Virus record (IMG/VR): IMGVR_UViG_3300042876_000313
Location: 1-64,000 of that record
Strand: one strand, 5' to 3'
Source of the DNA: a virus
DNA length: 64,000 nt
In this document: in pieces, positions 1 to 64,000 of the stretch
Numbering within the stretch: the stretch's first letter is position 1
Layout of the letters: each line of letters opens with the position of its first letter
The notes under the pieces: generated by a model
What the model was told of the DNA's origin: nothing
Seen by the model: the letters and a program-made list of their open reading frames with translations, nothing else
Databases searched by the model: none
Made by a program: the position numbers and the translations under genes

Positions 1-2175
1 AACGCCACGCAGATCAAAGCCCTTCGCAACCTGAATGAATGGGCTGCCGCCTCGCTCCTTGAGCAACGGCGCAAGTGGCAGACCTACCAGGATTTGGGGT
101 TGGATTCCAACATGATGTTGCGGGATCGGTTCTGGGCCTATATGAACCAGTTCGAGACTGGCGGCGAGTCGGTTGACAATCCCGTTACCCCGCCGTCCGG
201 TTCCCGTCTGATGGAGCGCCTGTCGTCCGGCAGCCGGCTATCGCGGATACTCCGCAACCCCGGCAACGCAGCCAAGGCGGCGGCCATCGCCATCTCCGAA
301 GTGTCAGCCCAAGGCGGTGTGGCCTGGGTGGACGCGGTTATCAACCGGGCCGTGGCCGGCAATCTGGCGACCGACTTCGAGCAACTGATGCAGGTTCTCG
401 CCCACCAAGTCATGCCCGCCAAGGCCGAGACTGCCGGGGTGAACTGGAAGGATGCCAATGACCCGGCCAATTTCTGGACGCCGCAGGAGATCGCCCATTC
501 CAATAAAGGTGTCGAGGCTGAGAAGATCGGTATCGCCCGGCGCAACCTCGTCCGCCTGACCGGCAACACTTGGGAGCAACTGATGACCGATTACTGGAAT
601 CGGTACACGCAATGGCTCGACGGCGGCAAGCAGGGCGAGCAACCGCGTTTTCTCAAGGATGACAAACAGCGCAACGCCTTGCTCCTGGCCGTGGCCACCC
701 GGACGAACTGGGCCGATTTCACCGTGCGCCCGCTCGCCACCCATGCCGGCGGTGCCCAGGAGGCGATGATGTACCTGTTCGGTTGGCCGATCTGGGGCGT
801 CCAAGAGATGCTGTCGGCCTTCGCCAAGCCGTCCAGTAAGACGGGTCGGCGCCTGCTCCCGGAGTCCGCCGACCTCGCCAACGTCTCGACGTTCATTGCC
901 TTGGCCATCCCATTAGCCATGCTCGCCTTGACCTTCCCAACGCTCCGCGATTACTGGGCTGAGAAGGCCAAGGGCTACCGCATCAAAGCTTTGACGCCCC
1001 GGTACTTCATCGAGAAGGGACTGGCCGGTGAGTCCGTTGACCCAATGGTGGCGACCAAGATCATGGCCAGCAGCATGGCCACGTTCATTCCGTTCTTCGG
1101 GTCGGTGATGAACAACTGGCTGGACAACGCTTCCCGCAACGGGTTCGACCTTCAACAGCAAATCCTCGCCTTGAACTTGGCCAATGACGCCTGGAACACG
1201 GTCAAGGAGGCCGGGGAAACCGGCGATCCGACGTTCTCCGCGCTCCGGTTCGCGTCCCGGTGGCTCCTGCCGGACGTGGCCCCCCGCCTGATTCCCAACA
1301 TCCTGCCCATCGAATCGGCCAAAACCCTGTCCGGCTCCCTCGAAAACCGTTCGGCCAATAACATCGCCGCCCAAGCTGCCGCCCTCGCCAACATCGAGAA
1401 CCGCCGATCCTCGACCGGCCAGGCCACCTTCCGCTACACCGAGGCCACGCCCCTCATCCGGGGTTGGATGGCCGCGATGGCGACCGGCGATGACCGCGCC
1501 CGCGCCGACTTCTTTGAACGCCTCGTCGCCCAGAAGCGCGAGGACATCATCGCCAAGACCCCGGAGATTGACCCCGGCCAAGCGGACACCGAGGCCCGCG
1601 CCGCCGCCCTATCCTCTCTCCGAACCCGCAACCCATTTGTCACCGCCTTGGGCCGGATGCCCACCGAGCAGGAATACGCTACGATGATGGGCAAGCTGAC
1701 CCCGGACGCCCGTGAGAAGTTGACGGCGTACATGGCCGGGTACGACCGGGCCATCCAGCAGGATTCCGGCGGGACGGCTACGATTCGCTCCTTTACCACT
1801 CCCGGCGGGGCTTCTGTCACCACGGCCCGCGCCTCCACGGCTGGCCCTGCAGGCTTCGGGGGCGGCGGTCGGCTCCCAAGTGTCGGCTCAGGCGGTCAAC
1901 GGCTGCCCAGTGCAGGCGTAGGCGCGGCGGCAGGCGGTTTAAGCGGTGGTCTGCCGTCCATTACCCGGATCGGCGGGACTTCCCCCCGGTTGACCCGGTT
2001 CAGTGTCGCCCGGCGCATTGCTGGCGTGGGCCGAGCTAAGCTTCCCCGACTCCGGTTGCCCGGCGCCAAGCTCCCGTCGCTGGCCGGTCGAGTCAAACGC
2101 CCGCGCCTGCCCCGGCGAGGTTTGAAAATGATTGCCGCGAAGAAACCACGGCTGCGGAGAACGACGCTCGCTTGA
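1..2175 (+). CDS. C-terminal part of a large internal virion / DNA-ejection protein (5' truncated by the window edge)
   Basis: Frame is open from base 1. Ala-rich helical protein ending in a Gly/Arg/Pro basic tail. The late operon at the other end of the window ends with ejection-type proteins, consistent with a circularly permuted genome. Function is inferred. Confidence 0.6.
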   Translation, partial: NATQIKALRNLNEWAAASLLEQRRKWQTYQDLGLDSNMMLRDRFWAYMNQFETGGESVDNPVTPPSGSRLMERLSSGSRLSRILRNPGNAAKAAAIAISEVSAQGGVAWVDAVINRAVAGNLATDFEQLMQVLAHQVMPAKAETAGVNWKDANDPANFWTPQEIAHSNKGVEAEKIGIARRNLVRLTGNTWEQLMTDYWNRYTQWLDGGKQGEQPRFLKDDKQRNALLLAVATRTNWADFTVRPLATHAGGAQEAMMYLFGWPIWGVQEMLSAFAKPSSKTGRRLLPESADLANVSTFIALAIPLAMLALTFPTLRDYWAEKAKGYRIKALTPRYFIEKGLAGESVDPMVATKIMASSMATFIPFFGSVMNNWLDNASRNGFDLQQQILALNLANDAWNTVKEAGETGDPTFSALRFASRWLLPDVAPRLIPNILPIESAKTLSGSLENRSANNIAAQAAALANIENRRSSTGQATFRYTEATPLIRGWMAAMATGDDRARADFFERLVAQKREDIIAKTPEIDPGQADTEARAAALSSLRTRNPFVTALGRMPTEQEYATMMGKLTPDAREKLTAYMAGYDRAIQQDSGGTATIRSFTTPGGASVTTARASTAGPAGFGGGGRLPSVGSGGQRLPSAGVGAAAGGLSGGLPSITRIGGTSPRLTRFSVARRIAGVGRAKLPRLRLPGAKLPSLAGRVKRPRLPRRGLKMIAAKKPRLRRTTLA

Positions 2176-2282
2176 CCGGCAAAATGTCCACCGTTTTGTC
2201 CGCCTGCCCAGCTTGATTACAAACCACTTGCGTTTATTCAGGCACGGTTCATTTCCAGTGATTTGTCCACCCGCCGCTCAGT

Positions 2283-2846
2283 TTATTTCTCAGCGGGGGT
2301 TGACATTGGAGCGGCGACCGCCTTCCTAAGCATCATAATTTTAGCGACACAAAACGCCGTGATATACAGCTTCATCCCCTCCGGGCGGTATTTAGACTTT
2401 CTTCGGCGAGCGGTGACGCTTCCAAAGCTCTTTATCAAAGTGTGCCGGTATTCGATGGCTTCTTTGTTCAGCCTTCGGAGTTCCCGCTTGTTCTTGGAGA
2501 CGTTATCTTTAAGCACTCTCCACCATTGGCGATGTGCCATGCTTTTGAATATGCGGGTAAGCCGTGTGTACTCAAGGTCAACCGCGTCTATTTTCTTGAG
2601 CTTGATCCCCATCCTTCTGCACAATTTTTCCTTTTCCATGTCTCGCTGCCTGACGGCTCTTAAATCGGGAGAATAATCGGTTGCTTGGTAATGGTGATCC
2701 CCTTGAAATTCCAACGCAAACCTGCGGCTTGGGAAAAAGAAATCAAGTTCAAGCCCTCGAAGCCACGGTGGACGGCAGTTCTTCTCGTATCGGAAATCCA
2801 CCATCAGGTTGATGTATCGCTCAAGAATTTGCTCGCCGTAACTCAT
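2283..2846 (-). CDS. PD-(D/E)xK restriction-endonuclease-fold protein (Vsr/DUF559-like)
   Basis: SYGEQIL...LELDFFFP..FALEFQGDHHY...RDMEKEKLC...GIKL motif series. ATG at 2846 (MSYGEQ) preferred. Confidence 0.75.
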   Translation of the reverse strand: MSYGEQILERYINLMVDFRYEKNCRPPWLRGLELDFFFPSRRFALEFQGDHHYQATDYSPDLRAVRQRDMEKEKLCRRMGIKLKKIDAVDLEYTRLTRIFKSMAHRQWWRVLKDNVSKNKRELRRLNKEAIEYRHTLIKSFGSVTARRRKSKYRPEGMKLYITAFCVAKIMMLRKAVAAPMSTPAEK

Positions 2847-2994
2847 GTTGCACCTTTGGGGAACCCCCGGCTTGGGGTGCAACACTCGCCCTTGTGGCGA
2901 TATGAAACCGTGAGGTTTTCCAAGCCGGGAGTAAATCTGACGTTATGTGTTGCACGGGATCAACGTCGCACTGGTTCTGCGATTCGTCAACCGG

Positions 2995-3081
2995 AAAATT
3001 AAAAGGGCGGCTGGTGTGCTTTCAGAGGTGTGAACAGTGACCGCACGAACCAACCGCCCCGCCAGCTTTCGCCGGCTAACT
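2995..3081 (-). ncRNA. Structured leader / small RNA: GCCGGC-GAAA-GCTGGC hairpin, then a long GGGCGGTTGGT...ACCAGCCGCCC stem ending in TTTT (terminator-like)
   Basis: Inverted repeats read directly from the sequence. Lies just downstream of the promoter at 3088-3116. Confidence 0.5.
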
Positions 3082-3087
3082 CGCAAG

Positions 3088-3116
3088 ACCATACCCCCCT
3101 TAAATCGGACTGTCAA
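3088..3116 (-). promoter_or_regulatory. Sigma70-type promoter TTGACA-N17-TATGGT
   Basis: -35 at 3116-3111, 17-nt spacer, -10 at 3093-3088. Overlaps the last pentamer of the array. Confidence 0.7.
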
Positions 3117-4071
3117 CTGCGCGTCACATTGCCGTTCCATGCCATTACCCGACGGGGCAATACATTACGGCACCCCGCCATTACCGCACGGGACCCTACC
3201 ACGCCCACACATTGCTTGACTTCACAGTGCTTTACTTCGCCGTTTCCGCGCCACTCCCGACCCCGCCTTGCCCTAACGGCGCTTGACCCGACGGCTCGCG
3301 GCGTCACCGACACCGTGCGCGACCACGCGCAACAATGCCTTGCCTTTGCTGTGCTTCACTCTGCTTTACCCAGACCCGACTTTACCACGCATCACCGGGC
3401 GTAACATAACCCCCGCGTCACTAGACCGCGCTTTGCCGATACCGCACGTCTCCCTACCCTACCCTACCTTACCCCGGCGCCACACTGCATAGCCACTGCC
3501 GCACTCTGCATTGCCTAACCGTTGCTCAACTACACCCTGCGACACCTCACCCAACCAGGACAGCACTCGACCATTCCACCGCTAGACGTGACGTTACATG
3601 TCGGTGCCAAAACCAAACAAGACCGAGCCAGTCGCAACCGCGCCATCGCAAGACCTCACCTTACCAACGCTCTGCTTGACCTTACTACCGCCCAACCAAT
3701 CTATGCCCCTCCGAAACCACGTTTTACCATTGTGCGCTACACCACTGCGTTACTTTGCTATACTATACTCCACCGACTCAGAACCACGCACAGCCTACGC
3801 TTGACGAGACGACACCATTCGCTGCCATGCCACTGCGCTGCCCCACCTGACGCCGCCACGCACAACCACAGCGACTCGCTACCGTACCGTTACTGCACAT
3901 AACTAGACTCTACCGATACCATACGAGGCGTCACCGTACCGCCGCAGTTCTGTTCATTGCCGTCGCATGACGACACCTCGCCTCACAACGCCATTACCCG
4001 ACCGCATAACGCCATACCAGCACTATACTTCACAAGTCCTTGCCCAAACATTGCCTTGCCCGTCCACGCCT
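3114..4071 (-). ncRNA. Pentamer-periodic non-coding array (NGY-NN units, GGY most common); candidate guide-RNA array of the adjacent Cas7-like protein (VIPR-like)
   Basis: Hand parse covers all 958 nt as 185 pentamers plus 33 single-base insertions. Position 2 is G in 182/185. Position 3 is C/T in 167/185 and never G. Positions 4-5 vary freely. Example (- strand 3242-3181): c GGCga AGTaa AGCac TGTga AGTca AGCaa TGTgt g GGCgt GGTag GGTcc CGTgc GGTaa. No long ORF on the sense strand. Confidence 0.85.
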
Positions 4072-4791
4072 TCACTCGTCCATGCGCTCGTAGGTGAAGC
4101 GCCCGTAAGATGCGTTGCGCCACTGGCCGAATCCCGACATCTGACCATATCCAAGCCATTCCTCGATCAACGCCTCGGCGTCCACCGCATCATCGCCCTT
4201 GCCAATCTTCTTGGACAGGCAGGTGATCGTGAACTCAAACGTCGCGCCGGCCAGCACCACTTCCGAACGCACCACCGTAACCCGTGGCCCCATCGCCGTC
4301 TCGGCCCGCAGCGAACGCTCACACAGCAGGACGCCGCTTTCCGAGCGGATGATCTTAGGCGGCAATTCCATGTCCGCCGCAATCGGCAACTGGATGACCG
4401 GAATGAAGCGCGGAAACACGAAGATGATCTGGTCAATCTTCGATTTGTACGCCGTGATGGACTTGCTCAGGGTGTCATCCGAAATCCGCAGCGCACCGCA
4501 GGCCGACTTGAAGAATCCCCGGATCATGTAATCTTCCAGGCAGACGAATTTCTCGTTGGGATCGCCGTCTTTCGGAATACTGGTGACGCCCCGCGCCAGC
4601 AGGTCGCTGCGCTTGAGCCGGGTAAAGCCGGTCGTGCCCGCTTCCTCCTTGTGTTCGGCGGTTTCCAATTCCTCCTTGCGCTTGTCGTCATCGGGGGCTT
4701 TGGACGCCACGAAGGACGCAAAGACTTCTTTGTTTTGGGGTTTCGTGCCGAGCATTGCTTCGGTCAACGTGAGTTTATACTTTAGCTTCAT
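4072..4791 (-). CDS. Stand-alone RAMP-fold, Cas7/Csm3/Csf2-like RNA-binding protein (239 aa; Vipr-like)
   Basis: N-terminal strand KYKLTLTEAMLG, helix DYMIRGFFKSAC, thumb hairpin ERSLRAETAMGPRVTVVRSE..G.TFEFTI and C-terminal Gly-rich loop GQMSGFGQWRNASYGRF are RAMP hallmarks. ATG at 4791 follows an A-rich leader and a CCCGCC/GGCGGG hairpin (4816-4832). Confidence 0.85.
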   Translation of the reverse strand: MKLKYKLTLTEAMLGTKPQNKEVFASFVASKAPDDDKRKEELETAEHKEEAGTTGFTRLKRSDLLARGVTSIPKDGDPNEKFVCLEDYMIRGFFKSACGALRISDDTLSKSITAYKSKIDQIIFVFPRFIPVIQLPIAADMELPPKIIRSESGVLLCERSLRAETAMGPRVTVVRSEVVLAGATFEFTITCLSKKIGKGDDAVDAEALIEEWLGYGQMSGFGQWRNASYGRFTYERMDE

Positions 4792-4975
4792 TTGTTTTGT
4801 GTGTTTTTGTTTATCCCCGCCGTCGTGGCGGGAAATCAGAAAAGAAAAATGATCGTCCAGTAATTCATACCTCGCCATCGGTAATGGAGTTGCAGGCTGC
4901 GTTTCCAATTCGCATCACCCGGCCAGTATTCAATCTTGAATCGCGGTCCTTCGATCATTTTGTGGGTTATAATGT

Positions 4976-5149
4976 TCACGGTCTGTAAACCCCGTCGCCC
5001 TCGTTAAATGCCTGCGACAGAAATTCCGGTTGCCCGTTCTGGCTTTTGATTGCGTCCTCTTGGATTTGTTTTATTATGACCAGAAGATCGTTTCGAGTGA
5101 CGCAAGGCCTTGCCTCCATATCTTCAAGCCATTGTTTTGGTGTTTTCAT
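4976..5149 (-). CDS. Small phage protein, 57 aa (not in ORF track)
   Basis: Hand translation MKTPKQWLED...LSQAFNEGDGVYRP*. The C-terminal motif recurs in small phage proteins. Starts right after the stop of 5152-5493. Confidence 0.65.
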   Translation of the reverse strand: MKTPKQWLEDMEARPCVTRNDLLVIIKQIQEDAIKSQNGQPEFLSQAFNEGDGVYRP

Positions 5150-5151
5150 AA

Positions 5152-5493
5152 TTACTCAATCCCTTTCGCTCTCCGCTGGTCACGCGCACGGATAATCAAA
5201 ACCTGCGCCTGCGACACCAGGTTCGCGGACGAATGTTCGACTTCCTCAATGCTCGCTCGCTGGACGTAGCAGTAGCCGCGCTGTCCAGAGATTATCCGGC
5301 CACCCGATTGGCTGGCCAATTCGCGGACGATTCGTTTTCCGGCCTCGCCGGTTCCGAGTTGGAGCTTTGAGCTAATCGTGCTGGCGAACACCCAAGGTTC
5401 AGGCGAGTCAATCAATAGCTGCTCCATCTGTTCGACCATTGACGCCGTCACTTTCGGGCGCGAAAACTGCAATTCAGGTTGGCACATAATCAT
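5152..5493 (-). CDS. Hypothetical winged-helix-like protein
   Basis: STISSKLQL...KRIVRELASQSGGRIISGQRGY resembles a wHTH with wing. Confidence 0.55.
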   Translation of the reverse strand: MIMCQPELQFSRPKVTASMVEQMEQLLIDSPEPWVFASTISSKLQLGTGEAGKRIVRELASQSGGRIISGQRGYCYVQRASIEEVEHSSANLVSQAQVLIIRARDQRRAKGIE

Positions 5494-5541
5494 GTCATTT
5501 TCCAGTTGTCAATCAACCGTTTGTGGTGGTAGGTTCCAGTT

Positions 5542-5892
5542 ATGAGAACCAAAACTGCGGTCGTCCGTCGTACCGAGCTTGAGAAAGCGTTTGCCCGTGA
5601 AGCTGGTATATCCGCCGAGAACGGCAAGCGTTTGCTCGCCACATTTTTCCGGCTCTTGTCCGGTTGCCTGCTCGACCGGAAAACCGTTTGCATGGGGCGC
5701 GTTGGCCGGCTGAATGTTTATCAGAAAGCCGCCCGCATCGGGCGCAATCCACGCCACCCGGATGATGAAGTGATTATTCCTGCTCATTGGGAGGTTCGCT
5801 TTGTTCTGCGCGGCCCGCTACGGGCGGAACTGCGGCGTATTCCGGTTGATGTGGATAGACCTTCCCCGGCCCGCCCAGATACAGAGCCGTAG
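5542..5892 (+). CDS. HU/IHF-family DNA-bending protein
   Basis: VGRLNVYQKAARIGRNPRHP..EVIIPAH.EVRF matches the HU beta-arm signature. Confidence 0.8.
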   Translation: MRTKTAVVRRTELEKAFAREAGISAENGKRLLATFFRLLSGCLLDRKTVCMGRVGRLNVYQKAARIGRNPRHPDDEVIIPAHWEVRFVLRGPLRAELRRIPVDVDRPSPARPDTEP

Positions 5893-7111
5893 TCTCTGCG
5901 TCCAAGTGGGTCAACAACTGCCTGATGTGATCCGTAGAAAGCCCGGCGGCCCGGCACTCAAATGCGTAGGTCACGCGCAGGCCGTGAAAGCAGCACTTGC
6001 GACTGTCCAACCCCGACCGCTTCACATAATCCCGAAACCGCGCCGAGCATAGCGTTCGGCTCTCGGTGTATCGCCGTTGTAATTCGCGCCAGACCCAACG
6101 CTCATGGTTGCGCTGGCCAATGATCTGCGGCATCAGTTCCTTGATCTGCGGCGGCATCGGGACGCATAGGCGCCGATCTTTTTTGTGGGTATAGACCAGC
6201 AAGTTCTTCCCGCCATCGTTAAACTCATTCGGAAGGATGGAATCCCATTCCAAGTTGATGCAGTCGTACATCCGCAGGCCGGCGTATCGAGCCAGGTACA
6301 TAGAACACTTGAACGCGAAATCAATCCGCCACAGGTCACGGTGCCGGTCCAATTCACTGACGGCCACCAGCCCAGCCTTGTCCCCGGTAACTTGAATCAT
6401 CGCCATTTTCTTTTCTTTCCGCGCCATGATCCGCTCAATGTAGCCCATGCACCGCTTAAATTCATCATCCGTCCACGGCTGCCTGTACCTCGGCTCCTTG
6501 GCTGAGATGGGCAGGGCGCGGGAATTGACCCGGCGCAAAATGCGGGCGATGTTGCCCATGACGTAGCCCTTGACGGCGCACCAGTCCAAGAACCGCCGAA
6601 TGACAACGTGATTCTGTTTCCGGTAGCTCATCCGGTGATCCTTATCCATGCCGTTGATCGCCTCGATTATGTGCTTTTCCTCGATGGAGCTTACCGGCAA
6701 CGTCAACAGATTGAATCGCCGGGCGAACAGTGAAACCTTGTAGATGTACGGCTCAATCGTGGTAGGTTGAAGTCCCTCGTTGCGGTCGAGGTGATCCCGC
6801 CAGGCTGCGATGCAGTCTGCGAAAGTCGGCTGGCGATCCATTATTTCTTGCAATCCCGTCTTGGTGATGGAGTCCGTGATTAAATCCGTGATGCGCCGTT
6901 TGATGTCCGCCGATTGCATAACCAACTCGATGTCGGCCTTGGCGTGCGTGTTCATCATTATCCATTGCACCCCCCGGCTGGTCAGCATCCGCAGTCGCCA
7001 ACCAGTTGCCTTGAAATAGACGAACGTGCGCCCGTCCAGTTCAAACGTCGGTCGCTCGAAAGATTTAGCTTCCGGCGCGTCAACTGGCTCAATGGTGGTT
7101 TCCTCGCTCAT
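5774..7111 (-). CDS. int: Tyrosine recombinase / phage integrase
   Basis: YAGLR (Arg), HKK (Lys), FHGLR (HxxR), LLTH and TTALY (catalytic Tyr), preceded by a SAM-like core-binding domain. Confidence 0.9.
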   Translation of the reverse strand: MSEETTIEPVDAPEAKSFERPTFELDGRTFVYFKATGWRLRMLTSRGVQWIMMNTHAKADIELVMQSADIKRRITDLITDSITKTGLQEIMDRQPTFADCIAAWRDHLDRNEGLQPTTIEPYIYKVSLFARRFNLLTLPVSSIEEKHIIEAINGMDKDHRMSYRKQNHVVIRRFLDWCAVKGYVMGNIARILRRVNSRALPISAKEPRYRQPWTDDEFKRCMGYIERIMARKEKKMAMIQVTGDKAGLVAVSELDRHRDLWRIDFAFKCSMYLARYAGLRMYDCINLEWDSILPNEFNDGGKNLLVYTHKKDRRLCVPMPPQIKELMPQIIGQRNHERWVWRELQRRYTESRTLCSARFRDYVKRSGLDSRKCCFHGLRVTYAFECRAAGLSTDHIRQLLTHLDAETTALYLGGPGKVYPHQPEYAAVPPVAGRAEQSEPPNEQE

Positions 7112-7335
7112 ACGGTCACGTTAAAAGCTTTCGCGTCGTGCAACTGTTTAGCCGCGCACTCCCGGCACATCCCATGCGAAGTGACCAGCGGCTTGATCCA
7201 CGCCCGGCGCATCGGTTTCGCGCCCGGCCCGCACCACGCGCAGACCTCCTGGAAGAACAGCCGGCCCATCAGCCAGCGCATGAATCGGGAGCGCGGTTTC
7301 CCGCTCGGTTGAATCCAGTTTGCAGTCGTTTTCAT
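7108..7335 (-). CDS. Small Zn-finger-like phage protein
   Basis: CAWC...SHGMCREC motif. ATG at 7335, downstream of the promoter at 7349-7376. Confidence 0.6.
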   Translation of the reverse strand: MKTTANWIQPSGKPRSRFMRWLMGRLFFQEVCAWCGPGAKPMRRAWIKPLVTSHGMCRECAAKQLHDAKAFNVTV

Positions 7336-7348
7336 ATCTTGCTGGTTC

Positions 7349-7376
7349 ACTGTATTACAAAAATTACAACTGTCAA
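7349..7376 (-). promoter_or_regulatory. Promoter TTGACA-N16-TACAGT overlapped by TGTATTACA operator-like palindrome (7351-7359)
   Basis: Motifs read directly from the sequence. The same palindrome occurs at other promoters. Confidence 0.55.
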
Positions 7377-7567
7377 GCGGTTTGTTTGGCGATTTCTTCG
7401 GCGGAAAGTTCACGCGCCGACATGAACCACCACCCGCGCTCCAAGGCGATGGCCTTGCCCCATGCCACGGCTTTGGCTTTTGACGTTGCCTCGCCACGCT
7501 CAAACACGTCGTCAAGCTGGCCGTTCTGGCGGTGGCGGAAATGAATTTCAAATGTCTTAGTTTTCAT
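7373..7567 (-). CDS. Hypothetical protein
   Basis: Tightly packed early-gene ORF with 4-nt overlap. Confidence 0.5.
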   Translation of the reverse strand: MKTKTFEIHFRHRQNGQLDDVFERGEATSKAKAVAWGKAIALERGWWFMSARELSAEEIAKQTA

Positions 7568-7803
7568 TGGGTTTGTTTGGCTGATTTTTGGATGCGCCGA
7601 TTACAGGCAGCCGTGTTTCGGCAACGTCCAAGGTTTTCAAAGATGGAGATTTCAACTCCGCACCTTGGGCACAGAAAAGTTTCGTGTCGCGCAACCGTGC
7701 GAATGACGACCGCCCCGCCGTGCAACTCGACGGTTTCACGGATGGGCGATTGGCCGGCCAGCACCAGGGCCGCGATCTGGAATGGTTCAATTTCGGTTTT
7801 CAT
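7564..7803 (-). CDS. Hypothetical Zn-ribbon protein
   Basis: CPRC...CRNTAAC motif; early-gene packing. Confidence 0.5.
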   Translation of the reverse strand: MKTEIEPFQIAALVLAGQSPIRETVELHGGAVVIRTVARHETFLCPRCGVEISIFENLGRCRNTAACNRRIQKSAKQTQ

Positions 7804-7957
7804 GGTTTAGCCTTTCATCAAGCAGACAATTAGACCGACAACCAGCAGGCCGATGGACAGCACAATCAGTCGCTCAATTTGACGACTGGCCCAGGCGTGC
7901 TTTCGCTCGATCTCCATTTCGGCTTGCTCCCGTTCGATTTCGCGTTGCGTCATCATG

Positions 7958-8356
7958 CTAGCTGCCCTCCTTCTCGCACAGGGCGATGGCCGCCTCGACT
8001 TCATCATGTGCCAGACGGTCGCCCGGCCCTTGGTCGGGAGTCATGGCCACATGGTCGGCCAAGTAGGGCAGCGCACGCTTGCAGGCGGCCAGCAGCAAAG
8101 GCGCGGCAGCGATAAGTCGGGCGTTAAACTTGTTTTCTTCCGGCGTGTTCGATGGACTGCGGCAGTCCGCGATCTGGTTTCCGTTCTGGTCATAGACAAT
8201 CGGGCCGGGTTTAAGGCCGACGTGCCAAGCCTTAATCGTTTTCAGCTTATCGAACCTCTCCCGCGATTCAATTAGCAGTATCTCCCGGCATTGCCGGAAG
8301 TTAATGCCGTGCGCCTTTTGCGCGGCCCTTGCCTGCTTGTTCAGGTGATTACTCAT
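7958..8356 (-). CDS. Conserved phage early protein (NARLIAAAP family)
   Basis: NARLIAAAPLLLAAC motif. Confidence 0.65.
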   Translation of the reverse strand: MSNHLNKQARAAQKAHGINFRQCREILLIESRERFDKLKTIKAWHVGLKPGPIVYDQNGNQIADCRSPSNTPEENKFNARLIAAAPLLLAACKRALPYLADHVAMTPDQGPGDRLAHDEVEAAIALCEKEGS

Positions 8357-8391
8357 ATTCTTAGTCGTTTGGTTTTGCGGTTGGTGGTTTA

Positions 8392-8751
8392 TTAAATCTC
8401 GACCTCTTGCGCGGCGGCCAAAGTAGCGCGGGCATTGGCCAGGGCTTTGCAGTTCCTAAGCCCGTCATGCGTTGCCGACTGGTTTATCAGCCCGCTTGCT
8501 AGCAGGATCATGGTTTCCAATTCCGATACCAGCGCGGGCAGGTGGTTCGCACAGTGGGCGAGGTAGTAGGCATCTGCTTTTTGCTGCCCTTCCTTGGTTG
8601 AGGGTATCACTTCCGCAATGGTTTCCTCATAGGATTCACCACCATCCTCGTTGTGCTGCACGTTAATCCCAAGCGTGTCTCCGCTTCGGATAGGTGCACC
8701 GACATATCGCCTGCCCTTCGTAATCCCGGCCATCAGTTCAATCAGTTTCAT
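8392..8751 (-). CDS. Phage early protein (NARLIAAAP-related)
   Basis: IAEV...ADAYYLAHCANHLPALV. ATG at 8751 lies after the repeated leader motif. Confidence 0.6.
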   Translation of the reverse strand: MKLIELMAGITKGRRYVGAPIRSGDTLGINVQHNEDGGESYEETIAEVIPSTKEGQQKADAYYLAHCANHLPALVSELETMILLASGLINQSATHDGLRNCKALANARATLAAAQEVEI

Positions 8752-8842
8752 AATTTGTCGTTTGGTTTGTTGGTTTTCGTGTCGTGCAACCGTCTGTTTA
8801 ACCGTCCCGTCTGCCGCACCCGCAGGCCGGCAGAGGGGGCGA

Positions 8843-9025
8843 TTATTTGATGTACGCATTGACGCCCACCACCACCAGCTTGCCCTCGACCAGGAGCGCC
8901 GTCGCCTGGTTGCCGTGACTGCTCGCCACGATCTTGGTTTTCCCGGTCTTGGAATTGACCGGCACAGGATTAACCGGCAACGTGATTACCAGGTTGCCGC
9001 CGATGATTTCCGCTTTGATGCTCAT
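8843..9025 (-). CDS. Small beta-rich conserved phage protein (60 aa)
   Basis: MSIKAEIIGGNLVITLP...SKTGKTKIVASSHGN...GVNAY. ATG at 9025. Confidence 0.65.
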   Translation of the reverse strand: MSIKAEIIGGNLVITLPVNPVPVNSKTGKTKIVASSHGNQATALLVEGKLVVVGVNAYIK

Positions 9026-9379
9026 TTGCTTTGCCTTTCGTGTTTGTTGTTTAACCGTCAAAAGCACTCTGAATTTTGGTGATGCACCGATTTACAACGT
9101 GGGCAAAGTCTCACTCCCGCCATGTAATCCCGCTGCCGTTTCCATTTGAGCCGGGTTGCCGTGCTAACCCGCAATGGATCAAATGTTCCCGGAAGCTTTC
9201 CGTGCCGACCATCGCCAACGTGAGGAAACCGCAGATCGTAAACCTCGGACAGAAACCAGTGGTATAAATCGCCCGCCGCAAAGAAAAGTGATCCCAAGCT
9301 TCCAACTCTGGCTATCCGGTGCAATTCTCTGAATTTTGTTCTGCTCATTTTCGTGTTGTGCAACTGCGTTTTTGGTTTT

Positions 9380-9691
9380 TTATCTGCCCAATCGTTTATC
9401 CGACATTGCCGACCGCCATTCCTCCGCCCAAGCGTAGGCATCAGCTGCCGACATGTCGCAAGGCCCAATCACCCGGCCTGGCGTGCGAAGGATGAAATCA
9501 AACAGCGCCATGCGTTGCCCGTCTTTCATTAAGGCGGTTCTGGTGAATTGCTCACGGTGAATAAACCCCACCCCAAACAATCCGAAGTCAACGCGCACCG
9601 CCTCCGCTCGCAAATGCGCGGGCATGTCTTTTTTGAAAGCCCAAACCTTTGGGTGCAAGTAACCTCCGCCAATCCATTTGTAAGTTATCAT
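9380..9691 (-). CDS. Hypothetical protein
   Basis: Start directly follows the repeated GACGGTTAAACCAAAAACGCA leader. Confidence 0.55.
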   Translation of the reverse strand: MITYKWIGGGYLHPKVWAFKKDMPAHLRAEAVRVDFGLFGVGFIHREQFTRTALMKDGQRMALFDFILRTPGRVIGPCDMSAADAYAWAEEWRSAMSDKRLGR

Positions 9692-9756
9692 TTTGCGTTT
9701 TTGGTTTAACCGTCAACTTCTGCCCAGTCCCCCAGGCCGGGCAGTGGGTTGATGGT

Positions 9757-9945
9757 TTAATTGATCCGCAGATATTTCGTGCCTTTGGGCATCCGCTTTA
9801 CCGGCGGAAGTCCATCGTGCGACCTGGCGCTGTTATACTGCGCGAGGGCATTGCCCCGGTACGTTTCCAAGTAGGCACCCGAACAAACGTCCGAATGGCT
9901 GCCCTGTTCCATTGTCGGCGGCACCGTGAATTTGTATTTGCTCAT
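9757..9945 (-). CDS. Hypothetical protein (MSKYKFTVPP...)
   Basis: A-rich leader before ATG; plausible composition. Confidence 0.5.
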   Translation of the reverse strand: MSKYKFTVPPTMEQGSHSDVCSGAYLETYRGNALAQYNSARSHDGLPPVKRMPKGTKYLRIN

Positions 9946-10016
9946 ATTGTTTTGGTTTTGGTTCACTGTCACCCGTTGGCCTAGCCTCACCCGAAGCCGG
10001 CCAAGGGGTGAAGGTG

Positions 10017-10295
10017 TCACCAGTCGGCCAGCAGTTCCCGCGCTTTGGCCAGCTTATCAGCCGGCACACCCCGCGCCAGCGGTGCGACCTCCGCACGTGT
10101 GGCTGGTCTGGTGGCCTTATGGGTAAGGTGTGGCGTGCATCCGCCGTGCTGGCCAACGTGCTGGTAGCTGTTGCAAGTCCATCCCGTAGAATCCGCAGGC
10201 TCCAATGGAAACATTGCAATCACAGGATCAGCCCCACCATCCTTAAACGTCCGGTAAATGACCGCAGTTTTTTCAGGTTTCATATTACTTTCCAT
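10017..10295 (-). CDS. Conserved phage hypothetical protein
   Basis: VIAMFP...CNSYQHVGQHGGC...ATRPAT motif typical of phage early proteins. Confidence 0.6.
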   Translation of the reverse strand: MESNMKPEKTAVIYRTFKDGGADPVIAMFPLEPADSTGWTCNSYQHVGQHGGCTPHLTHKATRPATRAEVAPLARGVPADKLAKARELLADW

Positions 10296-10689
10296 CCTTT
10301 TCGCACAGGGCGAGGGCGGCGCGGGTAAGTTTTGCGGCGTCGGAAAATGCCTTCACAGCATTGTCACGAACAGATTGCTTTGCCAAACTTTCAACCTCGC
10401 ATGGTCTGGTGGGCACATTCGCCCATGACTCCATGAATATCGCACAGCCAAGCAGCACTTCCAGCAGCGCGTCCCGCTGGCGCTTGGTTTCGGGGGCGGC
10501 GGCATAATCACAGTCCGATTTGAAGTAAACCGCGCTCTCGGCATGGCCCCGGTTTTTGGTGTAGTAGTAAGCTTCCGACTCGGAATCAAGGATCGCCAGA
10601 ATTTTCCCGTCCGGGTTGACGACCAACCAATTAAGGCTTTGACCGTCTCGCGCCTGAATCGGCACCTGCATTTTGTTTTGTTCGCTCAT
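10285..10689 (-). CDS. Phage early protein (AAAP family)
   Basis: YAAAPETKRQRDALLEVL...RAALA. Preceded by a full copy of the repeated leader. Confidence 0.55.
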   Translation of the reverse strand: MSEQNKMQVPIQARDGQSLNWLVVNPDGKILAILDSESEAYYYTKNRGHAESAVYFKSDCDYAAAPETKRQRDALLEVLLGCAIFMESWANVPTRPCEVESLAKQSVRDNAVKAFSDAAKLTRAALALCEKDGK

Positions 10690-10749
10690 ATTCTTAGTCG
10701 TTTGGTTTTCGTGTTGTGCAACTGCGTTTTTGGTTTAACCGTCAGATTA

Positions 10750-11391
10750 TTACGCGTTCAGCAGCACTAAGGCCGCGCCGATCCCCGTCCCGCTTTCCTT
10801 GAAGCTGCCCGCCGGGAGACTGACCCACATCGCCGCCCCCGCGAACGCTTCCCGCCGCCGTCGTTCATCCATGCACACCGCCGCCAGCCGTCCACCAGGC
10901 CGGACAAACCGCAAGGCGTGTTGGATGTGGCGAATGTCGGCCCGCAAATGAAACGGCGGATTCATTATCACGGCGTCAAATTGCCCCAGGTCATCCGGAG
11001 TAAGGCTCAGGAAATCGCGCTGCTTGATCGTCACCCCGTCCCGGTTCTGCCGGTACAGTTCCGCCGCGCACTCTGGCGCCTGCTCGACTGCTACGACCTC
11101 GCCCGGCGAGAATGGCAAGACCGCATCCAGCAACCGGCCAAGGCCCGCCGATGGCTCAAGCACCCTGGCCCCCGGCTTCAAGTCTAGGAGCGCGGCCAAC
11201 TGGGCAGCGACCGCAACCGGCGTTTGGAAAAGCTGATAGACGGACACCGCACGCGGGGCTGTCCCGTTTTCGTGTCGTCCCGCCATACGATCAAAGCGCG
11301 GGCGCATTTCCTGCATGGCGAATCCGGCGGCGTCGTTCTCCATGCGGAGACTGTGTAAGCGGTTGAATGTTTCGGCGTTCATCGCGTACAC
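10750..11391 (-). CDS. SAM-dependent N6-adenine DNA methyltransferase-like protein
   Basis: QLFQTP, VLEPSAGLG (motif I) and VIMNPPF (motif IV). Confidence 0.8.
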   Translation of the reverse strand: MYAMNAETFNRLHSLRMENDAAGFAMQEMRPRFDRMAGRHENGTAPRAVSVYQLFQTPVAVAAQLAALLDLKPGARVLEPSAGLGRLLDAVLPFSPGEVVAVEQAPECAAELYRQNRDGVTIKQRDFLSLTPDDLGQFDAVIMNPPFHLRADIRHIQHALRFVRPGGRLAAVCMDERRRREAFAGAAMWVSLPAGSFKESGTGIGAALVLLNA

Positions 11392-11613
11392 TCCGGGTTA
11401 AGCATCGTATAAACCAAAAACGCTTGGATTTCCTTGTCGTCCGCCGTCAAAATTCCGGTCGTGCCATCGGAAAACAAAACGCGCATTGATCCATCGTTTT
11501 GCTTTTCCACTGAAACGGCCTTGATTTTTGCCGGTTTAATTACTGTGTTTTGCGATCTCATATTTTTGTTAGTTTTGAAGCCTGCCGCAGCCGAAGCCCG
11601 GCAGGGTTGAAAA

Positions 11614-13287
11614 CTAAGCAAGCTCCCGAACTTCGCTTTGAGCGTAACTGTCCAAGACCGATTGCCCGGCGCTTTCTTTCCAATATTTTTCCGTGGCGTC
11701 CTCGGTGGGCTTGACGTAGGGCTGCCACACCGCCGCCGGCAACGGGTTTTGCGGCTTGTCCGTCAACACAATAACCCGGTCGGCCCGGTTGGTGGTTGAG
11801 CCATCGCCCCAGGTGATCCGCACCTTGCACACCGCCGGCCCAATCCGCTTGGCGCGTTCCGAAGCGTGCCGCGTCCAAAGGTTGCTTTCCCGGTTGCTCA
11901 ATTCGCCGTTGGCGCAAAGCTCCCGCGTTTCCGCCTTGGCAAAGCTGCCTTTGCTGTTGGCCGAATAGACCGCTTGCGGCACCCGGCAGACGGTTGACGG
12001 CTTGAACTGGTCGGAATGGCATTTCCGCGCCTCCGGGCTGGTGTACTCGTTCCGCGCTTCCCATTCCACCCGCGCTCGCTCATTCCAGAGGGCTTGCAGC
12101 CGCTCGGCGTCGGCGTCGGTGGGGTTAATGAGTGGGCACGGCGCTTTTTCCGGCTTGCTGGCCTGGCGCTCGGCCTCCATCGCCTCCAGTTCTGCCAAGT
12201 TCTCAGGCGTCGGCCCGGTGTAGGCGGATTCCGGCAGGCGTTCAGTCTCGATCTGGAACAGTGACCACGACCGCCCCGCCTCTTGTTTGGTGCGATAAGC
12301 CCAACCGGAAACCGGCGGCGCTTTAACAAACACCGAGACAACCCGCCCGGTGGCCGGCGATTTGCACACCTTCACAATAAGCTTTCCGCCGATCCGCCCG
12401 CCCTTCTCAATTTCCACAAAGGCCGCCCGCCCGCCCTGCGCCTTAAGCATTTGGTTTTCATAGGCCAGCCGCAAAGTAAGGTGTTGTGTCCAATCGTCCT
12501 CGGCTGCCGGCTCAGAATGACGGGCCAACCACAGCGCCGCCGCCTGCGCCCCGGTGATCCTGTCCGGGTTATCGTTCCGCAGGTGATCCCACAGCGACGC
12601 CTCTTTGCCGGTAACAGGGTGCGCGTAATCGCTCGAACCGTAACCCATTCCGGCGTAACGCTCGGCAATCATCGTTTGCTTGTCCGGGTCGGTCATGGCC
12701 GCGATCTTCTGCCATGTCTGCCACGTTTTCAGCCGCTCGGCAATGTCCGCCCGGCATTTCCTCAATTCCGCCTCAAGCGTTTTGATCCGCCCCATGCGGA
12801 CACCCGGCGACGACTTATAAAGCGCGTGCGCGATTACTCCCGCCGTCCTGCGCTGCCAGTATTCGGCCTTACTCCAAGCATCCACCGCCCGCCCCGCAAT
12901 GCGATCATGCCGCGCCGCTGCCCGGTCGGCCCTGGCCTGGCTCTGGTAGCCGTGAACCGCTGGCCCGGCGTCGTAACTGTCCGCCTGCCCTGTCGCCTCA
13001 TCCGTCCGTTTGTCGCGGTATTCCCCGAAACGCTCCGCCCGATCCGCCGCCCGTTCCTCTGGCCCCATGTCCTCATCCTCGATAATATCAGCATAAGACA
13101 GCGCCGTGTCACGCCGGGAAGGCGTCCAAGTTGCGGCGAAGTCGCCCCCGCCGGCCTCCCGCTGCTTGTGCAACGCTTTCCAGCCGTCCGCCCGCAGCCG
13201 CTCATACTCGGCACGAGGCACCCGGCCCACATAGAGCCTCAGTTTATTATCTTCCGGGCTATATGTTGCCCTGTTTTCTTCACTCAT
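11614..13287 (-). CDS. DUF3560-domain protein
   Basis: EERAADRAERFGEYRDKR...GRAVDAWSKAEYWQRRTA...RIKTLEAELRK. This family is usually adjacent or fused to such methyltransferases. Confidence 0.7.
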   Translation of the reverse strand: MSEENRATYSPEDNKLRLYVGRVPRAEYERLRADGWKALHKQREAGGGDFAATWTPSRRDTALSYADIIEDEDMGPEERAADRAERFGEYRDKRTDEATGQADSYDAGPAVHGYQSQARADRAAARHDRIAGRAVDAWSKAEYWQRRTAGVIAHALYKSSPGVRMGRIKTLEAELRKCRADIAERLKTWQTWQKIAAMTDPDKQTMIAERYAGMGYGSSDYAHPVTGKEASLWDHLRNDNPDRITGAQAAALWLARHSEPAAEDDWTQHLTLRLAYENQMLKAQGGRAAFVEIEKGGRIGGKLIVKVCKSPATGRVVSVFVKAPPVSGWAYRTKQEAGRSWSLFQIETERLPESAYTGPTPENLAELEAMEAERQASKPEKAPCPLINPTDADAERLQALWNERARVEWEARNEYTSPEARKCHSDQFKPSTVCRVPQAVYSANSKGSFAKAETRELCANGELSNRESNLWTRHASERAKRIGPAVCKVRITWGDGSTTNRADRVIVLTDKPQNPLPAAVWQPYVKPTEDATEKYWKESAGQSVLDSYAQSEVRELA

Positions 13288-13357
13288 AATTTGATCCTTT
13301 CACTTGGGCTTGATTGCCCCCGTGAGCGGCAGCACGCGGCCCCGCTCAAGGGAGAAG

Positions 13358-13645
13358 TCAGGCGGGCGCTTGGCCGGTCGCTTTGGCGATGGCGGCCCGA
13401 ATTTCGGAATGGAGAAGGACATTGCCGGAACCGTTCCGGGCCATTAACGCCGCAACCTTTTCCAGCGCCGCCAGCAGATCAGGCGCCGCCGCGATTAATT
13501 GGGCATTGGCTTGATTCTCCGCCCGCCCGCACCAGTCGCAATCCGCCACCATGCCCGAACTCCCTTGCACCGTTACCCGGCGCTCCGGTTGCTCTGGAAA
13601 AGCGACAACCCGCCAAGGCCCGCTTGTGTAATTGGTTTTGCTCAT
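13358..13645 (-). CDS. Conserved phage early protein (TPGPW...NARLIAAAPDLL family)
   Basis: YTSGPW...NAQLIAAAPDLLAALE...RAAIAKATG. Confidence 0.75.
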   Translation of the reverse strand: MSKTNYTSGPWRVVAFPEQPERRVTVQGSSGMVADCDWCGRAENQANAQLIAAAPDLLAALEKVAALMARNGSGNVLLHSEIRAAIAKATGQAPA

Positions 13646-13731
13646 AATTCGCTCTTTAGTTGGTTGATTGATCCGATTTATAGCCGTTCGACTAAACAGC
13701 CCCAGTCCCCAATGCACAACTTCCCGTTGAA

Positions 13732-13932
13732 TTAGGAAATGGATTTATTGAGGGCGTTTTGATGTCGCGCAAGCAACTCCGAAGCCGTGAACCCGTTCAC
13801 CGGTTTTCCGGTGCGCTTCGCTTGCTGGTGCATCGCCAAAAGCTGATCGGCGTTTTTGCCGTATTGCGCCCGGACTTGGGAAGGGGAGCAACCAAACATC
13901 TTAGCAACTTGCGAGACAGTGTAAGTCCTCAT
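13732..13932 (-). CDS. Small HTH-like protein
   Basis: MRTYTVSQVAKMFGCSPSQVR resembles an excisionase/MerR-type HTH start. Confidence 0.5.
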   Translation of the reverse strand: MRTYTVSQVAKMFGCSPSQVRAQYGKNADQLLAMHQQAKRTGKPVNGFTASELLARHQNALNKSIS

Positions 13933-14926
13933 GGTGTTAATTCTCATAATCTCCAATATCGTGACCGTGAAACTCTTTGACCGCCGACCGGATAACCTCA
14001 TAAGCCTTGCGGCTGGCTTCGCTCCCGTAAGGGTTCACTTTTTGGATCGCTTGCTGTTCAGCAATAATCCGGTCAAACTCTGCTTTCGTCATTTTGCTTT
14101 TACTCATGCCATACCCTTTAGCAACCACCATGCCAACACCTTACACCACGAAAACACCAACCTTTAACGTGAACGCTACTTTATAAAGTGTCCCATTTCT
14201 GGACATGTACATTTGAGACTGTCCAACCGCAGGACACAACACCCGGAAAGATAGATAATGAGACTCAATCTCAAACCCTCCACAAATGCCCCAGGATCGT
14301 CTTTGGTTGGATGACCGGCACAAAGACGTGGGCAATATCCGCCCGTTTAGCCCTACCCAAGCCCAAGCACGCCGCCAAGCCTTCCCACCAATCACCCCAC
14401 CAACCGATTGACCAGACACCAGAACAACACCCCAAACGACCGGACGCCAGCCAACCCAACCGGATTGCAGGAACTACCCGCAGCCGCTCCTGCAACCAGG
14501 ACGCCGGCCACCTCGCCAACCGGACGACTGCCCGCCCGGCGCCATGATCCACCAACCAACTGGACAGGACGCCGGCCAGGCGATCAGCTAAGCAACCGCA
14601 CACCCGGCCCGGACTGGTGACGACCAACCCGCCAACCAGCACGACGACCGAGCAGCCGAACACCAGATCGGCGCCGACCTTCACCAGCCGACCGGAAAGC
14701 CGGGAAGGTGATCCGCTAACCAGGTGCCCGGCCAAGTCACCCGCCGACCTGCCACCGGGCCGGATGAACTGGACGACGACCGCCACCGCAAGCCAACCGC
14801 CGGCAGGACGCCACCACCAGCACCTAATCAGCCGGCCAACCACACCACCACAACCACGACCACACAAATCGTTGTAACTAGGGCCATTCAGCCCTACCAA
14901 CTAGAGCCATTCAGACTGGATAAATG

Positions 14927-14955
14927 AACGTATGGTTGGATGTGAATCGTTGCAA
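14927..14955 (-). promoter_or_regulatory. Leftward early promoter TTGCAA-N17-TACGTT
   Basis: Correct spacing; faces the early-gene block. Confidence 0.5.
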
Positions 14956-15180
14956 TTTTTTCACCCACAAAGACTTACACTTGAAACGCAGACACTAGCA
15001 CCGAACGGACCTATCCAAACGGCCCTACTGGACTAGGGCCAAATGGCCCTATCTGACCACGGTGGTCAAAAATAACCAATCGTTGAAGTGGCAGGCATTT
15101 GATCCCGTTATTTTTCGTATTTGAGTTACAGTCAGCAGGTTTGGCGAACTCCTGGCCGGCTGGACTGGCGGGCCGATACC

Positions 15181-15206
15181 GGGGGGAGTCGAGGGGTGGG
15201 CGGGGG
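15181..15206 (+). other. G-quadruplex-capable motif at a strand-skew switch
   Basis: GGGGGG-AGTCGA-GGGG-T-GGG-C-GGGGG. Confidence 0.5.
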
Positions 15207-15360
15207 TGCGGACCGCGCAATGATATGCCCACTCTCTCTATCTTGGGTTCAGTTGTGCGATTTTGGGGAAAGTTGGCCGGGTGGAGATTTGGGTGGTAAC
15301 GGAAGTGATGGTTGGAATTTTTACAAATTCCCCCAGACCCCCTGATATGGTGATATGATG

Positions 15361-15406
15361 ATGTTCTACGGGTGTTCTACTGTTAATCTACGTTTTCTAC
15401 GTAGAA
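15361..15406 (+). repeat. Four TCTAC direct repeats at ~10-11 nt spacing ending in TTCTACGTAGAA palindrome; iteron/operator-like
   Basis: atgttctacg ggtgttctac tgttaatcta cgttttctac gtagaa. Confidence 0.5.
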
Positions 15407-15480
15407 TTCTGTTGACATGGATTGGTTTTTGGTGGATTGTGGGTGAGTGAAAACTGAAACAAAAAACTGAAAGGCCATGT

Positions 15481-16026
15481 ATGGGAGGAATTTACACTTC
15501 GATATTCAACCGGATTATGGACAGCAGCGTGTGGAGTGAGGAACCGCATGTGGTTAAAACGTGGCTGACGTTGCTGTTCAAGAAGAATGAACACCAGCAA
15601 ATATTTGGGACGGCCTACAATATTTCGCGGTGGGCGGTTTTGGATGAGAAGGACGTGATTGAAGCTTTGAAGGTGCTGTCGTCGCCGGACACCCGGCGGT
15701 TGGAGCCTCAACCACATGAGGGAAGGCGGATTCAAAAGATCGAAGGCGGGTGGTTTATCATCAACGGTGAGAACTACGACAAGGAGTTGGCGAAGATTCG
15801 GAACCGCATATCGAAGGCGAACTGGGCGAAGGAAAACCGGGCCGAACAAAAGCTGAAAAAGGGGAATCCTCTGCCTGGTGAAGATGCTTTTGTGAAGGCT
15901 CAAAAAGCTGGTGCGCCGGCTGCGGTTCTGGACAAGTTGAGTGAGCCGGTGGTTCGGAAGCAAGACCCGTCAATTCTGGGCGACTCGGAGACGCAGGATG
16001 ACCAACCTTCCATCACGTCGGTATGA
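15481..16026 (+). CDS. Replication-initiator-like wHTH protein (replisome-organiser type N-terminus)
   Basis: YTSIFNRIMDSSVW.E...KTWLTLL...EALKVLSSPD...EGRRIQKIEGGWFIIN pattern. Confidence 0.6.
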   Translation: MGGIYTSIFNRIMDSSVWSEEPHVVKTWLTLLFKKNEHQQIFGTAYNISRWAVLDEKDVIEALKVLSSPDTRRLEPQPHEGRRIQKIEGGWFIINGENYDKELAKIRNRISKANWAKENRAEQKLKKGNPLPGEDAFVKAQKAGAPAAVLDKLSEPVVRKQDPSILGDSETQDDQPSITSV

Positions 16027-16648
16027 TCGTTGAATTATTAGAAAGCCCCGCAAACGTCAGGCGCATTTGGGCATGGTCAAGGGCGGTGATGGGATCGAGT
16101 ACCGCTGCTGGTATTCGGGCGGACGGGTGTGGTTCCGGCGGTGGCATGGCCGGCGTGTCAAAGATGTTTCGGTTTCGTTGGGAGACGTTTACGCTTCTGC
16201 GGTGGGGCAGCGGTTGCTGCCGTTGTGAGTTTACGTACCTGCTTGAGCCGATAGAGCGCGTGCTGCAATGCTTGCAGATTGAGTTCTTTCTTGAACTTCT
16301 CCGCTTGTCCTGGCGGCAGCAGGAAATCGTAACGCTTAGTTGGTTTCATCTGCCGATCGAGCCAATCGCGGTACGCCTGGGCAGTGGTTATGAAGTCGCG
16401 GATGGTGTTCATTATTCCCTCCAATTCGCTGGGCAGAGCAAGATGTCGCTGGCAGTGGTTCCGTCGTCGCAGATTCGGCAGTTCAGGAGTTCGATAGCGA
16501 CACACTGGCTGGAAACGTCAGGGCCGGTTAGAATCCAGACTTCGGTTGGTTCGCCCAGGTGATTGGTTTCGGGCCAGTCTTTGATGCGGCGCTTAAGTTC
16601 GGCGACGGTGATGGGGGTGTTCATGCGTCAAAGCAGATGCGCGGGCAG

Positions 16649-16933
16649 TTATTTGGTTAGCCTGGGTTGTTTGCCTGGTTCATAGACCCATATTTCAAAA
16701 TCAGTCCAGTGTGGTTTTGTTTGGAATATGTGCATGAGTTTAATCCCCCATTCATCAGCAAGCGTCTGGTTCACCGAGTTCATCCAACCGATATATTGGC
16801 GAATCTGATTTTGCTTCGGCTTGCCAGTCCACTCGCAGGAAACTATGTGCGAAGTTCCTTTTTCCGGGGCAGTGTCGCTTACCTTTATCTGGCACTCAAC
16901 TCCCATGCCAAAATTACATCTGAATGTTTTCAT
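16649..16933 (-). CDS. Hypothetical protein
   Basis: 4-nt overlap with the MTase stop; lower GC than neighbours. Confidence 0.55.
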   Translation of the reverse strand: MKTFRCNFGMGVECQIKVSDTAPEKGTSHIVSCEWTGKPKQNQIRQYIGWMNSVNQTLADEWGIKLMHIFQTKPHWTDFEIWVYEPGKQPRLTK

Positions 16934-18210
16934 TGGTTCAGGTAGGCTTTGATGAACTCCGCCGCGACTTGGGGGACTATGGAATTTCCGTACCCCCTGA
17001 GTCGCATGACGGCTGCTTCACCGCATCTTTCAGCAACAATTTCCGGTTGGCGATCACCGCGCTTACGCACCACTCGGTCGGAAACCCTTGCAAATAACAG
17101 GGGAAGGCCGGGTTTAACGCGCCGGGCCTTTCCGTCGCGGCAGGGGAGCCAGATGGCATTGTCCCACGCGCCTGGTTGCCGAGTCCTTGGGTCACATTCA
17201 CCGCGTTCGTCCCCTTGCACGGCGCATCCGGCATCGTGTCCGGTGTTCTCCATCCGTCCACCGCCATCGCGGCTTGTCTCGGCAACTGGTCGAGCCGTTC
17301 CCGTGTCGAGCCGTCCGGGTTCACGCCTTCCGTCGCCATCCCCGGCGTGTCCTTCCAGTCGCGGCTGCTCGGGCTCGCCCATCCACTCAGCATCTTGACA
17401 TCCGTGGCGAGGTTGGTTTGCAGCACCCGGCCCGTCTTGGTGTTCACCCATTTCTCGCCCCGGCGTTCCAAGTCCGCGCTCGTCTCCCCCGCGCTGCCCT
17501 CGCTGGACGGGGTTGGCCAGCCTGCCATCTCCACCTGATTCGCCAGCGGAACCGTTCCGTGAGCGCACTTTCTTGGGTAGAATGTCCGCTCGTTGGCCTC
17601 CGGTGTGTGCCACCCCGCCATCGCAACCGCACTCAACGACGGCCCCTTGTTCCGCGCAACTTCCGCTTCCGCACCCGCAATGCTTCGGCCGCCATTCCCC
17701 GCGTTCGCATCGGGACTCGGCCACCCAGTACAATCGCTGCCGGATGTGCGGCGCGCCGACAGCCCCAGCGCCAAGTACCGCCGCCCCGATGGTGTAACCT
17801 TCGCCTTCACAGTCGTCGCATATTCTATCGAGCCACCCGTGGCCAATCGCTGAACTAACTTGCTCACCCATGACGGTGACAGGTTTGCACGCTTTGATGA
17901 GTCGGAACAAATGCGGCCATAAATCTCTTTCGTCCGTGATGCCTTTTTGCTGGCCGGCGGATGAGAAGGGTTGACAGGGGCAACTTGCAAACCAAATAGG
18001 TCGAGTTGTTGGCCATCCGGCGAGTTTAGCTGCGTATGCCCAGCCTGAAATTCCGTTGAACAGGTGGACTTGGGTGTAGTTTTTGAGTTCATCTGGTTGA
18101 ATGTCGGTTATGGATTTGCAGACGACATCGCCTGCGGGAATGAGTCCGGCGCGGATGAGTTCTTCCGTCCACGCGCAGACTTTAGGATCGTTGTCATTGT
18201 AATAATTCAC
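16930..18210 (-). CDS. C5 cytosine DNA methyltransferase, alpha-type polypeptide
   Basis: HLFNGISGW (motif I), PCQPFS (IV), GEQV (VI), HIRQRLYW (VIII), RLRGYGNSIVPQVA (X). GTG start at 18210. Confidence 0.85.
   Translation of the reverse strand: MNYYNDNDPKVCAWTEELIRAGLIPAGDVVCKSITDIQPDELKNYTQVHLFNGISGWAYAAKLAGWPTTRPIWFASCPCQPFSSAGQQKGITDERDLWPHLFRLIKACKPVTVMGEQVSSAIGHGWLDRICDDCEGEGYTIGAAVLGAGAVGAPHIRQRLYWVAESRCERGEWRPKHCGCGSGSCAEQGAVVECGCDGGVAHTGGQRADILPKKVRSRNGSAGESGGDGRLANPVQRGQRGGDERGLGTPGREMGEHQDGPGAANQPRHGCQDAEWMGEPEQPRLEGHAGDGDGRREPGRLDTGTARPVAETSRDGGGRMENTGHDAGCAVQGDERGECDPRTRQPGAWDNAIWLPCRDGKARRVKPGLPLLFARVSDRVVRKRGDRQPEIVAERCGEAAVMRLRGYGNSIVPQVAAEFIKAYLNQ
16977..18092 (-). CDS. Nested out-of-frame beta-type polypeptide of the cytosine MTase
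   Basis: 371-codon alternative frame with repeated W-x-[ST]-P units and LNPAFPCYLQGFPTEW (motif IX region, missing from the alpha frame). Confidence 0.7.
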   Translation of the reverse strand: MNSKTTPKSTCSTEFQAGHTQLNSPDGQQLDLFGLQVAPVNPSHPPASKKASRTKEIYGRICSDSSKRANLSPSWVSKLVQRLATGGSIEYATTVKAKVTPSGRRYLALGLSARRTSGSDCTGWPSPDANAGNGGRSIAGAEAEVARNKGPSLSAVAMAGWHTPEANERTFYPRKCAHGTVPLANQVEMAGWPTPSSEGSAGETSADLERRGEKWVNTKTGRVLQTNLATDVKMLSGWASPSSRDWKDTPGMATEGVNPDGSTRERLDQLPRQAAMAVDGWRTPDTMPDAPCKGTNAVNVTQGLGNQARGTMPSGSPAATERPGALNPAFPCYLQGFPTEWCVSAVIANRKLLLKDAVKQPSCDSGGTEIP

Positions 18211-18557
18211 GCGACCGTCCCTCCACAGAGCCAGGCGCGTTTCCCGGTTTCGATGCCGCGCTTGGCCATGCACTCCTTGAATCGGGCGTTGAATTTCTTC
18301 AAGTCCTTCTGTGAGAAATCGCGGGGCTTGACGATTTTGCGGCGGCGTTTGAAAAAGTTCATGGTCTGGTGATTCCGTAGATGATCCAAGCGATGATTCC
18401 GGTGGAAATGCAGCCAGTGAACAGGCCGATGAAAAAAATGAGCAGGTTGGCGTCGCGCTGTTCGGCCTGGCATTGCTCGCAGAGGTTTTCCGGTTGGTTG
18501 GTCTTTTTCATAAACGGTCGGCAGACTCAGCACCCGGTCTGCCAGCGGTTTGGGTGG

Positions 18558-18843
18558 TCACTCGGTCGGTTTACCCATCGCGGCGGCGGGCGGCGGCGTG
18601 GTCGGCGCATTGGCCGGATCATCGGTCGGAAGCCCAGGAAGTTGCTCGGTCTTCGGCTTGGCCTTCGCCTTGCGCGGCCCACGCTTCTTGATCGGCCCCT
18701 TGAGAATCAGCCGCACCGATTCGTTGACCTGTTTCAGCTTCTTCTTGGCGGTCTTGGCTTCGGCCAGGATGCCTTCCAATCGCTGGGCCTCGGCTTGCAG
18801 CGGCGGCAGTTTGTCCAGTTCGTCTTTCGTTGGGATGTACATG
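18558..18843 (-). CDS. Small basic coiled-coil protein
   Basis: MYIPTKDELDKL...KKRGPRKAK; A-rich leader. Confidence 0.5.
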
Positions 18844-18882
18844 TGTTTGTTCTTTCTTCGTCCCGGCGTCATTGCCGGAAAT

Positions 18883-19128
18883 TCATTTGCACGTCTCGCA
18901 GAGCAACCGACCGTTCGCGTCCATGAACCCAGTCCCTTTCGCAACCAGGCAATAGCACTCCCGGCAGTAGTCCAGATCGTGGTTCTTCGCCACCAGCTTC
19001 GTCAACTCCATTCGCGGCCAGTCGGCGATCTCGCTCCCGGTAGGCTCTACGACTAGCGGATTGTTGTCCTTCATGGCCTTCGCGTAGGCCGTCAGGTCGC
19101 GCAAGAATTTGTCGAGTTTCGGGGTCAT
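18883..19128 (-). CDS. Hypothetical Zn-binding protein
   Basis: CREC...LCETC. Confidence 0.5.
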   Translation of the reverse strand: MTPKLDKFLRDLTAYAKAMKDNNPLVVEPTGSEIADWPRMELTKLVAKNHDLDYCRECYCLVAKGTGFMDANGRLLCETCK

Positions 19129-19135
19129 AAATCAA

Positions 19136-19807
19136 TCATTTTGCCAACCGATAAAACAGCATCGCGGGATTCTGGTTCGTGGACTCCACCCACGGCACCA
19201 GCGTTTCCGACTTTGACACCCTCCATCCCGCCGGGGAGTTTGTCAAGAATGACGACTGCCACGCCGGTTCAATGTCCAGTTCCCACGCCGTCACCGCGTT
19301 CGTTCCGCCGCGATCCACGTCGGCCATGAACAGCGTCCACTCCCCGGCCACCGGCATCCCCGCGAAGTCGCCCAGGCGATTGACCCTCGGCGAAGTGTCC
19401 GTAATCGTGGAAGGGTCGTCCATCCGCCCGTCCGGTTGCAGGCGCCCGGTCAAATTCGTCGCCGTGTGACTGTCCCCGGCGGCCCGGTCGTCGAATACCA
19501 CGTCCAACCCGCCATCCAGTCGGCCCCACGGGTTGCCCGCCGTCCGGCCCGTCCGGTTCAGAAGCACCACCAGGTTCGTCCGGCCCGGCGTCATGTTCCG
19601 CAGGTAGGCGTACAGATCACCGTTTGACTGGCCGGCGACCCGCACCCGGCAGGTCAACCGCGCAATCGTCCCCTCGTTCGTCACCGTCATCCGCAGCGAC
19701 CGCCCGCTTGCGCTCCCGTCCGGGATCGCCACACTCAGGTTCGTCGCAGAAAACGTCTGCGCCATCAAACCCGAACATACCAGCATCAGCATCATCGTTG
19801 TTTTCAT
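19136..19807 (-). CDS. Secreted proprotein-convertase P-domain protein
   Basis: Signal peptide; AIPDG, GDLYAYL, VLLNR, GEWTLF.AD motifs; C-terminal LFYRL as in Verrucomicrobia exported proteins. Confidence 0.75.
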   Translation of the reverse strand: MKTTMMLMLVCSGLMAQTFSATNLSVAIPDGSASGRSLRMTVTNEGTIARLTCRVRVAGQSNGDLYAYLRNMTPGRTNLVVLLNRTGRTAGNPWGRLDGGLDVVFDDRAAGDSHTATNLTGRLQPDGRMDDPSTITDTSPRVNRLGDFAGMPVAGEWTLFMADVDRGGTNAVTAWELDIEPAWQSSFLTNSPAGWRVSKSETLVPWVESTNQNPAMLFYRLAK

Positions 19808-19810
19808 AGT

Positions 19811-20077
19811 TCAACCTTTCCATTCTTCGGCGGACAAAAAGAGCCTCCGGGCGCGTTTGAATTTGTTCGCACCAAGCCATACCTCGTAAAATCCCTGCTG
19901 CTTGATGATCGAAACCCGGATGCCCCTTGTTTTCGCCGGCTTGTAAAATCGCGTGGCCTCGTCGAGACTGTCAACCCGGATGCAGTCCTTGGCCGTCAGT
20001 GAGGCCAATGCTAGGGCGAATTTGTGCTTGGCAATCTTCACAGGTCGGGGCGCGTTTCGGATGATCTGGATGCTCAT
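19811..20077 (-). CDS. Hypothetical small DNA-binding protein
   Basis: Basic 88-aa ORF in the replication operon. Confidence 0.5.
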   Translation of the reverse strand: MSIQIIRNAPRPVKIAKHKFALALASLTAKDCIRVDSLDEATRFYKPAKTRGIRVSIIKQQGFYEVWLGANKFKRARRLFLSAEEWKG

Positions 20078-20270
20078 AACGGTTGGCTTTTGTCTGCCCA
20101 GGAGTCCGGGCGATTGTCGGGTTTGGATTTAGGGCGTCGGCCACCGTGGCATTGCTCGCAGACAACGTGCTTGGACAGGCTTTCCAGCAGGTCGGCCAAA
20201 GACTGGCTGATGTTGTCCGGGACTTCAATCTCAATTTCCCGACCGCATTTGGCGCATGGGATTCGGTGAT

Positions 20271-20897
20271 TCATACGTTGAAGTCCGGGGCGTGGATTTC
20301 GCAGACGACCGAACTGTGGCGGATAAGACGGCTGATTATCCGGCTGTCCATTGTGGCGATCTGCTTAGTGGAAAGGTTGGTGGTGAACATCGTCCATTGT
20401 CCTTCACGCATGGACATCATCGTGTAAAGGTTGTCTGCGGAGAACCCGTTCGGGTCTCGCTCGGCACCGAAGTCGTCAATCACTACAAACGGCCAAAGCT
20501 GGATGTCCCGGAACCATTCCCACGCATCGCCGTTCCGCAGCCGGTTTATCACGTCCGGCCATTTCAAGAACTTCGGAAAGTATTGCTCTCGACCGGAGTT
20601 TCTCTCGAACCAGTCCGATCCTCTGATGGCCTCCCAAAGGCGACCGGCGCAATGGGTTTTCCCGATGCCAGAGTTTCCGCAGAGCGTCAACCAGCGCGGA
20701 GACAACCCTTCCTTCCACGCGGTTGAAAATCTAGCCACAGCGTCAATCATTGGCTCGATCTCCGAGCGCGGTTCAAGTTTTAACCACTTTGCCCACGTTT
20801 GCGTATTGATTTTCAAGTCCTTCATTGAGGGTTCCGATATTACGGTTAGCGCGGTTTGGAGCCGTTTGCTCATGGACTGGCATGGTTCGGTTGGCAT
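20271..20897 (-). CDS. DnaC/IstB-like AAA+ helicase loader (true start may be downstream, near 20825)
   Basis: Walker A GNSGIGKTH, Walker B VIDDFG, FTTNLS and RIISRL. Follows the initiator gene. Confidence 0.85.
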   Translation of the reverse strand: MPTEPCQSMSKRLQTALTVISEPSMKDLKINTQTWAKWLKLEPRSEIEPMIDAVARFSTAWKEGLSPRWLTLCGNSGIGKTHCAGRLWEAIRGSDWFERNSGREQYFPKFLKWPDVINRLRNGDAWEWFRDIQLWPFVVIDDFGAERDPNGFSADNLYTMMSMREGQWTMFTTNLSTKQIATMDSRIISRLIRHSSVVCEIHAPDFNV

Positions 20898-21609
20898 AAT
20901 ATTCGTGGAACTTAGTTGCGTTGAATAGGGTTTGAGGTCGGAGATATTCCATCATTTTCTCATCGGTTCCCCAGCGTTTGACTTGCCGGGTTATCATAGC
21001 CTTGATTCCATCGACATCGCCATTCACTTCTTTGAGCCGGCACATGATCGGCTTAAGGTGGCTGGCGCACTCGTGGTACTGGCGTCCGGCGGTTTCGTTT
21101 AGGAAGGCTATGAGGATTCGGGCTTTGGCAATATCGTTTTCCGGGATTTGGTCTGGCTCAGATTTCAACTCCAACTCGACAATAGATTCCTTTCCATTCC
21201 CTGATCCTTTCCCTGTTCCATTCCCGCCTGGAACGCTATTGGAAGATTCTTGGAATGTTCTTGGAATGTTCTTGGAATTCTTCACAAGTTCCTCAAGTTT
21301 AGACTTTTGCGGTTTGTCAATTCGTTGGTGCTTCCTAAAATTGATGATTTTACCGACTTCCCGGCCATCTTCAAGCGCAAGCACTTCCAAATAGCCTATG
21401 CGGGAAAGCTCTTGGATGCTTACGAGAATGTTCTTGGAATCTTCTTGGAATGGAAAAAGGTTCCCCCGGATCAATGCCGGATTGCAGTTGAAGTACCCGG
21501 CGTCATCGGCGTAGTTCAGAAGTGCTAGGGCGAGCAGTCTTGTGAACGGCGGAAGGGCAGACATCAGTTCGTGCTGCCAAAACTCTGGCTTAACGGTTCG
21601 GATTCTCAT
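20773..21609 (-). CDS. Phage replication initiator with conserved phage C-terminal domain
   Basis: MRIRTVKPEFW...ADDAG...NFRKHQRIDKP N-terminus; FLNETAGRQY...YLRPQTLFNATKFHEY C-terminus. Confidence 0.85.
   Translation of the reverse strand: MRIRTVKPEFWQHELMSALPPFTRLLALALLNYADDAGYFNCNPALIRGNLFPFQEDSKNILVSIQELSRIGYLEVLALEDGREVGKIINFRKHQRIDKPQKSKLEELVKNSKNIPRTFQESSNSVPGGNGTGKGSGNGKESIVELELKSEPDQIPENDIAKARILIAFLNETAGRQYHECASHLKPIMCRLKEVNGDVDGIKAMITRQVKRWGTDEKMMEYLRPQTLFNATKFHEYYANRTMPVHEQTAPNRANRNIGTLNEGLENQYANVGKVVKT
21247..21452. repeat. Iterons of a lambdoid-type origin inside the initiator gene
   Basis: TTCTTGGAAT(G) x3 in tandem at 21247-21278 and x2 at 21431-21452. Confidence 0.7.
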
Positions 21610-22277
21610 AGTGATTCTCCCTTCGCTGAATTGCACGGGCGGCAAAGGGTTTGAAGATTGTCCAGGTCGTTGGTTCCGCCCTTCGACACTGGGATTATGT
21701 GGTCAATCGAAAGGCAGTCCATGCGCTTGCAGATTTTACACCGATGACCGTCGCGCTCAAAAACCTGTTTTCTGAGCCTTGAATCCGCGATGGCTTTATT
21801 GGCGGCGTCTCGACATGCCTCATATGTGGTTCCGCATTTTTCAGCCAGTTCGCTTTTTACAGTGTTGATCTTCTGCCAAAAAATCTCCATCTTATCAATC
21901 GCCATCTGAGCTTCGGATGCCTTTTTTAAGAAATCAGACCTAAGCCCAGCCATGAATTTTTCAAGCTCGTTAATCTTAACCCCAAGAGCAATCATTTTGT
22001 TCAACTGAGTGTTTTCGTTGTACCCATGAACATTTGCTGAGAAACCGTCAATGGCTCTAGCAACCACAATGTCTGACGGGCAAAACGACGGGTGGATTTC
22101 GCGGTCAGCTAAACGCTTAAAACAAGGGCCGCAAAGAGGAAGCCGGATGGGAGATTGAAGCCTTACTTGAATGCGAACGATTGAGATTGGCTTTTCAACC
22201 ATCATAACATCGGGCGTTGACTTACCGCAATATTGGCACGGAAACCCATGTGATTTATAAACTTTTGTTGATTGCAT
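21606..22277 (-). CDS. HNH endonuclease with N-terminal Zn finger and coiled coil
   Basis: RKQVFERDGHRCKIC...IDHIIPVSKGGTNDLDNLQTLCRPCNSAKG. Confidence 0.9.
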   Translation of the reverse strand: MQSTKVYKSHGFPCQYCGKSTPDVMMVEKPISIVRIQVRLQSPIRLPLCGPCFKRLADREIHPSFCPSDIVVARAIDGFSANVHGYNENTQLNKMIALGVKINELEKFMAGLRSDFLKKASEAQMAIDKMEIFWQKINTVKSELAEKCGTTYEACRDAANKAIADSRLRKQVFERDGHRCKICKRMDCLSIDHIIPVSKGGTNDLDNLQTLCRPCNSAKGESL

Positions 22278-22281
22278 AAAC

Positions 22282-22452
22282 AAAAAGGCGAACGCCGCGT
22301 GATAGACAGCTTTGGGCAGGAGAGCTTCCCAAAGGACACGCGGCGTTGCGCCAAATTCGTTCATTGCTGTTTGCATGGCTGTCTATTTCCAATGCGTCAC
22401 CCAAAAAATTCAGGTGACGCGCCAACATCGCACTTTACCGATAACGTGTCAA
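22282..22452 (-). promoter_or_regulatory. TTGACA promoter plus structured attenuator-like leader upstream of the HNH gene
   Basis: -35 at 22452-22447. Outer stem and inner TTTGGG/CCCAAA stem. Bulge GCTGTCTAT is complementary to upstream ATAGACAGC (22378-22386). Followed by a T-run. Confidence 0.55.
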
Positions 22453-22713
22453 GCTGGATGTTCGGTTGAGTGGTTGGATGGTTGCGGCGCCTGGTAGCCG
22501 GTCGTGGGGCTGTACGGATGTTTGACGAGGCGACCGTCAATTCTGGCCCAGCGGACGGATCGCGGGTGATTGGCGTGCTGTCGGCTCAGTGAGGCGCGGG
22601 AACGGGTGGTTTGGTGGGTGGTCATGGCTTCTGGGTCTTTCTTCGCCGGGTGGACGGTTTCCAGGTGATCCTGACGCCGGCACGTTTCAGGCTTTTGAGC
22701 GACTTCGCGGGCT

Positions 22714-22945
22714 TCATGTGATTTGGTCGAGCGTACCCCCGGCGTCGAGGAACTGTTGCAGGGGGATTTCGGTTTTGGTTGCGTGGATTTGGACACGGAC
22801 TCGGGTGATGTCTAGCAGCCACATCTCGCCGTTGGGTACGGTTCCGCAGACCAGGCTTTTGGTCAGGGCCGGGAAGTTTGGCCGGCGCAGGCACTTGACT
22901 GCCAGATCGGGCAACTGGTCGCGGTGGTAGGTGGCGGTTATCATG
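22714..22945 (-). CDS. Hypothetical protein (MITATYHRDQ...)
   Basis: Tight packing; GGAGG-like site upstream. Confidence 0.45.
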
Positions 22946-23204
22946 GATGGGTGGCCTCCTTGTTTTCGAGGGCGGCATCGGCCATGCGAATTGCTTGCCA
23001 ATAATCCGCGTCCCCGGTTTCAACTCTGTCCTCTGAATGATTTTTCAAATTTAGCATGACTTCCCGCAGATACCTGCACTCCTTTTCCTTGTCGGCCAGC
23101 GCGGCTTCGAGGCGTTCGATTTCGGCGGCGGCTTCAAGGCAGACGTTTGGCGACGAGTATTTAAGCCAAGCGACGGTTTTCAGTTTGTCAGCGTGTGTGT
23201 TCAC
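22941..23204 (-). CDS. Phage coiled-coil protein (EAAAEIERL family)
   Basis: CLEAAAEIERLEAAL motif. Confidence 0.6.
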   Translation of the reverse strand: MNTHADKLKTVAWLKYSSPNVCLEAAAEIERLEAALADKEKECRYLREVMLNLKNHSEDRVETGDADYWQAIRMADAALENKEATHP

Positions 23205-23379
23205 TTCCTCACTCCTTTCTTTTTGGGTTGGTGGCAGCGGCAGGTCTTTCCCTCACTTGGAAACATTCCAGCCCGATATGCAAGCGCCCCATCCACAGAA
23301 TCGGGTGTTGGTACGTTGCACGACCCAGGCCATCCTTTGTCTCTTGGTTTAGTAAACCACTTGCACGTCTTGCAGGTTT

Positions 23380-23733
23380 TCATTCTTCCCTCCACAGGTT
23401 TAGCGTTTTCAAAAGTGCCTCGCAGCGTTGTGGGGCGGTGGCGGTCAACAGTTCACCGGCCATTGGCCATGTCATTTTGTTGAAATATCCCGGCTCGACT
23501 TCATGGATTAGTGAAATCAACTCGTCAACGTAACGCTCAAAAACGTCTTGGGTGAGTTTCTTCTCCGCCTCATGCACCGCGTTCAGGTCGGCGTGGTAGT
23601 TGGGATGCTCACATTCAGATTCTGTTGCTTGTCCTTCCCAAACCCAAACAAACTCGTCGGGATAATCTGAATCTGGAATCTGTTTCCACCCGCACCACTC
23701 CGCGATGGCGATGTTTTGTTGTTCTGGTGTCAT
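23380..23733 (-). CDS. Phage NinX/DUF2591-like protein
   Basis: NIAIAEWCGW...PNYHADLNAVHEAEKKL...ATAPQRCEALLKTL. Confidence 0.6.
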   Translation of the reverse strand: MTPEQQNIAIAEWCGWKQIPDSDYPDEFVWVWEGQATESECEHPNYHADLNAVHEAEKKLTQDVFERYVDELISLIHEVEPGYFNKMTWPMAGELLTATAPQRCEALLKTLNLWREE

Positions 23734-24116
23734 GCTACCTCCTTAATCCGCTTGCCGCAGTAGGGGCAGAACGGGCGTTCGCTGTTTGTCTCAAGCGTTG
23801 TTTCCATTCCACATGTCGTATCAGATACGATGCAACCAAGCTTGGTTCTCCACTCGCAAAACTCGGAGGCGGAGAGTTCGGCAAGGAGGGCGTCGGCGGA
23901 TTTAACGCAATGCTCGCTAATGTTTCCATAGTGAACATCGGTTATGTTCACCATGTTCATTGACGCATACCATCCCTGCATCGACATCGCCGCGAGCAGT
24001 TCGCGTTTGGTGAGGCCGAGGCTTGCTGGTTCCCATCCTTGCTCCCACTGTCCAGTTGAGTCTCGTTGTTGTCCGTGCTGTTCAGGCACGGGATAAGCTG
24101 GTTCGTTCGGGTTCAT
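23730..24116 (-). CDS. Conserved phage hypothetical protein
   Basis: PAYP...GLTKRELLAAMSMQG...ADALLAEL plus a C-terminal CPYCG. Confidence 0.65.
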   Translation of the reverse strand: MNPNEPAYPVPEQHGQQRDSTGQWEQGWEPASLGLTKRELLAAMSMQGWYASMNMVNITDVHYGNISEHCVKSADALLAELSASEFCEWRTKLGCIVSDTTCGMETTLETNSERPFCPYCGKRIKEVA

Positions 24117-24339
24117 ATTTGGTTTCCTTTCTTAAAGTCGGCGCGGTTGTCAGCCGCCGCCAGTTTCCGTTCGTGGTCGGACTCGTCGGGTTCAGGATAC
24201 CACTCTGCGGCGTATTGCAGCTTGTGCAATCCAACTTCGATAGCGTTCAACATTTCGATTTGTTCGCTGCGAGACTGGTCTTTAACAAGCAGTTCGATTT
24301 CGTGCAGCATTTCCTTGACGGACGTTGCGTTTGTATGGG

Positions 24340-24966
24340 TCATGGCTTAATCCTCCTGAATTCCACCACCCACACCCAAGGATTCGCGTTCCACGAGCCG
24401 GGGCCGTTGATGGATTCCCAAAGTATTTCATAAAGCTGCTTATCTGTAAGCGTTTCGTCAAAGTCTCCGCACGCACCACTCCATTCATCGCGGACGCTCG
24501 AAATGCCTTCCGCTCGCGCATCCGCCTCGCTTATTTCCCGCAACCGCTCGACACGCACGCCGGTTATTTCCAGCGTGATCCTGGAGGCCCAGCGCGGCAT
24601 GAAGATTGAGGGGCGCAATCGTTCCTCGGTTTTTGGACGCGGCCTGAGCGGGTTATTCTCGCTCTGGTCGTCGGTTGCGGCGTAGCAGATTCCCCAGCCT
24701 TCGCCCATTGCTTCCTTGGTTGGCTTAGGGTGTGGCGATGAGTATTCTGAAAACCAGAAGGTTTCTTTCACCCAAATCTGGTCGCCGGGTTGTCCGCAGG
24801 GGCATTTGATTACCGAAACCCCATCAGACCACATGTTGCGCCTCTCGAATCCGCAAACCATCCCCGCGACTGGCTGCGGCTTGATAATCCGACGCGTCTG
24901 CGATTTGCTGCCGCCCAGAATCGCTCGTACCATCGGGCCGCTGAATAAAATCGGACGTGATTTCAT
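24340..24966 (-). CDS. Conserved phage protein, ASCH/PUA-like
   Basis: RPILFSGPMVRAILGG.K.QTRR...PSIFMPRWASRITLEIT.VRVERL...W.ANPWVWVVEF. Confidence 0.8.
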   Translation of the reverse strand: MKSRPILFSGPMVRAILGGSKSQTRRIIKPQPVAGMVCGFERRNMWSDGVSVIKCPCGQPGDQIWVKETFWFSEYSSPHPKPTKEAMGEGWGICYAATDDQSENNPLRPRPKTEERLRPSIFMPRWASRITLEITGVRVERLREISEADARAEGISSVRDEWSGACGDFDETLTDKQLYEILWESINGPGSWNANPWVWVVEFRRIKP

Positions 24967-25233
24967 TTCGGTTCCTCCGTCACGGTGAACGGTTTCCCCG
25001 GCGGCACGTCTGCCGGGCATAATGGTTGTTTGGTTTTCATCACACGTACCTTTCCAAGAATTTCGGCAGCGGGATACCAGCGCGTGCGGGTCTGGTTTTG
25101 TCCCGGTGACGAAGGATTTCAAGTTTCCGAGCGGTCTGCTGAACGCGCATTTGCTCGGCCATCTGTCCGCGTGACAGGATGTAATCGGCGGTGGCCATTA
25201 TGGCGACCATGTATTTGGTTGATTTCATAAGCA

Positions 25234-25593
25234 CTAGAACGGAACGCTAGACCCCTCTGGATCGCTCCCAGGATTGAACCCATCGGGATTCGCGGGATCA
25301 CCCAGCGGAACAGCCGGCGCAGTTCTCGGCGGTACTGACGGTTGAGACGACATCCGGTTTGACGGTTGACTGGCTGGTTGCGGAGACTGCCTTGGTTGGC
25401 CTTGTGGGGCGTCCTTGCGACGGAACCGCAAACCAAACCTCGGCCCTCTGCCTGGCTGATTCTCCCAGCAATCAACCCAGTATTGGACGCCACCGATCAA
25501 AGCAGAGCCTTGGTATTGCGAGTCCTGCTTACCTTCCCGCATACGAGTGTTCGGGAACAGCGATCCACTGTCAGGTTTTTGTTCGTAAGCCAT
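25234..25593 (-). CDS. Single-stranded DNA-binding protein (phage type)
   Basis: SGSLFPN...YQGSALIGG.QYWV..W core, P/Q-rich linker and PF C-terminus; adjacent to recombination genes. Confidence 0.65.
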   Translation of the reverse strand: MAYEQKPDSGSLFPNTRMREGKQDSQYQGSALIGGVQYWVDCWENQPGRGPRFGLRFRRKDAPQGQPRQSPQPASQPSNRMSSQPSVPPRTAPAVPLGDPANPDGFNPGSDPEGSSVPF

Positions 25594-25594
25594 A

Positions 25595-26524
25595 TTATTT
25601 CAACATCCACATTTCAGGTTGAACCGGAGTCCATCCATCAATCAGTCCGTTGGTATCGTACCCCGGCCATTCGTTTTTCTCAAGGCACCGGGCGTACCGG
25701 GCGAGAGCCAACTGGTATTCCACCCGGCCAATCGAGATGAATGAGGCCATGTCATCCTCACAATCGGACATGGTTCGGCGCCCAACTTCAAACGGTGCTT
25801 CGGACTCTTGGATTAGGTGGCGGAACTCTACCCGATCTTCGCCCGTCGCGGCCCGGTAAACGTCCAGGTACATGGCCCCTTGGTTGTGGTATCCCCACTT
25901 TTTAACCTCACGACCCCATGCTGAGTGCGATGCGTTGGTTCCAGTTTTAAAGTCGGCCAGAATTTTTCCAAGCTTTCCGTGCGCCTTGTCAGGCACCAGG
26001 TCAATCAGAATTTTAACCGGGACGACGATGCCCGTTTCGTCATCCCTGTAATCCGCCGTACAAAACACTTGATGCTTTGACGAATTAACGGCATCAGAAT
26101 TGATCGGGTCGCTCATCAAAATCTCAATAGCATCGCTGGCAGCGTCAAAAACGTCGCGCTTTACTACCATTCTCCCAGCGTCCTTCTGTTGCTGGTTCCA
26201 TTCCCGGCAGACCTTGGCATTATTGTTCCAATCCTTTTCCTCACTCTTTTCATTGGTGTAGGTTTCGGGCGTGATGGCGATCTTCGATTTAACCAAATGC
26301 GGTTGGAGCAGCATCATGTCGCACAACGCACCCCAATCCTTGCAATCCGAATCGTCCTCATGGAAACCGGCGATCCACTTGTGCGGGTTACGGGAGAAGA
26401 TTTGGAGTTCTGACCGGGACATGACGAATTTTGGATCGCCGCGCCGAAACTGGCTGTTGTGATAGACGCTCGGCTCAGTGTTCTCGCTGACGACCTTCGC
26501 GTTGGTGAATGGATTTTTGGTCAT
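25595..26524 (-). CDS. RecE/exonuclease VIII-like PD-(D/E)xK exonuclease
   Basis: YH...SRSEL, KILIDLV, LADFKT, YHNQGAMYLD, E.EAPFEV and WPGY. Confidence 0.85.
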   Translation of the reverse strand: MTKNPFTNAKVVSENTEPSVYHNSQFRRGDPKFVMSRSELQIFSRNPHKWIAGFHEDDSDCKDWGALCDMMLLQPHLVKSKIAITPETYTNEKSEEKDWNNNAKVCREWNQQQKDAGRMVVKRDVFDAASDAIEILMSDPINSDAVNSSKHQVFCTADYRDDETGIVVPVKILIDLVPDKAHGKLGKILADFKTGTNASHSAWGREVKKWGYHNQGAMYLDVYRAATGEDRVEFRHLIQESEAPFEVGRRTMSDCEDDMASFISIGRVEYQLALARYARCLEKNEWPGYDTNGLIDGWTPVQPEMWMLK

Positions 26525-26528
26525 ATCG

Positions 26529-26807
26529 TTAGTTTTCCAACTTCACCAGTTTATAACCGGATGCAGCGGCTTCTTTTTCGAGCTTTTCCAGCGGGTCATT
26601 CGCCATGTAATTTTTGATCGCCTCGCTGATGGCTGAATCCAAATCACGATTCGCCGAACTTCCACGATGACGCGCCATCACGTTTCCAATGTGACAGTGA
26701 TACCAAACACCGTCACTTTGAACGTCAAGTTTAACAGCGCACTCGACTCCAAACTTAGCTTGAAGTGCGCTCGCCTTTTCAGTCAGTATCTTGATTGCAT
26801 TTTCCAT
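26529..26807 (-). CDS. Hypothetical protein
   Basis: Fills the gap between ATPase and exonuclease. Confidence 0.55.
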   Translation of the reverse strand: MENAIKILTEKASALQAKFGVECAVKLDVQSDGVWYHCHIGNVMARHRGSSANRDLDSAISEAIKNYMANDPLEKLEKEAAASGYKLVKLEN

Positions 26808-26811
26808 AATT

Positions 26812-27798
26812 CTACGCTTTCGGCAGCAGTGGTGCCGCCTTGATGATGAGTTCTTCGATTTCCGGTTCCGTCAATTCTTCCATCGGCTTGGTGAACAGGT
26901 TGACGAATTTCAACCATTCCACCAGCGCGTCCTTCTTGCCTTCATGGACGATTTCCGTCAACTCCCACAGGCGTTTCTTCGCTGCGGCGATGGTGTTCTT
27001 GGGGGCCGGGGTAGCCACCGGACTTCCCGGAAGCCAACCCGGTTGCAGGCACCATTGCCGCAGAAGCTCGCCGTGCTTGATACTGATTCGCTCACCGCCA
27101 GCCGCCAGCAGTTTCGGGATGCTGTGATGGGTTTTCTTGCAGAACTTCGACGACAGGCTGAAATATCCACCGTCACCTTCGCGGGCCTCGATCTCCGCAG
27201 CGAACAGCATCTCAAAAATCAGTTCGTTGTCCTGAATGGCCGATGCCGCATCGTCAACGCCGACAACCGTTTTCCCGCCTTCTTTTCCCATGTGGAACTT
27301 TTCCTTGGCACGAAGGCACAGGATGATTGGCATTGGCGACCGGATGATTTCGTTGATGAACATCATGTGGGTCTTGGGCTTGACGCGGGCGGCAGCGGCC
27401 CCGGCGCACATATCGCGCTTGCGCCAATCGTCACCGCACATGCGTTGAAGCTCCTGCTCCTTCAAATCCAGGTAGCCACCTTCTCCGCCCCATTCGTGCG
27501 TGGCCGAATCAATCACCAACGCTCTCACGCCTTCTTCGTGGGCTGCCCTGATTTTCTTGACGTACTCAATCGGGTGGAACGGCGGATCGAAGTCGTGAAC
27601 CATGTAGCCGCCGGGGATGTCGTTCTTGTAAATGCTGCCACGGCGGTTCTCGGTGTCAATTAAACCGATCTTACCATCCGGCCCCGCGATGCCACGGGCC
27701 AGCAAAAGGGCTGAGTAGGTTTTACCACTGCCGGACTTTCCGAAGAATCCGACCACCGGCTTGAACGGTTCCGATGTTGGTTGGCTAAATATGCTCAT
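26812..27798 (-). CDS. Sak4-like AAA ATPase / single-strand annealing protein
   Basis: GKSGSGKTYSAL, LIDTE, LVIDSATHEW and IILCLRAK. Confidence 0.85.
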   Translation of the reverse strand: MSIFSQPTSEPFKPVVGFFGKSGSGKTYSALLLARGIAGPDGKIGLIDTENRRGSIYKNDIPGGYMVHDFDPPFHPIEYVKKIRAAHEEGVRALVIDSATHEWGGEGGYLDLKEQELQRMCGDDWRKRDMCAGAAAARVKPKTHMMFINEIIRSPMPIILCLRAKEKFHMGKEGGKTVVGVDDAASAIQDNELIFEMLFAAEIEAREGDGGYFSLSSKFCKKTHHSIPKLLAAGGERISIKHGELLRQWCLQPGWLPGSPVATPAPKNTIAAAKKRLWELTEIVHEGKKDALVEWLKFVNLFTKPMEELTEPEIEELIIKAAPLLPKA

Positions 27799-27816
27799 TT
27801 GAATGTTTCGTCGTTA

Positions 27817-27852
27817 CGTATTACAAATATTACAAGTGTTACGCGATTGCAA
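27817..27852 (-). promoter_or_regulatory. Promoter TTGCAA-N17-TATTTG overlapped by GTATTACAAATATTACA operator-like site
   Basis: Read directly; motif shared with sites at 7351, 30413 and 53787. Confidence 0.55.
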
Positions 27853-28073
27853 GAACTATTTTCAACTATTTTGTTTGGGGATTCCATCGTTCCAGCACGG
27901 GCAGTTTTGGCCGTCGTACTGCCAGATTCCAGAGCGCGAAACAACAATACGGTCGCACTCAGGAACAACCATAACCCCGTTAATGTACGTGCAATCTCCT
28001 GAAATCGTGGTCTTGATATTTCCCTTGCGAGTTAATTGCCATTTCGCGTGGCAACAAGTTTTGCAGCATTTAT

Positions 28074-28511
28074 TCATAGCAGTTTCCTCATCTCGCGCAC
28101 CAGCCGGCCAATGCGGCGTTCGGCTGATTTACCTCCCGCGTCATCGTGCTTCGATTTGATCGTCAGGGGATCGCCGCCGTCAACCGATTTGCCTTCCTCG
28201 ACGGCCTTCTGGTCAACTAGCAGCGGGACGAGTTCGCCAGCGAGTTCGGCCATTTTGTTGTGGGTTTGAAGGAGCGGCCAATGGGTTATCAAAACGAGTT
28301 TCATCTTGGCCGGGGCCGGGATGACCACGCAGCCGTCCCACTCAAAGTACGGAGGAATGGTTTCCCATTTCTGCCCCATCAGGTTCATGGCCTGAGCGAA
28401 CATCTCATCGTAAGCCTCCTGCTGAATCAGGCAGATGTTGGGTTGCTTGCCGTCCAGGTGCATTTTAATATTCACCAAGGCGAGTCGGAATTGTTCGAGC
28501 ATCAAGTTCAT
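28074..28511 (-). CDS. Hypothetical protein
   Basis: Operon packing with 4-nt overlaps. Confidence 0.55.
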   Translation of the reverse strand: MNLMLEQFRLALVNIKMHLDGKQPNICLIQQEAYDEMFAQAMNLMGQKWETIPPYFEWDGCVVIPAPAKMKLVLITHWPLLQTHNKMAELAGELVPLLVDQKAVEEGKSVDGGDPLTIKSKHDDAGGKSAERRIGRLVREMRKLL

Positions 28512-29177
28512 AAATTAAAATCCTCGGTCAGCTTTACGTTGTTCTTTGGCTGCTTTTTCTTCGGCATACCGCCGGTTTCTCGAAGCGGTCTTTGAGTCGC
28601 ACGGGGAATGACCAGCGCATCCATGCTCCACCGTCCAGATGCCCATAATCGCAGCGGCTTTCTGGTTTGGAACTTCGCCCTTCCATTGCGCCCCACAAGT
28701 GCAGTTCAAGTCGAGTTTCATAGTCTCCATTTCCTACCGCTGTAATGGACGTGCTTCACCGTGGCGATGGCGCGGTTTGCACCTTCCAACATCCATTGTC
28801 GTTTTGCTTGAACATCTGGGCCGACAGATTCCAGACATTCAGCCATCATGTCCGCTTGAAGATTAGCCAACTGGCCCAATACGAATTTCCGGTAATAAGC
28901 CAGCCGCTTGGTCTTGTGCTTGAGCGCGGGCGGGATCGGGATGGTTTTCAGGTTTGGGTTCATAGTTTCAATTTGTAACACCCCGACTTGCAGGCCGCAA
29001 TCCAGCGGGCGCGTTCGGCGGGGTTTTTGAAGGTGGTCGTTTCAATCGCCTTGCCATCGTCCCATTGGGTGATGTGCTGCTCGGTGATGTGAAATTCCCG
29101 GTGAACGTCAACACCCGGCCCGCCGTGGTCGCGGATGACTTTCTGGAAAACCAGACGGGCGGGTGTGACTTCGATGC

Positions 29178-29636
29178 TCATATTTCTCCAATGGTTATCG
29201 TGCATCCGGCAGCACCGCACGCGCAACCTGTCCCGCAGGAAAGCGGAATCGCTTTGACGTAACTTTTACTGACCCGCAGCACGGCCACCTGAGAATCGTC
29301 CTTCCAGATTCCCAGATTCGTGAGCGCGTCCATGATCGCCTTGGCGAGGTTGTCAGCGTCAGGCCGGCCAACGTGATGGTTCGGTGCCGTAGCCTTCAAT
29401 CCCTTTCGGTTGAAATGGTCTTTCGGCCTTGGCATGGAGAATTGGAGTGTCAGCGACACCGGGCCTTCCCACGGCTGACCGTCCCATCGCGCCTTCACTT
29501 CCTGCCGCACGATGCCCTTCCATTCCTCGGCGGTGCCAGGGTCATAGACGCCCGCATGGTTTCCCCGCGAGAAAGCCTTGGGGCGCGGTTGCCCTTTCGG
29601 CTTTCCAGCGACGAACACTTCGAGGGTCGGTTTCAC
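29178..29636 (-). CDS. rusA: RusA-family Holliday junction resolvase
   Basis: GKPKGQPRP, RPDADNLAKAIMDAL and WKDDSQV. Confidence 0.9.
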   Translation of the reverse strand: MKPTLEVFVAGKPKGQPRPKAFSRGNHAGVYDPGTAEEWKGIVRQEVKARWDGQPWEGPVSLTLQFSMPRPKDHFNRKGLKATAPNHHVGRPDADNLAKAIMDALTNLGIWKDDSQVAVLRVSKSYVKAIPLSCGTGCACGAAGCTITIGEI

Positions 29637-29920
29637 GCCCCCGCCTCCGGTTCCAGCGGGAGTTTGATTTGGTCGGGGTCATCCACCAACACCGAATCGT
29701 CAACCTCGTCGGTGAACTTTCGGGAGTACGCGAGGCTGGTGGTGGCATGAACGCGATCCTTGACGGCCTTCAACTTGACCGATAGCGAGACGTTCAGTTT
29801 TCCTTCGGGGTTCTCGTACAGTTCAGTGGTGATGGCGTCAGCGTTTTGCGCCAGCAAATCCTGAACTTCGCCCTGAATGAGCGTTCGGATTTTCTCCGAC
29901 ATGTCGAATTTATTACTCAT
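29633..29920 (-). CDS. Hypothetical protein
   Basis: Operon packing; DPDQIKLPL C-terminal motif. Confidence 0.6.
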   Translation of the reverse strand: MSNKFDMSEKIRTLIQGEVQDLLAQNADAITTELYENPEGKLNVSLSVKLKAVKDRVHATTSLAYSRKFTDEVDDSVLVDDPDQIKLPLEPEAGA

Positions 29921-30114
29921 GGTGTTGTGTTTTTGTTTTGGTTATCGTCCGGTGCAATGTCCGTTACGAAATTGATTAACATGCCCATGCGAGCGTGATA
30001 AACTTCCTCGTTCTCAGCGATTGAATACCCCGACTTGTTCTTCATCCAGTCCATTGCGAAACGGATCAGTTCATCGCGGGAGAAGTATTTTCTCAACGGT
30101 TCAGGCATAAAATC

Positions 30115-30228
30115 AAAAAGCCATCGCCACGAACGTAAGACGCGGCGGGGTGGGGGAGATTCCGCCGAACGTGGCGATGGCCAAATGTTGTTGGGTTGTC
30201 TGCATGGGACGGGTCTTACTCCGTCGTT
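30115..30228 (-). promoter_or_regulatory. CI/C4-like structured RNA element / attenuator
   Basis: Outer stem GCCATCGCCACG/CGTGGCGATGGC + TTTTT. Inner CGGCGG/CCGCCG stem with CTCC in the loop. Bulge GTCTTAC. Upstream GGAGTAAGAC (30222-30213) is complementary to loop plus bulge. Confidence 0.55.
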
Positions 30229-30239
30229 CGACCGGCGTG

Positions 30240-30407
30240 TTATTTGGACGGCTTGAAAAGTTTACGAAACCGGCGCAGCCCCTCGTTGATCGTCCACGTC
30301 TTGGGGTGGCCTCGATGAACCATCACCTCCAGAAAGTCCCGGTTCTCCGGGGTCGGCCTGAACGTCATTCCCGGCCTGTTTTCCGAATTGCTCTGTGTTT
30401 TTTTCAT
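30240..30407 (-). CDS. Putative ribbon-helix-helix (Arc/CopG-like) regulator, 55 aa (not in ORF track)
   Basis: MKKTQSNSENRPGMTFRPTPENRDFLEVMVHRGHPKTWTINEGLRRFRKLFKPSK: alternating strand then two helices. Own promoter and operator at 30413-30449. Confidence 0.6.
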   Translation of the reverse strand: MKKTQSNSENRPGMTFRPTPENRDFLEVMVHRGHPKTWTINEGLRRFRKLFKPSK

Positions 30408-31200
30408 TCGTTTGTATTACAAGTAATTCACGATTGGCCATCTTGTCAACATTTTTTATGGAATTTTCTTTGAGCCTTTTCAACTCGTTGTAAACCTCAA
30501 CCTGTTTCACGTCATCCCAAAGGTGGAAGTAATACTGCGGCTTGGCGTTTTTCGAGCGGTAAATATTGCGGGCGGCCAGCACGGCTGGCATTTGTTCGAT
30601 GCGCGTCCGGGCGGCCCGGACAGCGGACAATTTGATGTTCCACCGCTTGGACAACTCGACCGCGCTCTTGCGCCAGTCCATGTCGTACCACCGGCTCCCG
30701 GCCACGTACACGTCCGAGACGTTATGCTTGGCCGTCCGGTAGCGCAGTTTTTCGCACGCCTTGGCGACCTGGCCGGGGGACACATGGCAGGCAACGGCGA
30801 TCTCGTCAATCGAGTACGCCCGGTTCTTATTTTTGATTAGCCGGATGTAATCATCCAGCACCTTCAACTTCTCGGTGGCCGACATTTCGCTGAGTTTGGG
30901 AATCTTGGTCAGGGACTTGCCCCACATGAAGATCGCCTCGACCGACGTGAACGCGGACAGCAGTTTGTCCGGGCATGTGTCCAGCATATACATGAACCAG
31001 ATTACCCGCTTCACCAGCTTGTCGCACTCCCGCTTGCCTGCCGCCACCAGCGGCCAGTGGCCGGCGGAAACTCCAGTCAACAACCGGAACTGTTGCTGGG
31101 TGAATCGGTCGGACAGGTGGGAAACCATCGCCGCGAATTCCTCCATGCTCGGCTCAAACGATGTGTCCAAGAGTTCAGAGTCAGAATTGCTGTTTGCCAT
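30262..31200 (-). CDS. Multi-HTH hypothetical regulator
   Basis: SIDEIAVACHVSPGQVAKAC and SAVELSKRWNIKLSAVR are HTH-like segments. Confidence 0.6.
   Translation of the reverse strand: MANSNSDSELLDTSFEPSMEEFAAMVSHLSDRFTQQQFRLLTGVSAGHWPLVAAGKRECDKLVKRVIWFMYMLDTCPDKLLSAFTSVEAIFMWGKSLTKIPKLSEMSATEKLKVLDDYIRLIKNKNRAYSIDEIAVACHVSPGQVAKACEKLRYRTAKHNVSDVYVAGSRWYDMDWRKSAVELSKRWNIKLSAVRAARTRIEQMPAVLAARNIYRSKNAKPQYYFHLWDDVKQVEVYNELKRLKENSIKNVDKMANRELLVIQTNEKNTEQFGKQAGNDVQADPGEPGLSGGDGSSRPPQDVDDQRGAAPVS
30413..30449 (-). promoter_or_regulatory. TTGACA promoter with TGTATTACA palindrome just upstream of the RHH gene
   Basis: -35 at 30449-30444; palindrome at 30413-30421. Confidence 0.6.
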
Positions 31201-31205
31201 AAATC

Positions 31206-31649
31206 ATGTTGACTTTATCGGTAACGTCCACGACATTCGGTTGGTTGTCAATGAAAACCGTGATTCAGTTCATAGCCGCTGTGATCGTGGGCACGGCCTA
31301 CGAGTGCTTCAAATTCGTCCAATTCAAGGCGTCTGGACTCTGGCTATCGGCCACCGGGAAGATTCCCCGTGTGTCCAAGGAATTGGCCAATGCTCGCCTC
31401 GCCGTGTGCCGCCAGTGCCCGATCTTCTATTCGCCCACCCAAACCTGCGGAAGCCCGTTCAATCGCAAAGCGCGGGCGCGGGGACGCCCCGCCGGGTGCC
31501 TGTGCTTCATGCCATTCAAGGTGAAGTTTGAGTGTAATTGCTGGCTGTGGGAGGAACTTCAATGCAACATGTTGACTCCCGAACAGAAGCAGGACTGGTT
31601 GTTTTCAGGATGGAAAGGCAGTTTGAACACCGACTATGCCGAAGGATAA
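31206..31649 (+). CDS. Cys-rich hypothetical phage protein
   Basis: RLAVCRQCP...TCG...GCLCFM...CNCW. Confidence 0.6.
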   Translation: MLTLSVTSTTFGWLSMKTVIQFIAAVIVGTAYECFKFVQFKASGLWLSATGKIPRVSKELANARLAVCRQCPIFYSPTQTCGSPFNRKARARGRPAGCLCFMPFKVKFECNCWLWEELQCNMLTPEQKQDWLFSGWKGSLNTDYAEG

Positions 31650-32166
31650 TGGAAAAGACCTGGCCGCCGACGCGCTGGTAAAGGCCGGCGAAGTCGAGAT
31701 CATGGCCCCGGAGATTCTCAAGCAGGCCCAGCTTGGGCTTGACCCGAATAAGTATTTCGCCCGCGAACAGGTTGGCAAAGCCCTGCTCGGTCATACCCTG
31801 GGCCTCACCGTGGCGTCCAATCTGAAAATGCGGGAGAACCTTGAACGGGCATCCGACACGCTGGTTGCCGACATCGTTGACCGGCCAATCCCGGAGAACG
31901 AGGAACTGGCCTGCAAGGTGATGAGCCTCAAGATTCGGGCGGCGTCCGGGCTGGCGATCCTGTCTGCCAGGCACATCAGTCTGACGATGGAACTGACCAA
32001 TCTGGCGGAATTACAGGGGCGCGTTAATCTCAAGGGAGCCGCCAAATCACTTGCCCCGCAAACCTTTGTTGGCACGAATTTCGTGCAGATCAACGGCAAC
32101 CAACCAACCGTTGCATCGGAACCAAAACCAGTGGAAGATGATAGCGACAAAACGACGAATTTATGA
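31636..32166 (+). CDS. Hypothetical protein, possible terminase small subunit
   Basis: Helical protein with a C-terminal TNFVQIN strand at the start of the late region. Weak evidence. Confidence 0.35.
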   Translation: MPKDNGKDLAADALVKAGEVEIMAPEILKQAQLGLDPNKYFAREQVGKALLGHTLGLTVASNLKMRENLERASDTLVADIVDRPIPENEELACKVMSLKIRAASGLAILSARHISLTMELTNLAELQGRVNLKGAAKSLAPQTFVGTNFVQINGNQPTVASEPKPVEDDSDKTTNL

Positions 32167-32726
32167 ATACCATAACGTTCCCGATCCCAGTGGCACCGGC
32201 CCCGCCGGAAACGCCTGACCACGGCAAGATCATTCGCGCCGAACTGACTTTCCCGGCGGTGCCCGTCCAGTACGCCGACAACGATGCCATCGGTAGCGGG
32301 TACATTGAATTCCCGCTTTGCCCGAAGATTGACGGTGGCGCCGGGCTGATTGTCCACCTGGACATGATTACCGAAGTGGTCGCCGCCACGGCCTTGGAAG
32401 CGGAGCTTTGGATTTTCAACGCCCCGCCGACATCCCAGTTCGACAACGTGGGATTTATTAAGTCGGACGCGGATTTGGATCATCTGGTGGCAGTTCTGGC
32501 ACTGGGCGATTCCAAGTTTGAATCCGCCGAGGAAGGGGGATACGCCGGGTATCCGTTCTACGGCGTCTATGCCACGGTCACGGCGTCGTCCTGCTGCGGC
32601 ATCAGTCGGGCGTTCCGGTGCATGTCCGGGTCGAAGTCCCTTTACGGCGTTCTGGTTGCGCGTTCGCTTTACACGCCGGCAGCGAACGAGAAGCTGAAAC
32701 TGAACCTGCATATCGTGCAGGGGTAA
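32163..32726 (+). CDS. Hypothetical beta-sandwich virion protein
   Basis: LELWIFN..P...DN...SLYGVLVAR..YTP pattern. Confidence 0.55.
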   Translation: MNTITFPIPVAPAPPETPDHGKIIRAELTFPAVPVQYADNDAIGSGYIEFPLCPKIDGGAGLIVHLDMITEVVAATALEAELWIFNAPPTSQFDNVGFIKSDADLDHLVAVLALGDSKFESAEEGGYAGYPFYGVYATVTASSCCGISRAFRCMSGSKSLYGVLVARSLYTPAANEKLKLNLHIVQG

Positions 32727-32892
32727 TGGTATGACTGGAATCCCGCTCATCCGAATTGCGGCCATGCTTCCGAAAGGAATCATTATCCCGCCGATGCCGC
32801 CGCCTCCGCAGGGAGATGAAGGCGTCACGAACGAGGAAGGTGAGGTGGTGGTTAATGAATTTGGTGATGCGCCAATCGGTGGAGACTAAAAA

Positions 32893-34506
32893 ATGATGAA
32901 AAAACATCTGTTGTTTTTGATGGTTTTTATCGCCGTCACGCTGATGACGACGTGCGCCACTGCGGCCACGAACGTCTGGCTTGGAGATCAAATCAAGACG
33001 AACTCGATATACCCGACGAACTACGTCCAGTTGATGGTGCAGAGGCCGGGAACATCGGGAGCCGGGTCGAACGGTCTTTGGCGTTTGATTCGCGGCGACC
33101 AACTGATTTACAGCCTGATTAATTCCACGCAATTTGTCACGAACAGCGACGGAAAACTGGTCATTAAAGATGGTGCGTTCACGACCAACCAGACCTTGTT
33201 CAACCCGTACCTTAACTACGACGGAGGTGGGGTCGGGTACATCGTCCAGGAACCTCGCAACGAAGGCATCTGGTGGTATCAAGACGTAAACGATTTCTTC
33301 AAGATTGACGCCACCAACATTCAGGCGTACATACCAATTCGAGGTATTGATCCTGTTGCGACTAACGATCTGGTGACGAAAAACTATGCTGACGCCATTA
33401 CTGGAAGCACAAACCAGCCACACATTACCGTTACCAATGGGATAAACTTTCTCACAAACGCTCCACTTAAGCTGTATGGCACAGGCTACGAAAGTGGAAC
33501 CGATTATAGCTATGGTCGTTTTTCAATGACTTCAACTGGACTCAATATTTGCACTCTCAGAGCCGGTTCTTCCACGACCAATAATCAGGTGATTTATTTC
33601 TGCACAGATGGAACGAATCGTTGGGGTATTAATCAAATTGGAAATTTTATTCCATTAGGAGCAGACGGTGCATATAACATAGGAAGTCTTACGTCTCCGA
33701 GAATTGGTGCTGTTTATGGAAATATTATACAGTCTGTAAACAATATGGTTAGTGGAGCGGCGATAACTGCAACAACGCACTTTGAATCTCAAGGAAGGAT
33801 TCAGTTGTCTGGTGGAGGGACGCAATACGGATTACTTCAACTAAACGCGGCAAATAACGGTGGGGCATTCATGCAAACCACAAACGCATGGGGTATCTCG
33901 TTTGGCACTTTCAACGCGGCGCACCCGTTCATCATGTCATCAAATCGCAATCTTGCTTTCACTCACGGAGGCGACCCGTCTGGAGCATCGGCAACAGTAG
34001 TGATTGATTCGATTAACAACACGAATATGTTTCGCGGCTCCACCACCATCACCAACCTCACAAACTCAGGCCCAGTGGCGTGGACTTATGGCGGCCGTTG
34101 CACTATGATTATCAGCAATTCAACCGTGCAGTTTGACACGACGGTAACACCTATCGCACTCAGCAACTACACGCGCACGACGGTTTCTCGAAACATCGGA
34201 GCAGATTTGACAGCGGGAACCTTGCAACTCACAAATGCTGGGACGTACATGGTTTATTTCAATCTCTCTTTTGAGACGACCACACAGCCAGCGGACGCGG
34301 TTGCGGAAGTGTACTTGGACAGCACAGCTACTGGCTTGCGCTTCAAACGCGACATGACCGCGAACAGCGCATCTGGTAGCGCGACCATCAGCGGATTGAT
34401 TACCGCAACCGCTGGCCAGTTGTTGTCGGTTAAAATGTCCACAACCTCGACAGAAACTATGATTGTCCGTTGCGCTCAGTTAACAGCTAAACAAGAACCT
34501 GATTAA
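32893..34506 (+). CDS. Tail fibre-like protein with signal peptide and C-terminal TNF/C1q(BclA)-like domain
   Basis: LVTKNYAD fibre motif; NAGTYMVYFNLSF C-terminal jelly roll; Thr/Asn-rich. Confidence 0.65.
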   Translation: MMKKHLLFLMVFIAVTLMTTCATAATNVWLGDQIKTNSIYPTNYVQLMVQRPGTSGAGSNGLWRLIRGDQLIYSLINSTQFVTNSDGKLVIKDGAFTTNQTLFNPYLNYDGGGVGYIVQEPRNEGIWWYQDVNDFFKIDATNIQAYIPIRGIDPVATNDLVTKNYADAITGSTNQPHITVTNGINFLTNAPLKLYGTGYESGTDYSYGRFSMTSTGLNICTLRAGSSTTNNQVIYFCTDGTNRWGINQIGNFIPLGADGAYNIGSLTSPRIGAVYGNIIQSVNNMVSGAAITATTHFESQGRIQLSGGGTQYGLLQLNAANNGGAFMQTTNAWGISFGTFNAAHPFIMSSNRNLAFTHGGDPSGASATVVIDSINNTNMFRGSTTITNLTNSGPVAWTYGGRCTMIISNSTVQFDTTVTPIALSNYTRTTVSRNIGADLTAGTLQLTNAGTYMVYFNLSFETTTQPADAVAEVYLDSTATGLRFKRDMTANSASGSATISGLITATAGQLLSVKMSTTSTETMIVRCAQLTAKQEPD

Positions 34507-34511
34507 AGAAT

Positions 34512-34922
34512 ATGAAAAAAACTCTGTTATTTTTACTGGCGAGTGTTTGTGTCTTAACCGCGCAGACGCCGAACACAAATGACATCAAGGCAACTTGGAA
34601 TGTGCCTTGCCAGTATTCCACCAACCAATGGACGGCTTTGGTTTGGCAATATCGGAATTTGACGAATTCAATTCCTTTGGTTACGAATGTTGTGCAGGGA
34701 GTTTCAACCAACGTCACCACATCAACACCAGTCCCGTCAATAACTGACTGGCATATTGCAAACGTGCGCCGGATGTCAGGTCAAATGGCTGACTCATACG
34801 TTGAACAGCGCAAGGCCGCTGAGACTTCGGTTTCAGGTTGGATTTCACTTCGGGACGCTTGGGCCGACCTTACGCCGGCCCAACGCACGGCGGTTCTTAA
34901 CGCGGCGGGATTGAATCCTTAA
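34512..34922 (+). CDS. Signal-peptide-bearing hypothetical protein (fibre chaperone?)
   Basis: MKKTLLFLLASVCVLTA-Q; lies between two fibre genes. Confidence 0.55.
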   Translation: MKKTLLFLLASVCVLTAQTPNTNDIKATWNVPCQYSTNQWTALVWQYRNLTNSIPLVTNVVQGVSTNVTTSTPVPSITDWHIANVRRMSGQMADSYVEQRKAAETSVSGWISLRDAWADLTPAQRTAVLNAAGLNP

Positions 34923-34937
34923 CCAAAAACCGGGAAA

Positions 34938-37892
34938 ATGAAAAGGCTATTACCGATTCTGATGGTTCTGTTTATGGTCGCGCTGGTGACTTCCTGCGCG
35001 ACTGCGGCAACGAATGTTTGGCTTGGAGACCAGGTGCGTACTAACTCGATTAAGCCCACAAATTACGTTCAGTTGATGGTCCAGCGTCCAGGAACGTACG
35101 GAACTGGATCAAACGGACTTTGGCGCCTTATTACCGGGGCCGACTTCATCAGCAGCCTTGGCTTGGCCACGGACACGGAATTGCAGAACGGAACGAATTC
35201 GGTCAAGAACTGGGCCATTACCGCGCTTGGATCAAACCAGTTCAATACGACCCAGTTCGCTACCAATGGATCAGGAAAGGTGACGATCAAGAACGGGGCA
35301 TTTCTGACCAACACGACCGAGTACGCGCCATACCTGACGTACAACGATGGCTCCGGCTACAACACCGTCATTGAGCCTAGAAACAATGGTACGTGGGCGT
35401 ACAATGATGTAACCGATTTTTGGAAATTTGACACGACAAACTGGACGTTTTTCCAATCAGTTTCCGGGCCGACACCAACCCAGCCCAGCAATCTCGTAAC
35501 CAAGGCATACGCGGACAACCTGACCAATGGGCTTGGAAGCGCGTACAATCCGCTGGTCAACTCCAACTTTTTTATTATCTACGCCACCGGACAGGGCACG
35601 AATACCTTGGGTGGAGGAACCAACATCCTGGTGCTTTGCGAGAATTCCAGCAGCACTAACACCGTGATTTTGCCAGTGTCCCCTACCAAAGGTCAGGAGG
35701 TGATCGTGAAGCACTGGGCCGGGTCATGGAGCCATTCGTCGGTGGTAATTGATGGAAATGGGAAGTTTATTGACAACTTCAACTCGCTTGAATTGACGAA
35801 TTACCACGAATCTGTTTGGCTGATTTACAGCACGAACGCTTCAAGGTGGTTCATTGTCTCGCACGTAAACGAAACGCAGACCGGAACTGGAACCGGAGCC
35901 ACCAACACCTTCGACTCAAACTTCACTCTGACGGACGGAACCAATGTGCATCTGGCGGTTGGTGGAAGTTACTCAAATTCATGGTTAAATATTCCCGTCA
36001 CAAAAGGAAATGTAAAGTTTTTCTCAAGCCTTATTAATTTTTACAGCGATATGAATGTTATTATTCCTGGAGTGCTGACAAACTTTACCACTTATGGAAA
36101 AATGGAGAACGGTAAATTTACATATCCAGCAATCGTCGCCAGTGGGAATGGTGTATTAGGTGAATCTCCTGGTCTTGAAGTAACATACCACGCAAGCATC
36201 GGAGGACTGCTTCAAGTCGAAGGCACCACCAACCTTAACGACTGGGCTAGGCTTGGGACGAATGTGCTGGGTTCTGGTGGAGTTGCAACCAATGTTTCAA
36301 CCAACATGGTCGGAATGACTTGGTGGAACCTGAAAGACCACGGAGCGAAGTTTGACGGGGTATTGCTGACTAACGCGGCTTGGACTTTGAACGGGACAAA
36401 TCTGGTCTGCACCAATGCGACTTTTGGGACTGGTGATGTTGGGAAGCTGGTGTTTATATACGGAGCAGACGCCAGCAATACCAACTGGACTGGATACATC
36501 CACACTTACGTCAATATTCACACGGTTGCGATAAACCGGGCGATAATCGGAGGTGCATCTTTTAACGAAGGAACTGGTAAGGTTGTATATGGAAGCAACG
36601 ACCAAGATGCGTGGCAGCTTGCTTTCGACCAAGTGACGAATGGGAGCGTTACGATCTATGCTCCGAATGGAATATCCGTGGTTGGCGGGAGCTTTTCTGC
36701 TACGAAAAACTCACTAATTGCTGTTCCAGATGTTGGGTATTATGGAACCATTGTCCCGACTCTGCGCGTGGTTGGTGAGTCTGCGCCGTGGTCGGGTTAC
36801 ACCGGCCCAGGCTCCTTGGCGCAGTGGACGCACCAAGGATCAGCGATATGGTGCGTGGTTACGGGTAACGGAACGAACCAAACGCTTATTTCGTCAACCA
36901 ACGTCACCAACCCTTACGAGATGGGCGGTGACAAGTGGAACAATGTTCGCGTCCGGTTTGAGAACATCGGGTTTCGATTGCTGCCAAACCCGCAGATGTC
37001 ATGCCTTAATTTGTCGGAAGCTTGCACGGCAGACTTGTTTAACACCTATGTTGATACCGGCTGGGTTGGATACACCGGGCCAGCACCAACCTGCGTGAAT
37101 TCGGTTGCGGTAAAGCTTCCGCGAACGAACAACAGCGGAATCGGGATTAACCGGCTGGATCAGGTGAATGTTTGCGGGACTTACGTTGGCATTGACTCCT
37201 ACGAGGGCGTATGGGGGTCACAGATCGGAATCATGTCTGGAATTATCGGATTGCGCCTGAATGGTTCCTACCATGCCGCAACCTACACCGACGTTATCAT
37301 CACCGGAAATTCCACAAACATTTACGTCACTGGAGCGAACCGGACGACGATTGCAAACTTCAAAACCGAACACGCATCCGATGCCCAATGGTACGGAACC
37401 GACGTTGACCTGTACGACCCAAGCAACTATTTGAAAGGCTCAATTAGCTGGGCGGTTGTGAAGGCCGGCGTTGGCATAGACAGCACTTGGACGCAGGTTG
37501 GTGGAACGAATTGTGTGGTGGTTGAGATGGGAAAATCTCCGGTTGTGAAATACGCAGGCCATTACGATGACGGCTCTTTGTCAAACGTGTTCGGTGGCTC
37601 TTACGTTGCTCTGACTACTAACGCCCCAAGTGACGGGCAGGTATTGACCGCAACTGGAAGCAAGGCGAAATGGGCAGTTGCCGCTGGATCACAGACTCCG
37701 TGGACTCAGGATGTAAATGCGGCTGGCTATGCGCTGACGAATCTTAACGGTCTGTTTGTTACTGGGACAAACCTTCCCGCGAGCAGCATGGGAAATGGTG
37801 AGGTTCAACTTTACAACTCCAACGGGGTTCTTTACGCAATCTGCAAAGACCTTGGAGGAAACGCTACTACGAACAAACTTGCGCCACCATGA
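34938..37892 (+). CDS. Tailspike with pectate-lyase-like beta-helix (putative polysaccharide depolymerase); signal peptide; N-terminus paralogous to 32893-34506
   Basis: NLKDHGAKFDG...DQDAWQLAFD...TIYAPNG beta-helix entry motif; shared ATNVWLGDQ..TNSI.PTNYVQLMVQRPGT. Confidence 0.75.
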   Translation: MKRLLPILMVLFMVALVTSCATAATNVWLGDQVRTNSIKPTNYVQLMVQRPGTYGTGSNGLWRLITGADFISSLGLATDTELQNGTNSVKNWAITALGSNQFNTTQFATNGSGKVTIKNGAFLTNTTEYAPYLTYNDGSGYNTVIEPRNNGTWAYNDVTDFWKFDTTNWTFFQSVSGPTPTQPSNLVTKAYADNLTNGLGSAYNPLVNSNFFIIYATGQGTNTLGGGTNILVLCENSSSTNTVILPVSPTKGQEVIVKHWAGSWSHSSVVIDGNGKFIDNFNSLELTNYHESVWLIYSTNASRWFIVSHVNETQTGTGTGATNTFDSNFTLTDGTNVHLAVGGSYSNSWLNIPVTKGNVKFFSSLINFYSDMNVIIPGVLTNFTTYGKMENGKFTYPAIVASGNGVLGESPGLEVTYHASIGGLLQVEGTTNLNDWARLGTNVLGSGGVATNVSTNMVGMTWWNLKDHGAKFDGVLLTNAAWTLNGTNLVCTNATFGTGDVGKLVFIYGADASNTNWTGYIHTYVNIHTVAINRAIIGGASFNEGTGKVVYGSNDQDAWQLAFDQVTNGSVTIYAPNGISVVGGSFSATKNSLIAVPDVGYYGTIVPTLRVVGESAPWSGYTGPGSLAQWTHQGSAIWCVVTGNGTNQTLISSTNVTNPYEMGGDKWNNVRVRFENIGFRLLPNPQMSCLNLSEACTADLFNTYVDTGWVGYTGPAPTCVNSVAVKLPRTNNSGIGINRLDQVNVCGTYVGIDSYEGVWGSQIGIMSGIIGLRLNGSYHAATYTDVIITGNSTNIYVTGANRTTIANFKTEHASDAQWYGTDVDLYDPSNYLKGSISWAVVKAGVGIDSTWTQVGGTNCVVVEMGKSPVVKYAGHYDDGSLSNVFGGSYVALTTNAPSDGQVLTATGSKAKWAVAAGSQTPWTQDVNAAGYALTNLNGLFVTGTNLPASSMGNGEVQLYNSNGVLYAICKDLGGNATTNKLAPP

Positions 37893-38881
37893 TAACATTT
37901 TTCACACTACTGCTTACAGCCTGCGCCTGCTTTGGGCAACTGATAATTCGCAATCAAGCCCCAAGCATTGCGCCATCCATCTCCACGCAGCCAACGAACC
38001 AGACCATTCTTACTAACCAGAACGCATCATTCACGGTGGTCGCAACTGGAACGCCAACACTCTATTACCAGTGGCAGACAAATAGCGTCAATGCTTATGA
38101 TGGAGGGCGCATTTCAGGGTCAACCACAACTCAGTTGACCTTTACGGCGGCAACAATAGCGGACAGCAATACGCTGGTGCGCTGCATTATAACTAACTCA
38201 ATCGGAAGCATCACCAGCGATGTTGCCACGCTTACAGTTACAAATGGTGTTGCAAGCACGAACTTTCTGCCTTCTGACATTGCAACACTTGGCGGTTGGT
38301 ATGTTTACACCAACTACTACACGAACGGATCAACTGCAACACTTCCAGACTTGTCAGGAAATGGTCGAGAACTGACGCAAACCACATCCAGCTACATGCC
38401 ATCAACAAATTCAGATGGGCTTATTTTTGGAAACGACACTTCTCTTTCAAAAGCGTCAATTACAAACACACTTCCCATTGAAGTGTGGGTGGTTTGCAAT
38501 ATTACGAACCGTGGAGGGAACGAGTTAATCTCGGCAATTAATCGGGCGGAACCTTTGGCTGCAACTTATCAGCCTGGATCAACAAGAATTATAGCATACC
38601 CATCGGCAGTGCTTTCATTCACAAACACAAACACATGGATGGTGTTGAGTTATTTTTACAGCGCGGCTGGTGCTGGTAATATCAGCTTTAACAACGGAAC
38701 AACTAACACCTCCGGCACTGTTACAGTCGCGTTGAAGCAAATTGACCTTGGAGACTCGCTTAGGAACAGCCCATTTTGGGGCGCGATTAAAGAGGTTGTA
38801 GTTTATACAAACTTAAACTCTGGCGCGGACAAGTTGAAGATTTATCAATACATGACGAACCGATGGGGATTTTCTCCGTAA
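37889..38881 (+). CDS. Ig I-set plus LamG/ConA-like domain protein
   Basis: APSISTQPTNQT...FTVVATGTPTLYYQW; DLSGNGREL...GAIKEVVVY...YMTNRWG. Confidence 0.75.
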   Translation: MITFFTLLLTACACFGQLIIRNQAPSIAPSISTQPTNQTILTNQNASFTVVATGTPTLYYQWQTNSVNAYDGGRISGSTTTQLTFTAATIADSNTLVRCIITNSIGSITSDVATLTVTNGVASTNFLPSDIATLGGWYVYTNYYTNGSTATLPDLSGNGRELTQTTSSYMPSTNSDGLIFGNDTSLSKASITNTLPIEVWVVCNITNRGGNELISAINRAEPLAATYQPGSTRIIAYPSAVLSFTNTNTWMVLSYFYSAAGAGNISFNNGTTNTSGTVTVALKQIDLGDSLRNSPFWGAIKEVVVYTNLNSGADKLKIYQYMTNRWGFSP

Positions 38882-38932
38882 CACGAATATGAGAGAGCGC
38901 ATTTAAACATTAAAACAAAGCAATAGGGTGAA

Positions 38933-39187
38933 ATGGATATGCAAAATATACTCGCAGCATCAGCGTACCCACTCATAGGGGCCAGCACGGCGTTACTGGC
39001 ATTTGGGGAGTCGGCAGTGCCGTTTGCTACGGTAGTTGCCTGCCTGGTATTCGTCTGGAATCAATCGGCCAAGTTCCAAAAGGCCATTGACCAGATTGAA
39101 CACTTGGCTGACAAATTCGACCATTTGCCTTGCGCCAAGTGCGAGGATCACTGCAAGATAGAGCGCGGCGTAGGGCCGCACAGTTGA
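38933..39187 (+). CDS. Small membrane protein
   Basis: Hydrophobic N-half plus short coiled coil; first gene of the lysis block. Confidence 0.55.
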   Translation: MDMQNILAASAYPLIGASTALLAFGESAVPFATVVACLVFVWNQSAKFQKAIDQIEHLADKFDHLPCAKCEDHCKIERGVGPHS

Positions 39188-39189
39188 CC

Positions 39190-39525
39190 ATGAATTTGTC
39201 CGACATCGCCTATTCCGACGTGGCCACGCTCAGTCCGACGATCCTGCTGGCGGTCGTGCTGAACGGCGTTGGGGTATTCCTCAAGCGATCCCCGCTCAAG
39301 GATTGGCTGATCCCGTTCGTCCTGATAGCCCTCGGCGCGTTGATCTACCCGTTCATCGCCGATGTAACCGAACTGCACAGCGGAACCCGTAATGCCACGG
39401 CCTACCGGGTGGTTGTTGGTTCGGCCATCGGGGTTATATCTGTGGGCGTCCATGCCACTTTGAAGCAGTTCATAGGCCGGAAAGGGGACAGCGGCCAGAC
39501 CGATTTCATCCAACGGAAACCATAA
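39190..39525 (+). CDS. Holin (3 TM)
   Basis: LNGVGVFLKRSP..DWLIPFVLIALG...GVISVGVHATLKQ. Confidence 0.7.
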   Translation: MNLSDIAYSDVATLSPTILLAVVLNGVGVFLKRSPLKDWLIPFVLIALGALIYPFIADVTELHSGTRNATAYRVVVGSAIGVISVGVHATLKQFIGRKGDSGQTDFIQRKP

Positions 39526-39552
39526 ACCACAAACCAAAATCCAAATAAACAC

Positions 39553-40080
39553 ATGAAAAACACGATCAAATATTGGGTGGCCTGCATCATGCTCGCCGCG
39601 TTATTCACCGTTTCGTTGTTCGCGCAGGTGGTCGCCGGGCCGGATTCGATGCCGGCGCCGCCCGAACCGTCAACCCCGTGGTGGATCACCGTCTTGGCGA
39701 TTACCGCGACTGTCATCGGCTCGATATTCGCTTGGATTGGCAAACTGATCGCCACCAAGCTCAAGCTGTCACAGACCCAGGCTGACGCGATGGACGCCTG
39801 CACGGCGGCAGTGGCACAGACCTATCAGGATTACGTCAAGGAACTCAAGAAGTCCGGGAAGTTCGGCGCCACCGAGAAGGCGTTGGCCAAGGAGAAGGCC
39901 ATGTCGCTGGCAAAGGAACTGGCCAAGGGGCCGGCCAAAGACCTGCTGCTGTCCTACGGCAAGGAGCATATTGGGGCGTGGATTGAGCAGATCGTCACCA
40001 AGCTCAAGGGCGGAACCAAGCTGGAAAACGGCGTCATTGACGTGCCAGCAACCATAACGCCTGCTACCCCCGCAAAATGA
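39553..40080 (+). CDS. LL-H-type holin-like membrane protein
   Basis: Signal/TM segments then AVAQTYQDYVKELKKSGKF...AKEKAM...WIEQIV. Confidence 0.6.
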   Translation: MKNTIKYWVACIMLAALFTVSLFAQVVAGPDSMPAPPEPSTPWWITVLAITATVIGSIFAWIGKLIATKLKLSQTQADAMDACTAAVAQTYQDYVKELKKSGKFGATEKALAKEKAMSLAKELAKGPAKDLLLSYGKEHIGAWIEQIVTKLKGGTKLENGVIDVPATITPATPAK

Positions 40081-40286
40081 CCTTCATCGGCCAAATCATT
40101 TATGCGCTGTTCAAGCCATTCCTTGAGGAACTTTTCAAGCAGTTCAACCTTGCCGGCAGCCGGCCAGTCGTGGCGACGGATGCTGCACCGGCTGACCCCG
40201 GCTTTAAGGCTGCTTGGGATGGCAGTCTTGCTGGCCAGCTTGAGCGGATGCGCCTTGTTCGAGAGAAACAGGGTGGTGTTCGTTGA
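40077..40286 (+). CDS. Putative i-spanin-like protein
   Basis: Overlapped out of frame by a lipoprotein gene. Confidence 0.4.
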   Translation: MTFIGQIIYALFKPFLEELFKQFNLAGSRPVVATDAAPADPGFKAAWDGSLAGQLERMRLVREKQGGVR

Positions 40287-40428
40287 CGGTGGAAGTAGCT
40301 ATCCACGGCTCGACGACGATTGCTGGGGGCACGTTTTCACCGAAGACAAGGCTACTGGCCAATGGGTGCGAAGCTCGAAGAAAGTGAAATTGCCACCCGG
40401 TTGGTACGTTGGGCCTGGGCCAAAATGA
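40180..40428 (+). CDS. Lipoprotein, putative o-spanin (Rz1-like)
   Basis: Lipobox LLASLSG-C; overlapping arrangement. Confidence 0.55.
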   Translation: MLHRLTPALRLLGMAVLLASLSGCALFERNRVVFVDGGSSYPRLDDDCWGHVFTEDKATGQWVRSSKKVKLPPGWYVGPGPK

Positions 40429-40629
40429 ACCTGGAATTCCAGATCAATGTCATTTGCGACGGTAAAGTGACCCACTTGGCGCGGGAAGTGGTGAACACGT
40501 CCGGCCTGTCAACCACCCAGAAGGCGATGGCCCCGCGCATTGCCAAGGTCGCAGCCGAACTTTTGGCCGGCGAGAAAGTGCTTACCCGTTCGCTGGATGA
40601 ACACTTCAAGACGGCGGCTGATTGATTTT

Positions 40630-40694
40630 CCCCCCGCTCGGTTTTCCGGTGTTGAACTCAGCGGGCAAGACCGGCGTGTTTGCCGGGCGGGGGG
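40630..40694. terminator. GC-rich stem-loop between convergent lysis and terminase genes
   Basis: CCCCGCTCGG...CCGGGCGGGG with inner CCGGT/ACCGG stem. Confidence 0.45.
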
Positions 40695-40700
40695 TCTATT

Positions 40701-42230
40701 TCAAGTGTGAATTATCGGATTCCCCGGCTTGGCCAATCGCATCTCAATATCGTTGACCAACTCGCTCCAAGCCTCCATCGCAATCAGGTAGCTCATCGCG
40801 TCGAAAGCATGGCGCAGGGGATCGCCCGACCGCTTGAGCGACCCTTGGGCGTTGGTCTTGAGCATGGTCATGGTCTGAATCAACTGCTCGCACCGGGACG
40901 AGATGAACAGGCGGTTGGCGAAAAGGAGCCGCCGCGTAAGCTGGATGCGCTTGACGACCGAGTTTGGCCCCTTGGTGACGCCTTGTAGTTCGATGGCCTG
41001 GTCGGAAGCGCGAAAGACCTCCTTGGCCTCGTTGGACGCGGAGATGGACTGGAACCCCGACATGGCCGATGAATCCGACCAGTGAACCCAATTAACCTTC
41101 CGGCCAATCACCTTCTCCCAGTACGCCATCAAATCCATGAATTCTAGGGTCAAATCTTCGAGCTTGATGGGGGTATCAATCATTATCAGTTCGTCGAGGA
41201 TTTTGAACACCGGCTGTTCTTCGCCTGGTTTTCCGGCCATGACCTTCTCCGCGATGACGATGGCGTTATGGATGTCGCCCAAATCCCAGCCCGTGTAGAG
41301 CGTGATGCAATCATCTTCCGGCATCAGGATAGCCGGGTTGGGATCGGCTACGGTCGCCATGTCGCCCTGGACATGAATCTCCGGGCGCCACACGCGGGCG
41401 AAGGCGGTATCTGAGGCTGACGACTTCCATTCACCCAGCCAGTGCCGGGCGTACACGTCCGGCCCGGAGAGCATGAACTGGGCCTGCAACTCCTGTTTCT
41501 CGGTATCGGTCAGCCACGGGTTGTCGGATACAGCGAATCGGTATATGGCCAGTTTGTCGCGGAGCGCGATCATCGCCTCGACCGTGTTCGGGAATTGTTC
41601 CTCGATCTGCTTGCGCGTCATTCGCCGGAACACATGGAAAAGCTGGTAAATCCAGTGGGACTGACCTTCCTCGGCGGGGTTGGTGTCAATCAGGAACAGG
41701 AAGTGGGGCTTCCACGAATCATCGTACCCGCGCAAGCACTGCATCATAATCTCGAAGGACGCCCGCCGCTTGAAGTTGGCGGCTTCCGTCAGGTAGATGC
41801 AGGAATAGTACCGTCCTTTGTAGATGCGCTCGACTTCCCGCTCGTTCTTGAGGGAGTCCAGTTGCAGGCGGGAAACGCCACCGTGCGCGTTCGTAATGGC
41901 GCACTCCATCTTATGCGTGAGACTGGATAACTTGGGGGGCGTGTGCCACTTCATGCCGATCCCTGAGTCAATCCATTCGGGCAGGATGTGTTCCACCATC
42001 AGTTGCCAGGTGCCGCCGTCGTAGTTGTCCGTGAGCGTTCTGCCGGCCATTGCAGCACGGGCGTTCGGGCACTCCCACAGGTGACGGGCCAGGCGATGGC
42101 AGGCGCCGAATGTTTTGGACGACTTGCGTGGGCCTTCAACGTCCACAATCAGATGGGAAGATTCGGCCAGGAGTTCGGCCTGCTTTTTGGAAACGGATGG
42201 GAACCATTGGCCTTTTGCGTCTATTGGCAT
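40701..42230 (-). CDS. terL: Terminase large subunit
   Basis: Walker A GPRKSSKT, Walker B IYLTEA, coupling motif DTNP, nuclease GWDLG and HAFDAMSY. Confidence 0.9.
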   Translation of the reverse strand: MPIDAKGQWFPSVSKKQAELLAESSHLIVDVEGPRKSSKTFGACHRLARHLWECPNARAAMAGRTLTDNYDGGTWQLMVEHILPEWIDSGIGMKWHTPPKLSSLTHKMECAITNAHGGVSRLQLDSLKNEREVERIYKGRYYSCIYLTEAANFKRRASFEIMMQCLRGYDDSWKPHFLFLIDTNPAEEGQSHWIYQLFHVFRRMTRKQIEEQFPNTVEAMIALRDKLAIYRFAVSDNPWLTDTEKQELQAQFMLSGPDVYARHWLGEWKSSASDTAFARVWRPEIHVQGDMATVADPNPAILMPEDDCITLYTGWDLGDIHNAIVIAEKVMAGKPGEEQPVFKILDELIMIDTPIKLEDLTLEFMDLMAYWEKVIGRKVNWVHWSDSSAMSGFQSISASNEAKEVFRASDQAIELQGVTKGPNSVVKRIQLTRRLLFANRLFISSRCEQLIQTMTMLKTNAQGSLKRSGDPLRHAFDAMSYLIAMEAWSELVNDIEMRLAKPGNPIIHT

Positions 42231-42336
42231 TAGCGTTAAAGCTTCAAAGATTATCGTTCAAGTTATCGTAAAAGTTTCTGTTGACTTTTGCCAATATCCG
42301 TGCGAATTCATTGTTGGTCAATCGAATAATGCTTTT

Positions 42337-42702
42337 ATGAAAATGGCAATCTCAGCGAAATCACCCGTCGCAATCACAACCGACGCCCCCAAGGAGTCCT
42401 ACCCTTACGTCTGCTTTCGGGACAAGCAGGTGGACAAGTTGGAAACCTCGCTGGGCGAGATGCCGGAAGTTGGGGATGAAGTCACCGTGACAATGACGCT
42501 GAAATGCACGGCGTTGCGGAAGGATGAGAACGGGAAGTCAGCAGACTTCAACGTGGTGTCGGTGGCCGGCGGTGAAACCAGCGAGGCCGAGGATGAAGGC
42601 GATGACGAAAAAGAGGAAGCCCCGATGGCCGACATGAAGGGCGTCAAGAATCCCGCCCTGAAAAAGGGCATGGCGAAAATGATGGAAGGCAAGAAATACT
42701 GA
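42337..42702 (+). CDS. Small acidic head-associated protein (capsid staple/cement-like)
   Basis: YPY...KL...MPEVGDEVTVT pattern; directly upstream of portal. Confidence 0.5.
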   Translation: MKMAISAKSPVAITTDAPKESYPYVCFRDKQVDKLETSLGEMPEVGDEVTVTMTLKCTALRKDENGKSADFNVVSVAGGETSEAEDEGDDEKEEAPMADMKGVKNPALKKGMAKMMEGKKY

Positions 42703-42821
42703 GGCCATGAAAACCGCCGGCTGGAAACCTAAACTGACGAAATTTCAGAAAGCCGTGTTCAATGGCACAAAACCGATTTACATAATCGGCCCGCGTAACG
42801 CTTGCAAAACCTCTGACAAAA

Positions 42822-45353
42822 ATGGCCGATAAACCAACCACCGATGCCGAACCTTCGGAATCCACCGGCTACTTCGGGCCGGTTCCGCCCAACTCCGAAA
42901 ACGACCCAATACCTGCCGCCAAGAGCGAGGAAATGGACGATGGGGCGGCGGCCTTCCAAAAGCGCATCGGCGTCACCTTTGACATGCTCAAAGGAAAACT
43001 CGACAAGCCCGACCTCCAATTCGACGATAAGACCAAGCAACTGGTCAATCAAGTCCGCGACATCATTCAGGGTGGCATGGCGTTTTCGTTGAAGGACTGG
43101 CGAATTTACGCCGCCATTGACGAGGCGTACAACGTCTCCTACCAGCAGATCAATCCCACGCTGATTCGGAAGATCATCGGGAAATCGTTCAAGAACTGGC
43201 AGGACATCGTAAAGGAATTCGAGCAGTGGGGATTGAACGCGGAATCGCTTTACAGCACCGTCAAGGGCGAGGACGGCGTGGACAAAAAAGTTCTCAAGGA
43301 AAAGACCTTCTGGAAAATCTTCATTCCGCTGGTCAAATCGTACCTGACCATCCGCCTGGCCAAGCTCTACAATGACCGCGATCAGTACCCGTTCCTGAAA
43401 TACGAGCCGAACAAATTCACCGATGAAGCTTGGATGGTTGGCGAAATACTGACCGAACTGGTGGAGCGCATGGTGCAGAACTACGGCTACCGCGCCATCT
43501 TCCGCCAGCAGCTTCATCAGATGCTCAAGTATTCGTTCTCGTTCATGTTCCCAGCGGAAGCGTGGCACAAGGAAACCGCCCCGGACGATGAAGGCGATGG
43601 CCAACACGCCACGAAGGAAGGGCTGCGTTACAACATCCCGCATCCCACGAAGGTCGCTTGGGACTTGAACTATCGCCCGGCCACGTTCAACACCGATACC
43701 GGATGCGAATGGGCGTTCTATTGGCGCGTCTATAAGTACAAGGACATCTACGGAAACCCGTATTTCTGGCGCAAGGAAATCATCTCCGCTTCCACCAACA
43801 ACTGGCTGAACGCTTATCCGCAATATTTTTCGGAAGTGTTCCCGTGCCGGATGGAGCCGTTCACCACCAGCAACCGGACGGAAACCAGCCGGGAAGAAGC
43901 AAGCGCGTTTTACTCCCGTACATCGGATTCGGAAAAGGCCGTGTTCCTGTCCGACCTGTTCATCAAACTGACTCCCAGCCAATACGGATGGGGCGAGTAC
44001 GCGCACCCGGTCTGGTTCCGGTTCGTGGTGGCGAACGAGGATTGCATCGTCTATGCCGAGCCGCTGGCCTATTGCCCAGTGCTGTACGTCGGCTACGACG
44101 AGGATCAGAACCAGCCGCGCAACCCCGGCATGGCCCTCGAAATCATGCCGTGGCAGGACGCCACCGGGAATCTCCTGAGCCAATGGATTCTGTCCATGAA
44201 ACAGAATCTCAAGAAGATCGTGGCCTACGACAAGAAGGCGGTCACAGCCGAGGCCATTGACGAGCTTACCGCCACGGCCAATGACAGCGAGAAAACCACA
44301 TGGATGGGCGTTGAGAAGCGGCAACTCACCATGCAGGGGGCGGACTTCAACCAGATTTTCTTCCCCGTCAGTTTCCCGATGAACGACATTGGCCAGTTCG
44401 TTATCACGATGGACAAGATGTTCACCATCATGGAACGGACGCTTAACATGTCCGCCGCCGAGACGGGGGCCGCAGGTGTCCACATCCAGACCGCCGAGGA
44501 AATCCGCGTCATCTCGAACAACGTGTCCAACCGCGTGGGCTACACCGGGGCGAGCGTGGACGACTTCGCTGATGCCTGGAAGCGGCAACTCGCCACGGCC
44601 ACGCGCACCTACGCTGACCGGGAGTTCGTCGTCGAAGTGTCCAAGACCAGCGAGGATTCGGCCAAGGTGCTGAAAAACCTTGGGTTTGAACTGGTGGACG
44701 AGAACGGGAAATCCGTCAAGGTCAAGGGGCCGCAGGCCAAGGTGGTGATGAACGCCTACATTTCGTCGCGGGAATTCCAGCAACGCTTGAACGACCCGCA
44801 GATCGGCAACCTGCTCCTGCAAAATCTCGCCGCGCTATCAAAGACGCCGGTGGGTATGCGCCTCGCAGCGGAACAGCCCGAATTCTTCTCTCAGACGTTC
44901 AACCGGATCAACCGCCTGCTGGGCGGCCCGCGTGATTGGAAAGTTCCCGTCAACTTCAAGCCGATGCCCGCTGAACAGCCGGCGCAAGGTGGTCAGCCCG
45001 GCGAGGGTCAGGGTGGCCAGCCACAGGGCAATCCGATGGAAGCGTTGCTGGGCCAGATCAACCAGATGATTCAGCAGCAGATTGGGCAGGCCGGTCAGGC
45101 GATTGTCCAGACGGTGATGCAGCAAGTCACCGAAGGGATGCAGCCGGTGGTTCAGGCCATTCAAGAGGCCAAGCAGGAAAGCGCGAACATCCAACAAGTG
45201 AACGACCAGCAGCAACAGGCCATCGAAAGCATGGGTCAACTGCTGCTCAAGATTGACGCCGTGATAAAAGCCGCAAATTCCGCTCCCGTACCGCCGCCCG
45301 CGATGCCGCCGCAACCGGGGCCAATGCCGCCGCCGGGGATGATGGGAGCGTAA
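42822..45353 (+). CDS. Portal protein (P22-like, long Gln/Pro-rich C-terminus)
   Basis: Size, position next to terL, QTAEEI motif and Q/P-rich coiled-coil tail. Confidence 0.8.
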   Translation: MADKPTTDAEPSESTGYFGPVPPNSENDPIPAAKSEEMDDGAAAFQKRIGVTFDMLKGKLDKPDLQFDDKTKQLVNQVRDIIQGGMAFSLKDWRIYAAIDEAYNVSYQQINPTLIRKIIGKSFKNWQDIVKEFEQWGLNAESLYSTVKGEDGVDKKVLKEKTFWKIFIPLVKSYLTIRLAKLYNDRDQYPFLKYEPNKFTDEAWMVGEILTELVERMVQNYGYRAIFRQQLHQMLKYSFSFMFPAEAWHKETAPDDEGDGQHATKEGLRYNIPHPTKVAWDLNYRPATFNTDTGCEWAFYWRVYKYKDIYGNPYFWRKEIISASTNNWLNAYPQYFSEVFPCRMEPFTTSNRTETSREEASAFYSRTSDSEKAVFLSDLFIKLTPSQYGWGEYAHPVWFRFVVANEDCIVYAEPLAYCPVLYVGYDEDQNQPRNPGMALEIMPWQDATGNLLSQWILSMKQNLKKIVAYDKKAVTAEAIDELTATANDSEKTTWMGVEKRQLTMQGADFNQIFFPVSFPMNDIGQFVITMDKMFTIMERTLNMSAAETGAAGVHIQTAEEIRVISNNVSNRVGYTGASVDDFADAWKRQLATATRTYADREFVVEVSKTSEDSAKVLKNLGFELVDENGKSVKVKGPQAKVVMNAYISSREFQQRLNDPQIGNLLLQNLAALSKTPVGMRLAAEQPEFFSQTFNRINRLLGGPRDWKVPVNFKPMPAEQPAQGGQPGEGQGGQPQGNPMEALLGQINQMIQQQIGQAGQAIVQTVMQQVTEGMQPVVQAIQEAKQESANIQQVNDQQQQAIESMGQLLLKIDAVIKAANSAPVPPPAMPPQPGPMPPPGMMGA

Positions 45354-45362
45354 ACCGATGTT

Positions 45363-45647
45363 ATGAGAAACCCGCTGACCCTTGTGCCGTTGACCGATCA
45401 CGACAAGACCGCGCTGGCCGCATTGCAGGCCAACGAAGGTTTCAAAGTCCTGATGGCTTGTCTCAAGGCTGAGTTGGATTATTACCTGCTGAATGGCTCC
45501 TACGTTCGCGTGGATACTCCAACGCCAAACGGGAAAGATGAAGCGGAAGGGTTTTTCCAAAGTGCAGTACAGTACAAGGCCACCATAGAAACCATAGAAA
45601 ACACCATAAAAACACCCAGAGCAAAGGAGATAAAATATGCCAGTTGA
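45363..45647 (+). CDS. Small head-module protein
   Basis: Typical short helical ORF between portal and scaffold. Confidence 0.6.
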   Translation: MRNPLTLVPLTDHDKTALAALQANEGFKVLMACLKAELDYYLLNGSYVRVDTPTPNGKDEAEGFFQSAVQYKATIETIENTIKTPRAKEIKYAS

Positions 45648-47061
45648 AGCACCCGCACCGCCTGCTGTTCAAACCCCGCCGCCCGCGCCGACGCCCGCGC
45701 CGTCCAAGGTGTCGCCGGAATTCTTGAAGCGAGCCGGTATTCTGCCGAAGGAACCGCCGAAGCCCGCCGAACCGCCGCCCGTCCCGGAGCCGGTCGAACC
45801 GCCACCCCCGGCGGAACCGCCCCAACCAACGCCCACGCCCACTGACCAGACTCCCCCGGAGCCGAAGCCGCAGAAGAAACCCCCGAAGGTCGCCAAGGGA
45901 TACGCGCAGCCGCCCCAGGCCACGATTGAGCAGATCACCGCCGCCGCGACCGCCGCCGCTACCGCCGCCGTCAAGGCCACGCAGCCGCAGCCCGCGCCGC
46001 CCCCGGAGTTGAACCCGGAAGATCAGCGGCAAATCCAGGTGTACGAGGTCATGGCCAAGATGAATCCAGACAAGTACAAGGATTTGCCGGCCAACGCCAC
46101 GAAGTACATCCATGAACTCGACCAGCGCGAAACCGAATGGCGCCGGGATCACCCGGATGCCACCGAGGAATTCGATGTTGACGGTTCAATCGCCGCCGCG
46201 CTCGAAAAGAAGTACAAGCTGGAATTCGCGGAACACGACTTCCGGGATGCCGAGATCGAATCGCGCATCGCCCCGGTGAAGGCCGAACTCGAAACCACGC
46301 GCAAGAAGCTGGCCGAGGCGGAAACTGCCATCTCCACCGAGGCCGTGCAGGAAACCATGCAGAAAGCCGTCAGCGAGGCCAAGGCCGTGCTGGTGGAAGA
46401 ACTTGGGTTCAAGGACGCCGACATTAAAAAGTTGGTGGAAGATGAACCTTACGTCGGCGAGATCGTGCAGAGGGAATTGCAAGCCATTGAAAACACCGTG
46501 GCCGCCGCGCACATTGCCTTCGCCGGTGGAAGCCACCCGAACGCCAACCAAATTGGTCAGCTTTGCAAAGATTACGAGGATGCCATGATGCAGTTGCCGC
46601 CGGATGAGCAGCGCGACGAGAACAACCGGCAGTTCATCACCCGCGCCCAATACCTGCGGCTCCCGGATGACCAGCGCCGGGCGATTGACAGCGGGACGCA
46701 CCAATCGTACTGGGGCATGAACGCGCCCACAGCAGCGGCCATCGGCACGCAAATCATCAAGGAACGCGCCAAGAAGATGGTCGAAGCCGAGAAGGAGCGT
46801 GCTGCCAAGTATTTGGAGAAGCACGGCGTCAAGAAGGCTGCCGCGCCCGCCCCGGCGCCAACCCCGCCCCCGGCACGGCCTACCCCGGCACCGACCCCCG
46901 CCCCGCCGCCGCGTCGGCAGGTGTCACCGCCGTCAACCAACCCGTCGTCGGCAGCGGCCCCGAACACGGCAGGCAACCAGGTTGCGCCTGAATTCAAGAA
47001 GCGATTCCTCTCGAACGCCAATTTTGGTTCTGGTGCAATGCCAGCGGTTGGGACTTCATAA
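45637..47061 (+). CDS. Capsid scaffolding protein
   Basis: Pro-rich termini and acidic coiled coil; precedes the major capsid gene. Confidence 0.65.
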   Translation: MPVEAPAPPAVQTPPPAPTPAPSKVSPEFLKRAGILPKEPPKPAEPPPVPEPVEPPPPAEPPQPTPTPTDQTPPEPKPQKKPPKVAKGYAQPPQATIEQITAAATAAATAAVKATQPQPAPPPELNPEDQRQIQVYEVMAKMNPDKYKDLPANATKYIHELDQRETEWRRDHPDATEEFDVDGSIAAALEKKYKLEFAEHDFRDAEIESRIAPVKAELETTRKKLAEAETAISTEAVQETMQKAVSEAKAVLVEELGFKDADIKKLVEDEPYVGEIVQRELQAIENTVAAAHIAFAGGSHPNANQIGQLCKDYEDAMMQLPPDEQRDENNRQFITRAQYLRLPDDQRRAIDSGTHQSYWGMNAPTAAAIGTQIIKERAKKMVEAEKERAAKYLEKHGVKKAAAPAPAPTPPPARPTPAPTPAPPPRRQVSPPSTNPSSAAAPNTAGNQVAPEFKKRFLSNANFGSGAMPAVGTS

Positions 47062-47089
47062 TGTTGTCCATCAACCTTTTGTTGTAGAG

Positions 47090-47125
47090 AACGGCGGGAA
47101 AATTGAATCCCGCCGTTTCCTTTTT
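47090..47125 (+). terminator. Rho-independent terminator-like hairpin
   Basis: ACGGCGGGA-N8-TCCCGCCGT-TTCCTTTTT. Confidence 0.6.
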
Positions 47126-47181
47126 ACCAAGTGGCCATGTGGTTTTACGCTGTTGGTGTCGAACAAAAATATTGAAAAAAT

Positions 47182-48903
47182 ATGGCTACCACAGACATCT
47201 TTGCAAGTTGCCTCCCGGCAATCCGAACCAACGTCGCAACCTGCGGTGCAGTGACCATCTGCGATGCCGCAATTCCAGCCCCGGCTGACCTGGACACGAT
47301 CTTCAAATCAAGCGGTGATTACCGCTTGAATGAGGCGCTGTTCCATTACCAGTTGGAGGCGAACATGTGCCAGGCCCGCCAGAGCAACCTGTTCAACTTC
47401 CTGATGGCGTCCTCGATGAATCTGTCGAAGAAAATCTCGATGGACAAACTGAACAGCGGCCTGCTCCAAATCAAGCCCTACGTGATGATGAAGCGCAAGG
47501 GCGAGGTGGACAACAACAACTGGCGCGGCACGGGCGGCCAGGCCAGCGGAAACAACTGGCAGATGGATTTCACCAGCGGCACCAACATCCCGGCCAATGC
47601 TGGTTTCTTCAATGCGGGCGAGCGCGTGTTCATCCGGGGCATCACCGCCAACGGCACCTCGACGAATACGGCGTGGATCATCGTCAGTTCTTCGGTGGTC
47701 GGCCAGGCGGTGCGGGTCATTATGACCAGCCAGAACACCAACTCCAATCTGGCGGCTGCCCGGTTGGCGTCGCCGGTCGCGGGCGTGGCGGTGCTTGGAA
47801 CGGCCAACATCAGCGACTTTGAATCCTGGTGCAATCAGGAACCCGGCCTCATCAACACCACCTACGAGCCGTACTGGACTGAGACTGTCCGGGCGAGTTC
47901 GTGCCAGGAGGAACTGTACGACCAGTGGCGCGAGCAGATCATGGCCGGCAACGCCATGTACCGGGAACTGTACGACCTCGACACCATCACCTACAACCGG
48001 CAGATGGCCGAGAGTTGGAAGCGTCGGTGGATGAACACCATTTTCTACTCCAAGGCTCTGGCCAACCAGACATTGGCCGACATGGCCAGCTTGGACGACA
48101 TCAACGCGGTGCTGTGGGATTGGGCGGCGGAAACCGAAACCACCCCCGATGGCTATGTCCGCACCAGCGCGGCCCGGTGCGTGGGCAAGAAGGCGAACGT
48201 CGTGGGCATCTACGAGCAGATGGCCAAGTGCGAGCGCGTCCGCGACCTGCAAGGCGGGGTCATCAACCTGCCGGCCCTGTTCCGCGAGTTCTACAAGATC
48301 AAACGCATCCGCGAGGCCACCGGCCACCCGAACCCCCGCGTGTTCGAGTTGTTCATGCCGGAATCGTACATGGTCGCCTGGCAGACGGCGCTGCTGTCCT
48401 ACTTCAAGGGCCGCTCGCTGGACATGATGCGCCTGAACGAGAATCTGGCCGCGAACGTCGAGCAGTCCCCGATGGGCTTCCGCTACCGGAAATTCCAGTT
48501 GGACTACCCCGACATCGAACTCAGGCTTGTCACCGACAATTATTTCACCGACGAGATGGCCGAGTTCGAGGCCCAGGCCGCCGCCCTTGGCGCCGGGTAC
48601 GAAGGTCTGGCCAACGTGGGCCGGAAGGTTTGGCTGATGGACTGGTCGAACACCTACGTCGGCATCATCGGCAGCGACCGCGTTACCCATCGCTCTGGCG
48701 ACATCCAGACCCTCGCCGCCGTTGACCCGTCGTACATGTGCGTGATGAAGGTTCCGCGCAAGACGGTGACGCTGACCTCGACCCAGTACACGGTGGTCGT
48801 GGAGTGCCCGGCTGCCGGCCTGATCCTGGAAAACATGAGCGGTGCCGCCCCGATCTACGATCAGGACGACGGCAGCGACTACGGCGACAACCCGGCGGCG
48901 TAA
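47182..48903 (+). CDS. Major capsid protein (HK97 fold with insertion domain)
   Basis: Position after scaffold, strongest GC3 codon bias in the window, 573 aa with a beta-rich insertion. Confidence 0.75.
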   Translation: MATTDIFASCLPAIRTNVATCGAVTICDAAIPAPADLDTIFKSSGDYRLNEALFHYQLEANMCQARQSNLFNFLMASSMNLSKKISMDKLNSGLLQIKPYVMMKRKGEVDNNNWRGTGGQASGNNWQMDFTSGTNIPANAGFFNAGERVFIRGITANGTSTNTAWIIVSSSVVGQAVRVIMTSQNTNSNLAAARLASPVAGVAVLGTANISDFESWCNQEPGLINTTYEPYWTETVRASSCQEELYDQWREQIMAGNAMYRELYDLDTITYNRQMAESWKRRWMNTIFYSKALANQTLADMASLDDINAVLWDWAAETETTPDGYVRTSAARCVGKKANVVGIYEQMAKCERVRDLQGGVINLPALFREFYKIKRIREATGHPNPRVFELFMPESYMVAWQTALLSYFKGRSLDMMRLNENLAANVEQSPMGFRYRKFQLDYPDIELRLVTDNYFTDEMAEFEAQAAALGAGYEGLANVGRKVWLMDWSNTYVGIIGSDRVTHRSGDIQTLAAVDPSYMCVMKVPRKTVTLTSTQYTVVVECPAAGLILENMSGAAPIYDQDDGSDYGDNPAA

Positions 48904-48945
48904 GGCTGGCTGGTGAACCAATCTGAAATTTAACAGAAAACGAAT

Positions 48946-49461
48946 ATGAAAAAACTGAGTATCATTGCGGTTCTGGCCTTGACCACGGTGTTTGCGTCCG
49001 CGCAATACTTCGCGGGCACGTCGCCGAAAGCGTTTAACGTCATCCCGAACAACGAGGGGACGCCTATTGTCGTCACCCTGTTTGGCACGAATGTCGTGAC
49101 CAATGCCACTACGCGGGCCTTGACCACGCCGACTTCGGCCATCGAAATCCCAGGTGGCCGTGACGTGGGGATTCTATTGCAGGGCACGATCATCACGAAC
49201 AACGCCGACGTGACGGTGAACTACCAGTTGTCGCCGGACAATGCGAACTGGACGTGGCCGCCGCTGACCATTACGCCCGGCGTTATTTCATCGAACGCAT
49301 CGCCGACCTTCAAGGTGCCGGTGACGCTATCGAACTCGGTGACGTACCCGTTCCGATATTTCCGGGTCTATTCGGCGACGGCAGGCACGAACAGCCTCTA
49401 CCTGTCGAACGCCATCGTCGTTTACAAGTCGAACCCGCAGAACAACAATTATAGCCGGTGA
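48946..49461 (+). CDS. Signal-peptide-bearing beta-sandwich protein (decoration-like)
   Basis: MKKLSIIAVLALTTVFASA-Q; YQLSPDNANW...RYFRV. Confidence 0.6.
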   Translation: MKKLSIIAVLALTTVFASAQYFAGTSPKAFNVIPNNEGTPIVVTLFGTNVVTNATTRALTTPTSAIEIPGGRDVGILLQGTIITNNADVTVNYQLSPDNANWTWPPLTITPGVISSNASPTFKVPVTLSNSVTYPFRYFRVYSATAGTNSLYLSNAIVVYKSNPQNNNYSR

Positions 49462-49491
49462 CGTAATACAGGTACGGCTTTGTAATTCAGC

Positions 49492-49520
49492 TTGACTCTC
49501 CCGCTCAAGGCTCGTACCTT
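49492..49520 (+). promoter_or_regulatory. Promoter TTGACT-N17-TACCTT; CGTAATACA site at 49462-49470
   Basis: Correct spacing; embedded in a CTCCCGC/GCGGGAG inverted repeat. Confidence 0.5.
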
Positions 49521-49552
49521 GGCGGGAGAATTCATTTACAAACACGAATGAT

Positions 49553-50062
49553 ATGAAATACTTCCTCAAGGAAATTGTTCAAAACCCAATTCGCACGCAC
49601 GGCCCGGATGGCAAGCTGATCGTCTGGGAGAAGCTTGGCCAGCATTACGGGGTTCTGGCCCTGGAAGATGCCGACCCAGTGGCCGCGTTTCTGACTGATC
49701 TGGCCGGCAAACACATCATGGGCGTGTCCGTAATCACCGCCGAGGGGTACGAGGACTTAAAAAAAAACATGCCCTACGTGCCTCCCAAGCCCAAGGCGCA
49801 GCAGGAAATAAGGCTGTTGGACTTGAACTTGCCCAAGTCGAAGCGATCACCGGAACCCAAAGCGCAGCCCGTCCTGACCCCACCCACCGATCCGTTACAA
49901 GAACATGTCCGCGCTGCCACGGCACGGGCACTTGCCGCCAATGCGGCGGGAAAAGGAAGTGCTACAAGTGCGGCGGTCGCGGCTACCTCTGAGCAGCCGG
50001 CCTCGGAATATTTCAAGCCCAAGGTGGGTCGCCCTCGACTTCCGAAAACTGAAAGCGAGTAA
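49553..50062 (+). CDS. Hypothetical protein
   Basis: Head-module ORF ending in KVGRPR. Confidence 0.6.
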   Translation: MKYFLKEIVQNPIRTHGPDGKLIVWEKLGQHYGVLALEDADPVAAFLTDLAGKHIMGVSVITAEGYEDLKKNMPYVPPKPKAQQEIRLLDLNLPKSKRSPEPKAQPVLTPPTDPLQEHVRAATARALAANAAGKGSATSAAVAATSEQPASEYFKPKVGRPRLPKTESE

Positions 50063-50065
50063 CCA

Positions 50066-51700
50066 ATGACGTTCGCCGAACTCCATGCCGCGTCCAAGGC
50101 CAACAACTTCCCGGACGGCCTGCCGTCGAACCTGCGGAACCAGTATCGCAACGCCGTGACGGACGCCCTGATCGCCGCGCAGAAGTATTGCAAGACCGTG
50201 GACGGCGAGGAAGCGTACTACCAGCAGCGGCACATTGACCGATTCCCGTTCTGCTCGACCTACTTCAACTGCGGTGCGACGGTGGTGCCGGCCCCCAACG
50301 GGCGCGTCTTGGAGGTCTATACGGTCGTGGACGGCTTGGAGTGCTGCCGGGTGGATTACACGCCGGTCGCCAACTTCTCGGAATTCCGCCAGTGGATCGC
50401 CCGGTGGACGGAATCATGGACGGAACCGCCGAACGTCGGGATGCCCAAGGTTCAGCCGGGGTTCAAGTTCTCCGAAGCCGTGACCGACAAGGCGATGGGG
50501 CGGGCCGGGTACGGCCATTACTTCATCCATAACCGGAAGATTTTCATCGGGCCGCGCATCGAGAGCGACGAGATCGTGGTGGTGGAATGGGCTGGGTTGA
50601 AGCAATCCTTCGATGACGCCGACATTGTGACCGATGACATTGACCGGGAGTTGGCCCGGTACACCGAACTGTACGCCGCCCATGAGGTCTGGTCCCGGTT
50701 CATGCAGGACACCCAGCAGGCCGGGGTTTTCTTCGCCAAACAGCGGGACGCCATGATCGAACTGATTTCTTCGGCGCAAGACAAGCTGCTGGCGAACAAG
50801 CGCAAGGCTCAATTCCCGTCTCCCCGGTCGGTGGGCGGCTGCGGGTGTCTGTCGAACGAGTGCCGGGTAGTTGCCCCGGCGGCGGACTTCGGCGGCGTTA
50901 CGGCAGCGGCCAACGAGCGGGTTATCGCGTTCACATCCGACATCCAGAACGAGAACGACGCCTTGCTGACCGAGGAACAGTTGGTCGAGACTCTGATTAC
51001 CGGGTGGACGCCGGACGCCATCGTGTTCGGGGGCGACCTTCGGGAAGGCACCTACACCTACCAGGAGATGTTCACCGACATGACTGGGTATGCGGGGTTC
51101 TTGGAGCGCACGGATGCCGCCACGAACCGACTGTGGCCGGTGCTGGGCAACCACGACTGGACGGATGCTGGCGGGCTGCTGGAATGGTACTCGTACTTCC
51201 AGATGTTGCCGAACAACCAGCGGTACTACGAATTTGTCGTTGGGGCAGTCCATTTCTTCGCGCTATCGGGGTACGCCTCGGAGCCGGACGGGATCACTTC
51301 GACATCCCCCCAGGCCGAATGGCTGCGGGTCAAGCTGGCCGCGAGCAACGCCAAATGGAAAGTGGTACTGATCCATCAGCCGCCGTACTCGTCATTGGCC
51401 GGGTATGACGGCACGGTGTACCGCTGGCCGTTCAAGCTGTGGGGCGCTGATCTGCTGATTACCGGGCACGTCCACGCCTACGAACGCTTCCTCGAAGCCG
51501 GGCTGCCAATCATCACCTGCGGTCTGGGCGGCGAAGAACCGCTGGACACGCTGGGCGCACCCATCGCCGGGAGCTTGTACCAGCATGATACAACGCACGG
51601 GGCCGTTCGGATGGTGGCGGGTTGTGACCGGCTGGTGTGCGAATTTTACCCGGTGAACACCACGACGCCCGTTGACACTTTGACCCTGACAAAACCATGA
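50066..51700 (+). CDS. Head-tail adaptor-like domain fused to a calcineurin-like metallophosphoesterase
   Basis: N-terminus MTFAEL...YFIHNRKIFIGP; C-terminus TSD, GGD, GNHD, HQPPY and GHVHAYER. Confidence 0.8.
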   Translation: MTFAELHAASKANNFPDGLPSNLRNQYRNAVTDALIAAQKYCKTVDGEEAYYQQRHIDRFPFCSTYFNCGATVVPAPNGRVLEVYTVVDGLECCRVDYTPVANFSEFRQWIARWTESWTEPPNVGMPKVQPGFKFSEAVTDKAMGRAGYGHYFIHNRKIFIGPRIESDEIVVVEWAGLKQSFDDADIVTDDIDRELARYTELYAAHEVWSRFMQDTQQAGVFFAKQRDAMIELISSAQDKLLANKRKAQFPSPRSVGGCGCLSNECRVVAPAADFGGVTAAANERVIAFTSDIQNENDALLTEEQLVETLITGWTPDAIVFGGDLREGTYTYQEMFTDMTGYAGFLERTDAATNRLWPVLGNHDWTDAGGLLEWYSYFQMLPNNQRYYEFVVGAVHFFALSGYASEPDGITSTSPQAEWLRVKLAASNAKWKVVLIHQPPYSSLAGYDGTVYRWPFKLWGADLLITGHVHAYERFLEAGLPIITCGLGGEEPLDTLGAPIAGSLYQHDTTHGAVRMVAGCDRLVCEFYPVNTTTPVDTLTLTKP

Positions 51701-53736
51701 AATGGGAAACCGTAACCGACGCCCCGTGCAATAACGTGCCGACCAGCGCGAGCGACGTGGAGTGCCAGAATCAGGCCGATGGCGATTCACCGGGCAACGG
51801 GCCGTATGATGCGCCCATGCTGATTATCAAGCCCGCCTACGCCGTGGTGCAGGCCGGGGACACGTTGCAATACGAGACTTTCCTTGTCCAGAACGGCGTC
51901 GAACAGCAAATCAACTCCGGGCTGACGTACACCTCCAATCATCCGGGAATGGCTCAGATCGGCGTCGAGAGCGGTAACGCGGTCGGCCTGGCGGAAGGCA
52001 CCGTGACCATTACCGTGTCATGGGGAGGCATGTTCGCTTCGGCTCAACTGCTGGTGGTCGAGTCCTGTTCGGATACCACGACGGCCATGATGCTGCTGAT
52101 GGACGTTTCGCCTTCGATGGGCCAGGCGATGCCGGGGTACGGCACGAAGCTGACCTTCGCCAAGATGGCGGCTTTGCGGATGAGCAATGAACTGAACGTG
52201 GCCAAGGACTCGATGTTGCTCAGTCAATTCGCAGCGGCCTACGCCGGGGTGGTGGCCGAAACGGTGGACAAGCCGCTGATGGCGACGGCGATCAACTCGC
52301 TGGCCATCGTCAACACGCAGGAAACGAACCTGCTGTCGTCCGTACAATCGGCCTGCCAGGATTTGAACGGAACCGCCGCCACCATCAAAGTGTTGGTGGT
52401 AATCACGGATGGCGTGTGCAAGGAGATCGGCGATCCCACGGTGCCCAACCTGCTGGCGCAGATTGCAGCGACCGGCGTGGTGGTCATGGTGCTGGGCGTG
52501 CGTGCGTCTGGTGACGGGTTCAGCCTGCTTGAACTGCTGGCGACCGGCGGGTTCATGGGCAACGCCTACGACCTTTGGACGGGCCAGAACGCCTTGGACT
52601 TGATGAGCGGGCTGAAAGGCTACCTGTGTGCCGGCGGGTGCAATTCGACCGAGCCGTACACCATCAATCAGGGCGTGGCGGAATACACCGGGTTTGCCAA
52701 CTGGGATGTCGCGTCTGGCAAGGTTGACTTGTTCGGGAATGGCTTCATGGATTTCTTACCGGGGAATGGTCTGTACGTCAATCTGGCGGGAATTGGGACT
52801 GAGGACGGGCCGCTGGCGTTCGCCTATCAGTGGGTGATCTCGGCGCTGCCGATGAACATCAACACGCTCGAAGGACCGAACACGCCGTCAGTTTCGTTTG
52901 CGACTCCCAAGATCGTGGACGGCATCCGCGTGCGAACGTCCCTGTACGATTACAGCGGGACGCCAATTTCGGATTATGCCGCCGGGAAGCTCAAGCAGTT
53001 CTCGGTTTACGGAACCAACGGGCCAATGCCAGGGACGCTCATCAAGACGTTCATCCTGGACTGCACGGATGTCGTTGGGTTGAACAACCTCATCGGCCCG
53101 GCGTCCAACACCATCCTGCACCTTGGCAACAACACGGCGTACACCTCGTTCTACATCCAACTCCAAGACGCCTGCGGGGCTGAAACTGCGGTGGTCGTGA
53201 ACTCGGTTGACTGGTACACCAAGGCCGTGGCCAACGTGCCGTCCAACGGGCGGCTGGTTACGAAGGTGGCGGTTGTCTCGGTGGCCAATGCGGAATACTG
53301 GCTGACCGTGCGACTGGCCGGGAACCAGCGGGCGGAAGCGTATGCCGACCAAGTGCGGATTCGCGTGGGGCCGGTGGGCGGCCCGTATGCGCTGGACGAA
53401 CTGGTGACGGTTCCGTGGGATCAGCCGTTCGAGAGCCAGGTTTTCAGCTTTTTCGCCGACGTGGTGCCTGAGAATTGGTACGTGTCAATCGAGCAGGTGT
53501 CAACGGCGACGGCGGGCGCGGGAATCCTGTTGGATTCAGTGAAGCTTGAGCAAGTCTGGCCGGTGTCGGCGGATGTGTTCGATTTCGGGTTTGATGCGGA
53601 GAACCCGCAGGTCATCCAGCCGCCGTGCCCATCGGCCTACGCCTACATCTACACGAACTGCGGCGGGTACGGTTGTCTGGACAATCCACCAGGGGCGCAA
53701 TCGCCCGACCCGAATCCCCTGCCGAAACTCGAATAA
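51697..53736 (+). CDS. Virion protein with Ig-like, vWA and carbohydrate-binding-like domains
   Basis: LAEGTVTITVSW (Big_2-like); MIDAS DVSPSM, TNL and VVITDG. Confidence 0.75.
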   Translation: MKWETVTDAPCNNVPTSASDVECQNQADGDSPGNGPYDAPMLIIKPAYAVVQAGDTLQYETFLVQNGVEQQINSGLTYTSNHPGMAQIGVESGNAVGLAEGTVTITVSWGGMFASAQLLVVESCSDTTTAMMLLMDVSPSMGQAMPGYGTKLTFAKMAALRMSNELNVAKDSMLLSQFAAAYAGVVAETVDKPLMATAINSLAIVNTQETNLLSSVQSACQDLNGTAATIKVLVVITDGVCKEIGDPTVPNLLAQIAATGVVVMVLGVRASGDGFSLLELLATGGFMGNAYDLWTGQNALDLMSGLKGYLCAGGCNSTEPYTINQGVAEYTGFANWDVASGKVDLFGNGFMDFLPGNGLYVNLAGIGTEDGPLAFAYQWVISALPMNINTLEGPNTPSVSFATPKIVDGIRVRTSLYDYSGTPISDYAAGKLKQFSVYGTNGPMPGTLIKTFILDCTDVVGLNNLIGPASNTILHLGNNTAYTSFYIQLQDACGAETAVVVNSVDWYTKAVANVPSNGRLVTKVAVVSVANAEYWLTVRLAGNQRAEAYADQVRIRVGPVGGPYALDELVTVPWDQPFESQVFSFFADVVPENWYVSIEQVSTATAGAGILLDSVKLEQVWPVSADVFDFGFDAENPQVIQPPCPSAYAYIYTNCGGYGCLDNPPGAQSPDPNPLPKLE

Positions 53737-53768
53737 TCGGCCCCGCAAATATTTCTTGAAAAAACCTG

Positions 53769-53804
53769 TTGACAGGTTGTGTTGCATGTAATATTTGTAT
53801 TACA
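53769..53804 (+). promoter_or_regulatory. Promoter TTGACA-N17-TATTTG overlapped by inverted repeat TGTAATA-N4-TATTACA
   Basis: Read directly; drives the glycosylation cluster. Confidence 0.6.
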
Positions 53805-53808
53805 GCAA

Positions 53809-54111
53809 ATGAAAACATCGCTTTATGGAATCGTCAAATTGAAGGGTTTTCCAACAAAACCCGGAAAATATTACCGCTCGCTTGGTTGCTACAAAGTCCA
53901 TGATTTTGTCTTGGTTACAAAATCCATTGACGGAAGATTGCTGGCGACCCATTGCGGTGCAAACTTCCCAACTAAAAAACCTGCCACATGTGGATGTAAT
54001 TGGGTCTTGGACATGACTGGAAAATGGGTTTCCGTTTCCGTTTTTCCTTGGGAACTCAACGCCAAGTCCGCCAACGAACTTCTGGAAACCTGCAAGAAAC
54101 TAACCGCATAA
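53809..54111 (+). CDS. Hypothetical protein
   Basis: First ORF after the promoter. Confidence 0.5.
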   Translation: MKTSLYGIVKLKGFPTKPGKYYRSLGCYKVHDFVLVTKSIDGRLLATHCGANFPTKKPATCGCNWVLDMTGKWVSVSVFPWELNAKSANELLETCKKLTA

Positions 54112-55152
54112 ATGAAACGCATAACTTTAGTCGCGCCGATAAACACCTACACGGGATTTGGGCAAATCGCGCTTGAGATGTTCCGTAGGCTTGAGCAGCA
54201 GGGATATTTCGTGACCATTCGCAAGACCGGGTTTTCGGAAGCCTTTGGAGCGCGGGTTCCGCTCGAAGTCAAATCGCGCTTCGTGGCCGGCCCGCAGGCG
54301 GAAGATTGGGAGATTGCCATGCAGTCCTTGAACTACCGCTGCACACCGGGCAAAAAGACGGTCTTATTCTCGATGTGGGAGACGACCACCATCCCGCCGG
54401 GAGCAAAGGAGTTGGTGAACGAGGCCACGGTAATCGTTGTCCCGTGCCAATGGAACGCCTCCTGTTTTTCCGCGTGCGGGGTGACGAAGCCGATCCGCGT
54501 TGTGCCGCTTGGAATTGACCCGAAAATCTACTCGATGAAACTGAACACCAACGCGACTGGTGGGCCGTTCAAGTTTGGCTGCGCCGGAAGATGGTTTCAC
54601 GGGGCTGAGCGCAAAGGCATCAACGAGACGGTGGCCTTGTTCCAGCGGGCGTTTGAAGGCAACCCGGATGTTCGGTTGGAGTGCAAGATTTTCGCCGATT
54701 GCCCGTCGCCAGAACTGGCCGATGACCGGATCACGTTCCACAAGGTTTTCTGGTCGGACGAGCAGTTGGCCGCGTGGTATGCGTCACTGGATTGCTTCGT
54801 GTCGCTGGCCACGGGCGAGGGCTGGGGGCTGCACCAGCAGCAGGCGATGGCGATTGGGCGCCCGTTGATCTCTCCAAAGTTCGGAGGGGTGGCTGAGTTC
54901 TTCGACGACCGTGCGGGTTATCCCGTGCGGTTCAACTTGGAGCCGGTGCCGCAGCCGAATCGGTTCCGGTACATTGGTCACTGGTCAAAGTGCGATGACG
55001 ATTCGGTGATTGAGCAGATGCGTTATGCGGCGTCTCACCGGATGGAGAGCGAGCAGAAGGGCCAGGAAGCCGCGAGATTGGCCGGGCGGTTTACCTGGGA
55101 CAACTTCGGCCTTGAACTTGGCAAGGTGATGGATGAATTTGGAGTACAATGA
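54112..55152 (+). CDS. Glycosyltransferase, GT4 / GT-B fold
   Basis: MWETT, VVPLGID, ERKG and DCFVSLATGEGWGL...AMAIG.P.I. Confidence 0.9.
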   Translation: MKRITLVAPINTYTGFGQIALEMFRRLEQQGYFVTIRKTGFSEAFGARVPLEVKSRFVAGPQAEDWEIAMQSLNYRCTPGKKTVLFSMWETTTIPPGAKELVNEATVIVVPCQWNASCFSACGVTKPIRVVPLGIDPKIYSMKLNTNATGGPFKFGCAGRWFHGAERKGINETVALFQRAFEGNPDVRLECKIFADCPSPELADDRITFHKVFWSDEQLAAWYASLDCFVSLATGEGWGLHQQQAMAIGRPLISPKFGGVAEFFDDRAGYPVRFNLEPVPQPNRFRYIGHWSKCDDDSVIEQMRYAASHRMESEQKGQEAARLAGRFTWDNFGLELGKVMDEFGVQ

Positions 55153-55569
55153 ACGCTTTTGATTTCACCCGGTCAAAGCAAGCTGACACAGTATTACCAG
55201 TGGGTCGCGCCGTCCCGCTTTGCGGACAACGGAGAAACGCGATCTGCCGAAACCGGGAGGAAAGGCTGGCGGCTTTTATCCGCGCATCCAGCGTGGCTGC
55301 CAGCCAATCAATTTTATGAACCTGCGAGAGAAATTTAGCAATCCACGATTCGAGCAAGATCACTTTCGAGCGCGACAGTTGGCGAGCGATTGTGACCATG
55401 TTCAGTTGACCGAGATCGCGGCTCAGGCTTTGATTCTCCATGAGATGCTGCATGAGAACTGCGGAACCACGGATGAATGGCCGCTGGACTTGGTTGCGCG
55501 TGACGAGGAATCCGCCAAAAAACTGGTCGCAACACTTGAAGATTTGCAGGAAGCTTTGGAGGGTAAAAT

Positions 55570-55965
55570 ATGAATACCGCTGATAAAATTGACATCATGC
55601 AGGCGTACCTTCGTGGTGCAGAACTTCAAATGAAAGGCCCGAAGGAAAACGATTGGAGCGACTGGCCAAGGGAAGTGTGCAGTGACCCAACGTGGACATG
55701 GGGCACGAATGATTACCGGATTAAACCGGCATTAGAGTTCGTTCCACTTGGGCCAGACGACATAAATCTAGCAGCCAATGTGGTTTATAAGCACAGGTGC
55801 GACCTGGATCAACACTCCCAATGCAGAATCGGATCAAAAACCACACATGTTGTTTGGATGTCAAACGCCACAGTTGGAATATCGTTTGCGGAGTTGCGAG
55901 CCAACTATATGCGCTCATTTGACGGCGGTAAAACTTGGGAAAAATGCGAAAAGAAAAAACCATGA
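55570..55965 (+). CDS. Conserved phage hypothetical protein
   Basis: IDIMQAYLRG...PTWTW...DYRIKP. Confidence 0.65.
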   Translation: MNTADKIDIMQAYLRGAELQMKGPKENDWSDWPREVCSDPTWTWGTNDYRIKPALEFVPLGPDDINLAANVVYKHRCDLDQHSQCRIGSKTTHVVWMSNATVGISFAELRANYMRSFDGGKTWEKCEKKKP

Positions 55966-56657
55966 CCACCATCCGCGTAATCACCGTCGCCACTCAGGCG
56001 AAGAACCCGGTCAGCCCGCAGAGCTACTTCGAGCAGTTCAAGGCGTCGTGGAAGCGGTTCGGCGTCGAGCCGGTAATTCTGGGCTGGGGTCGCCCATTCC
56101 CAACGTGCGGCATGAAGATCAAGTATTTGGAGGAATACTTGGAGGCCAACAAGGATTTCGACTGGCTGATTTTCTGCGATGCGCTCGATACCGTTACCTG
56201 CGCGTCACCGGAAGCTCTGGTGGCCAAGTTCAAGATGCACTTCTCGGATGAGTGCGTGGTATTCGCGGCGGAACGGAACTGCTATCCGCGCAAGGACTGG
56301 GCGACCCTTTACCCGTCAATCAAATCGCCGTACAAATACCTGAATTCCGGGTTGTTCATGGGCAAGCGCGAGAGCGTGATTGCGAACTTGCAAGCGATGA
56401 ACGCGCAGACCAAGCACGTCCTGAATGACCAAGAAAGCTGGACGGACGCCTACCTTCGCCGCGCTTCAATGTGGCATCCGATTGTCACTGACAGCAGGTG
56501 CCGGCTGTTCCAATGCCTGAACGCGGGGTCAATCAATGACCTGGACTTGGACAGCGAATCGAAAATTCAGAACAAACTGACTCTGACCAACCCGCTGGTA
56601 TTCCACGGGAACGGTTCGACGCCGATGGAAAAAATCCTGAAATGGCTCAATTTATGA
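55962..56657 (+). CDS. PLOD-type GT-A glycosyltransferase domain protein
   Basis: FCDALD, FAAERNCYP, YKYLNSGLFMG, NDQ and HGNG. Confidence 0.85.
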   Translation: MTTIRVITVATQAKNPVSPQSYFEQFKASWKRFGVEPVILGWGRPFPTCGMKIKYLEEYLEANKDFDWLIFCDALDTVTCASPEALVAKFKMHFSDECVVFAAERNCYPRKDWATLYPSIKSPYKYLNSGLFMGKRESVIANLQAMNAQTKHVLNDQESWTDAYLRRASMWHPIVTDSRCRLFQCLNAGSINDLDLDSESKIQNKLTLTNPLVFHGNGSTPMEKILKWLNL

Positions 56658-57151
56658 TCCCACAAACCGACCATTCAATCAGCAAAGATGACGGCGAAAT
56701 GCTGATGCGCTGGTGTAAGAATCTTGGCGTCAGAACCGTGCTTGAATTCGGGCCGGGGTACTCGACAAACTTCTTTCTACAAGCGGGGTGCAACGTAACA
56801 TCCTGCGAGTCGAATATACACTGGTTTCAGGAATTTGCGAAGCATCCAGAGTCTCGACTTGTCAATATGGCGAGGTTCTTTGAGAGCGATTTTCCTTTGG
56901 AAATTCCAGAGATAAAGAGCCGTTATTTCGACCTCGCCTTCATTGACGCGCCAAAGGGCGACGTGTTCCCGGCCAGCCGAATCAACACCGCTCTGTACGC
57001 CTGGTATCGCTGCGGCCTGATTGCCATGCACGACACCAACCGACCGGGCGAGCGGTTGACCGTGCGAATCCTGCAAGCGTTGGGATGCCAGATCATCGCG
57101 GAGTACAGTGAAAGCATTGGCGGTTTAACCCTGTTGAAAGTGAAAGCATGA
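56654..57151 (+). CDS. Class I SAM-dependent (sugar O-)methyltransferase
   Basis: VLEFGPGYST, FDLAFIDAP and HDTNR. Confidence 0.8.
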   Translation: MIPQTDHSISKDDGEMLMRWCKNLGVRTVLEFGPGYSTNFFLQAGCNVTSCESNIHWFQEFAKHPESRLVNMARFFESDFPLEIPEIKSRYFDLAFIDAPKGDVFPASRINTALYAWYRCGLIAMHDTNRPGERLTVRILQALGCQIIAEYSESIGGLTLLKVKA

Positions 57152-57828
57152 ACCTAATCACCATGACGGCCTGCAATCGGCCTGAGTACACGCGGCGAGT
57201 TCTGGACGCGCTGGCTAAGTGCCACGGGATTGGACGGTATCAGATTCTTGCGAGCGTAGAGCCAGGGTGCCGTGAAGTCGCTTCATTATTTGATTACGAT
57301 TATCGAGCAATTTCAAATCTAAAGGTGAACGAAACAAAACTTGGATGCTGCTTGAACACCTGTCAAGTAATGGACAAGGCTGCTGATTTGACTGACTTCT
57401 GGATTCACATCGAGGACGACACTGTTCCATCGCCCGACTTCCTGGACTACATGGAGTGGGCGCGTCACCAGTACGCCGACGATACCCGCGTGTTTTCCAT
57501 CGCCTCTTACAACCGGGAAGCCCCGCAGCCAGACGAAATTTACGCCGTCAAACGCCGCAATTATTTCACCTGCTGGGCGTTCGGAATCTGGCGTCACAGT
57601 TGGACGAAAGTCCGGGCCGCCGCAAGGGCTGGCAATGACTCTTGGGCAACCCCAACGTGCAAATACGTTGTCGAGCAAGGATTGGTTGAAGTGTTCCCGG
57701 TTTTGAGCCGATGCCAGAACATTGGCGCGGTCGGCGGCGTCCACGTTCCGAGCGCGGAATGGCACGCGAAAAACCACCATTCCGAACACGTAGCCGATTG
57801 TCCTGCTGGCCCTTACTTCGAGAAATAG
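57148..57828 (+). CDS. GT-A glycosyltransferase (GT2/GnT-I-like)
   Basis: TACNRPEY, IHIEDD and SRCQNIG. Confidence 0.85.
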   Translation: MNLITMTACNRPEYTRRVLDALAKCHGIGRYQILASVEPGCREVASLFDYDYRAISNLKVNETKLGCCLNTCQVMDKAADLTDFWIHIEDDTVPSPDFLDYMEWARHQYADDTRVFSIASYNREAPQPDEIYAVKRRNYFTCWAFGIWRHSWTKVRAAARAGNDSWATPTCKYVVEQGLVEVFPVLSRCQNIGAVGGVHVPSAEWHAKNHHSEHVADCPAGPYFEK

Positions 57829-57870
57829 TCCTTGATTTCAGGGGTGATTTGGCTGACATTCCCCTTGAAT

Positions 57871-58098
57871 ATGTCAGGCACCACGCCAGTTAAACCTTCT
57901 GAATTCCGAGCGTTAGTCCCGGACGTAAACGATTCGGTCTGCACGGTGCTGCGGAAGTTTTTCAAATTCATGCTGCTGTTCTGGATTTGGTATCGCTGGA
58001 AATACGTTTTCGACACTGGCGAACTTTCGGACGATTACGGGGACATGGTTTGTGACGCCATTGCCAGTTGCAAGAAAGCCCCTGTCACAGGAGATTGA
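57871..58098 (+). CDS. Small protein paralogous to the N-terminus of the next gene
   Basis: VKPSEFRALVP...SVC...GELSDDY..MVC vs VLPTEFKQLIP...SMC...GSFTDEFKADLC. Confidence 0.6.
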   Translation: MSGTTPVKPSEFRALVPDVNDSVCTVLRKFFKFMLLFWIWYRWKYVFDTGELSDDYGDMVCDAIASCKKAPVTGD

Positions 58099-58099
58099 T

Positions 58100-59584
58100 A
58101 TGCCAAACTCTGTTTTACCCACCGAATTTAAGCAACTTATTCCGCGCTTTCAAAGCTCCATGTGCGGAAAGTTCATCCCAACCATAACCAATTTCATCCA
58201 GCGTTTTTACGACTACTACTCCTACGAATACAACGAGGATGGTTCGTTCACCGATGAATTCAAGGCCGACCTCTGCGCCCTGGGATGTACGGAAGTTGGG
58301 TTGTGCCCGGTTCTGAAAACCGCTCCCATAATCGTAGCTGGAAACGCGACGGTTTCATTGACCTTTGAAGTGACCGGTCCAGTGCCATACGACTACGACC
58401 TGTTCCGCGCCATTGGCTATAACCAGAAGGCCGTAACGGTGGATGCTGGAACCAACAAGATCGCGCTCGCCACGCACGGCCTTGACGATGGCCGAAAGGT
58501 GAAGTTCACAGCCACCACAATGCCCGGCGGATTGACCGCCAACCAGACATATTACGTCGTCTCATCGGCAGCGGGTGATTTCAAGGTTTCAACATCTTCG
58601 GGCGGTTCTGAAATTGACATCACCAGCAATGGGACGGATGTGAAATTGACCGCTGTGGCACCGACAACCGATTCACTGTGGGATTCCGCCATCCAATCGG
58701 ACACGGACATTGACGATACCACATTGGTTCTGACGGACGCCACGGTGACTAACGATACGGTGTACTACTACCGCTTGGTGGTAAGCAAGTCTGGCTGCGC
58801 GAATTCCGAATACGTCACCAATTCAGTTCTTCCAACCGCTTGCTACGTGACAGGCGATGATTACCTGTTCACCTTAACCCAAGGGGAGTCTGCTTTGACT
58901 GTGAACTTGACGGCGGCGGGGACGACCCCGATCCCCGATGGCACAACGGTAAAAATCTATCGCAGCACGAATCCCGCCGCCATTGGAACATTGGCCAATT
59001 CAGGCGCGTTCGCTGGTGGGACTTACACGTACACCGATGGTAGCCTGCAAATCGGGACGCGCTATTACTACACCGTCAAGGTTCAACAGACCGGGGCTTG
59101 CACGGAATATGAAATCCGCAAGGACGGGTACGCGACATCGAGTAATCAGCTTGACGCTCCAATTCTGTCGCTGAACGCTGGAATTCTAAGTTGGGCTGCT
59201 CAAGATGGGATCGGAGATTACTGGGTATATGCGAATTCAACTTGTGGTGGAGGTTCAGAGCTTGTGGTTCCTGGGTCTGGAACTCATTTAATGAACGCTG
59301 TGAACCCGCTACACGCAACCAAAGACAATGCGACCAACCGATACTCGGTCAACTTGAACACGTTGAAATGGAATTGCTGCTACGGCCAGAACTGGTACGG
59401 AGCAGCCAACCCGTGGGTAAATGCTGGCCCATTACTTACCGGAAGTCAGGCTGAAACCTGCCAGAACATGCTTGGTGCCAAGCCTCAAAAGAGCTACCAG
59501 ATCGTTGTGGTTGGATCAGGCCCACCGTTGAGCGGTGTGGTGACGCACGAAGCCAGAACCGTTTTCCAAATCGTCAGGGGATAA
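58100..59584 (+). CDS. Tail appendage protein with FN3-like domains
   Basis: HGL.DG.KV.F...PGGL....YYV module; D..V....YYYR and YTD......YYYTVK FN3-like motifs. Confidence 0.7.
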   Translation: MPNSVLPTEFKQLIPRFQSSMCGKFIPTITNFIQRFYDYYSYEYNEDGSFTDEFKADLCALGCTEVGLCPVLKTAPIIVAGNATVSLTFEVTGPVPYDYDLFRAIGYNQKAVTVDAGTNKIALATHGLDDGRKVKFTATTMPGGLTANQTYYVVSSAAGDFKVSTSSGGSEIDITSNGTDVKLTAVAPTTDSLWDSAIQSDTDIDDTTLVLTDATVTNDTVYYYRLVVSKSGCANSEYVTNSVLPTACYVTGDDYLFTLTQGESALTVNLTAAGTTPIPDGTTVKIYRSTNPAAIGTLANSGAFAGGTYTYTDGSLQIGTRYYYTVKVQQTGACTEYEIRKDGYATSSNQLDAPILSLNAGILSWAAQDGIGDYWVYANSTCGGGSELVVPGSGTHLMNAVNPLHATKDNATNRYSVNLNTLKWNCCYGQNWYGAANPWVNAGPLLTGSQAETCQNMLGAKPQKSYQIVVVGSGPPLSGVVTHEARTVFQIVRG

Positions 59585-59585
59585 A

Positions 59586-61736
59586 ATGCCAACGACATCC
59601 GTAAAGCAAATCAGACCGTTGCTCGCCCAGTTGAACAACCGGGAGCAACCGGATGTCTTGCCGATTGGCACGGCCCGGAGCCGGGTGTACCTGTCAACGG
59701 TTGACGGTAAGCTGGCGCGGGCGCACGGCTTCCGCCGGTTCCTTGACCAAGACCCGTACTGCAACCAAGACCTGCACGACCAACTGTTGCCCCTGCAAAT
59801 CCGGTATCTGGACACCGTTCCGAAAACGGACGGAGCGGATGACGTTGAGGCGTACCCATCGGCTAAGTGTGGTGCGGTACTTCAAGTTGGGGATCGCGGC
59901 GTCGAGCATGTGACCCTGCTGCGCGAGATTCAGAGCGCGTTCGGTTCGCGCTACCTGCTGGCCGGCACGCAATCGCGCCTTTATCTGCTGAACGAAACCA
60001 CGGGAAACTACCGGATGTTGGCGGACGGGTTCGGCGGCGAGATAAACGATGCTCTGGAAGTCCGCTGGCGCGTGGCTGTGCTGAATGACGAGGTGGTAGC
60101 CACCAACAATGTTGACCGGATTCAGCATTGGCTGCTGGACGACCCCATAACGGGATGCAACATGCAGGCGTTCCAGCCGATAACCGACCTTGAAACCATT
60201 CGGGTGTACCGGGCCAAGATCGTGGTCGAATACATGGGCTATCTGGTGCTGATGAACCTGCACATTGGAGGGAGTCCTATGCCGGGGAAGGTCACTTGGA
60301 GTCCAAGGTATCTGCCGCTGACCCATGACCCGGTGGACATCAAGATTGACGTGGATTCTCAATCTGACCAGAACCTACCAAATCAGGTCATTCTGAACGC
60401 CGTTGAATTTGAAGGTTTAATGGCGATTTTTACCGATCAAGGCATCTGGTCAATGAACGTCACCGGGAATTCAACCACTCCATTCGACTTCGCCCCGATG
60501 TACCGGCAGACCAGCGGACTTTACAAGTGCCTGGCCTTTCCGAATACACTGGTTTCCACGGGCGAAATGCTGTTCTGGTGCGGGCGCGACCAGATTTATT
60601 CCATGAGCGGCTCGACCAGTGGGCCGATTACCATCGAATGGATCAAGAACGCCTCGAAGAAACTGTTCGATGAGATCAACAAAGGCTGCTGCGAATCGCA
60701 TGTGGCCGTGTTCAATCCAATCACCGAAGAAATTTGGATTTCCTACGCCTCCGGGGATTCGTGCGTGCCCAATCAAACGCTGGTGCTGAATCTCAGGTAT
60801 CAGACCGCGTACTACCGGCCAGAGGGGTACACCGCTTTCGCCATGTTCCGGTCGGATGCGCGGGTGAACTTCCGGGATTTCCTGTGGCAGAACTGCGTAT
60901 GCACCCCAGCCGCGCTGACCACCGAGTACATCAAGGAAGGGCTTCCCTGCACCGATCCTGACTGCGATTTCATCCCGGATGCCGTGTTCACGGCGGACGC
61001 ATCGGTGACAACGGTTGACCCGGACGACGCGCAGAACCCCATCATAACCGAGGATTACGATGCCGCCGAAGCTTCCGAACATTCGCTGTGCGCCCTGTTG
61101 GGTGATAAGAAGGCGAGCGATTACTGTCAGGAGTGCAACGAGGAACAGATTTTCGTGGGTGCCTACGCGGTGGACAAGTGCCTTAAGGACATCGGGCCGG
61201 CGGCTTACTCGCTGGAAATATGCCAGATCGCCGGGCTGTCGGGTGATCGAACCGGGTACACCTTGGCCCCGCCTACGGTTGACGCCAACTCCTACGTCTC
61301 GCTGGGCTACAACTCATCGCTGGTGCTTGGCCCGATTGCGCTAGGCGATTCCGAGCAGGAAGTCAACATGCAATGGGTGAACCTGTTCTACCGTGCGGAC
61401 ATCTCCGCGTGGCCGTGCGCCATCGGGTTGACCGTTGGGGTGGCGTCGGTGCCCCTGGATTCCAACGATGATTCGTGCCCGATTGTCTGGCATGACCCGG
61501 AATACAAGATGCTTGAGTGCATCAACGACCAGTCGCCCGATGAGTACAAATCGAACAACGAGCGTCCAATCCTCAAGATGAACTGGCCATTGCTTCGGAC
61601 GGCGCGGTATTTGTACCTGCGATTCGACATCGTGGGGCTGTCGCAGACCGGACAGATTGACAGCGCGAAGGTGCCAGCCATTGGCGGCGTGTGCGACCTT
61701 TACTCGCTCGAACTGCGGTATCAATCACGCAAATGA
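59586..61736 (+). CDS. Tail nozzle / DNA stabilisation protein (P22 gp10 / T7 gp12-like beta-propeller)
   Basis: Size, position, and AVFNP..EEIWISY....NQTLVLN propeller-type motif. Confidence 0.65.
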   Translation: MPTTSVKQIRPLLAQLNNREQPDVLPIGTARSRVYLSTVDGKLARAHGFRRFLDQDPYCNQDLHDQLLPLQIRYLDTVPKTDGADDVEAYPSAKCGAVLQVGDRGVEHVTLLREIQSAFGSRYLLAGTQSRLYLLNETTGNYRMLADGFGGEINDALEVRWRVAVLNDEVVATNNVDRIQHWLLDDPITGCNMQAFQPITDLETIRVYRAKIVVEYMGYLVLMNLHIGGSPMPGKVTWSPRYLPLTHDPVDIKIDVDSQSDQNLPNQVILNAVEFEGLMAIFTDQGIWSMNVTGNSTTPFDFAPMYRQTSGLYKCLAFPNTLVSTGEMLFWCGRDQIYSMSGSTSGPITIEWIKNASKKLFDEINKGCCESHVAVFNPITEEIWISYASGDSCVPNQTLVLNLRYQTAYYRPEGYTAFAMFRSDARVNFRDFLWQNCVCTPAALTTEYIKEGLPCTDPDCDFIPDAVFTADASVTTVDPDDAQNPIITEDYDAAEASEHSLCALLGDKKASDYCQECNEEQIFVGAYAVDKCLKDIGPAAYSLEICQIAGLSGDRTGYTLAPPTVDANSYVSLGYNSSLVLGPIALGDSEQEVNMQWVNLFYRADISAWPCAIGLTVGVASVPLDSNDDSCPIVWHDPEYKMLECINDQSPDEYKSNNERPILKMNWPLLRTARYLYLRFDIVGLSQTGQIDSAKVPAIGGVCDLYSLELRYQSRK

Positions 61737-62221
61737 TTACCAACACCAAATATTCACCGCCGGAACCGGACTTCCCGGTTCCCCTGCCTGAGTCGGTGTT
61801 GGAGAAATACCCGGAGTTGGAGACGTGGCAGGGTGAAAACAAGATCGCGTGGCGCCGATGGTGGGAACTGCTGAATTCGCCGATCCTTGGGCAGAGTGTG
61901 GCAACCAGATCGCGGGCGGCGTGGCGCGAGCGCATCCGGCCTGTCCCACCGTTTCCCGCCCCGTTACCCCACCGTATGCTGGTGAAATTCCCCGACCTGA
62001 TGCAGTGGCAGCAGGATAACGCGGTGGCGTGGGATGACATTTGCAAGTCGCTGCACATCCTGCGCTCCGGGGAGATCGAGTACGGCGACAACGTGACCAC
62101 CGCCGCCGAGGCGTCACTGGAATCGGTGTACGGAATTCATTACAAACCACAAAACCAACTGGAAACACCGAAGGAATACAAGAATTGGAATAATCCAAAT
62201 GCCAATCGTACCACGCAATAA
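61733..62221 (+). CDS. Hypothetical tail-module protein with two FPxPLP...[FY]P[ED]L..W repeats
   Basis: Internal repeat visible in the translation. Confidence 0.6.
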   Translation: MITNTKYSPPEPDFPVPLPESVLEKYPELETWQGENKIAWRRWWELLNSPILGQSVATRSRAAWRERIRPVPPFPAPLPHRMLVKFPDLMQWQQDNAVAWDDICKSLHILRSGEIEYGDNVTTAAEASLESVYGIHYKPQNQLETPKEYKNWNNPNANRTTQ

Positions 62222-62426
62222 AGTGTTCGCCAATGAATCGGCCCCGCCGTTCCCGGCTCCGCTGCCGCGCAAAGTGGTGCGCCAATTCCCGGAGTTGAAT
62301 GGGTGGGAAAAGAAGAACGCGGAACTGCTGGTGGAAATTCGTAAGAACCTGCACATCACGGCGGGGAGCGATTTGGAAATGATGGACACGAAGCCGCACA
62401 ATATGTACGATTCGGTCTTGGCATAA
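62199..62426 (+). CDS. Small paralog carrying one such repeat
   Basis: PPFPAPLPRKVVRQFPELNGW. Confidence 0.6.
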   Translation: MPIVPRNKVFANESAPPFPAPLPRKVVRQFPELNGWEKKNAELLVEIRKNLHITAGSDLEMMDTKPHNMYDSVLA

Positions 62427-62438
62427 GAAAGGCAAATT

Positions 62439-63917
62439 ATGGCTATTGGTGCTGTCAACAAAACTTACGGGAGTTACGGCGACCTGCTGAAAAACTTCGA
62501 TTACCAAGGCGCGGTCAATTCGCTGGGCTACACGGCGCAAGACCCGTTCGGTAAGGTGTACTCGCCAGCGGGCGGCAAGACGGCCACGGCGACGGGGGGC
62601 GGTGCGCCTGCGGCAGGAGCCAATACCAGCACCAGCGGGGCGTTCTGGCGCGAGCAACTGTCCAAGAACCCGGCCTTGAGTTCGGCCTTGGAAACCATCA
62701 TCGGTTCCATGAGCGGGAACACTGCTGCCAATCAATCGGCGGTTGACCAGTTCACCAAGGCCATGCAGGCCATTGCCAAGCAGAACGAGGGGTTGACTGG
62801 CCAGCAGATGGGCGCGGCCAATGCGCCGTTTGACGGGACGCTGGCGGCGAACCTGGGCAAGACCCGGAGCGACTGGGCGACATCGGCGGGGGCGGCGGCG
62901 GACAAGACCAATGCCGACATCACCGGGGCGTTGAACGAGTGGAACACCGGGCAGATTGGCCGGATCGGGTCGCTCAAAGACCAGTTGGCCTCACAGCTTG
63001 GCCAGTCGGTGGACGCTATGCGTAACCAGATCGGGTCTGCTTATGGGCAGGAACAGGCCGCCAACGCGCAGTACGGCACCTTGCGGAACCGGCTATCGGC
63101 TCTGGCGCAGAACCGGGCAATGAACCAGATTTTGGCGCGGACAGCCCCCGGATTGGGGTCTGCCATGTCGGGCTTGAACAGCCGGGTAGCCCTGCGGATG
63201 GGCAGCGATGCCGGGGCGGAAGATGCCCTGCTTATCTCGCAAATGAACCGGGAAGCCTTGGCCCGGAAGCTGGCCGGGGAAGCTGGACTGCTGGAAACCC
63301 AAGCGAACCTTGGCCGGGCGGACATTCAGAACATCGGCGGCTTGGGCATGAACCAGGCCGACAACTATTACAAGCAGTTGGCGGCGACCCAAGGGGCGGA
63401 CGCGGCCCGGCGCCAGTTCATCATTGACCAGATCAGCGGTCAGGGGGCCATCTCCGACATCGGTTACGTGGGTGGCCAGCAGGCCGCTTGGTTTGGCCGG
63501 CCACAGCAGCTTTTGGCGGCGAACGCGGCGAACTACCTGGCCCCGGTGCAGGCCCGGCAGTCGGCTCTTTCGGGCGAGTTGGGGCTTATCAATCAGGGCG
63601 GTCAGGCGTTGAACGCGGCGAACTGGCTGGCGGTGGGCACGCCGGGGAATGTGGGTGGGACACCCCGGTACTCGATGCCGCCGCCAATGGTGGACTACGG
63701 CAGCGCGGTGACCTACGGCTACGATGGCTTTGGGTACGCCCCGCCGACGACCGGGAATCCGAATAACTTCCGGTTGACCACACGGCAGGTTCCGGCGGTG
63801 GCGCAAGCCCCGGCGGTGAACGCCTTTGACCAGTGGTACACGGGCGGCGGGATGGCCGGGATTGACCCGAACTACGCTTGGGATTACAGCAACGTGAATC
63901 CGGCAATGTACGAATAA
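62439..63917 (+). CDS. Internal virion / DNA ejection protein
   Basis: Ala/Gly/Gln/Asn-rich, Cys-free; follows the nozzle gene. Confidence 0.65.
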   Translation: MAIGAVNKTYGSYGDLLKNFDYQGAVNSLGYTAQDPFGKVYSPAGGKTATATGGGAPAAGANTSTSGAFWREQLSKNPALSSALETIIGSMSGNTAANQSAVDQFTKAMQAIAKQNEGLTGQQMGAANAPFDGTLAANLGKTRSDWATSAGAAADKTNADITGALNEWNTGQIGRIGSLKDQLASQLGQSVDAMRNQIGSAYGQEQAANAQYGTLRNRLSALAQNRAMNQILARTAPGLGSAMSGLNSRVALRMGSDAGAEDALLISQMNREALARKLAGEAGLLETQANLGRADIQNIGGLGMNQADNYYKQLAATQGADAARRQFIIDQISGQGAISDIGYVGGQQAAWFGRPQQLLAANAANYLAPVQARQSALSGELGLINQGGQALNAANWLAVGTPGNVGGTPRYSMPPPMVDYGSAVTYGYDGFGYAPPTTGNPNNFRLTTRQVPAVAQAPAVNAFDQWYTGGGMAGIDPNYAWDYSNVNPAMYE

Positions 63918-63927
63918 GGAGGATTAT

Positions 63928-64000
63928 ATGGCCTACTTTGGAAGCACAATCGAAGGCGCGGCAGGGACGGCGTTGCAGGCGGCGAACAGCATTGCCGACC
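63928..64000 (+). CDS. Start of the next internal virion protein (truncated)
   Basis: GGAGG site followed by ATG GCC TAC TTT...; open to the window end. Confidence 0.55.
   Translation, partial: MAYFGSTIEGAAGTALQAANSIAD

What the first reader, a model, noticed from the sequence alone, without database searches (positions are those of the whole stretch)
3114..4791. Stand-alone Cas7/RAMP gene abutting a 958-nt pentamer-coded RNA array: candidate non-CRISPR RNA-guided system (VIPR-like)
Seen: the RAMP-fold ORF (4072-4791, -) ends in TGA, and from the very next base the sequence is strictly periodic for 958 nt. It holds 185 pentamers: position 2 = G (182/185), position 3 = C/T (167/185, otherwise A, never G), position 1 = G in about half, positions 4-5 free. 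It begins a GGCgt GGAcg GGCaa GGCaa TGTtt g GGCaa GGAct TGTga AGTat AGTgc. There are no identical direct repeats with spacers, no cas1/2/3/5/6/8/10 in the window, and no long sense-strand ORF. Established: Cas7-family RAMPs polymerise along guide RNA with a fixed nucleotide step per subunit. Inference: each subunit grips one (N/G)GY motif and displays the NN dinucleotide, so targeting information is interleaved rather than contiguous, and a nuclease-free filament could silence a competing phage or host genes. From memory and unverified here, a recently reported phage 'VIPR' system has this RAMP + GGY/NN architecture and reads DNA skipping every third base. This locus would be a relaxed-consensus (NGH), unusually long variant.
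Basis: partly seen in the sequence, partly recalled or inferred. Interest (0 to 1): 0.97.

Follow-up and report, generated by a model that had tools for sequence, protein, structure and literature searches.

The report
Phage VIPR system, punctuated guide array
A complete soil-phage genome carries a Cas7-like protein gene followed directly by a 958-base array of five-base repeats; this is a member of the VIPR family of RNA-guided gene silencers described in 2026, in its little-studied 'staggered' array form, so it is a well-read example and not a new kind of system.

Summary
Window 3114-4071 (-) holds 185 pentamers: position 2 is G in 182, position 3 is C/T in 167, A in 18 and never G. Lag-5 identity is 0.41 against 0.28 in shuffles (z 9). 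The array starts at the base after the stop codon of a 239-aa ORF.

That ORF folds as a Cas7/Csm3-type RAMP. It aligns over its full length with the Vipr protein of phage phiSUSP1 (hhalign E 2e-5).

The locus is a member of that family.

The array is not one 958-nt guide. Single extra bases divide it into 33 modules of 4-8 pentamers, and 32 of 33 restart with GG. This matches the published but experimentally untested 'staggered array' form.

More than 560 viral contigs and 39 bacterial contigs encode relatives. 101 of 121 loci examined carry the same punctuated array beside the gene. Related arrays differ by whole modules.

This scan had already noted the punctuation on the same stretch (e1-6031459).

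Verdict: new member of a known kind, moderate interest.

The parts
4072..4791 (-). vipr gene: 239-aa stand-alone RAMP (Cas7/Csm3-like). It has a beta-hairpin thumb at about residues 155-179 and a G-loop GYGQMSGFGQWRNASYG at 214-230.
   Evidence: Translation. AF2 model pLDDT 88.8. Foldseek against PDB: top hits are type VII Cas7 and Csm3, E 2e-6 to 1e-5. hhalign against phiSUSP1 Vipr: E 2.3e-5 over 175 columns. No Pfam or PHROG hit.
3114..4071 (-). Staggered vrRNA array: 33 modules and 185 pentamers. Each module is one extra base x followed by GGYNN and then (NGYNN) repeated k-1 times, with k = 4-8.
   Evidence: As RNA it has no excess secondary structure (z +0.57). No Rfam family and no hammerhead ribozyme.
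3372..3412 (-). Longest module (8 pentamers): G GGTTA TGTTA CGCCC GGTGA TGCGT GGTAA AGTCG GGTCT
   Evidence: Its NNx pattern had 0 exact matches in IMG/VR.
3667..3687 (-). The single module that restarts with AG instead of GG: T AGTAA GGTCA AGCAG AGCGT
2995..3060 (-). Long G+C-rich hairpin (3005-3060) followed by UUUUAAUUUU (2995-3004). This is the likely terminator of the vipr-array transcript.
   Evidence: Fold of 2960-3125 (-): -68.4 kcal/mol, z -3.75, 0 of 200 shuffles fold as well.
3088..3116 (-). Promoter-like consensus match (TTGACA, 17 nt, TATGGT) at the very end of the array. A consensus match only.
5152..5493 (-). 113-aa ORF upstream on the same strand, with a winged-helix/HTH-like predicted fold. 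A weak candidate for an accessory (vap) gene, or a lysogeny regulator.
   Evidence: Protein atlas structural neighbours TM 0.63-0.77, including HTH_11 and HTH_3 clusters. No Pfam or PHROG hit. Not found beside homologous vipr genes.
5774..7111 (-). Tyrosine integrase. It places the VIPR locus in the lysogeny module of a temperate phage.
   Evidence: PF00589 E 8e-13 and phrog_1 E 1e-25.
2283..2885 (-). 200-aa ORF downstream of the array, similar to phage HNH/homing endonuclease families. Probably unrelated to the system.
   Evidence: phrog_559 E 1e-14. Not conserved next to homologues.

Best explanation
This is a VIPR (Viral Interference Programmable Repeat) locus of a temperate soil phage.

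What is shown here. The gene at 4072-4791 (-) encodes a Vipr protein, a minimal single-RRM RAMP related to Cas7/Csm3. The 958 nt after its stop codon are a tail-less 'staggered' array on the same strand.

What is inferred. These steps follow from the published work on phiSUSP1 and P. fulva VIPR and were not tested here.
1. The gene and array are transcribed together and end at the hairpin and U-run at 2995-3060.
2. Vipr protomers polymerise head to tail on the RNA, one per pentamer.
3. Each protomer flips out G2 and Y3 and presents N4 N5 to pair with DNA that is read two bases on and one base skipped.
4. The filament blocks transcription of a competing phage, satellite or prophage. No nuclease is evident in the locus.

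Specific to this clade.
- Position 1 of the pentamer is free. In phiSUSP1 the base G1 is contacted by H17 and D177. Here the aligned residues are T16 and Q223, with Q223 nearly invariant in the clade.
- A single inserted base, followed by an obligatory GG, breaks the register every 4-8 pentamers.
- I read each 21-41-nt module as a separate short guide reading 8-16 bases. On this reading the junction plays the boundary role that the structured 3' tail plays in type II vrRNAs.

Confidence by part: about 0.9 that it is a VIPR, about 0.6 that modules are independent guides, and about 0.5 that the read-out is the plain 1-nt-skip rule.
For: Fold.
- AF2 model pLDDT 88.8, pTM 0.83.
- 59 PDB chains at E <= 1e-3; all those listed are CRISPR RAMP backbone subunits. 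Examples: type VII Cas7 9j9e/8z4j at E 2e-6, Csm3 9ash/6ifl, Csf2 7xg1.
- The only PDB sequence match is a Cas7 at the G-loop, E 0.037.
- Best viral model is a 'RAMP superfamily protein' of a gut siphovirus, E 6e-20.

Homology to a characterised Vipr.
- The family profile finds one ORF in the phiSUSP1 genome, E 0.0035.
- That ORF lies in the layout published for phiSUSP1 VIPR: vipr, vap1, then long intergenic regions.
- hhalign E 2.3e-5, 76% probability, 175 columns. G-D-W-R of phiSUSP1 aligns with G-Q-W-R here.

RNA part.
- Counts as.
- The same parser applied to phiSUSP1 recovers its four published vrRNAs.

Conserved linkage.
- 125 protein relatives, at least 567 IMG/VR stretches, and 39 bacterial contigs from at least eight phyla.
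- 79/80 viral loci show a period-5 G signal on the gene's strand.
- 101/121 loci have at least 3 chained 5k+1 modules within 300 nt of the gene. The median gap from stop codon to array is 9 nt.
- Module sizes in relatives peak at 6 pentamers.

Constraint on the array.
- Between near-identical modules G2 changed once, position 1 changed 18 times, and N4/N5 changed 10 and 9 times.
- Loci whose Vipr proteins are 98-100% identical share only about half to nine tenths of their modules. The differences are whole-module insertions or replacements.

Codon register.
- NN composition fits codon positions 1-2 of the sense strand better than five other registers or the genome background. For this array: -3.98 against -4.05 bits per dinucleotide. 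Pooled over relatives: +543 bits over background.

Self-assembly.
- Three copies scored 0.63, with the best of 3 controls at 0.00.
- In the tool's calibration this mark was reached by 20 of 30 proteins solved as pairs of one chain and by 1 of 23 solved as single chains.
- The runs agree in at least 45% of contacts, partner pLDDT is at least 76, and the interface is head to tail.
- The pass may reflect likeness to solved Cas7 filaments.

Context.
- The genome is a complete 76.6-kb virus record with terminal repeats.
- It has an integrase, no Cas1, no Pfam RAMP and no CRISPR-like repeats.
Against: - There is no evidence here that the array is transcribed, processed or bound.
- No natural target was found. 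Module patterns under skip rules 0-3 match the phage's own genome, 80 related loci and IMG/VR no more often than shuffled modules do.
- No vap accessory gene is identifiable, although the paper says VIPR loci typically have one.
- Modules of 4-5 pentamers read only 8-10 bases, which is short for a specific guide. The characterised vrRNAs have 9-16 repeats.
- The hhalign probability is only 76%, and the thumb region does not align reliably.
- The NN composition is A-rich. AA alone makes up 22% of the pooled set. Part of the codon-register fit could therefore reflect avoidance of G-Y mimics and not the composition of targets.
Confidence: 0.85

Rival explanations
1. The array is one long guide, or a few, and not 33 guides. 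A filament runs through the junctions. The extra base only relieves helical strain about once per turn, so neighbouring modules read neighbouring DNA.
For: - Modules average about one helical turn of the published filament, which has 5-6 protomers per turn (paper read; module sizes).
- There are no tails, ribozymes or spacers between modules.
- Single modules are short for specificity.
Against: - Related arrays insert, delete and replace whole modules between shared ones, which would break a contiguous target.
- Module length varies from 3 to 14 pentamers.
- Two-module patterns with junction offset 0 or +1 had no match in IMG/VR.
- Flanks of 117 single-module matches did not match the neighbouring modules at any offset from 0 to 7.
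Confidence: 0.1
2. The array is not a set of offensive guides. It is a decoy or sponge RNA that soaks up Vipr protein of the phage or of rivals, or it regulates the phage's own genes.
For: - Satellite-encoded solo vrRNAs that redirect a phage's VIPR to decoy sites are published (10.64898/2026.10.15.759431).
- No external target was found here.
Against: - The array sits directly after its own vipr gene in most of 121 loci. Published decoys, in contrast, are solo vrRNAs.
- NN positions turn over quickly and module by module, which is unexpected for a sponge.
- There are no matches to the phage's own genome above chance: 11 perfect matches under skip 1 against 16 in shuffles, and none for k >= 6.
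Confidence: 0.04
3. The periodic stretch acts as DNA or is translated. Examples would be a structural repeat, a G-rich element, or the 124-126-aa plus-strand ORFs. On this reading its place next to a RAMP gene is incidental.
For: - Plus-strand ORFs of 124 and 126 aa lie inside the array.
- No RNA data are available.
Against: - A period of 5 with +1 slips is incompatible with a conserved reading frame.
- The ORFs have no family match.
- The signal is strand-specific and always on the gene's strand.
- Linkage to the RAMP gene holds across at least eight phyla of hosts.
- In the one related-array group where point differences were tabulated, only G2 was held nearly fixed (1 change). Positions 1, 3, 4 and 5 changed 8-18 times.
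Confidence: 0.01

Closest known systems
VIPR type II systems of Escherichia phage phiSUSP1 and a Pseudomonas fulva prophage (bioRxiv 10.64898/2026.04.26.720920 and .720927)
   Same: - Small single-RRM RAMP with a G-x-G-x-W-R G-loop, phage-borne.
- Pentamer repeats with fixed G-Y and variable NN on the gene's strand.
- No cas genes and no CRISPR array.
- Full-length profile alignment at E 2.3e-5.
   Different: - In phiSUSP1 each vrRNA is a single in-phase run of 12-16 mostly GGT-NN pentamers plus a structured tail of about 43 nt, and the vrRNAs are separated by spacers. Here there are 33 tail-less modules of 4-8 pentamers separated by one base.
- G1 is obligatory in phiSUSP1. Here it is free except at module starts.
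- The G1 contacts H17 and D177 align with T16 and Q223.
- No vap1 gene lies between the gene and the array.
- Protein identity is about 22%.
'Staggered vrRNA arrays' and alternative repeat consensus (NNNGG, YNNNG, NNNNG) listed in the VIPR discovery paper (fig. S18 and methods)
   Same: [quoted passage not shown]
- The YNNNG register equals the NGYNN register seen here.
   Different: - I could read only the legend, not the figure or the tables. Whether this clade is the one shown, and which of types I-VII it belongs to, is unknown.
- The paper states that the ribozyme arrays and the single-vrRNA systems were confirmed by sRNA-seq. It does not say so for staggered arrays.
Non-canonical VIPR-like period-5 clusters (WGT/NN, TGH/NN and others) in bioRxiv 10.64898/2026.10.21.760802
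   Same: A degenerate first position of the fixed trinucleotide, and a co-located Vipr-like fold.
   Different: That study describes the non-canonical motifs as repeating 10 times. It does not mention +1 punctuation or arrays of about 1 kb.
Class 1 CRISPR backbone subunits (Cas7 of type VII, Csm3 of type III-A, Csf2 of type IV)
   Same: - RRM core, beta-hairpin thumb and glycine-rich loop.
- Best structural matches at TM 0.4-0.54.
- Polymerises on the guide with a fixed step.
   Different: - 5-nt step, not 6-nt.
- No repeat-spacer array.
- No Cas5, Cas6, Cas10, Cas1 or Cas2.
- Falls below the Pfam RAMP model.
- Guide information is interleaved, not contiguous.

Membership tests
VIPR (Vipr + vrRNA) | Vipr protein: minimal RAMP with RRM core, G-loop and thumb, and no second RRM | tested here: met
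   239 aa. AF2 pLDDT 88.8, with a beta-hairpin at 155-179 and a glycine-rich loop at 214-230. PDB matches are Cas7, Csm3 and Csf2 only.
VIPR (Vipr + vrRNA) | Sequence homology to an experimentally characterised Vipr | tested here: met
   Family profile against phiSUSP1 Vipr (KT454805.2, 28474-29061): hhalign E 2.3e-5, probability 76%, 175 columns. It was the only hit in that genome, E 0.0035. The relationship is distant (22% identity).
VIPR (Vipr + vrRNA) | Tandem pentamers with a fixed GGY (or related consensus) alternating with variable NN, next to vipr | tested here: met
   185 pentamers of form NGYNN. The paper's operational rule of YNNGG repeated at least 4 times is met twice in the array and 0 times in the rest of the genome. 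The relaxed rule YNNNG repeated at least 4 times is met 22 times in 958 nt, against 40 in the other 150 kb counting both strands.
VIPR (Vipr + vrRNA) | NN hypervariable and GGY conserved among relatives | tested here: met
   In one group of 8 related arrays, G2 changed once while positions 1, 4 and 5 changed 18, 10 and 9 times. Pooled G2 frequency is 97%. Modules differ between loci whose proteins are 98-100% identical.
VIPR (Vipr + vrRNA) | Invariant structured 3' tail capping each vrRNA (type II) | tested here: not met
   There are no tails between modules. The array shows no excess structure (z +0.57) and no Rfam hit. Only one hairpin follows the whole array. The paper allows other architectures, including staggered arrays, so this excludes type II and not VIPR as a whole.
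VIPR (Vipr + vrRNA) | Accessory vap gene in the locus (described as typical, not universal) | tested here: inconclusive
   No neighbour is shared with the 80 related loci. A WH/HTH-like 113-aa ORF lies upstream and an HNH-like ORF lies downstream. Both are leads only.
VIPR (Vipr + vrRNA) | Mainly viral or proviral, outside CRISPR loci | tested here: met
   Complete virus record with an integrase. No Cas1, no Pfam RAMP and no CRISPR-like repeats. Relatives occur in at least 567 IMG/VR stretches.
VIPR (Vipr + vrRNA) | vrRNA is expressed and co-purifies with Vipr | not testable with these tools
VIPR (Vipr + vrRNA) | DNA recognition by NN pairing with one target base skipped; targets in competing mobile elements | tested here: inconclusive
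   NN composition fits codon positions 1-2 best. No target was found above chance in local or IMG/VR searches.
Class 1 CRISPR-Cas effector (Cas7 backbone) | CRISPR repeat-spacer array, with further cas genes (Cas5/6/8/10 or an adaptation module) | tested here: not met
   The only direct repeat found in the window is an unrelated two-copy 27-nt pair. No Cas1. No other RAMP.
TIGR-Tas | 18-nt period tandem interspaced guide arrays with a Nop-domain Tas protein | tested here: not met
   The period is 5, not 18. The protein has a RAMP fold. The TIGR period is as quoted in 10.64898/2026.10.21.760802.

The most novel reading that the evidence does not exclude
In this NGH clade the grammar differs from the published GGY/NN code in two ways that would matter.

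1. A single inserted G replaces the structured tail as the punctuation mark. One transcript would then yield dozens of one-turn mini-guides that are gained and lost module by module, which hints at a dedicated route for acquiring or exchanging guides.

2. The freed position 1 may be read as a third base. Stop triplets in N4-N5-p1 are depleted: 161 observed against 205 +/- 9 expected. The guide would then read three bases per protomer, not two bases plus a skip.
Probability: 0.15. Interest if true: 0.7.

Novelty: new member of a known kind. Interest (0 to 1): 0.4.

Why it matters
VIPR is a months-old discovery with only type II systems characterised. This locus adds nothing categorically new.

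It is, however, a clean and complete example from a large clade: at least 567 viral contigs, and prophages in at least eight bacterial phyla. That clade uses the architecture the discovery paper lists but did not test experimentally.

The grammar worked out here gives concrete constructs for testing how a tail-less array is cut into guides, and how short a VIPR guide can be. The elements are:
- x + GG restart at each module;
- modules of 5k+1 nt;
- a free position 1 that coincides with the D-to-Q change in the G-loop;
- a GCAA-x-GGCA junction motif in relatives;
- turnover by whole modules.

A 240-aa protein with 21-41-nt self-punctuated guides would also be a compact multiplex silencing tool.

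Tried and rejected
Target searches.
1. Self-targeting. The 31 cleanly parsed modules (the two irregular ones at 3667-3713 left out) were searched against the phage's own 76.6-kb genome under skip rules 0-3. Matches were at or below shuffled controls, and there was no perfect match for k >= 6.
2. About 930 modules from 81 arrays against 1.7 Mb of related loci. No excess for skip 1 over skips 0, 2 and 3 or over shuffles, for perfect or one-mismatch matches.
3. A three-base rule (N4 N5 p1). Only array-to-array hits and a few low-complexity hits appeared.
4. IMG/VR exact scans. The 8-pentamer module gave 0 hits. Two adjacent 7-pentamer modules joined with offset 0 or +1 gave 0 hits. Two long modules from relatives gave 0 hits.
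   Exact matching and the limit on scans make all of this weak evidence of absence.

Other tests.
5. Whether p1 follows the third-codon-position usage of local ORFs. It does not; the model does worse than a uniform one. The stop-triplet depletion therefore stays unexplained.
6. Polarised, CRISPR-like turnover at the gene-proximal end. Rejected: unshared modules by fifths of the array are 0.36, 0.40, 0.24, 0.24, 0.41.
7. Conserved neighbours as a vap gene. None is shared with the window. Neighbours conserved among gut-phage relatives (a cI-like HTH protein, SSB) reflect phage synteny.
8. A lag-5 signal at 14300-14600 is a C/A-rich stretch of period 4/8/12, not a second array.
9. An idea that phiSUSP1 tails begin with the same +1 G was dropped, because the parse there is ambiguous between a -1 and a +1 shift.

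Tools and searches that gave nothing.
- The metagenome scan found no close relative; the best hit was 39% identical.
Full report
**The observation**

The minus strand of window 3114-4071 is periodic with period 5. Identity at lag 5 is 0.413, against 0.283 +/- 0.014 in shuffles (z 9.1). The ten 300-nt windows with the highest lag-5 identity in the whole genome all start between 3001 and 3901.

Secondary peaks at lags 16, 21 and 26 pointed to regular phase slips. A phase-tracking parse, refined by hand at two junctions, gives 33 modules and 185 pentamers:
- position 2 is G in 182;
- position 3 is C or T in 167, A in 18 and never G;
- position 1 is G in 93.

Each module is one extra base followed by 4-8 pentamers. 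The first pentamer starts with GG in 32 of 33 modules, whereas internal pentamers have G at position 1 in 61 of 152.

The array begins at the base after the TGA of ORF 4072-4791 (-).

As RNA the array is no more structured than its shuffles (z +0.57). It matches no Rfam family.

A strong hairpin with a U-run follows at 2995-3060 (z -3.75).

**The protein**

The 239-aa product has no Pfam or PHROG match. With an alignment of 66 relatives it folds confidently (pLDDT 88.8, pTM 0.83).

The model shows an RRM-like core, a long beta-hairpin at 155-179 that carries conserved arginines, and a glycine-rich loop at 214-230.

- Foldseek against the PDB returns 59 chains at E <= 1e-3; all those listed are CRISPR backbone RAMPs. 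Type VII Cas7 and type III-A Csm3 come first (E 2e-6 to 1e-5, TM 0.4-0.54).
- The single PDB sequence match is a Cas7 at the G-loop (E 0.037).
- The nearest viral model is annotated as a RAMP superfamily protein (E 6e-20).
- Three copies are predicted to assemble head to tail. The score is 0.63, with the best of 3 controls at 0.00. In the tool's calibration the mark was reached by 20 of 30 proteins solved as pairs of one chain and by 1 of 23 solved as single chains. The runs agree in at least 45% of contacts, and partner pLDDT is at least 76. The pass may be memory of solved Cas7 filaments.

**What is known**

VIPR systems were reported in 2026 (bioRxiv 10.64898/2026.04.26.720920, read).

According to that paper:
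- VIPR consists of a stand-alone ancestral RAMP (Vipr) and vrRNAs of 9-16 GGY/NN pentamers with a structured 3' tail.
- DNA is recognised by NN pairing with every third base skipped.
- Transcription is repressed, and natural targets lie in satellites and rival prophages.
- There are seven types.
[quoted passage not shown] The structural paper (10.64898/2026.04.26.720927) assigns the contacts: G1 to H17 and D177; G2 to R138 and W178; Y3 to a pocket that includes R179.

A later survey reports 99 period-5 clusters, 21 of them with degenerate motifs such as TGH/NN (10.64898/2026.10.21.760802).

**Link to a characterised Vipr**

phiSUSP1 is in the phage collection (KT454805.2). The family profile finds one ORF in its genome (E 0.0035). 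That ORF, at 28474-29061 (-), sits in the published layout: vipr, a 146-aa vap, then long intergenic regions.

hhalign gives E 2.3e-5, 76% probability and 175 aligned columns over the full length. The G-loop aligns G-V-G-D177-W178-R179 of phiSUSP1 with G-F-G-Q223-W224-R225 here. H17 aligns with T16.

Q223 is nearly invariant in this clade. Both residues that read G1 in phiSUSP1 are therefore different in a clade whose RNA no longer keeps G1. This is an inference from an alignment, but it is coherent.

My parser, run on phiSUSP1, recovers its four published vrRNAs: uninterrupted runs of 12-16 pentamers, each followed by a tail of about 43 nt. This validates the parser and shows directly how the present array differs.

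**Relatives**

- 125 proteins match at E <= 1e-3.
- At least 567 stretches of IMG/VR encode relatives.
- 39 contigs of bacterial genomes and MAGs do too. The hosts include Verrucomicrobiota, Chloroflexota, Clostridia, Planctomycetota, Acidobacteriota, Bacteroidota, Desulfobacterota and Cloacimonadota.
- 79 of 80 viral loci have a period-5 G signal on the gene's strand next to the gene.
- By a strict test (at least 3 chained 5k+1 modules within 300 nt), 101 of 121 loci qualify. 91 arrays lie downstream, with a median gap of 9 nt after the stop codon.
- Module size peaks at 6 pentamers.
- The pooled consensus is N-G-H-N-N. G2 is at 97%. Position 3 is C 62%, A 21%, T 15% and G 2%. Internal position 1 is at background.
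- Relatives show a junction motif...N-G-C-A-A, x, G-G-(C/A)-A.... It is weak in the window's own array.
- The strict median array span is about 310 nt. The closest relatives (41-48% identity) have arrays of roughly 800-1450 nt by looser measures. The present array is therefore long, but it is not an outlier within its sub-branch.

**How the arrays evolve**

In a group of eight related phages the arrays share collinear blocks of modules. They differ by insertion, loss or replacement of whole modules.

Point differences between variant modules almost never touch G2 (1 change). They fall most often on position 1 (18 changes), then on N4 and N5 (10 and 9).

Pairs whose Vipr proteins are 98-100% identical share only half to nine tenths of their modules. 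There is no strict polarity along the array.

This favours modules as independent functional units. It argues against one contiguous long guide.

**Targets**

None was identified. Searches under skip rules 0-3, and under a three-base rule, gave nothing above shuffled controls. The searches covered the phage's own genome, 1.7 Mb of related loci, and IMG/VR by exact pattern.

The absence of self-matches agrees with the paper.

Indirect support for the published codon-register targeting comes from NN composition. Among six codon registers and the genome background, NN composition fits sense-strand codon positions 1-2 best. This holds for this array and strongly so for 4,289 pooled dinucleotides (+543 bits). 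The A-richness of NN may contribute to that fit.

One result is unexplained. Triplets N4-N5-p1 are depleted in stop triplets: 161 observed against 205 +/- 9 expected, with 0 of 2000 permutations as low. Yet p1 does not follow the third-position codon usage of local ORFs.

**Context**

The genome is a complete 76.6-kb virus record with direct terminal repeats. The locus lies in a minus-strand run of genes:
- integrase (5774-7111);
- a 113-aa WH/HTH-like ORF (5152-5493);
- a 57-aa ORF (4976-5149);
- vipr, the array and the terminator-like hairpin;
- an HNH-like ORF (2283-2885).

None of these neighbours recurs beside related vipr genes. No vap gene can therefore be named.

In gut-phage relatives the locus also sits by a cI-like repressor. 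This fits a role for the system in or around lysogeny.

**Verdict**

The locus is a VIPR system of the staggered-array form with an NGH-NN repeat. It is a new member of a known kind.

The mechanism is taken over from the characterised type II systems. Module-wise guide function is inferred from the grammar and from array evolution.

Transcription, processing, binding, targets and the exact reading rule remain to be shown.

Noticed in passing
window 2995-3116 (-): Right after the last pentamer there is a sigma-70-like match (TTGACA, 17 nt, TATGGT at 3116-3088). A 56-nt G+C-rich hairpin with UUUUAAUUUU follows (3005-3060 and 2995-3004; z -3.75). It could end the array transcript, or it could be a leader for the HNH-like gene downstream.
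   Followed up: partly
homologous arrays, loci L001-L080 and L201-L241: Stop triplets (TAA, TAG, TGA) are depleted in the frame N4-N5-position 1 of the next pentamer: 161 observed against 205 +/- 9 expected. Yet position 1 does not follow local third-codon-position usage. This is unexplained.
   Followed up: partly
homologous arrays, loci L007-L080 and L201-L241: Module junctions carry a semi-conserved motif, N-G-C-A-A, x, G-G-(C/A)-A. The last pentamer has C at 92% and AA at 67-78%. It looks like a very short handle or processing signal. It is weak in the window's own array.
   Followed up: partly
window 4072-4085 (-): The last codons of vipr and its stop codon (…GCAT GGACG AGTGA) already read as pentamers in the NGYNN pattern. 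The array's grammar therefore seems to start inside the gene. This may be chance.
   Followed up: no
window 2283-2885 (-): A 200-aa ORF similar to phage HNH/homing-endonuclease families (phrog_559, E 1e-14). It overlaps plus-strand ORFs of 105-137 aa and is not conserved beside related vipr genes.
   Followed up: partly
window 5152-5493 (-) and 4976-5149 (-): Two small ORFs lie between the integrase and vipr. The 113-aa one has viral winged-helix/HTH-like structural neighbours (TM 0.63-0.77). It could be an excisionase or regulator, or a vap-like partner.
   Followed up: partly
window 14340-14700 (+): A C/A-rich low-complexity stretch (CCAACC-like units) with identity peaks at lags 4, 8 and 12. 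It raised the lag-5 score slightly but is not a pentamer array.
   Followed up: partly
window 16930-18273 (-): A DNA methyltransferase gene (phrog_363, E 1e-62) in the early region of the phage.
   Followed up: no
L200 (phiSUSP1 KT454805.2, 26500-31000): In GenBank the vipr and vap1 genes of phiSUSP1 (ALH47069.1, ALH47068.1) are still annotated as hypothetical proteins, and the four vrRNAs are not annotated.
   Followed up: no

What the first reader, a model, noticed from the sequence alone, without database searches (positions are those of the whole stretch)
3114..4071. Second-order punctuation: single-base insertions cut the array into 33 modules that almost always restart with GG
Seen: the 5-nt register slips by exactly +1, and never otherwise, 33 times (counting the base after the stop codon). 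Module sizes in pentamers, 5'->3': 5,5,5,6,4,5,5,4,7,7,4,6,6,5,4,4,7,6,4,7,5,4,7,5,8,5,7,7,6,7,5,7,6. These sum to 185 pentamers + 33 nt = 958 nt, matching the coordinates exactly. The first pentamer after an insertion starts with GG in 32/33 cases, versus about half overall. No two modules are identical. Random microsatellite decay would give both +1 and -1 slips and near-identical neighbours. Inference: the hexamers mark guide boundaries, processing sites or filament kinks, or record how units are added. A single module carries only 8-16 variable nt, so functional guides may span 2-3 modules.
Basis: seen in the sequence. Interest (0 to 1): 0.8.

Follow-up and report, generated by a model that had tools for sequence, protein, structure and literature searches.

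The report
Punctuated VIPR guide-RNA array in phage
The five-base rhythm with regular one-base jumps is real. It is the "staggered" guide-RNA array of a phage VIPR system, a CRISPR-related RNA-guided DNA silencer first described in 2026 preprints, so it is a well-documented new example of a known kind rather than a new system.

Summary
Confirmed. On the minus strand, 4071 to 3114, directly after a Cas7-like gene, lie 185 N-G-Y-N-N pentamers. The distance between successive invariant G's is 5 nt 154 times, 6 nt 33 times and never 4. The base before the G that opens a new register is G in 32 of 33 cases, against 40% elsewhere (Fisher 4e-10). Simulated random insertions parsed the same way give 0.44 +/- 0.08.

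This is not a new kind of system. It is the guide array of a VIPR system (Vipr RAMP protein plus GGY/NN vrRNAs, bioRxiv 2026). It has the "staggered" architecture that the discovery paper covers in one sentence and one legend (fig. S18), without RNA data.

The same grammar holds in about 150 related loci: 1,821 +1 steps against 96 -1 steps, and GG at 95-96% of junctions. The four reference SUSP1 vrRNAs show no steps.

Modules behave as autonomous cassettes. The junctions therefore most likely delimit short guides of 4-8 protomers (8-16 specified nt). The idea that guides span 2-3 modules found no support. Targets, host and RNA ends could not be determined.

The scan has noted VIPR arrays many times before on other DNA (196 notes, at least 127 genomes).

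The parts
3114..4071 (-). Staggered vrRNA array: 185 N-G-Y-N-N units in 33 modules of 4-8 units. Each module opens with GG after a one-base register step.
   Evidence: HMM parses and register-free spacings of 154x5, 33x6 and 0x4. Module starts (first G of GG, window coordinates): 4070, 4044, 4018, 3992, 3961, 3940, 3914, 3888, 3867, 3831, 3795, 3774, 3743, 3712, 3686, 3665, 3644, 3608, 3577, 3556, 3520, 3494, 3473, 3437, 3411, 3370, 3344, 3308, 3272, 3241, 3205, 3179, 3143. It is the only such array in the 76.6-kb genome: score 211 against 11 for the next best. No Rfam family matches, and it folds no better than shuffles (z -0.01).
4072..4791 (-). vipr gene, encoding a Cas7-like RAMP protein of 239 aa from the ATG at 4791. 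The frame stays open to 4908, and there is an alternative ATG at 4876.
3371..3411 (-). Module 25, the longest at 8 units. Its NN code is TA TA CC GA GT AA CG CT, followed by extra base G.
   Evidence: This module was used for the target search, which gave no exact match in IMG/VR.
3088..3116 (-). Promoter-like site TTGACA-17-TATGGT. Its -35 hexamer overlaps the last unit of the array.
   Evidence: This is a consensus scan only, with 10 of 12 positions matched. Function is not shown. No terminator-like site lies between the vipr stop codon and the array.

Best explanation
What it is. The region is the guide array of a phage VIPR system. The Cas7-like Vipr protein encoded at 4791-4072 is transcribed together with, or just ahead of, the array.

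Known mechanism (from the published SUSP1 and P. fulva systems). One Vipr protomer binds each pentamer, hides the conserved G-G-Y bases and presents the two variable bases. These pair with double-stranded DNA, skipping every third target base.

What differs here. The array has the "staggered" architecture. There are no 3' tails, spacers or ribozymes between guides. Instead one extra G, giving (YNNNG)n + G, shifts the register by +1.

Inferred mechanism. At each junction the invariant G of the old register is followed at once by the invariant G of the new one. In the old register a G therefore sits where the pyrimidine pocket of the next protomer would have to take it. That pocket excludes purines in the solved Vipr. 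The old filament would then stop and a new one start one base later. Under this model each module is a separate short guide of 4-8 protomers, about one turn of the filament, specifying 8-16 target bases. The 958-nt array would carry 33 different guides.

Shown here:
- the sequence grammar;
- its conservation across the clade;
- the cassette behaviour of modules;
- the RAMP fold of the protein.

Inferred or unknown: the stop-and-restart mechanism, whether the RNA is cut at the junctions, and what the guides target.

Confidence. I put about 0.9 on the locus being a VIPR staggered array. The 0.6 given for this explanation applies to the whole statement, including junctions as boundaries of separate guides.
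For: Identity as VIPR:
- The protein has a Cas7/Csm3 fold and a G-loop GxG[D/Q]WR shared with the SUSP1 Vipr.
- The pentamer array abuts the gene.
- The published description of VIPR and of staggered arrays fits.
- The element is a phage record with direct terminal repeats and an integrase next door.

The grammar is real and clade-wide:
- Window: 33 +1 steps against 0 -1 steps; GG at 32/33 junctions.
- 78 viral or phage loci: spacings 5 x 5717, 6 x 1012, 4 x 65; GG 96% at junctions against 25% elsewhere.
- 70 metagenome loci: 4479, 809 and 31; GG 95%.
- SUSP1 control: four vrRNAs of 13-16 units with no steps.

Modules behave as units:
- Relatives show a conserved end consensus nGCAA-H|GG[C/A]AW.
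- Related arrays are mosaics of shared and unique modules.
- Of 714 pairs of occurrences of an identical module, 88 differ in both neighbours and 175 in one.
- Array indels are multiples of 5 nt or sums of (5n+1).

The stop model fits the sequence:
- G never occupies the Y position inside modules (0 of 154).
- The paper reports a Y pocket that sterically excludes purines, and that vrRNA length sets filament length.
- The extra base before GG is the least constrained position (17.7% substitutions against 1.7% for the invariant G) and is depleted in G.

No alternative signal: no ribozyme or other Rfam family, and no excess structure.

The variable dinucleotides have the composition of codon positions 1-2 of the sense strand (r 0.55; other frames at most 0.29). 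This fits the published finding that skipped bases fall on wobble positions.
Against: - No RNA data could be obtained, so separate processing or separate filaments are not shown. The paper itself states that only the ribozyme and single-vrRNA architectures were confirmed by sRNA-seq.
- Modules are shorter than any characterised vrRNA (9-16 repeats). Seven of the 33 specify only 8 bases, which is little for a unique target.
- In this window the module ends are only weakly conserved. AA is enriched in the first and last units (16/66 against 12/119, p 0.017).
- No natural target was found for any module, so the 1-nt skip rule is untested for this clade.
- One IMG/VR locus (L108) matches module 27 exactly, and module 28 at 10 of 14 bases in the contiguous register. 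This is weak (about 0.03 expected by chance at that offset), but it points towards reading through a junction.
- No conserved accessory (vap) gene was found next to vipr here.
Confidence: 0.6

Rival explanations
1. Continuous filament with hinges. The array, or long pieces of it, is coated by one filament. The extra base is bulged out at each junction as a hinge or strain relief. Functional guides then span two or three modules.
For: - A single module specifies only 8-16 bases.
- Mean module length (5.6 here, 6.0 in the clade) is close to the 5-6 protomers per turn of the solved filament.
- A full GG only at junctions could compensate for the cost of a bulge.
- One two-module match, 24 of 28 bases in the contiguous register, occurs in L108.
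Against: - Relatives have conserved, non-variable dinucleotides at both ends of every module. Read-through would force a fixed AAxAW into every target about every 18 nt.
- Identical modules occur with different neighbours, and arrays gain and lose single modules.
- Module sizes show no compensation between neighbours: lag-1 r -0.15 (p 0.25), and the cumulative deviation is no smaller than in shuffles (p 0.73). Among 33 relatives, 6% reach p 0.05. The steps therefore do not keep a fixed non-integer phase.
Confidence: 0.2
2. Neutral scar of array growth. The +1 steps have no function of their own. They are left by the process that adds or recombines cassettes, for example joins made at a GG.
For: - Local duplications of three units exist inside modules (TRF period 15 at 3208-3238 and 3622-3651).
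- Arrays are mosaics.
- The extra base is the fastest-evolving position.
Against: - The steps are +1 in 1,821 cases against 96 -1 cases across about 150 loci down to 36% protein identity.
- The GG is kept at 95-97% of junctions.
- Module sizes are bounded. A neutral scar would decay, and it would not exclude -1 or +2 steps.
Confidence: 0.07
3. A feature of double-stranded DNA. The motif would be kept in phase with the DNA helix (mean period 5.18 nt, twice that is 10.36 bp) for a DNA-wrapping protein, a centromere-like site or curved DNA.
For: The mean period of 958/185 = 5.18 nt is close to half a helical turn. This was my own first idea.
Against: - The motif is strictly strand-specific, and the adjoining protein is an RNA-binding RAMP.
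- Published VIPR arrays are transcribed and bound as RNA.
- SUSP1 arrays have a strict 5-nt period.
- There is no phase-keeping between modules.
Confidence: 0.02
4. Decaying microsatellite, or an artefact of how the registers were chosen.
For: None beyond the low complexity of the region.
Against: - An equal-penalty HMM finds no -1 steps.
- Random-insertion simulations give GG at 0.44, not 0.97.
- The invariant G is kept in 98% of 185 units.
- All modules are different.
- TRF sees almost no simple tandem repeat.
Confidence: 0.01

Closest known systems
VIPR systems with "staggered vrRNA arrays" (bioRxiv 10.64898/2026.04.26.720920, main text and fig. S18 legend)
   Same: - A lone Vipr RAMP gene in a phage, followed by a tail-less run of pentamer repeats.
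- Successive guides are offset by one nucleotide, and the end of one marks the start of the next.
- My reading of the junction is that the old-register G doubles as the first G of the next GGY. This matches the paper's wording "1 nt overlapping positions".
   Different: - The paper gives no numbers, no junction consensus and no RNA evidence for this architecture. It states that only the other two architectures were confirmed by sRNA-seq.
- The figure itself is not available to me, so identity with the drawn example rests on the legend.
- Here the repeat is N-G-Y-N-N rather than G-G-Y-N-N, the modules are 4-8 units long, and the module ends are nearly free of conserved bases.
Type II VIPR of Escherichia phage SUSP1 (KT454805.2; vipr 28474-29061, four vrRNAs)
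   Same: - A Vipr protein of about 20 kDa with a GxGxWR G-loop.
- GGY/NN pentamers on the strand of the gene.
- A phage-borne locus.
   Different: - SUSP1 vrRNAs have 13-16 units in one register with no steps. Each is followed by a conserved tail of about 60 nt with a pseudoknot, and they are separated by spacers.
- Protein similarity is confined to the G-loop (hhalign E 5e-4, probability 31%, 29 columns).
- SUSP1 has D177, which reads the first G. This clade has Q there, in at least 90% of 40 aligned homologues, which fits its relaxed first G. This last link is inference.
Class 1 CRISPR backbone filaments (Cas7, Csm3, type VII Cas7) on crRNA
   Same: - One protomer per fixed number of guide bases, with bases flipped out periodically by a thumb.
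   Different: - The period is 6 nt with one base flipped, not 5 nt with three hidden.
- Guides are cut out of repeat-spacer arrays by Cas6 or Cas5 at hairpin repeats.
- Here no other cas gene and no CRISPR repeat lie within 4 kb.
Ribozyme-interspersed VIPR arrays (same preprint, fig. S19)
   Same: Many guides are packed into one transcript without long tails.
   Different: Those arrays separate guides with hammerhead ribozymes. Here no Rfam family matches at E up to 1 in 2000-6000, and the guides are contiguous.

Membership tests
[not shown]
   [not shown]
VIPR system | Sequence relationship to an experimentally characterised Vipr (SUSP1) | tested here: inconclusive
   hhalign of the 40-sequence profile against the SUSP1 protein (KT454805.2 28474-29061) aligns only the C-terminal G-loop: 29 columns, E 5e-4, probability 31%. 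The aligned residues are the ones the structure paper names (C173, D177, W178, R179). tblastn does not link the two.
VIPR system | Tandem pentamer repeats with conserved GGY (or a related consensus such as YNNNG) alternating with variable NN, next to vipr | tested here: met
   185 units, with G in 98% and Y in 90%, beginning one base after the stop codon. The paper lists YNNNG among accepted variants. Arrays follow the homologue in 78 of 82 viral or phage loci and 70 of 80 metagenome loci.
VIPR system | Not part of a CRISPR-Cas locus; mostly viral or proviral | tested here: met
   The record is a virus genome of 76,616 nt with direct terminal repeats. A tyrosine integrase lies at 5774-7111. 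No cas family appears among the neighbours scanned, and no CRISPR RNA family in 2000-6000.
VIPR system | An accessory vap gene beside vipr | tested here: inconclusive
   No neighbour of the window's vipr is conserved in 160 related loci. The downstream 200-aa ORF is a Vsr-like or homing-endonuclease-like nuclease with only 3 homologues besides its own record. In gut-phage relatives a Cro-like HTH gene sits just upstream of vipr. The paper says loci "typically" have a vap, so this is not a strict requirement.
VIPR system | vrRNAs are expressed and co-purify with Vipr | not testable with these tools
No RNA data were available.
VIPR system | NN bases match natural DNA targets by the 1-nt skip (NNx) rule | tested here: inconclusive
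   - No match above chance in the phage's own genome or in related loci.
- Module 25 (16 specified bases): 0 IMG/VR matches.
- Module 27 (14 specified bases): 96 scattered matches, as chance predicts.
- The host is unknown.
- Indirect support: the NN composition resembles codon positions 1-2.
Staggered vrRNA array (sub-architecture of VIPR) | Successive guides offset by one nucleotide, with the end of one marking the start of the next | tested here: met
   33 steps of +1 and none of -1. GG at 32 of 33 junctions, meaning the invariant G's of the old and new registers are adjacent.
Staggered vrRNA array (sub-architecture of VIPR) | No tail, spacer or ribozyme between guides | tested here: met
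   Modules are contiguous (957 nt in 33 modules). No Rfam match. No excess secondary structure.
Staggered vrRNA array (sub-architecture of VIPR) | Each module is released or bound as an individual vrRNA | not testable with these tools
   The fig. S18 legend calls them processed vrRNAs, but the text says this architecture was not among those confirmed by sRNA-seq. Only comparative evidence for modular units was obtained here.

The most novel reading that the evidence does not exclude
The single extra G is a built-in phase stop that sets guide length without any RNA-cleavage signal. A purine is forced into the pyrimidine pocket of the next protomer, which ends one filament, and the next filament nucleates one base later. 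One transcript of about 1 kb would then carry 33 independently registered mini-filaments. Each is about one helical turn long and specifies 8-16 bases. Together they would form a multivalent "beads on a string" silencer whose specificity comes from many short guides rather than one long one.
Probability: 0.2. Interest if true: 0.6.

Novelty: new member of a known kind. Interest (0 to 1): 0.3.

Why it matters
VIPR is a months-old class of RNA-guided DNA binders. Its staggered arrays are the one architecture for which the literature gives neither numbers nor RNA evidence.

This locus, together with about 150 relatives, supplies a precise and testable grammar:
- (YNNNG)n + G;
- steps of +1 only;
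- GG at 95-97% of junctions;
- modules mostly 5-7 units long.

It also supplies 33 exact junction coordinates against which RNA ends can be mapped. If the extra G really ends one filament and starts the next, it would be a very compact way to define guide length. That would be useful for multiplexed VIPR tools, and it bears on how RAMP filaments measure their guides. As a discovery it is modest: the system and the architecture are already published, and this scan has met them many times.

Tried and rejected
I could not fetch the contig of the closest homologue (P0002, 87% identity) to compare module gain and loss in a near relative.

Host:
- No close relative of Vipr or of the terminase exists in genome contigs.
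- The window has no tRNA, and a tblastn of an 843-aa ORF against the phage collection found nothing.
- Without a host, pangenome target searches with mismatches were not possible.

Target searches:
- Modules of at least 6 units against the phage's own genome and 82 loci gave 9 hits with up to 1 mismatch, against 15-34 for shuffled controls.
- Module 25 gave 0 matches in IMG/VR.
- Module 27 gave 96 scattered matches at about the chance rate. Only L108 also matched module 28, at 10 of 14 bases in the contiguous register.
- Junction-spanning contiguous patterns for modules 9|10 and 32|33 gave 0 matches. This is uninformative, because exact matching was required.
- A 9-unit module conserved in nine gut-phage arrays gave 37 matches. 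All were in unrelated AT-rich contigs, and 13 were copies of one widespread phage, so I judged them chance.
- 434 family modules against family loci showed no enrichment (2 exact against 6-7 for shuffles).
- An apparent enrichment for skip 1 (104 against 13) is an artefact. That database included the loci fetched by the pattern.

Ideas dropped:
- DNA-helix phasing (10.36 bp), see rivals.
- A rut site or Rho sponge: the plus strand is C-rich, but its motif is RC, not YC.
- TRAP-like triplet repeats, type III toxin-antitoxin RNA, and a reverse-transcriptase template. None fits the RAMP gene and the published VIPR grammar.

Indel boundaries: positions in pairwise array alignments were too ambiguous to test against junctions, because gaps slide in repeats. 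Only the gap lengths were informative.

Full report
**The observation**

The feature is on the minus strand. ORF 4072-4908(-) ends at 4072, and the G-rich array runs from 4071 down to 3114. G autocorrelation peaks at lags 5, 10, 15/16, 21, 26, 31 and 36, which is the signature of a 5-nt period that slips forward by one base every few units.

I parsed the array with a cyclic five-phase HMM, trained by EM with equal penalties for +1 and -1 slips.
- The global parse gives 32 internal insertions and no deletions.
- One position is G in 98% of units. The next is C or T in 90% and never G. The previous one is G in 50%.
- A local version that chooses its own ends gives 33 insertions and none deleted over 4085-3116.

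Without any register, the spacing between successive invariant G's is 5 nt 154 times, 6 nt 33 times and never 4. The base before the G that follows a 6-spacing is G in 32 of 33 cases, against 62 of 154 after a 5-spacing (Fisher p 3.9e-10).

I tested that with 60 synthetic arrays built from the real internal units, with a random base at a random slot, parsed by the same HMM. They show GG at 0.44 +/- 0.08 of junctions, with a maximum of 0.62.

Further checks:
- Sizes confined to 4-8 have probability 7e-16 under a geometric null.
- All 33 modules differ; the best pair is 62% identical.
- This is the only such array in the 76.6-kb genome.

**What it is**

A sister note of this scan on the same stretch called it VIPR-like. 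A literature search then found the system. VIPR stands for Viral Interference Programmable Repeat (bioRxiv 10.64898/2026.04.26.720920 and .720927).

From those papers:
- A small ancestral RAMP protein, Vipr, polymerises on vrRNAs made of tandem YNNGG (GGY/NN) pentamers, one protomer per repeat.
- It hides the GGY bases and presents the NN bases.
- The NN bases pair with double-stranded DNA while every third target base is skipped.
- The systems are mostly phage-borne and silence competing elements.

I tested membership directly.
- Reference system: I located it in phage SUSP1 (KT454805.2: vipr 28474-29061, vap 28031-28471).
- Profile comparison: this aligns only the G-loop. GFGQWR here matches GVGDWR there, which are the residues D177, W178 and R179 that the structure paper assigns to the two G's and the pyrimidine.
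- The match is short (E 5e-4, probability 31%), so I rate sequence relationship to the reference as inconclusive and fold plus context as met.
- Gene start: the gene most likely starts at the ATG at 4791, giving 239 aa. Homologues of 195-205 aa begin there.

**The punctuation is the published "staggered" architecture**

[quoted passage not shown] The legend says individual vrRNAs derive from 1-nt overlapping positions, and that the end of one marks the start of another. The text adds that only the ribozyme-interspersed and single-vrRNA forms were confirmed by sRNA-seq. The two later preprints that mention VIPR say nothing about staggering.

My parse gives that wording a concrete meaning.
- Only the first unit of a module has GG (97%). 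Later units have G at that place at about 25-58% here and about 25% in relatives.
- The clade's repeat is therefore N-G-Y-N-N, which is YNNNG in the paper's list of variants.
- The GG at a junction is the invariant G of the old register followed by the invariant G of the new one. That G is the shared, "overlapping" nucleotide.
- The array can be written as (YNNNG)n + G, repeated 33 times.

**The grammar is a property of the whole clade**

The Vipr protein has 444 homologues in the protein collection. I fetched 80 viral and 80 metagenome loci with homologues of 33-48% identity, plus two GenBank phage records.

| Set | Loci with an array next to the gene | 5-spacings | 6-spacings | 4-spacings | GG at junctions |
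|---|---|---|---|---|---|
| Viral and phage loci | 78 of 82 | 5717 | 1012 | 65 | 96% (25% elsewhere) |
| Metagenome loci | 70 of 80 | 4479 | 809 | 31 | 95% |

- Modules are mostly 5-7 units long, with a mode of 6.
- In relatives the junction has a clear consensus, nGCAA-H|GG-[C/A]-A-[A/T]. The last and first units of each module are close to constant, like short handles.
- In this window that consensus has faded to a GG, a pyrimidine-biased extra base (T14, C10, G6, A2) and a mild excess of AA in terminal units (p 0.017).
- As a control, the same HMM on SUSP1 recovers the four published vrRNAs (13-16 units, one upstream and three downstream) with no step at all.

**Modules are autonomous units**

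- Related arrays are mosaics. In one group of eight arrays, runs of shared modules are interrupted by inserted, lost or replaced whole modules.
- Among 714 pairs of occurrences of an identical module, 88 have different neighbours on both sides and 175 on one side.
- Within L005 the same module recurs in different contexts.
- Indels between related arrays are multiples of 5 nt or sums of (5n+1) nt.
- In near-identical modules, substitutions are rarest at the invariant G (1.7%). They are intermediate at Y (5.2%) and at the N positions (7.1-7.8%), and highest at the extra base (17.7%).

**No other signal separates the modules**

- No Rfam family matches at E up to 1, so there are no hammerheads.
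- The RNA folds no better than shuffles (z -0.01).
- No terminator-like site lies between the gene and the array.

**How it most likely works**

Shown: the grammar, its conservation, the modularity and the fold.

Taken from the papers: one protomer binds each repeat, the Y pocket excludes purines, and vrRNA length sets filament length.

Inferred: at a junction the old register would have to place a G in the pyrimidine pocket. Inside modules G never occupies that position (0 of 154). The old filament would therefore end, and the next would begin one base downstream on a full GGY.

Each module would then be a guide of 4-8 protomers, about one turn of a filament that has 5-6 protomers per turn. 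It would specify 8-16 target bases, roughly the information content of a bacterial operator. Whether the RNA is also cut there is unknown.

The Q in place of D177 in the G-loop, kept in at least 90% of the 40 aligned homologues, may explain the relaxed first G. That too is inference.

**Rivals**

- Continuous filament with bulged hinges, and guides spanning modules. In its favour are the small information per module and one 24-of-28 two-module match (L108). Against it are the constant terminal dinucleotides in relatives and the free reshuffling of modules.
- Strict phase-keeping, whether against the DNA helix (2 x 5.18 = 10.36 bp, my first idea) or against filament strain. This is contradicted. 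Neighbouring module sizes do not compensate, and cumulative deviation is no smaller than in shuffles.
- A neutral growth scar. This does not explain +1-only steps and 95-97% GG across proteins as low as 36% identical.

**What I could not settle**

- Targets. No module matches the phage's own genome or related loci above chance.
  - IMG/VR scans gave nothing or chance-level scatter.
  - The apparent enrichment is circular.
- Host. It is unknown.
- Indirect evidence on targets. The NN dinucleotides have the composition of sense-strand codon positions 1-2 (r 0.55; other frames at most 0.29). This agrees with the published wobble-skip finding but is not proof.
- RNA data. None were available, and the nearest relative's contig could not be fetched.

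**Verdict**

The multi-module-guide idea is not supported.

The system and the architecture are already in the literature, and this scan has recorded VIPR arrays 196 times in at least 127 genomes, several of them filed as staggered. This is therefore a new member of a known kind. It adds a quantified junction grammar and a testable stop-and-restart model.

Noticed in passing
window 2283-2885 (-); conserved start at M14, about 2846: The co-oriented ORF after the array is a nuclease-like protein with the motif ELD...EFQGDHH.
- PHROG hits are to HNH or homing endonucleases.
- The AF2 model (pLDDT 77) weakly matches the I-Bth0305I homing-endonuclease catalytic domain, Vsr and a DUF559-type protein (E 0.016-0.56).
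- Besides its own record it has only 3 homologues, and it is absent from all 160 related VIPR loci.
- It therefore looks like a free-standing, possibly mobile nuclease rather than a conserved VIPR accessory gene.
   Followed up: partly
window 3088-3116 (-): A promoter-like TTGACA-17-TATGGT site whose -35 hexamer is formed by the last unit of the array and faces the nuclease ORF. This is a consensus match only.
   Followed up: no
L014, L017, L044 and others (gut-phage relatives), about 0.3-3 kb upstream of vipr: In many relatives vipr sits in the immunity region. The order is integrase, a CI-like HTH repressor on the opposite strand, a Cro-like HTH gene, then vipr and the array on the Cro strand, with an SSB further downstream. 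This suggests expression with the early lytic operon. The Cro-like gene could be the HTH-type vap of these systems.
   Followed up: partly
alignment A1, residues 249-255 of P0001; SUSP1 Vipr residues 173-179: The G-loop is GFGQWRN in this clade and CGVGDWR in SUSP1. The Asp that reads the first G in SUSP1 is Gln here, in at least 90% of the 40 aligned homologues. This parallels the clade's relaxed first G, N-G-Y instead of G-G-Y.
   Followed up: partly
window 3114-4071, order of modules: Module size rises along the array, from a mean of about 5.1 units in the first 16 modules to about 6.1 in the last 17 (Spearman 0.37, p 0.03). Local duplications of three units occur inside modules 17 and 30 (TRF period 15), and module 23 holds GGTAG three times in a row.
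   Followed up: no
window 5774-7111 (-) and the whole record: A tyrosine integrase lies 0.9 kb upstream of vipr on the same strand. The record is a complete 76.6-kb phage genome with direct terminal repeats. It has no close relative in the phage, genome or viral collections.
   Followed up: partly
L005 4111-5027: This relative has a very regular staggered array. Nearly every module ends in AGCAAT, AGCAAA or GGCGAA. Modules ending in GGCGAA are followed by GGCTT in 4 of 5 cases, which hints at two junction types or fixed two-module blocks.
   Followed up: no
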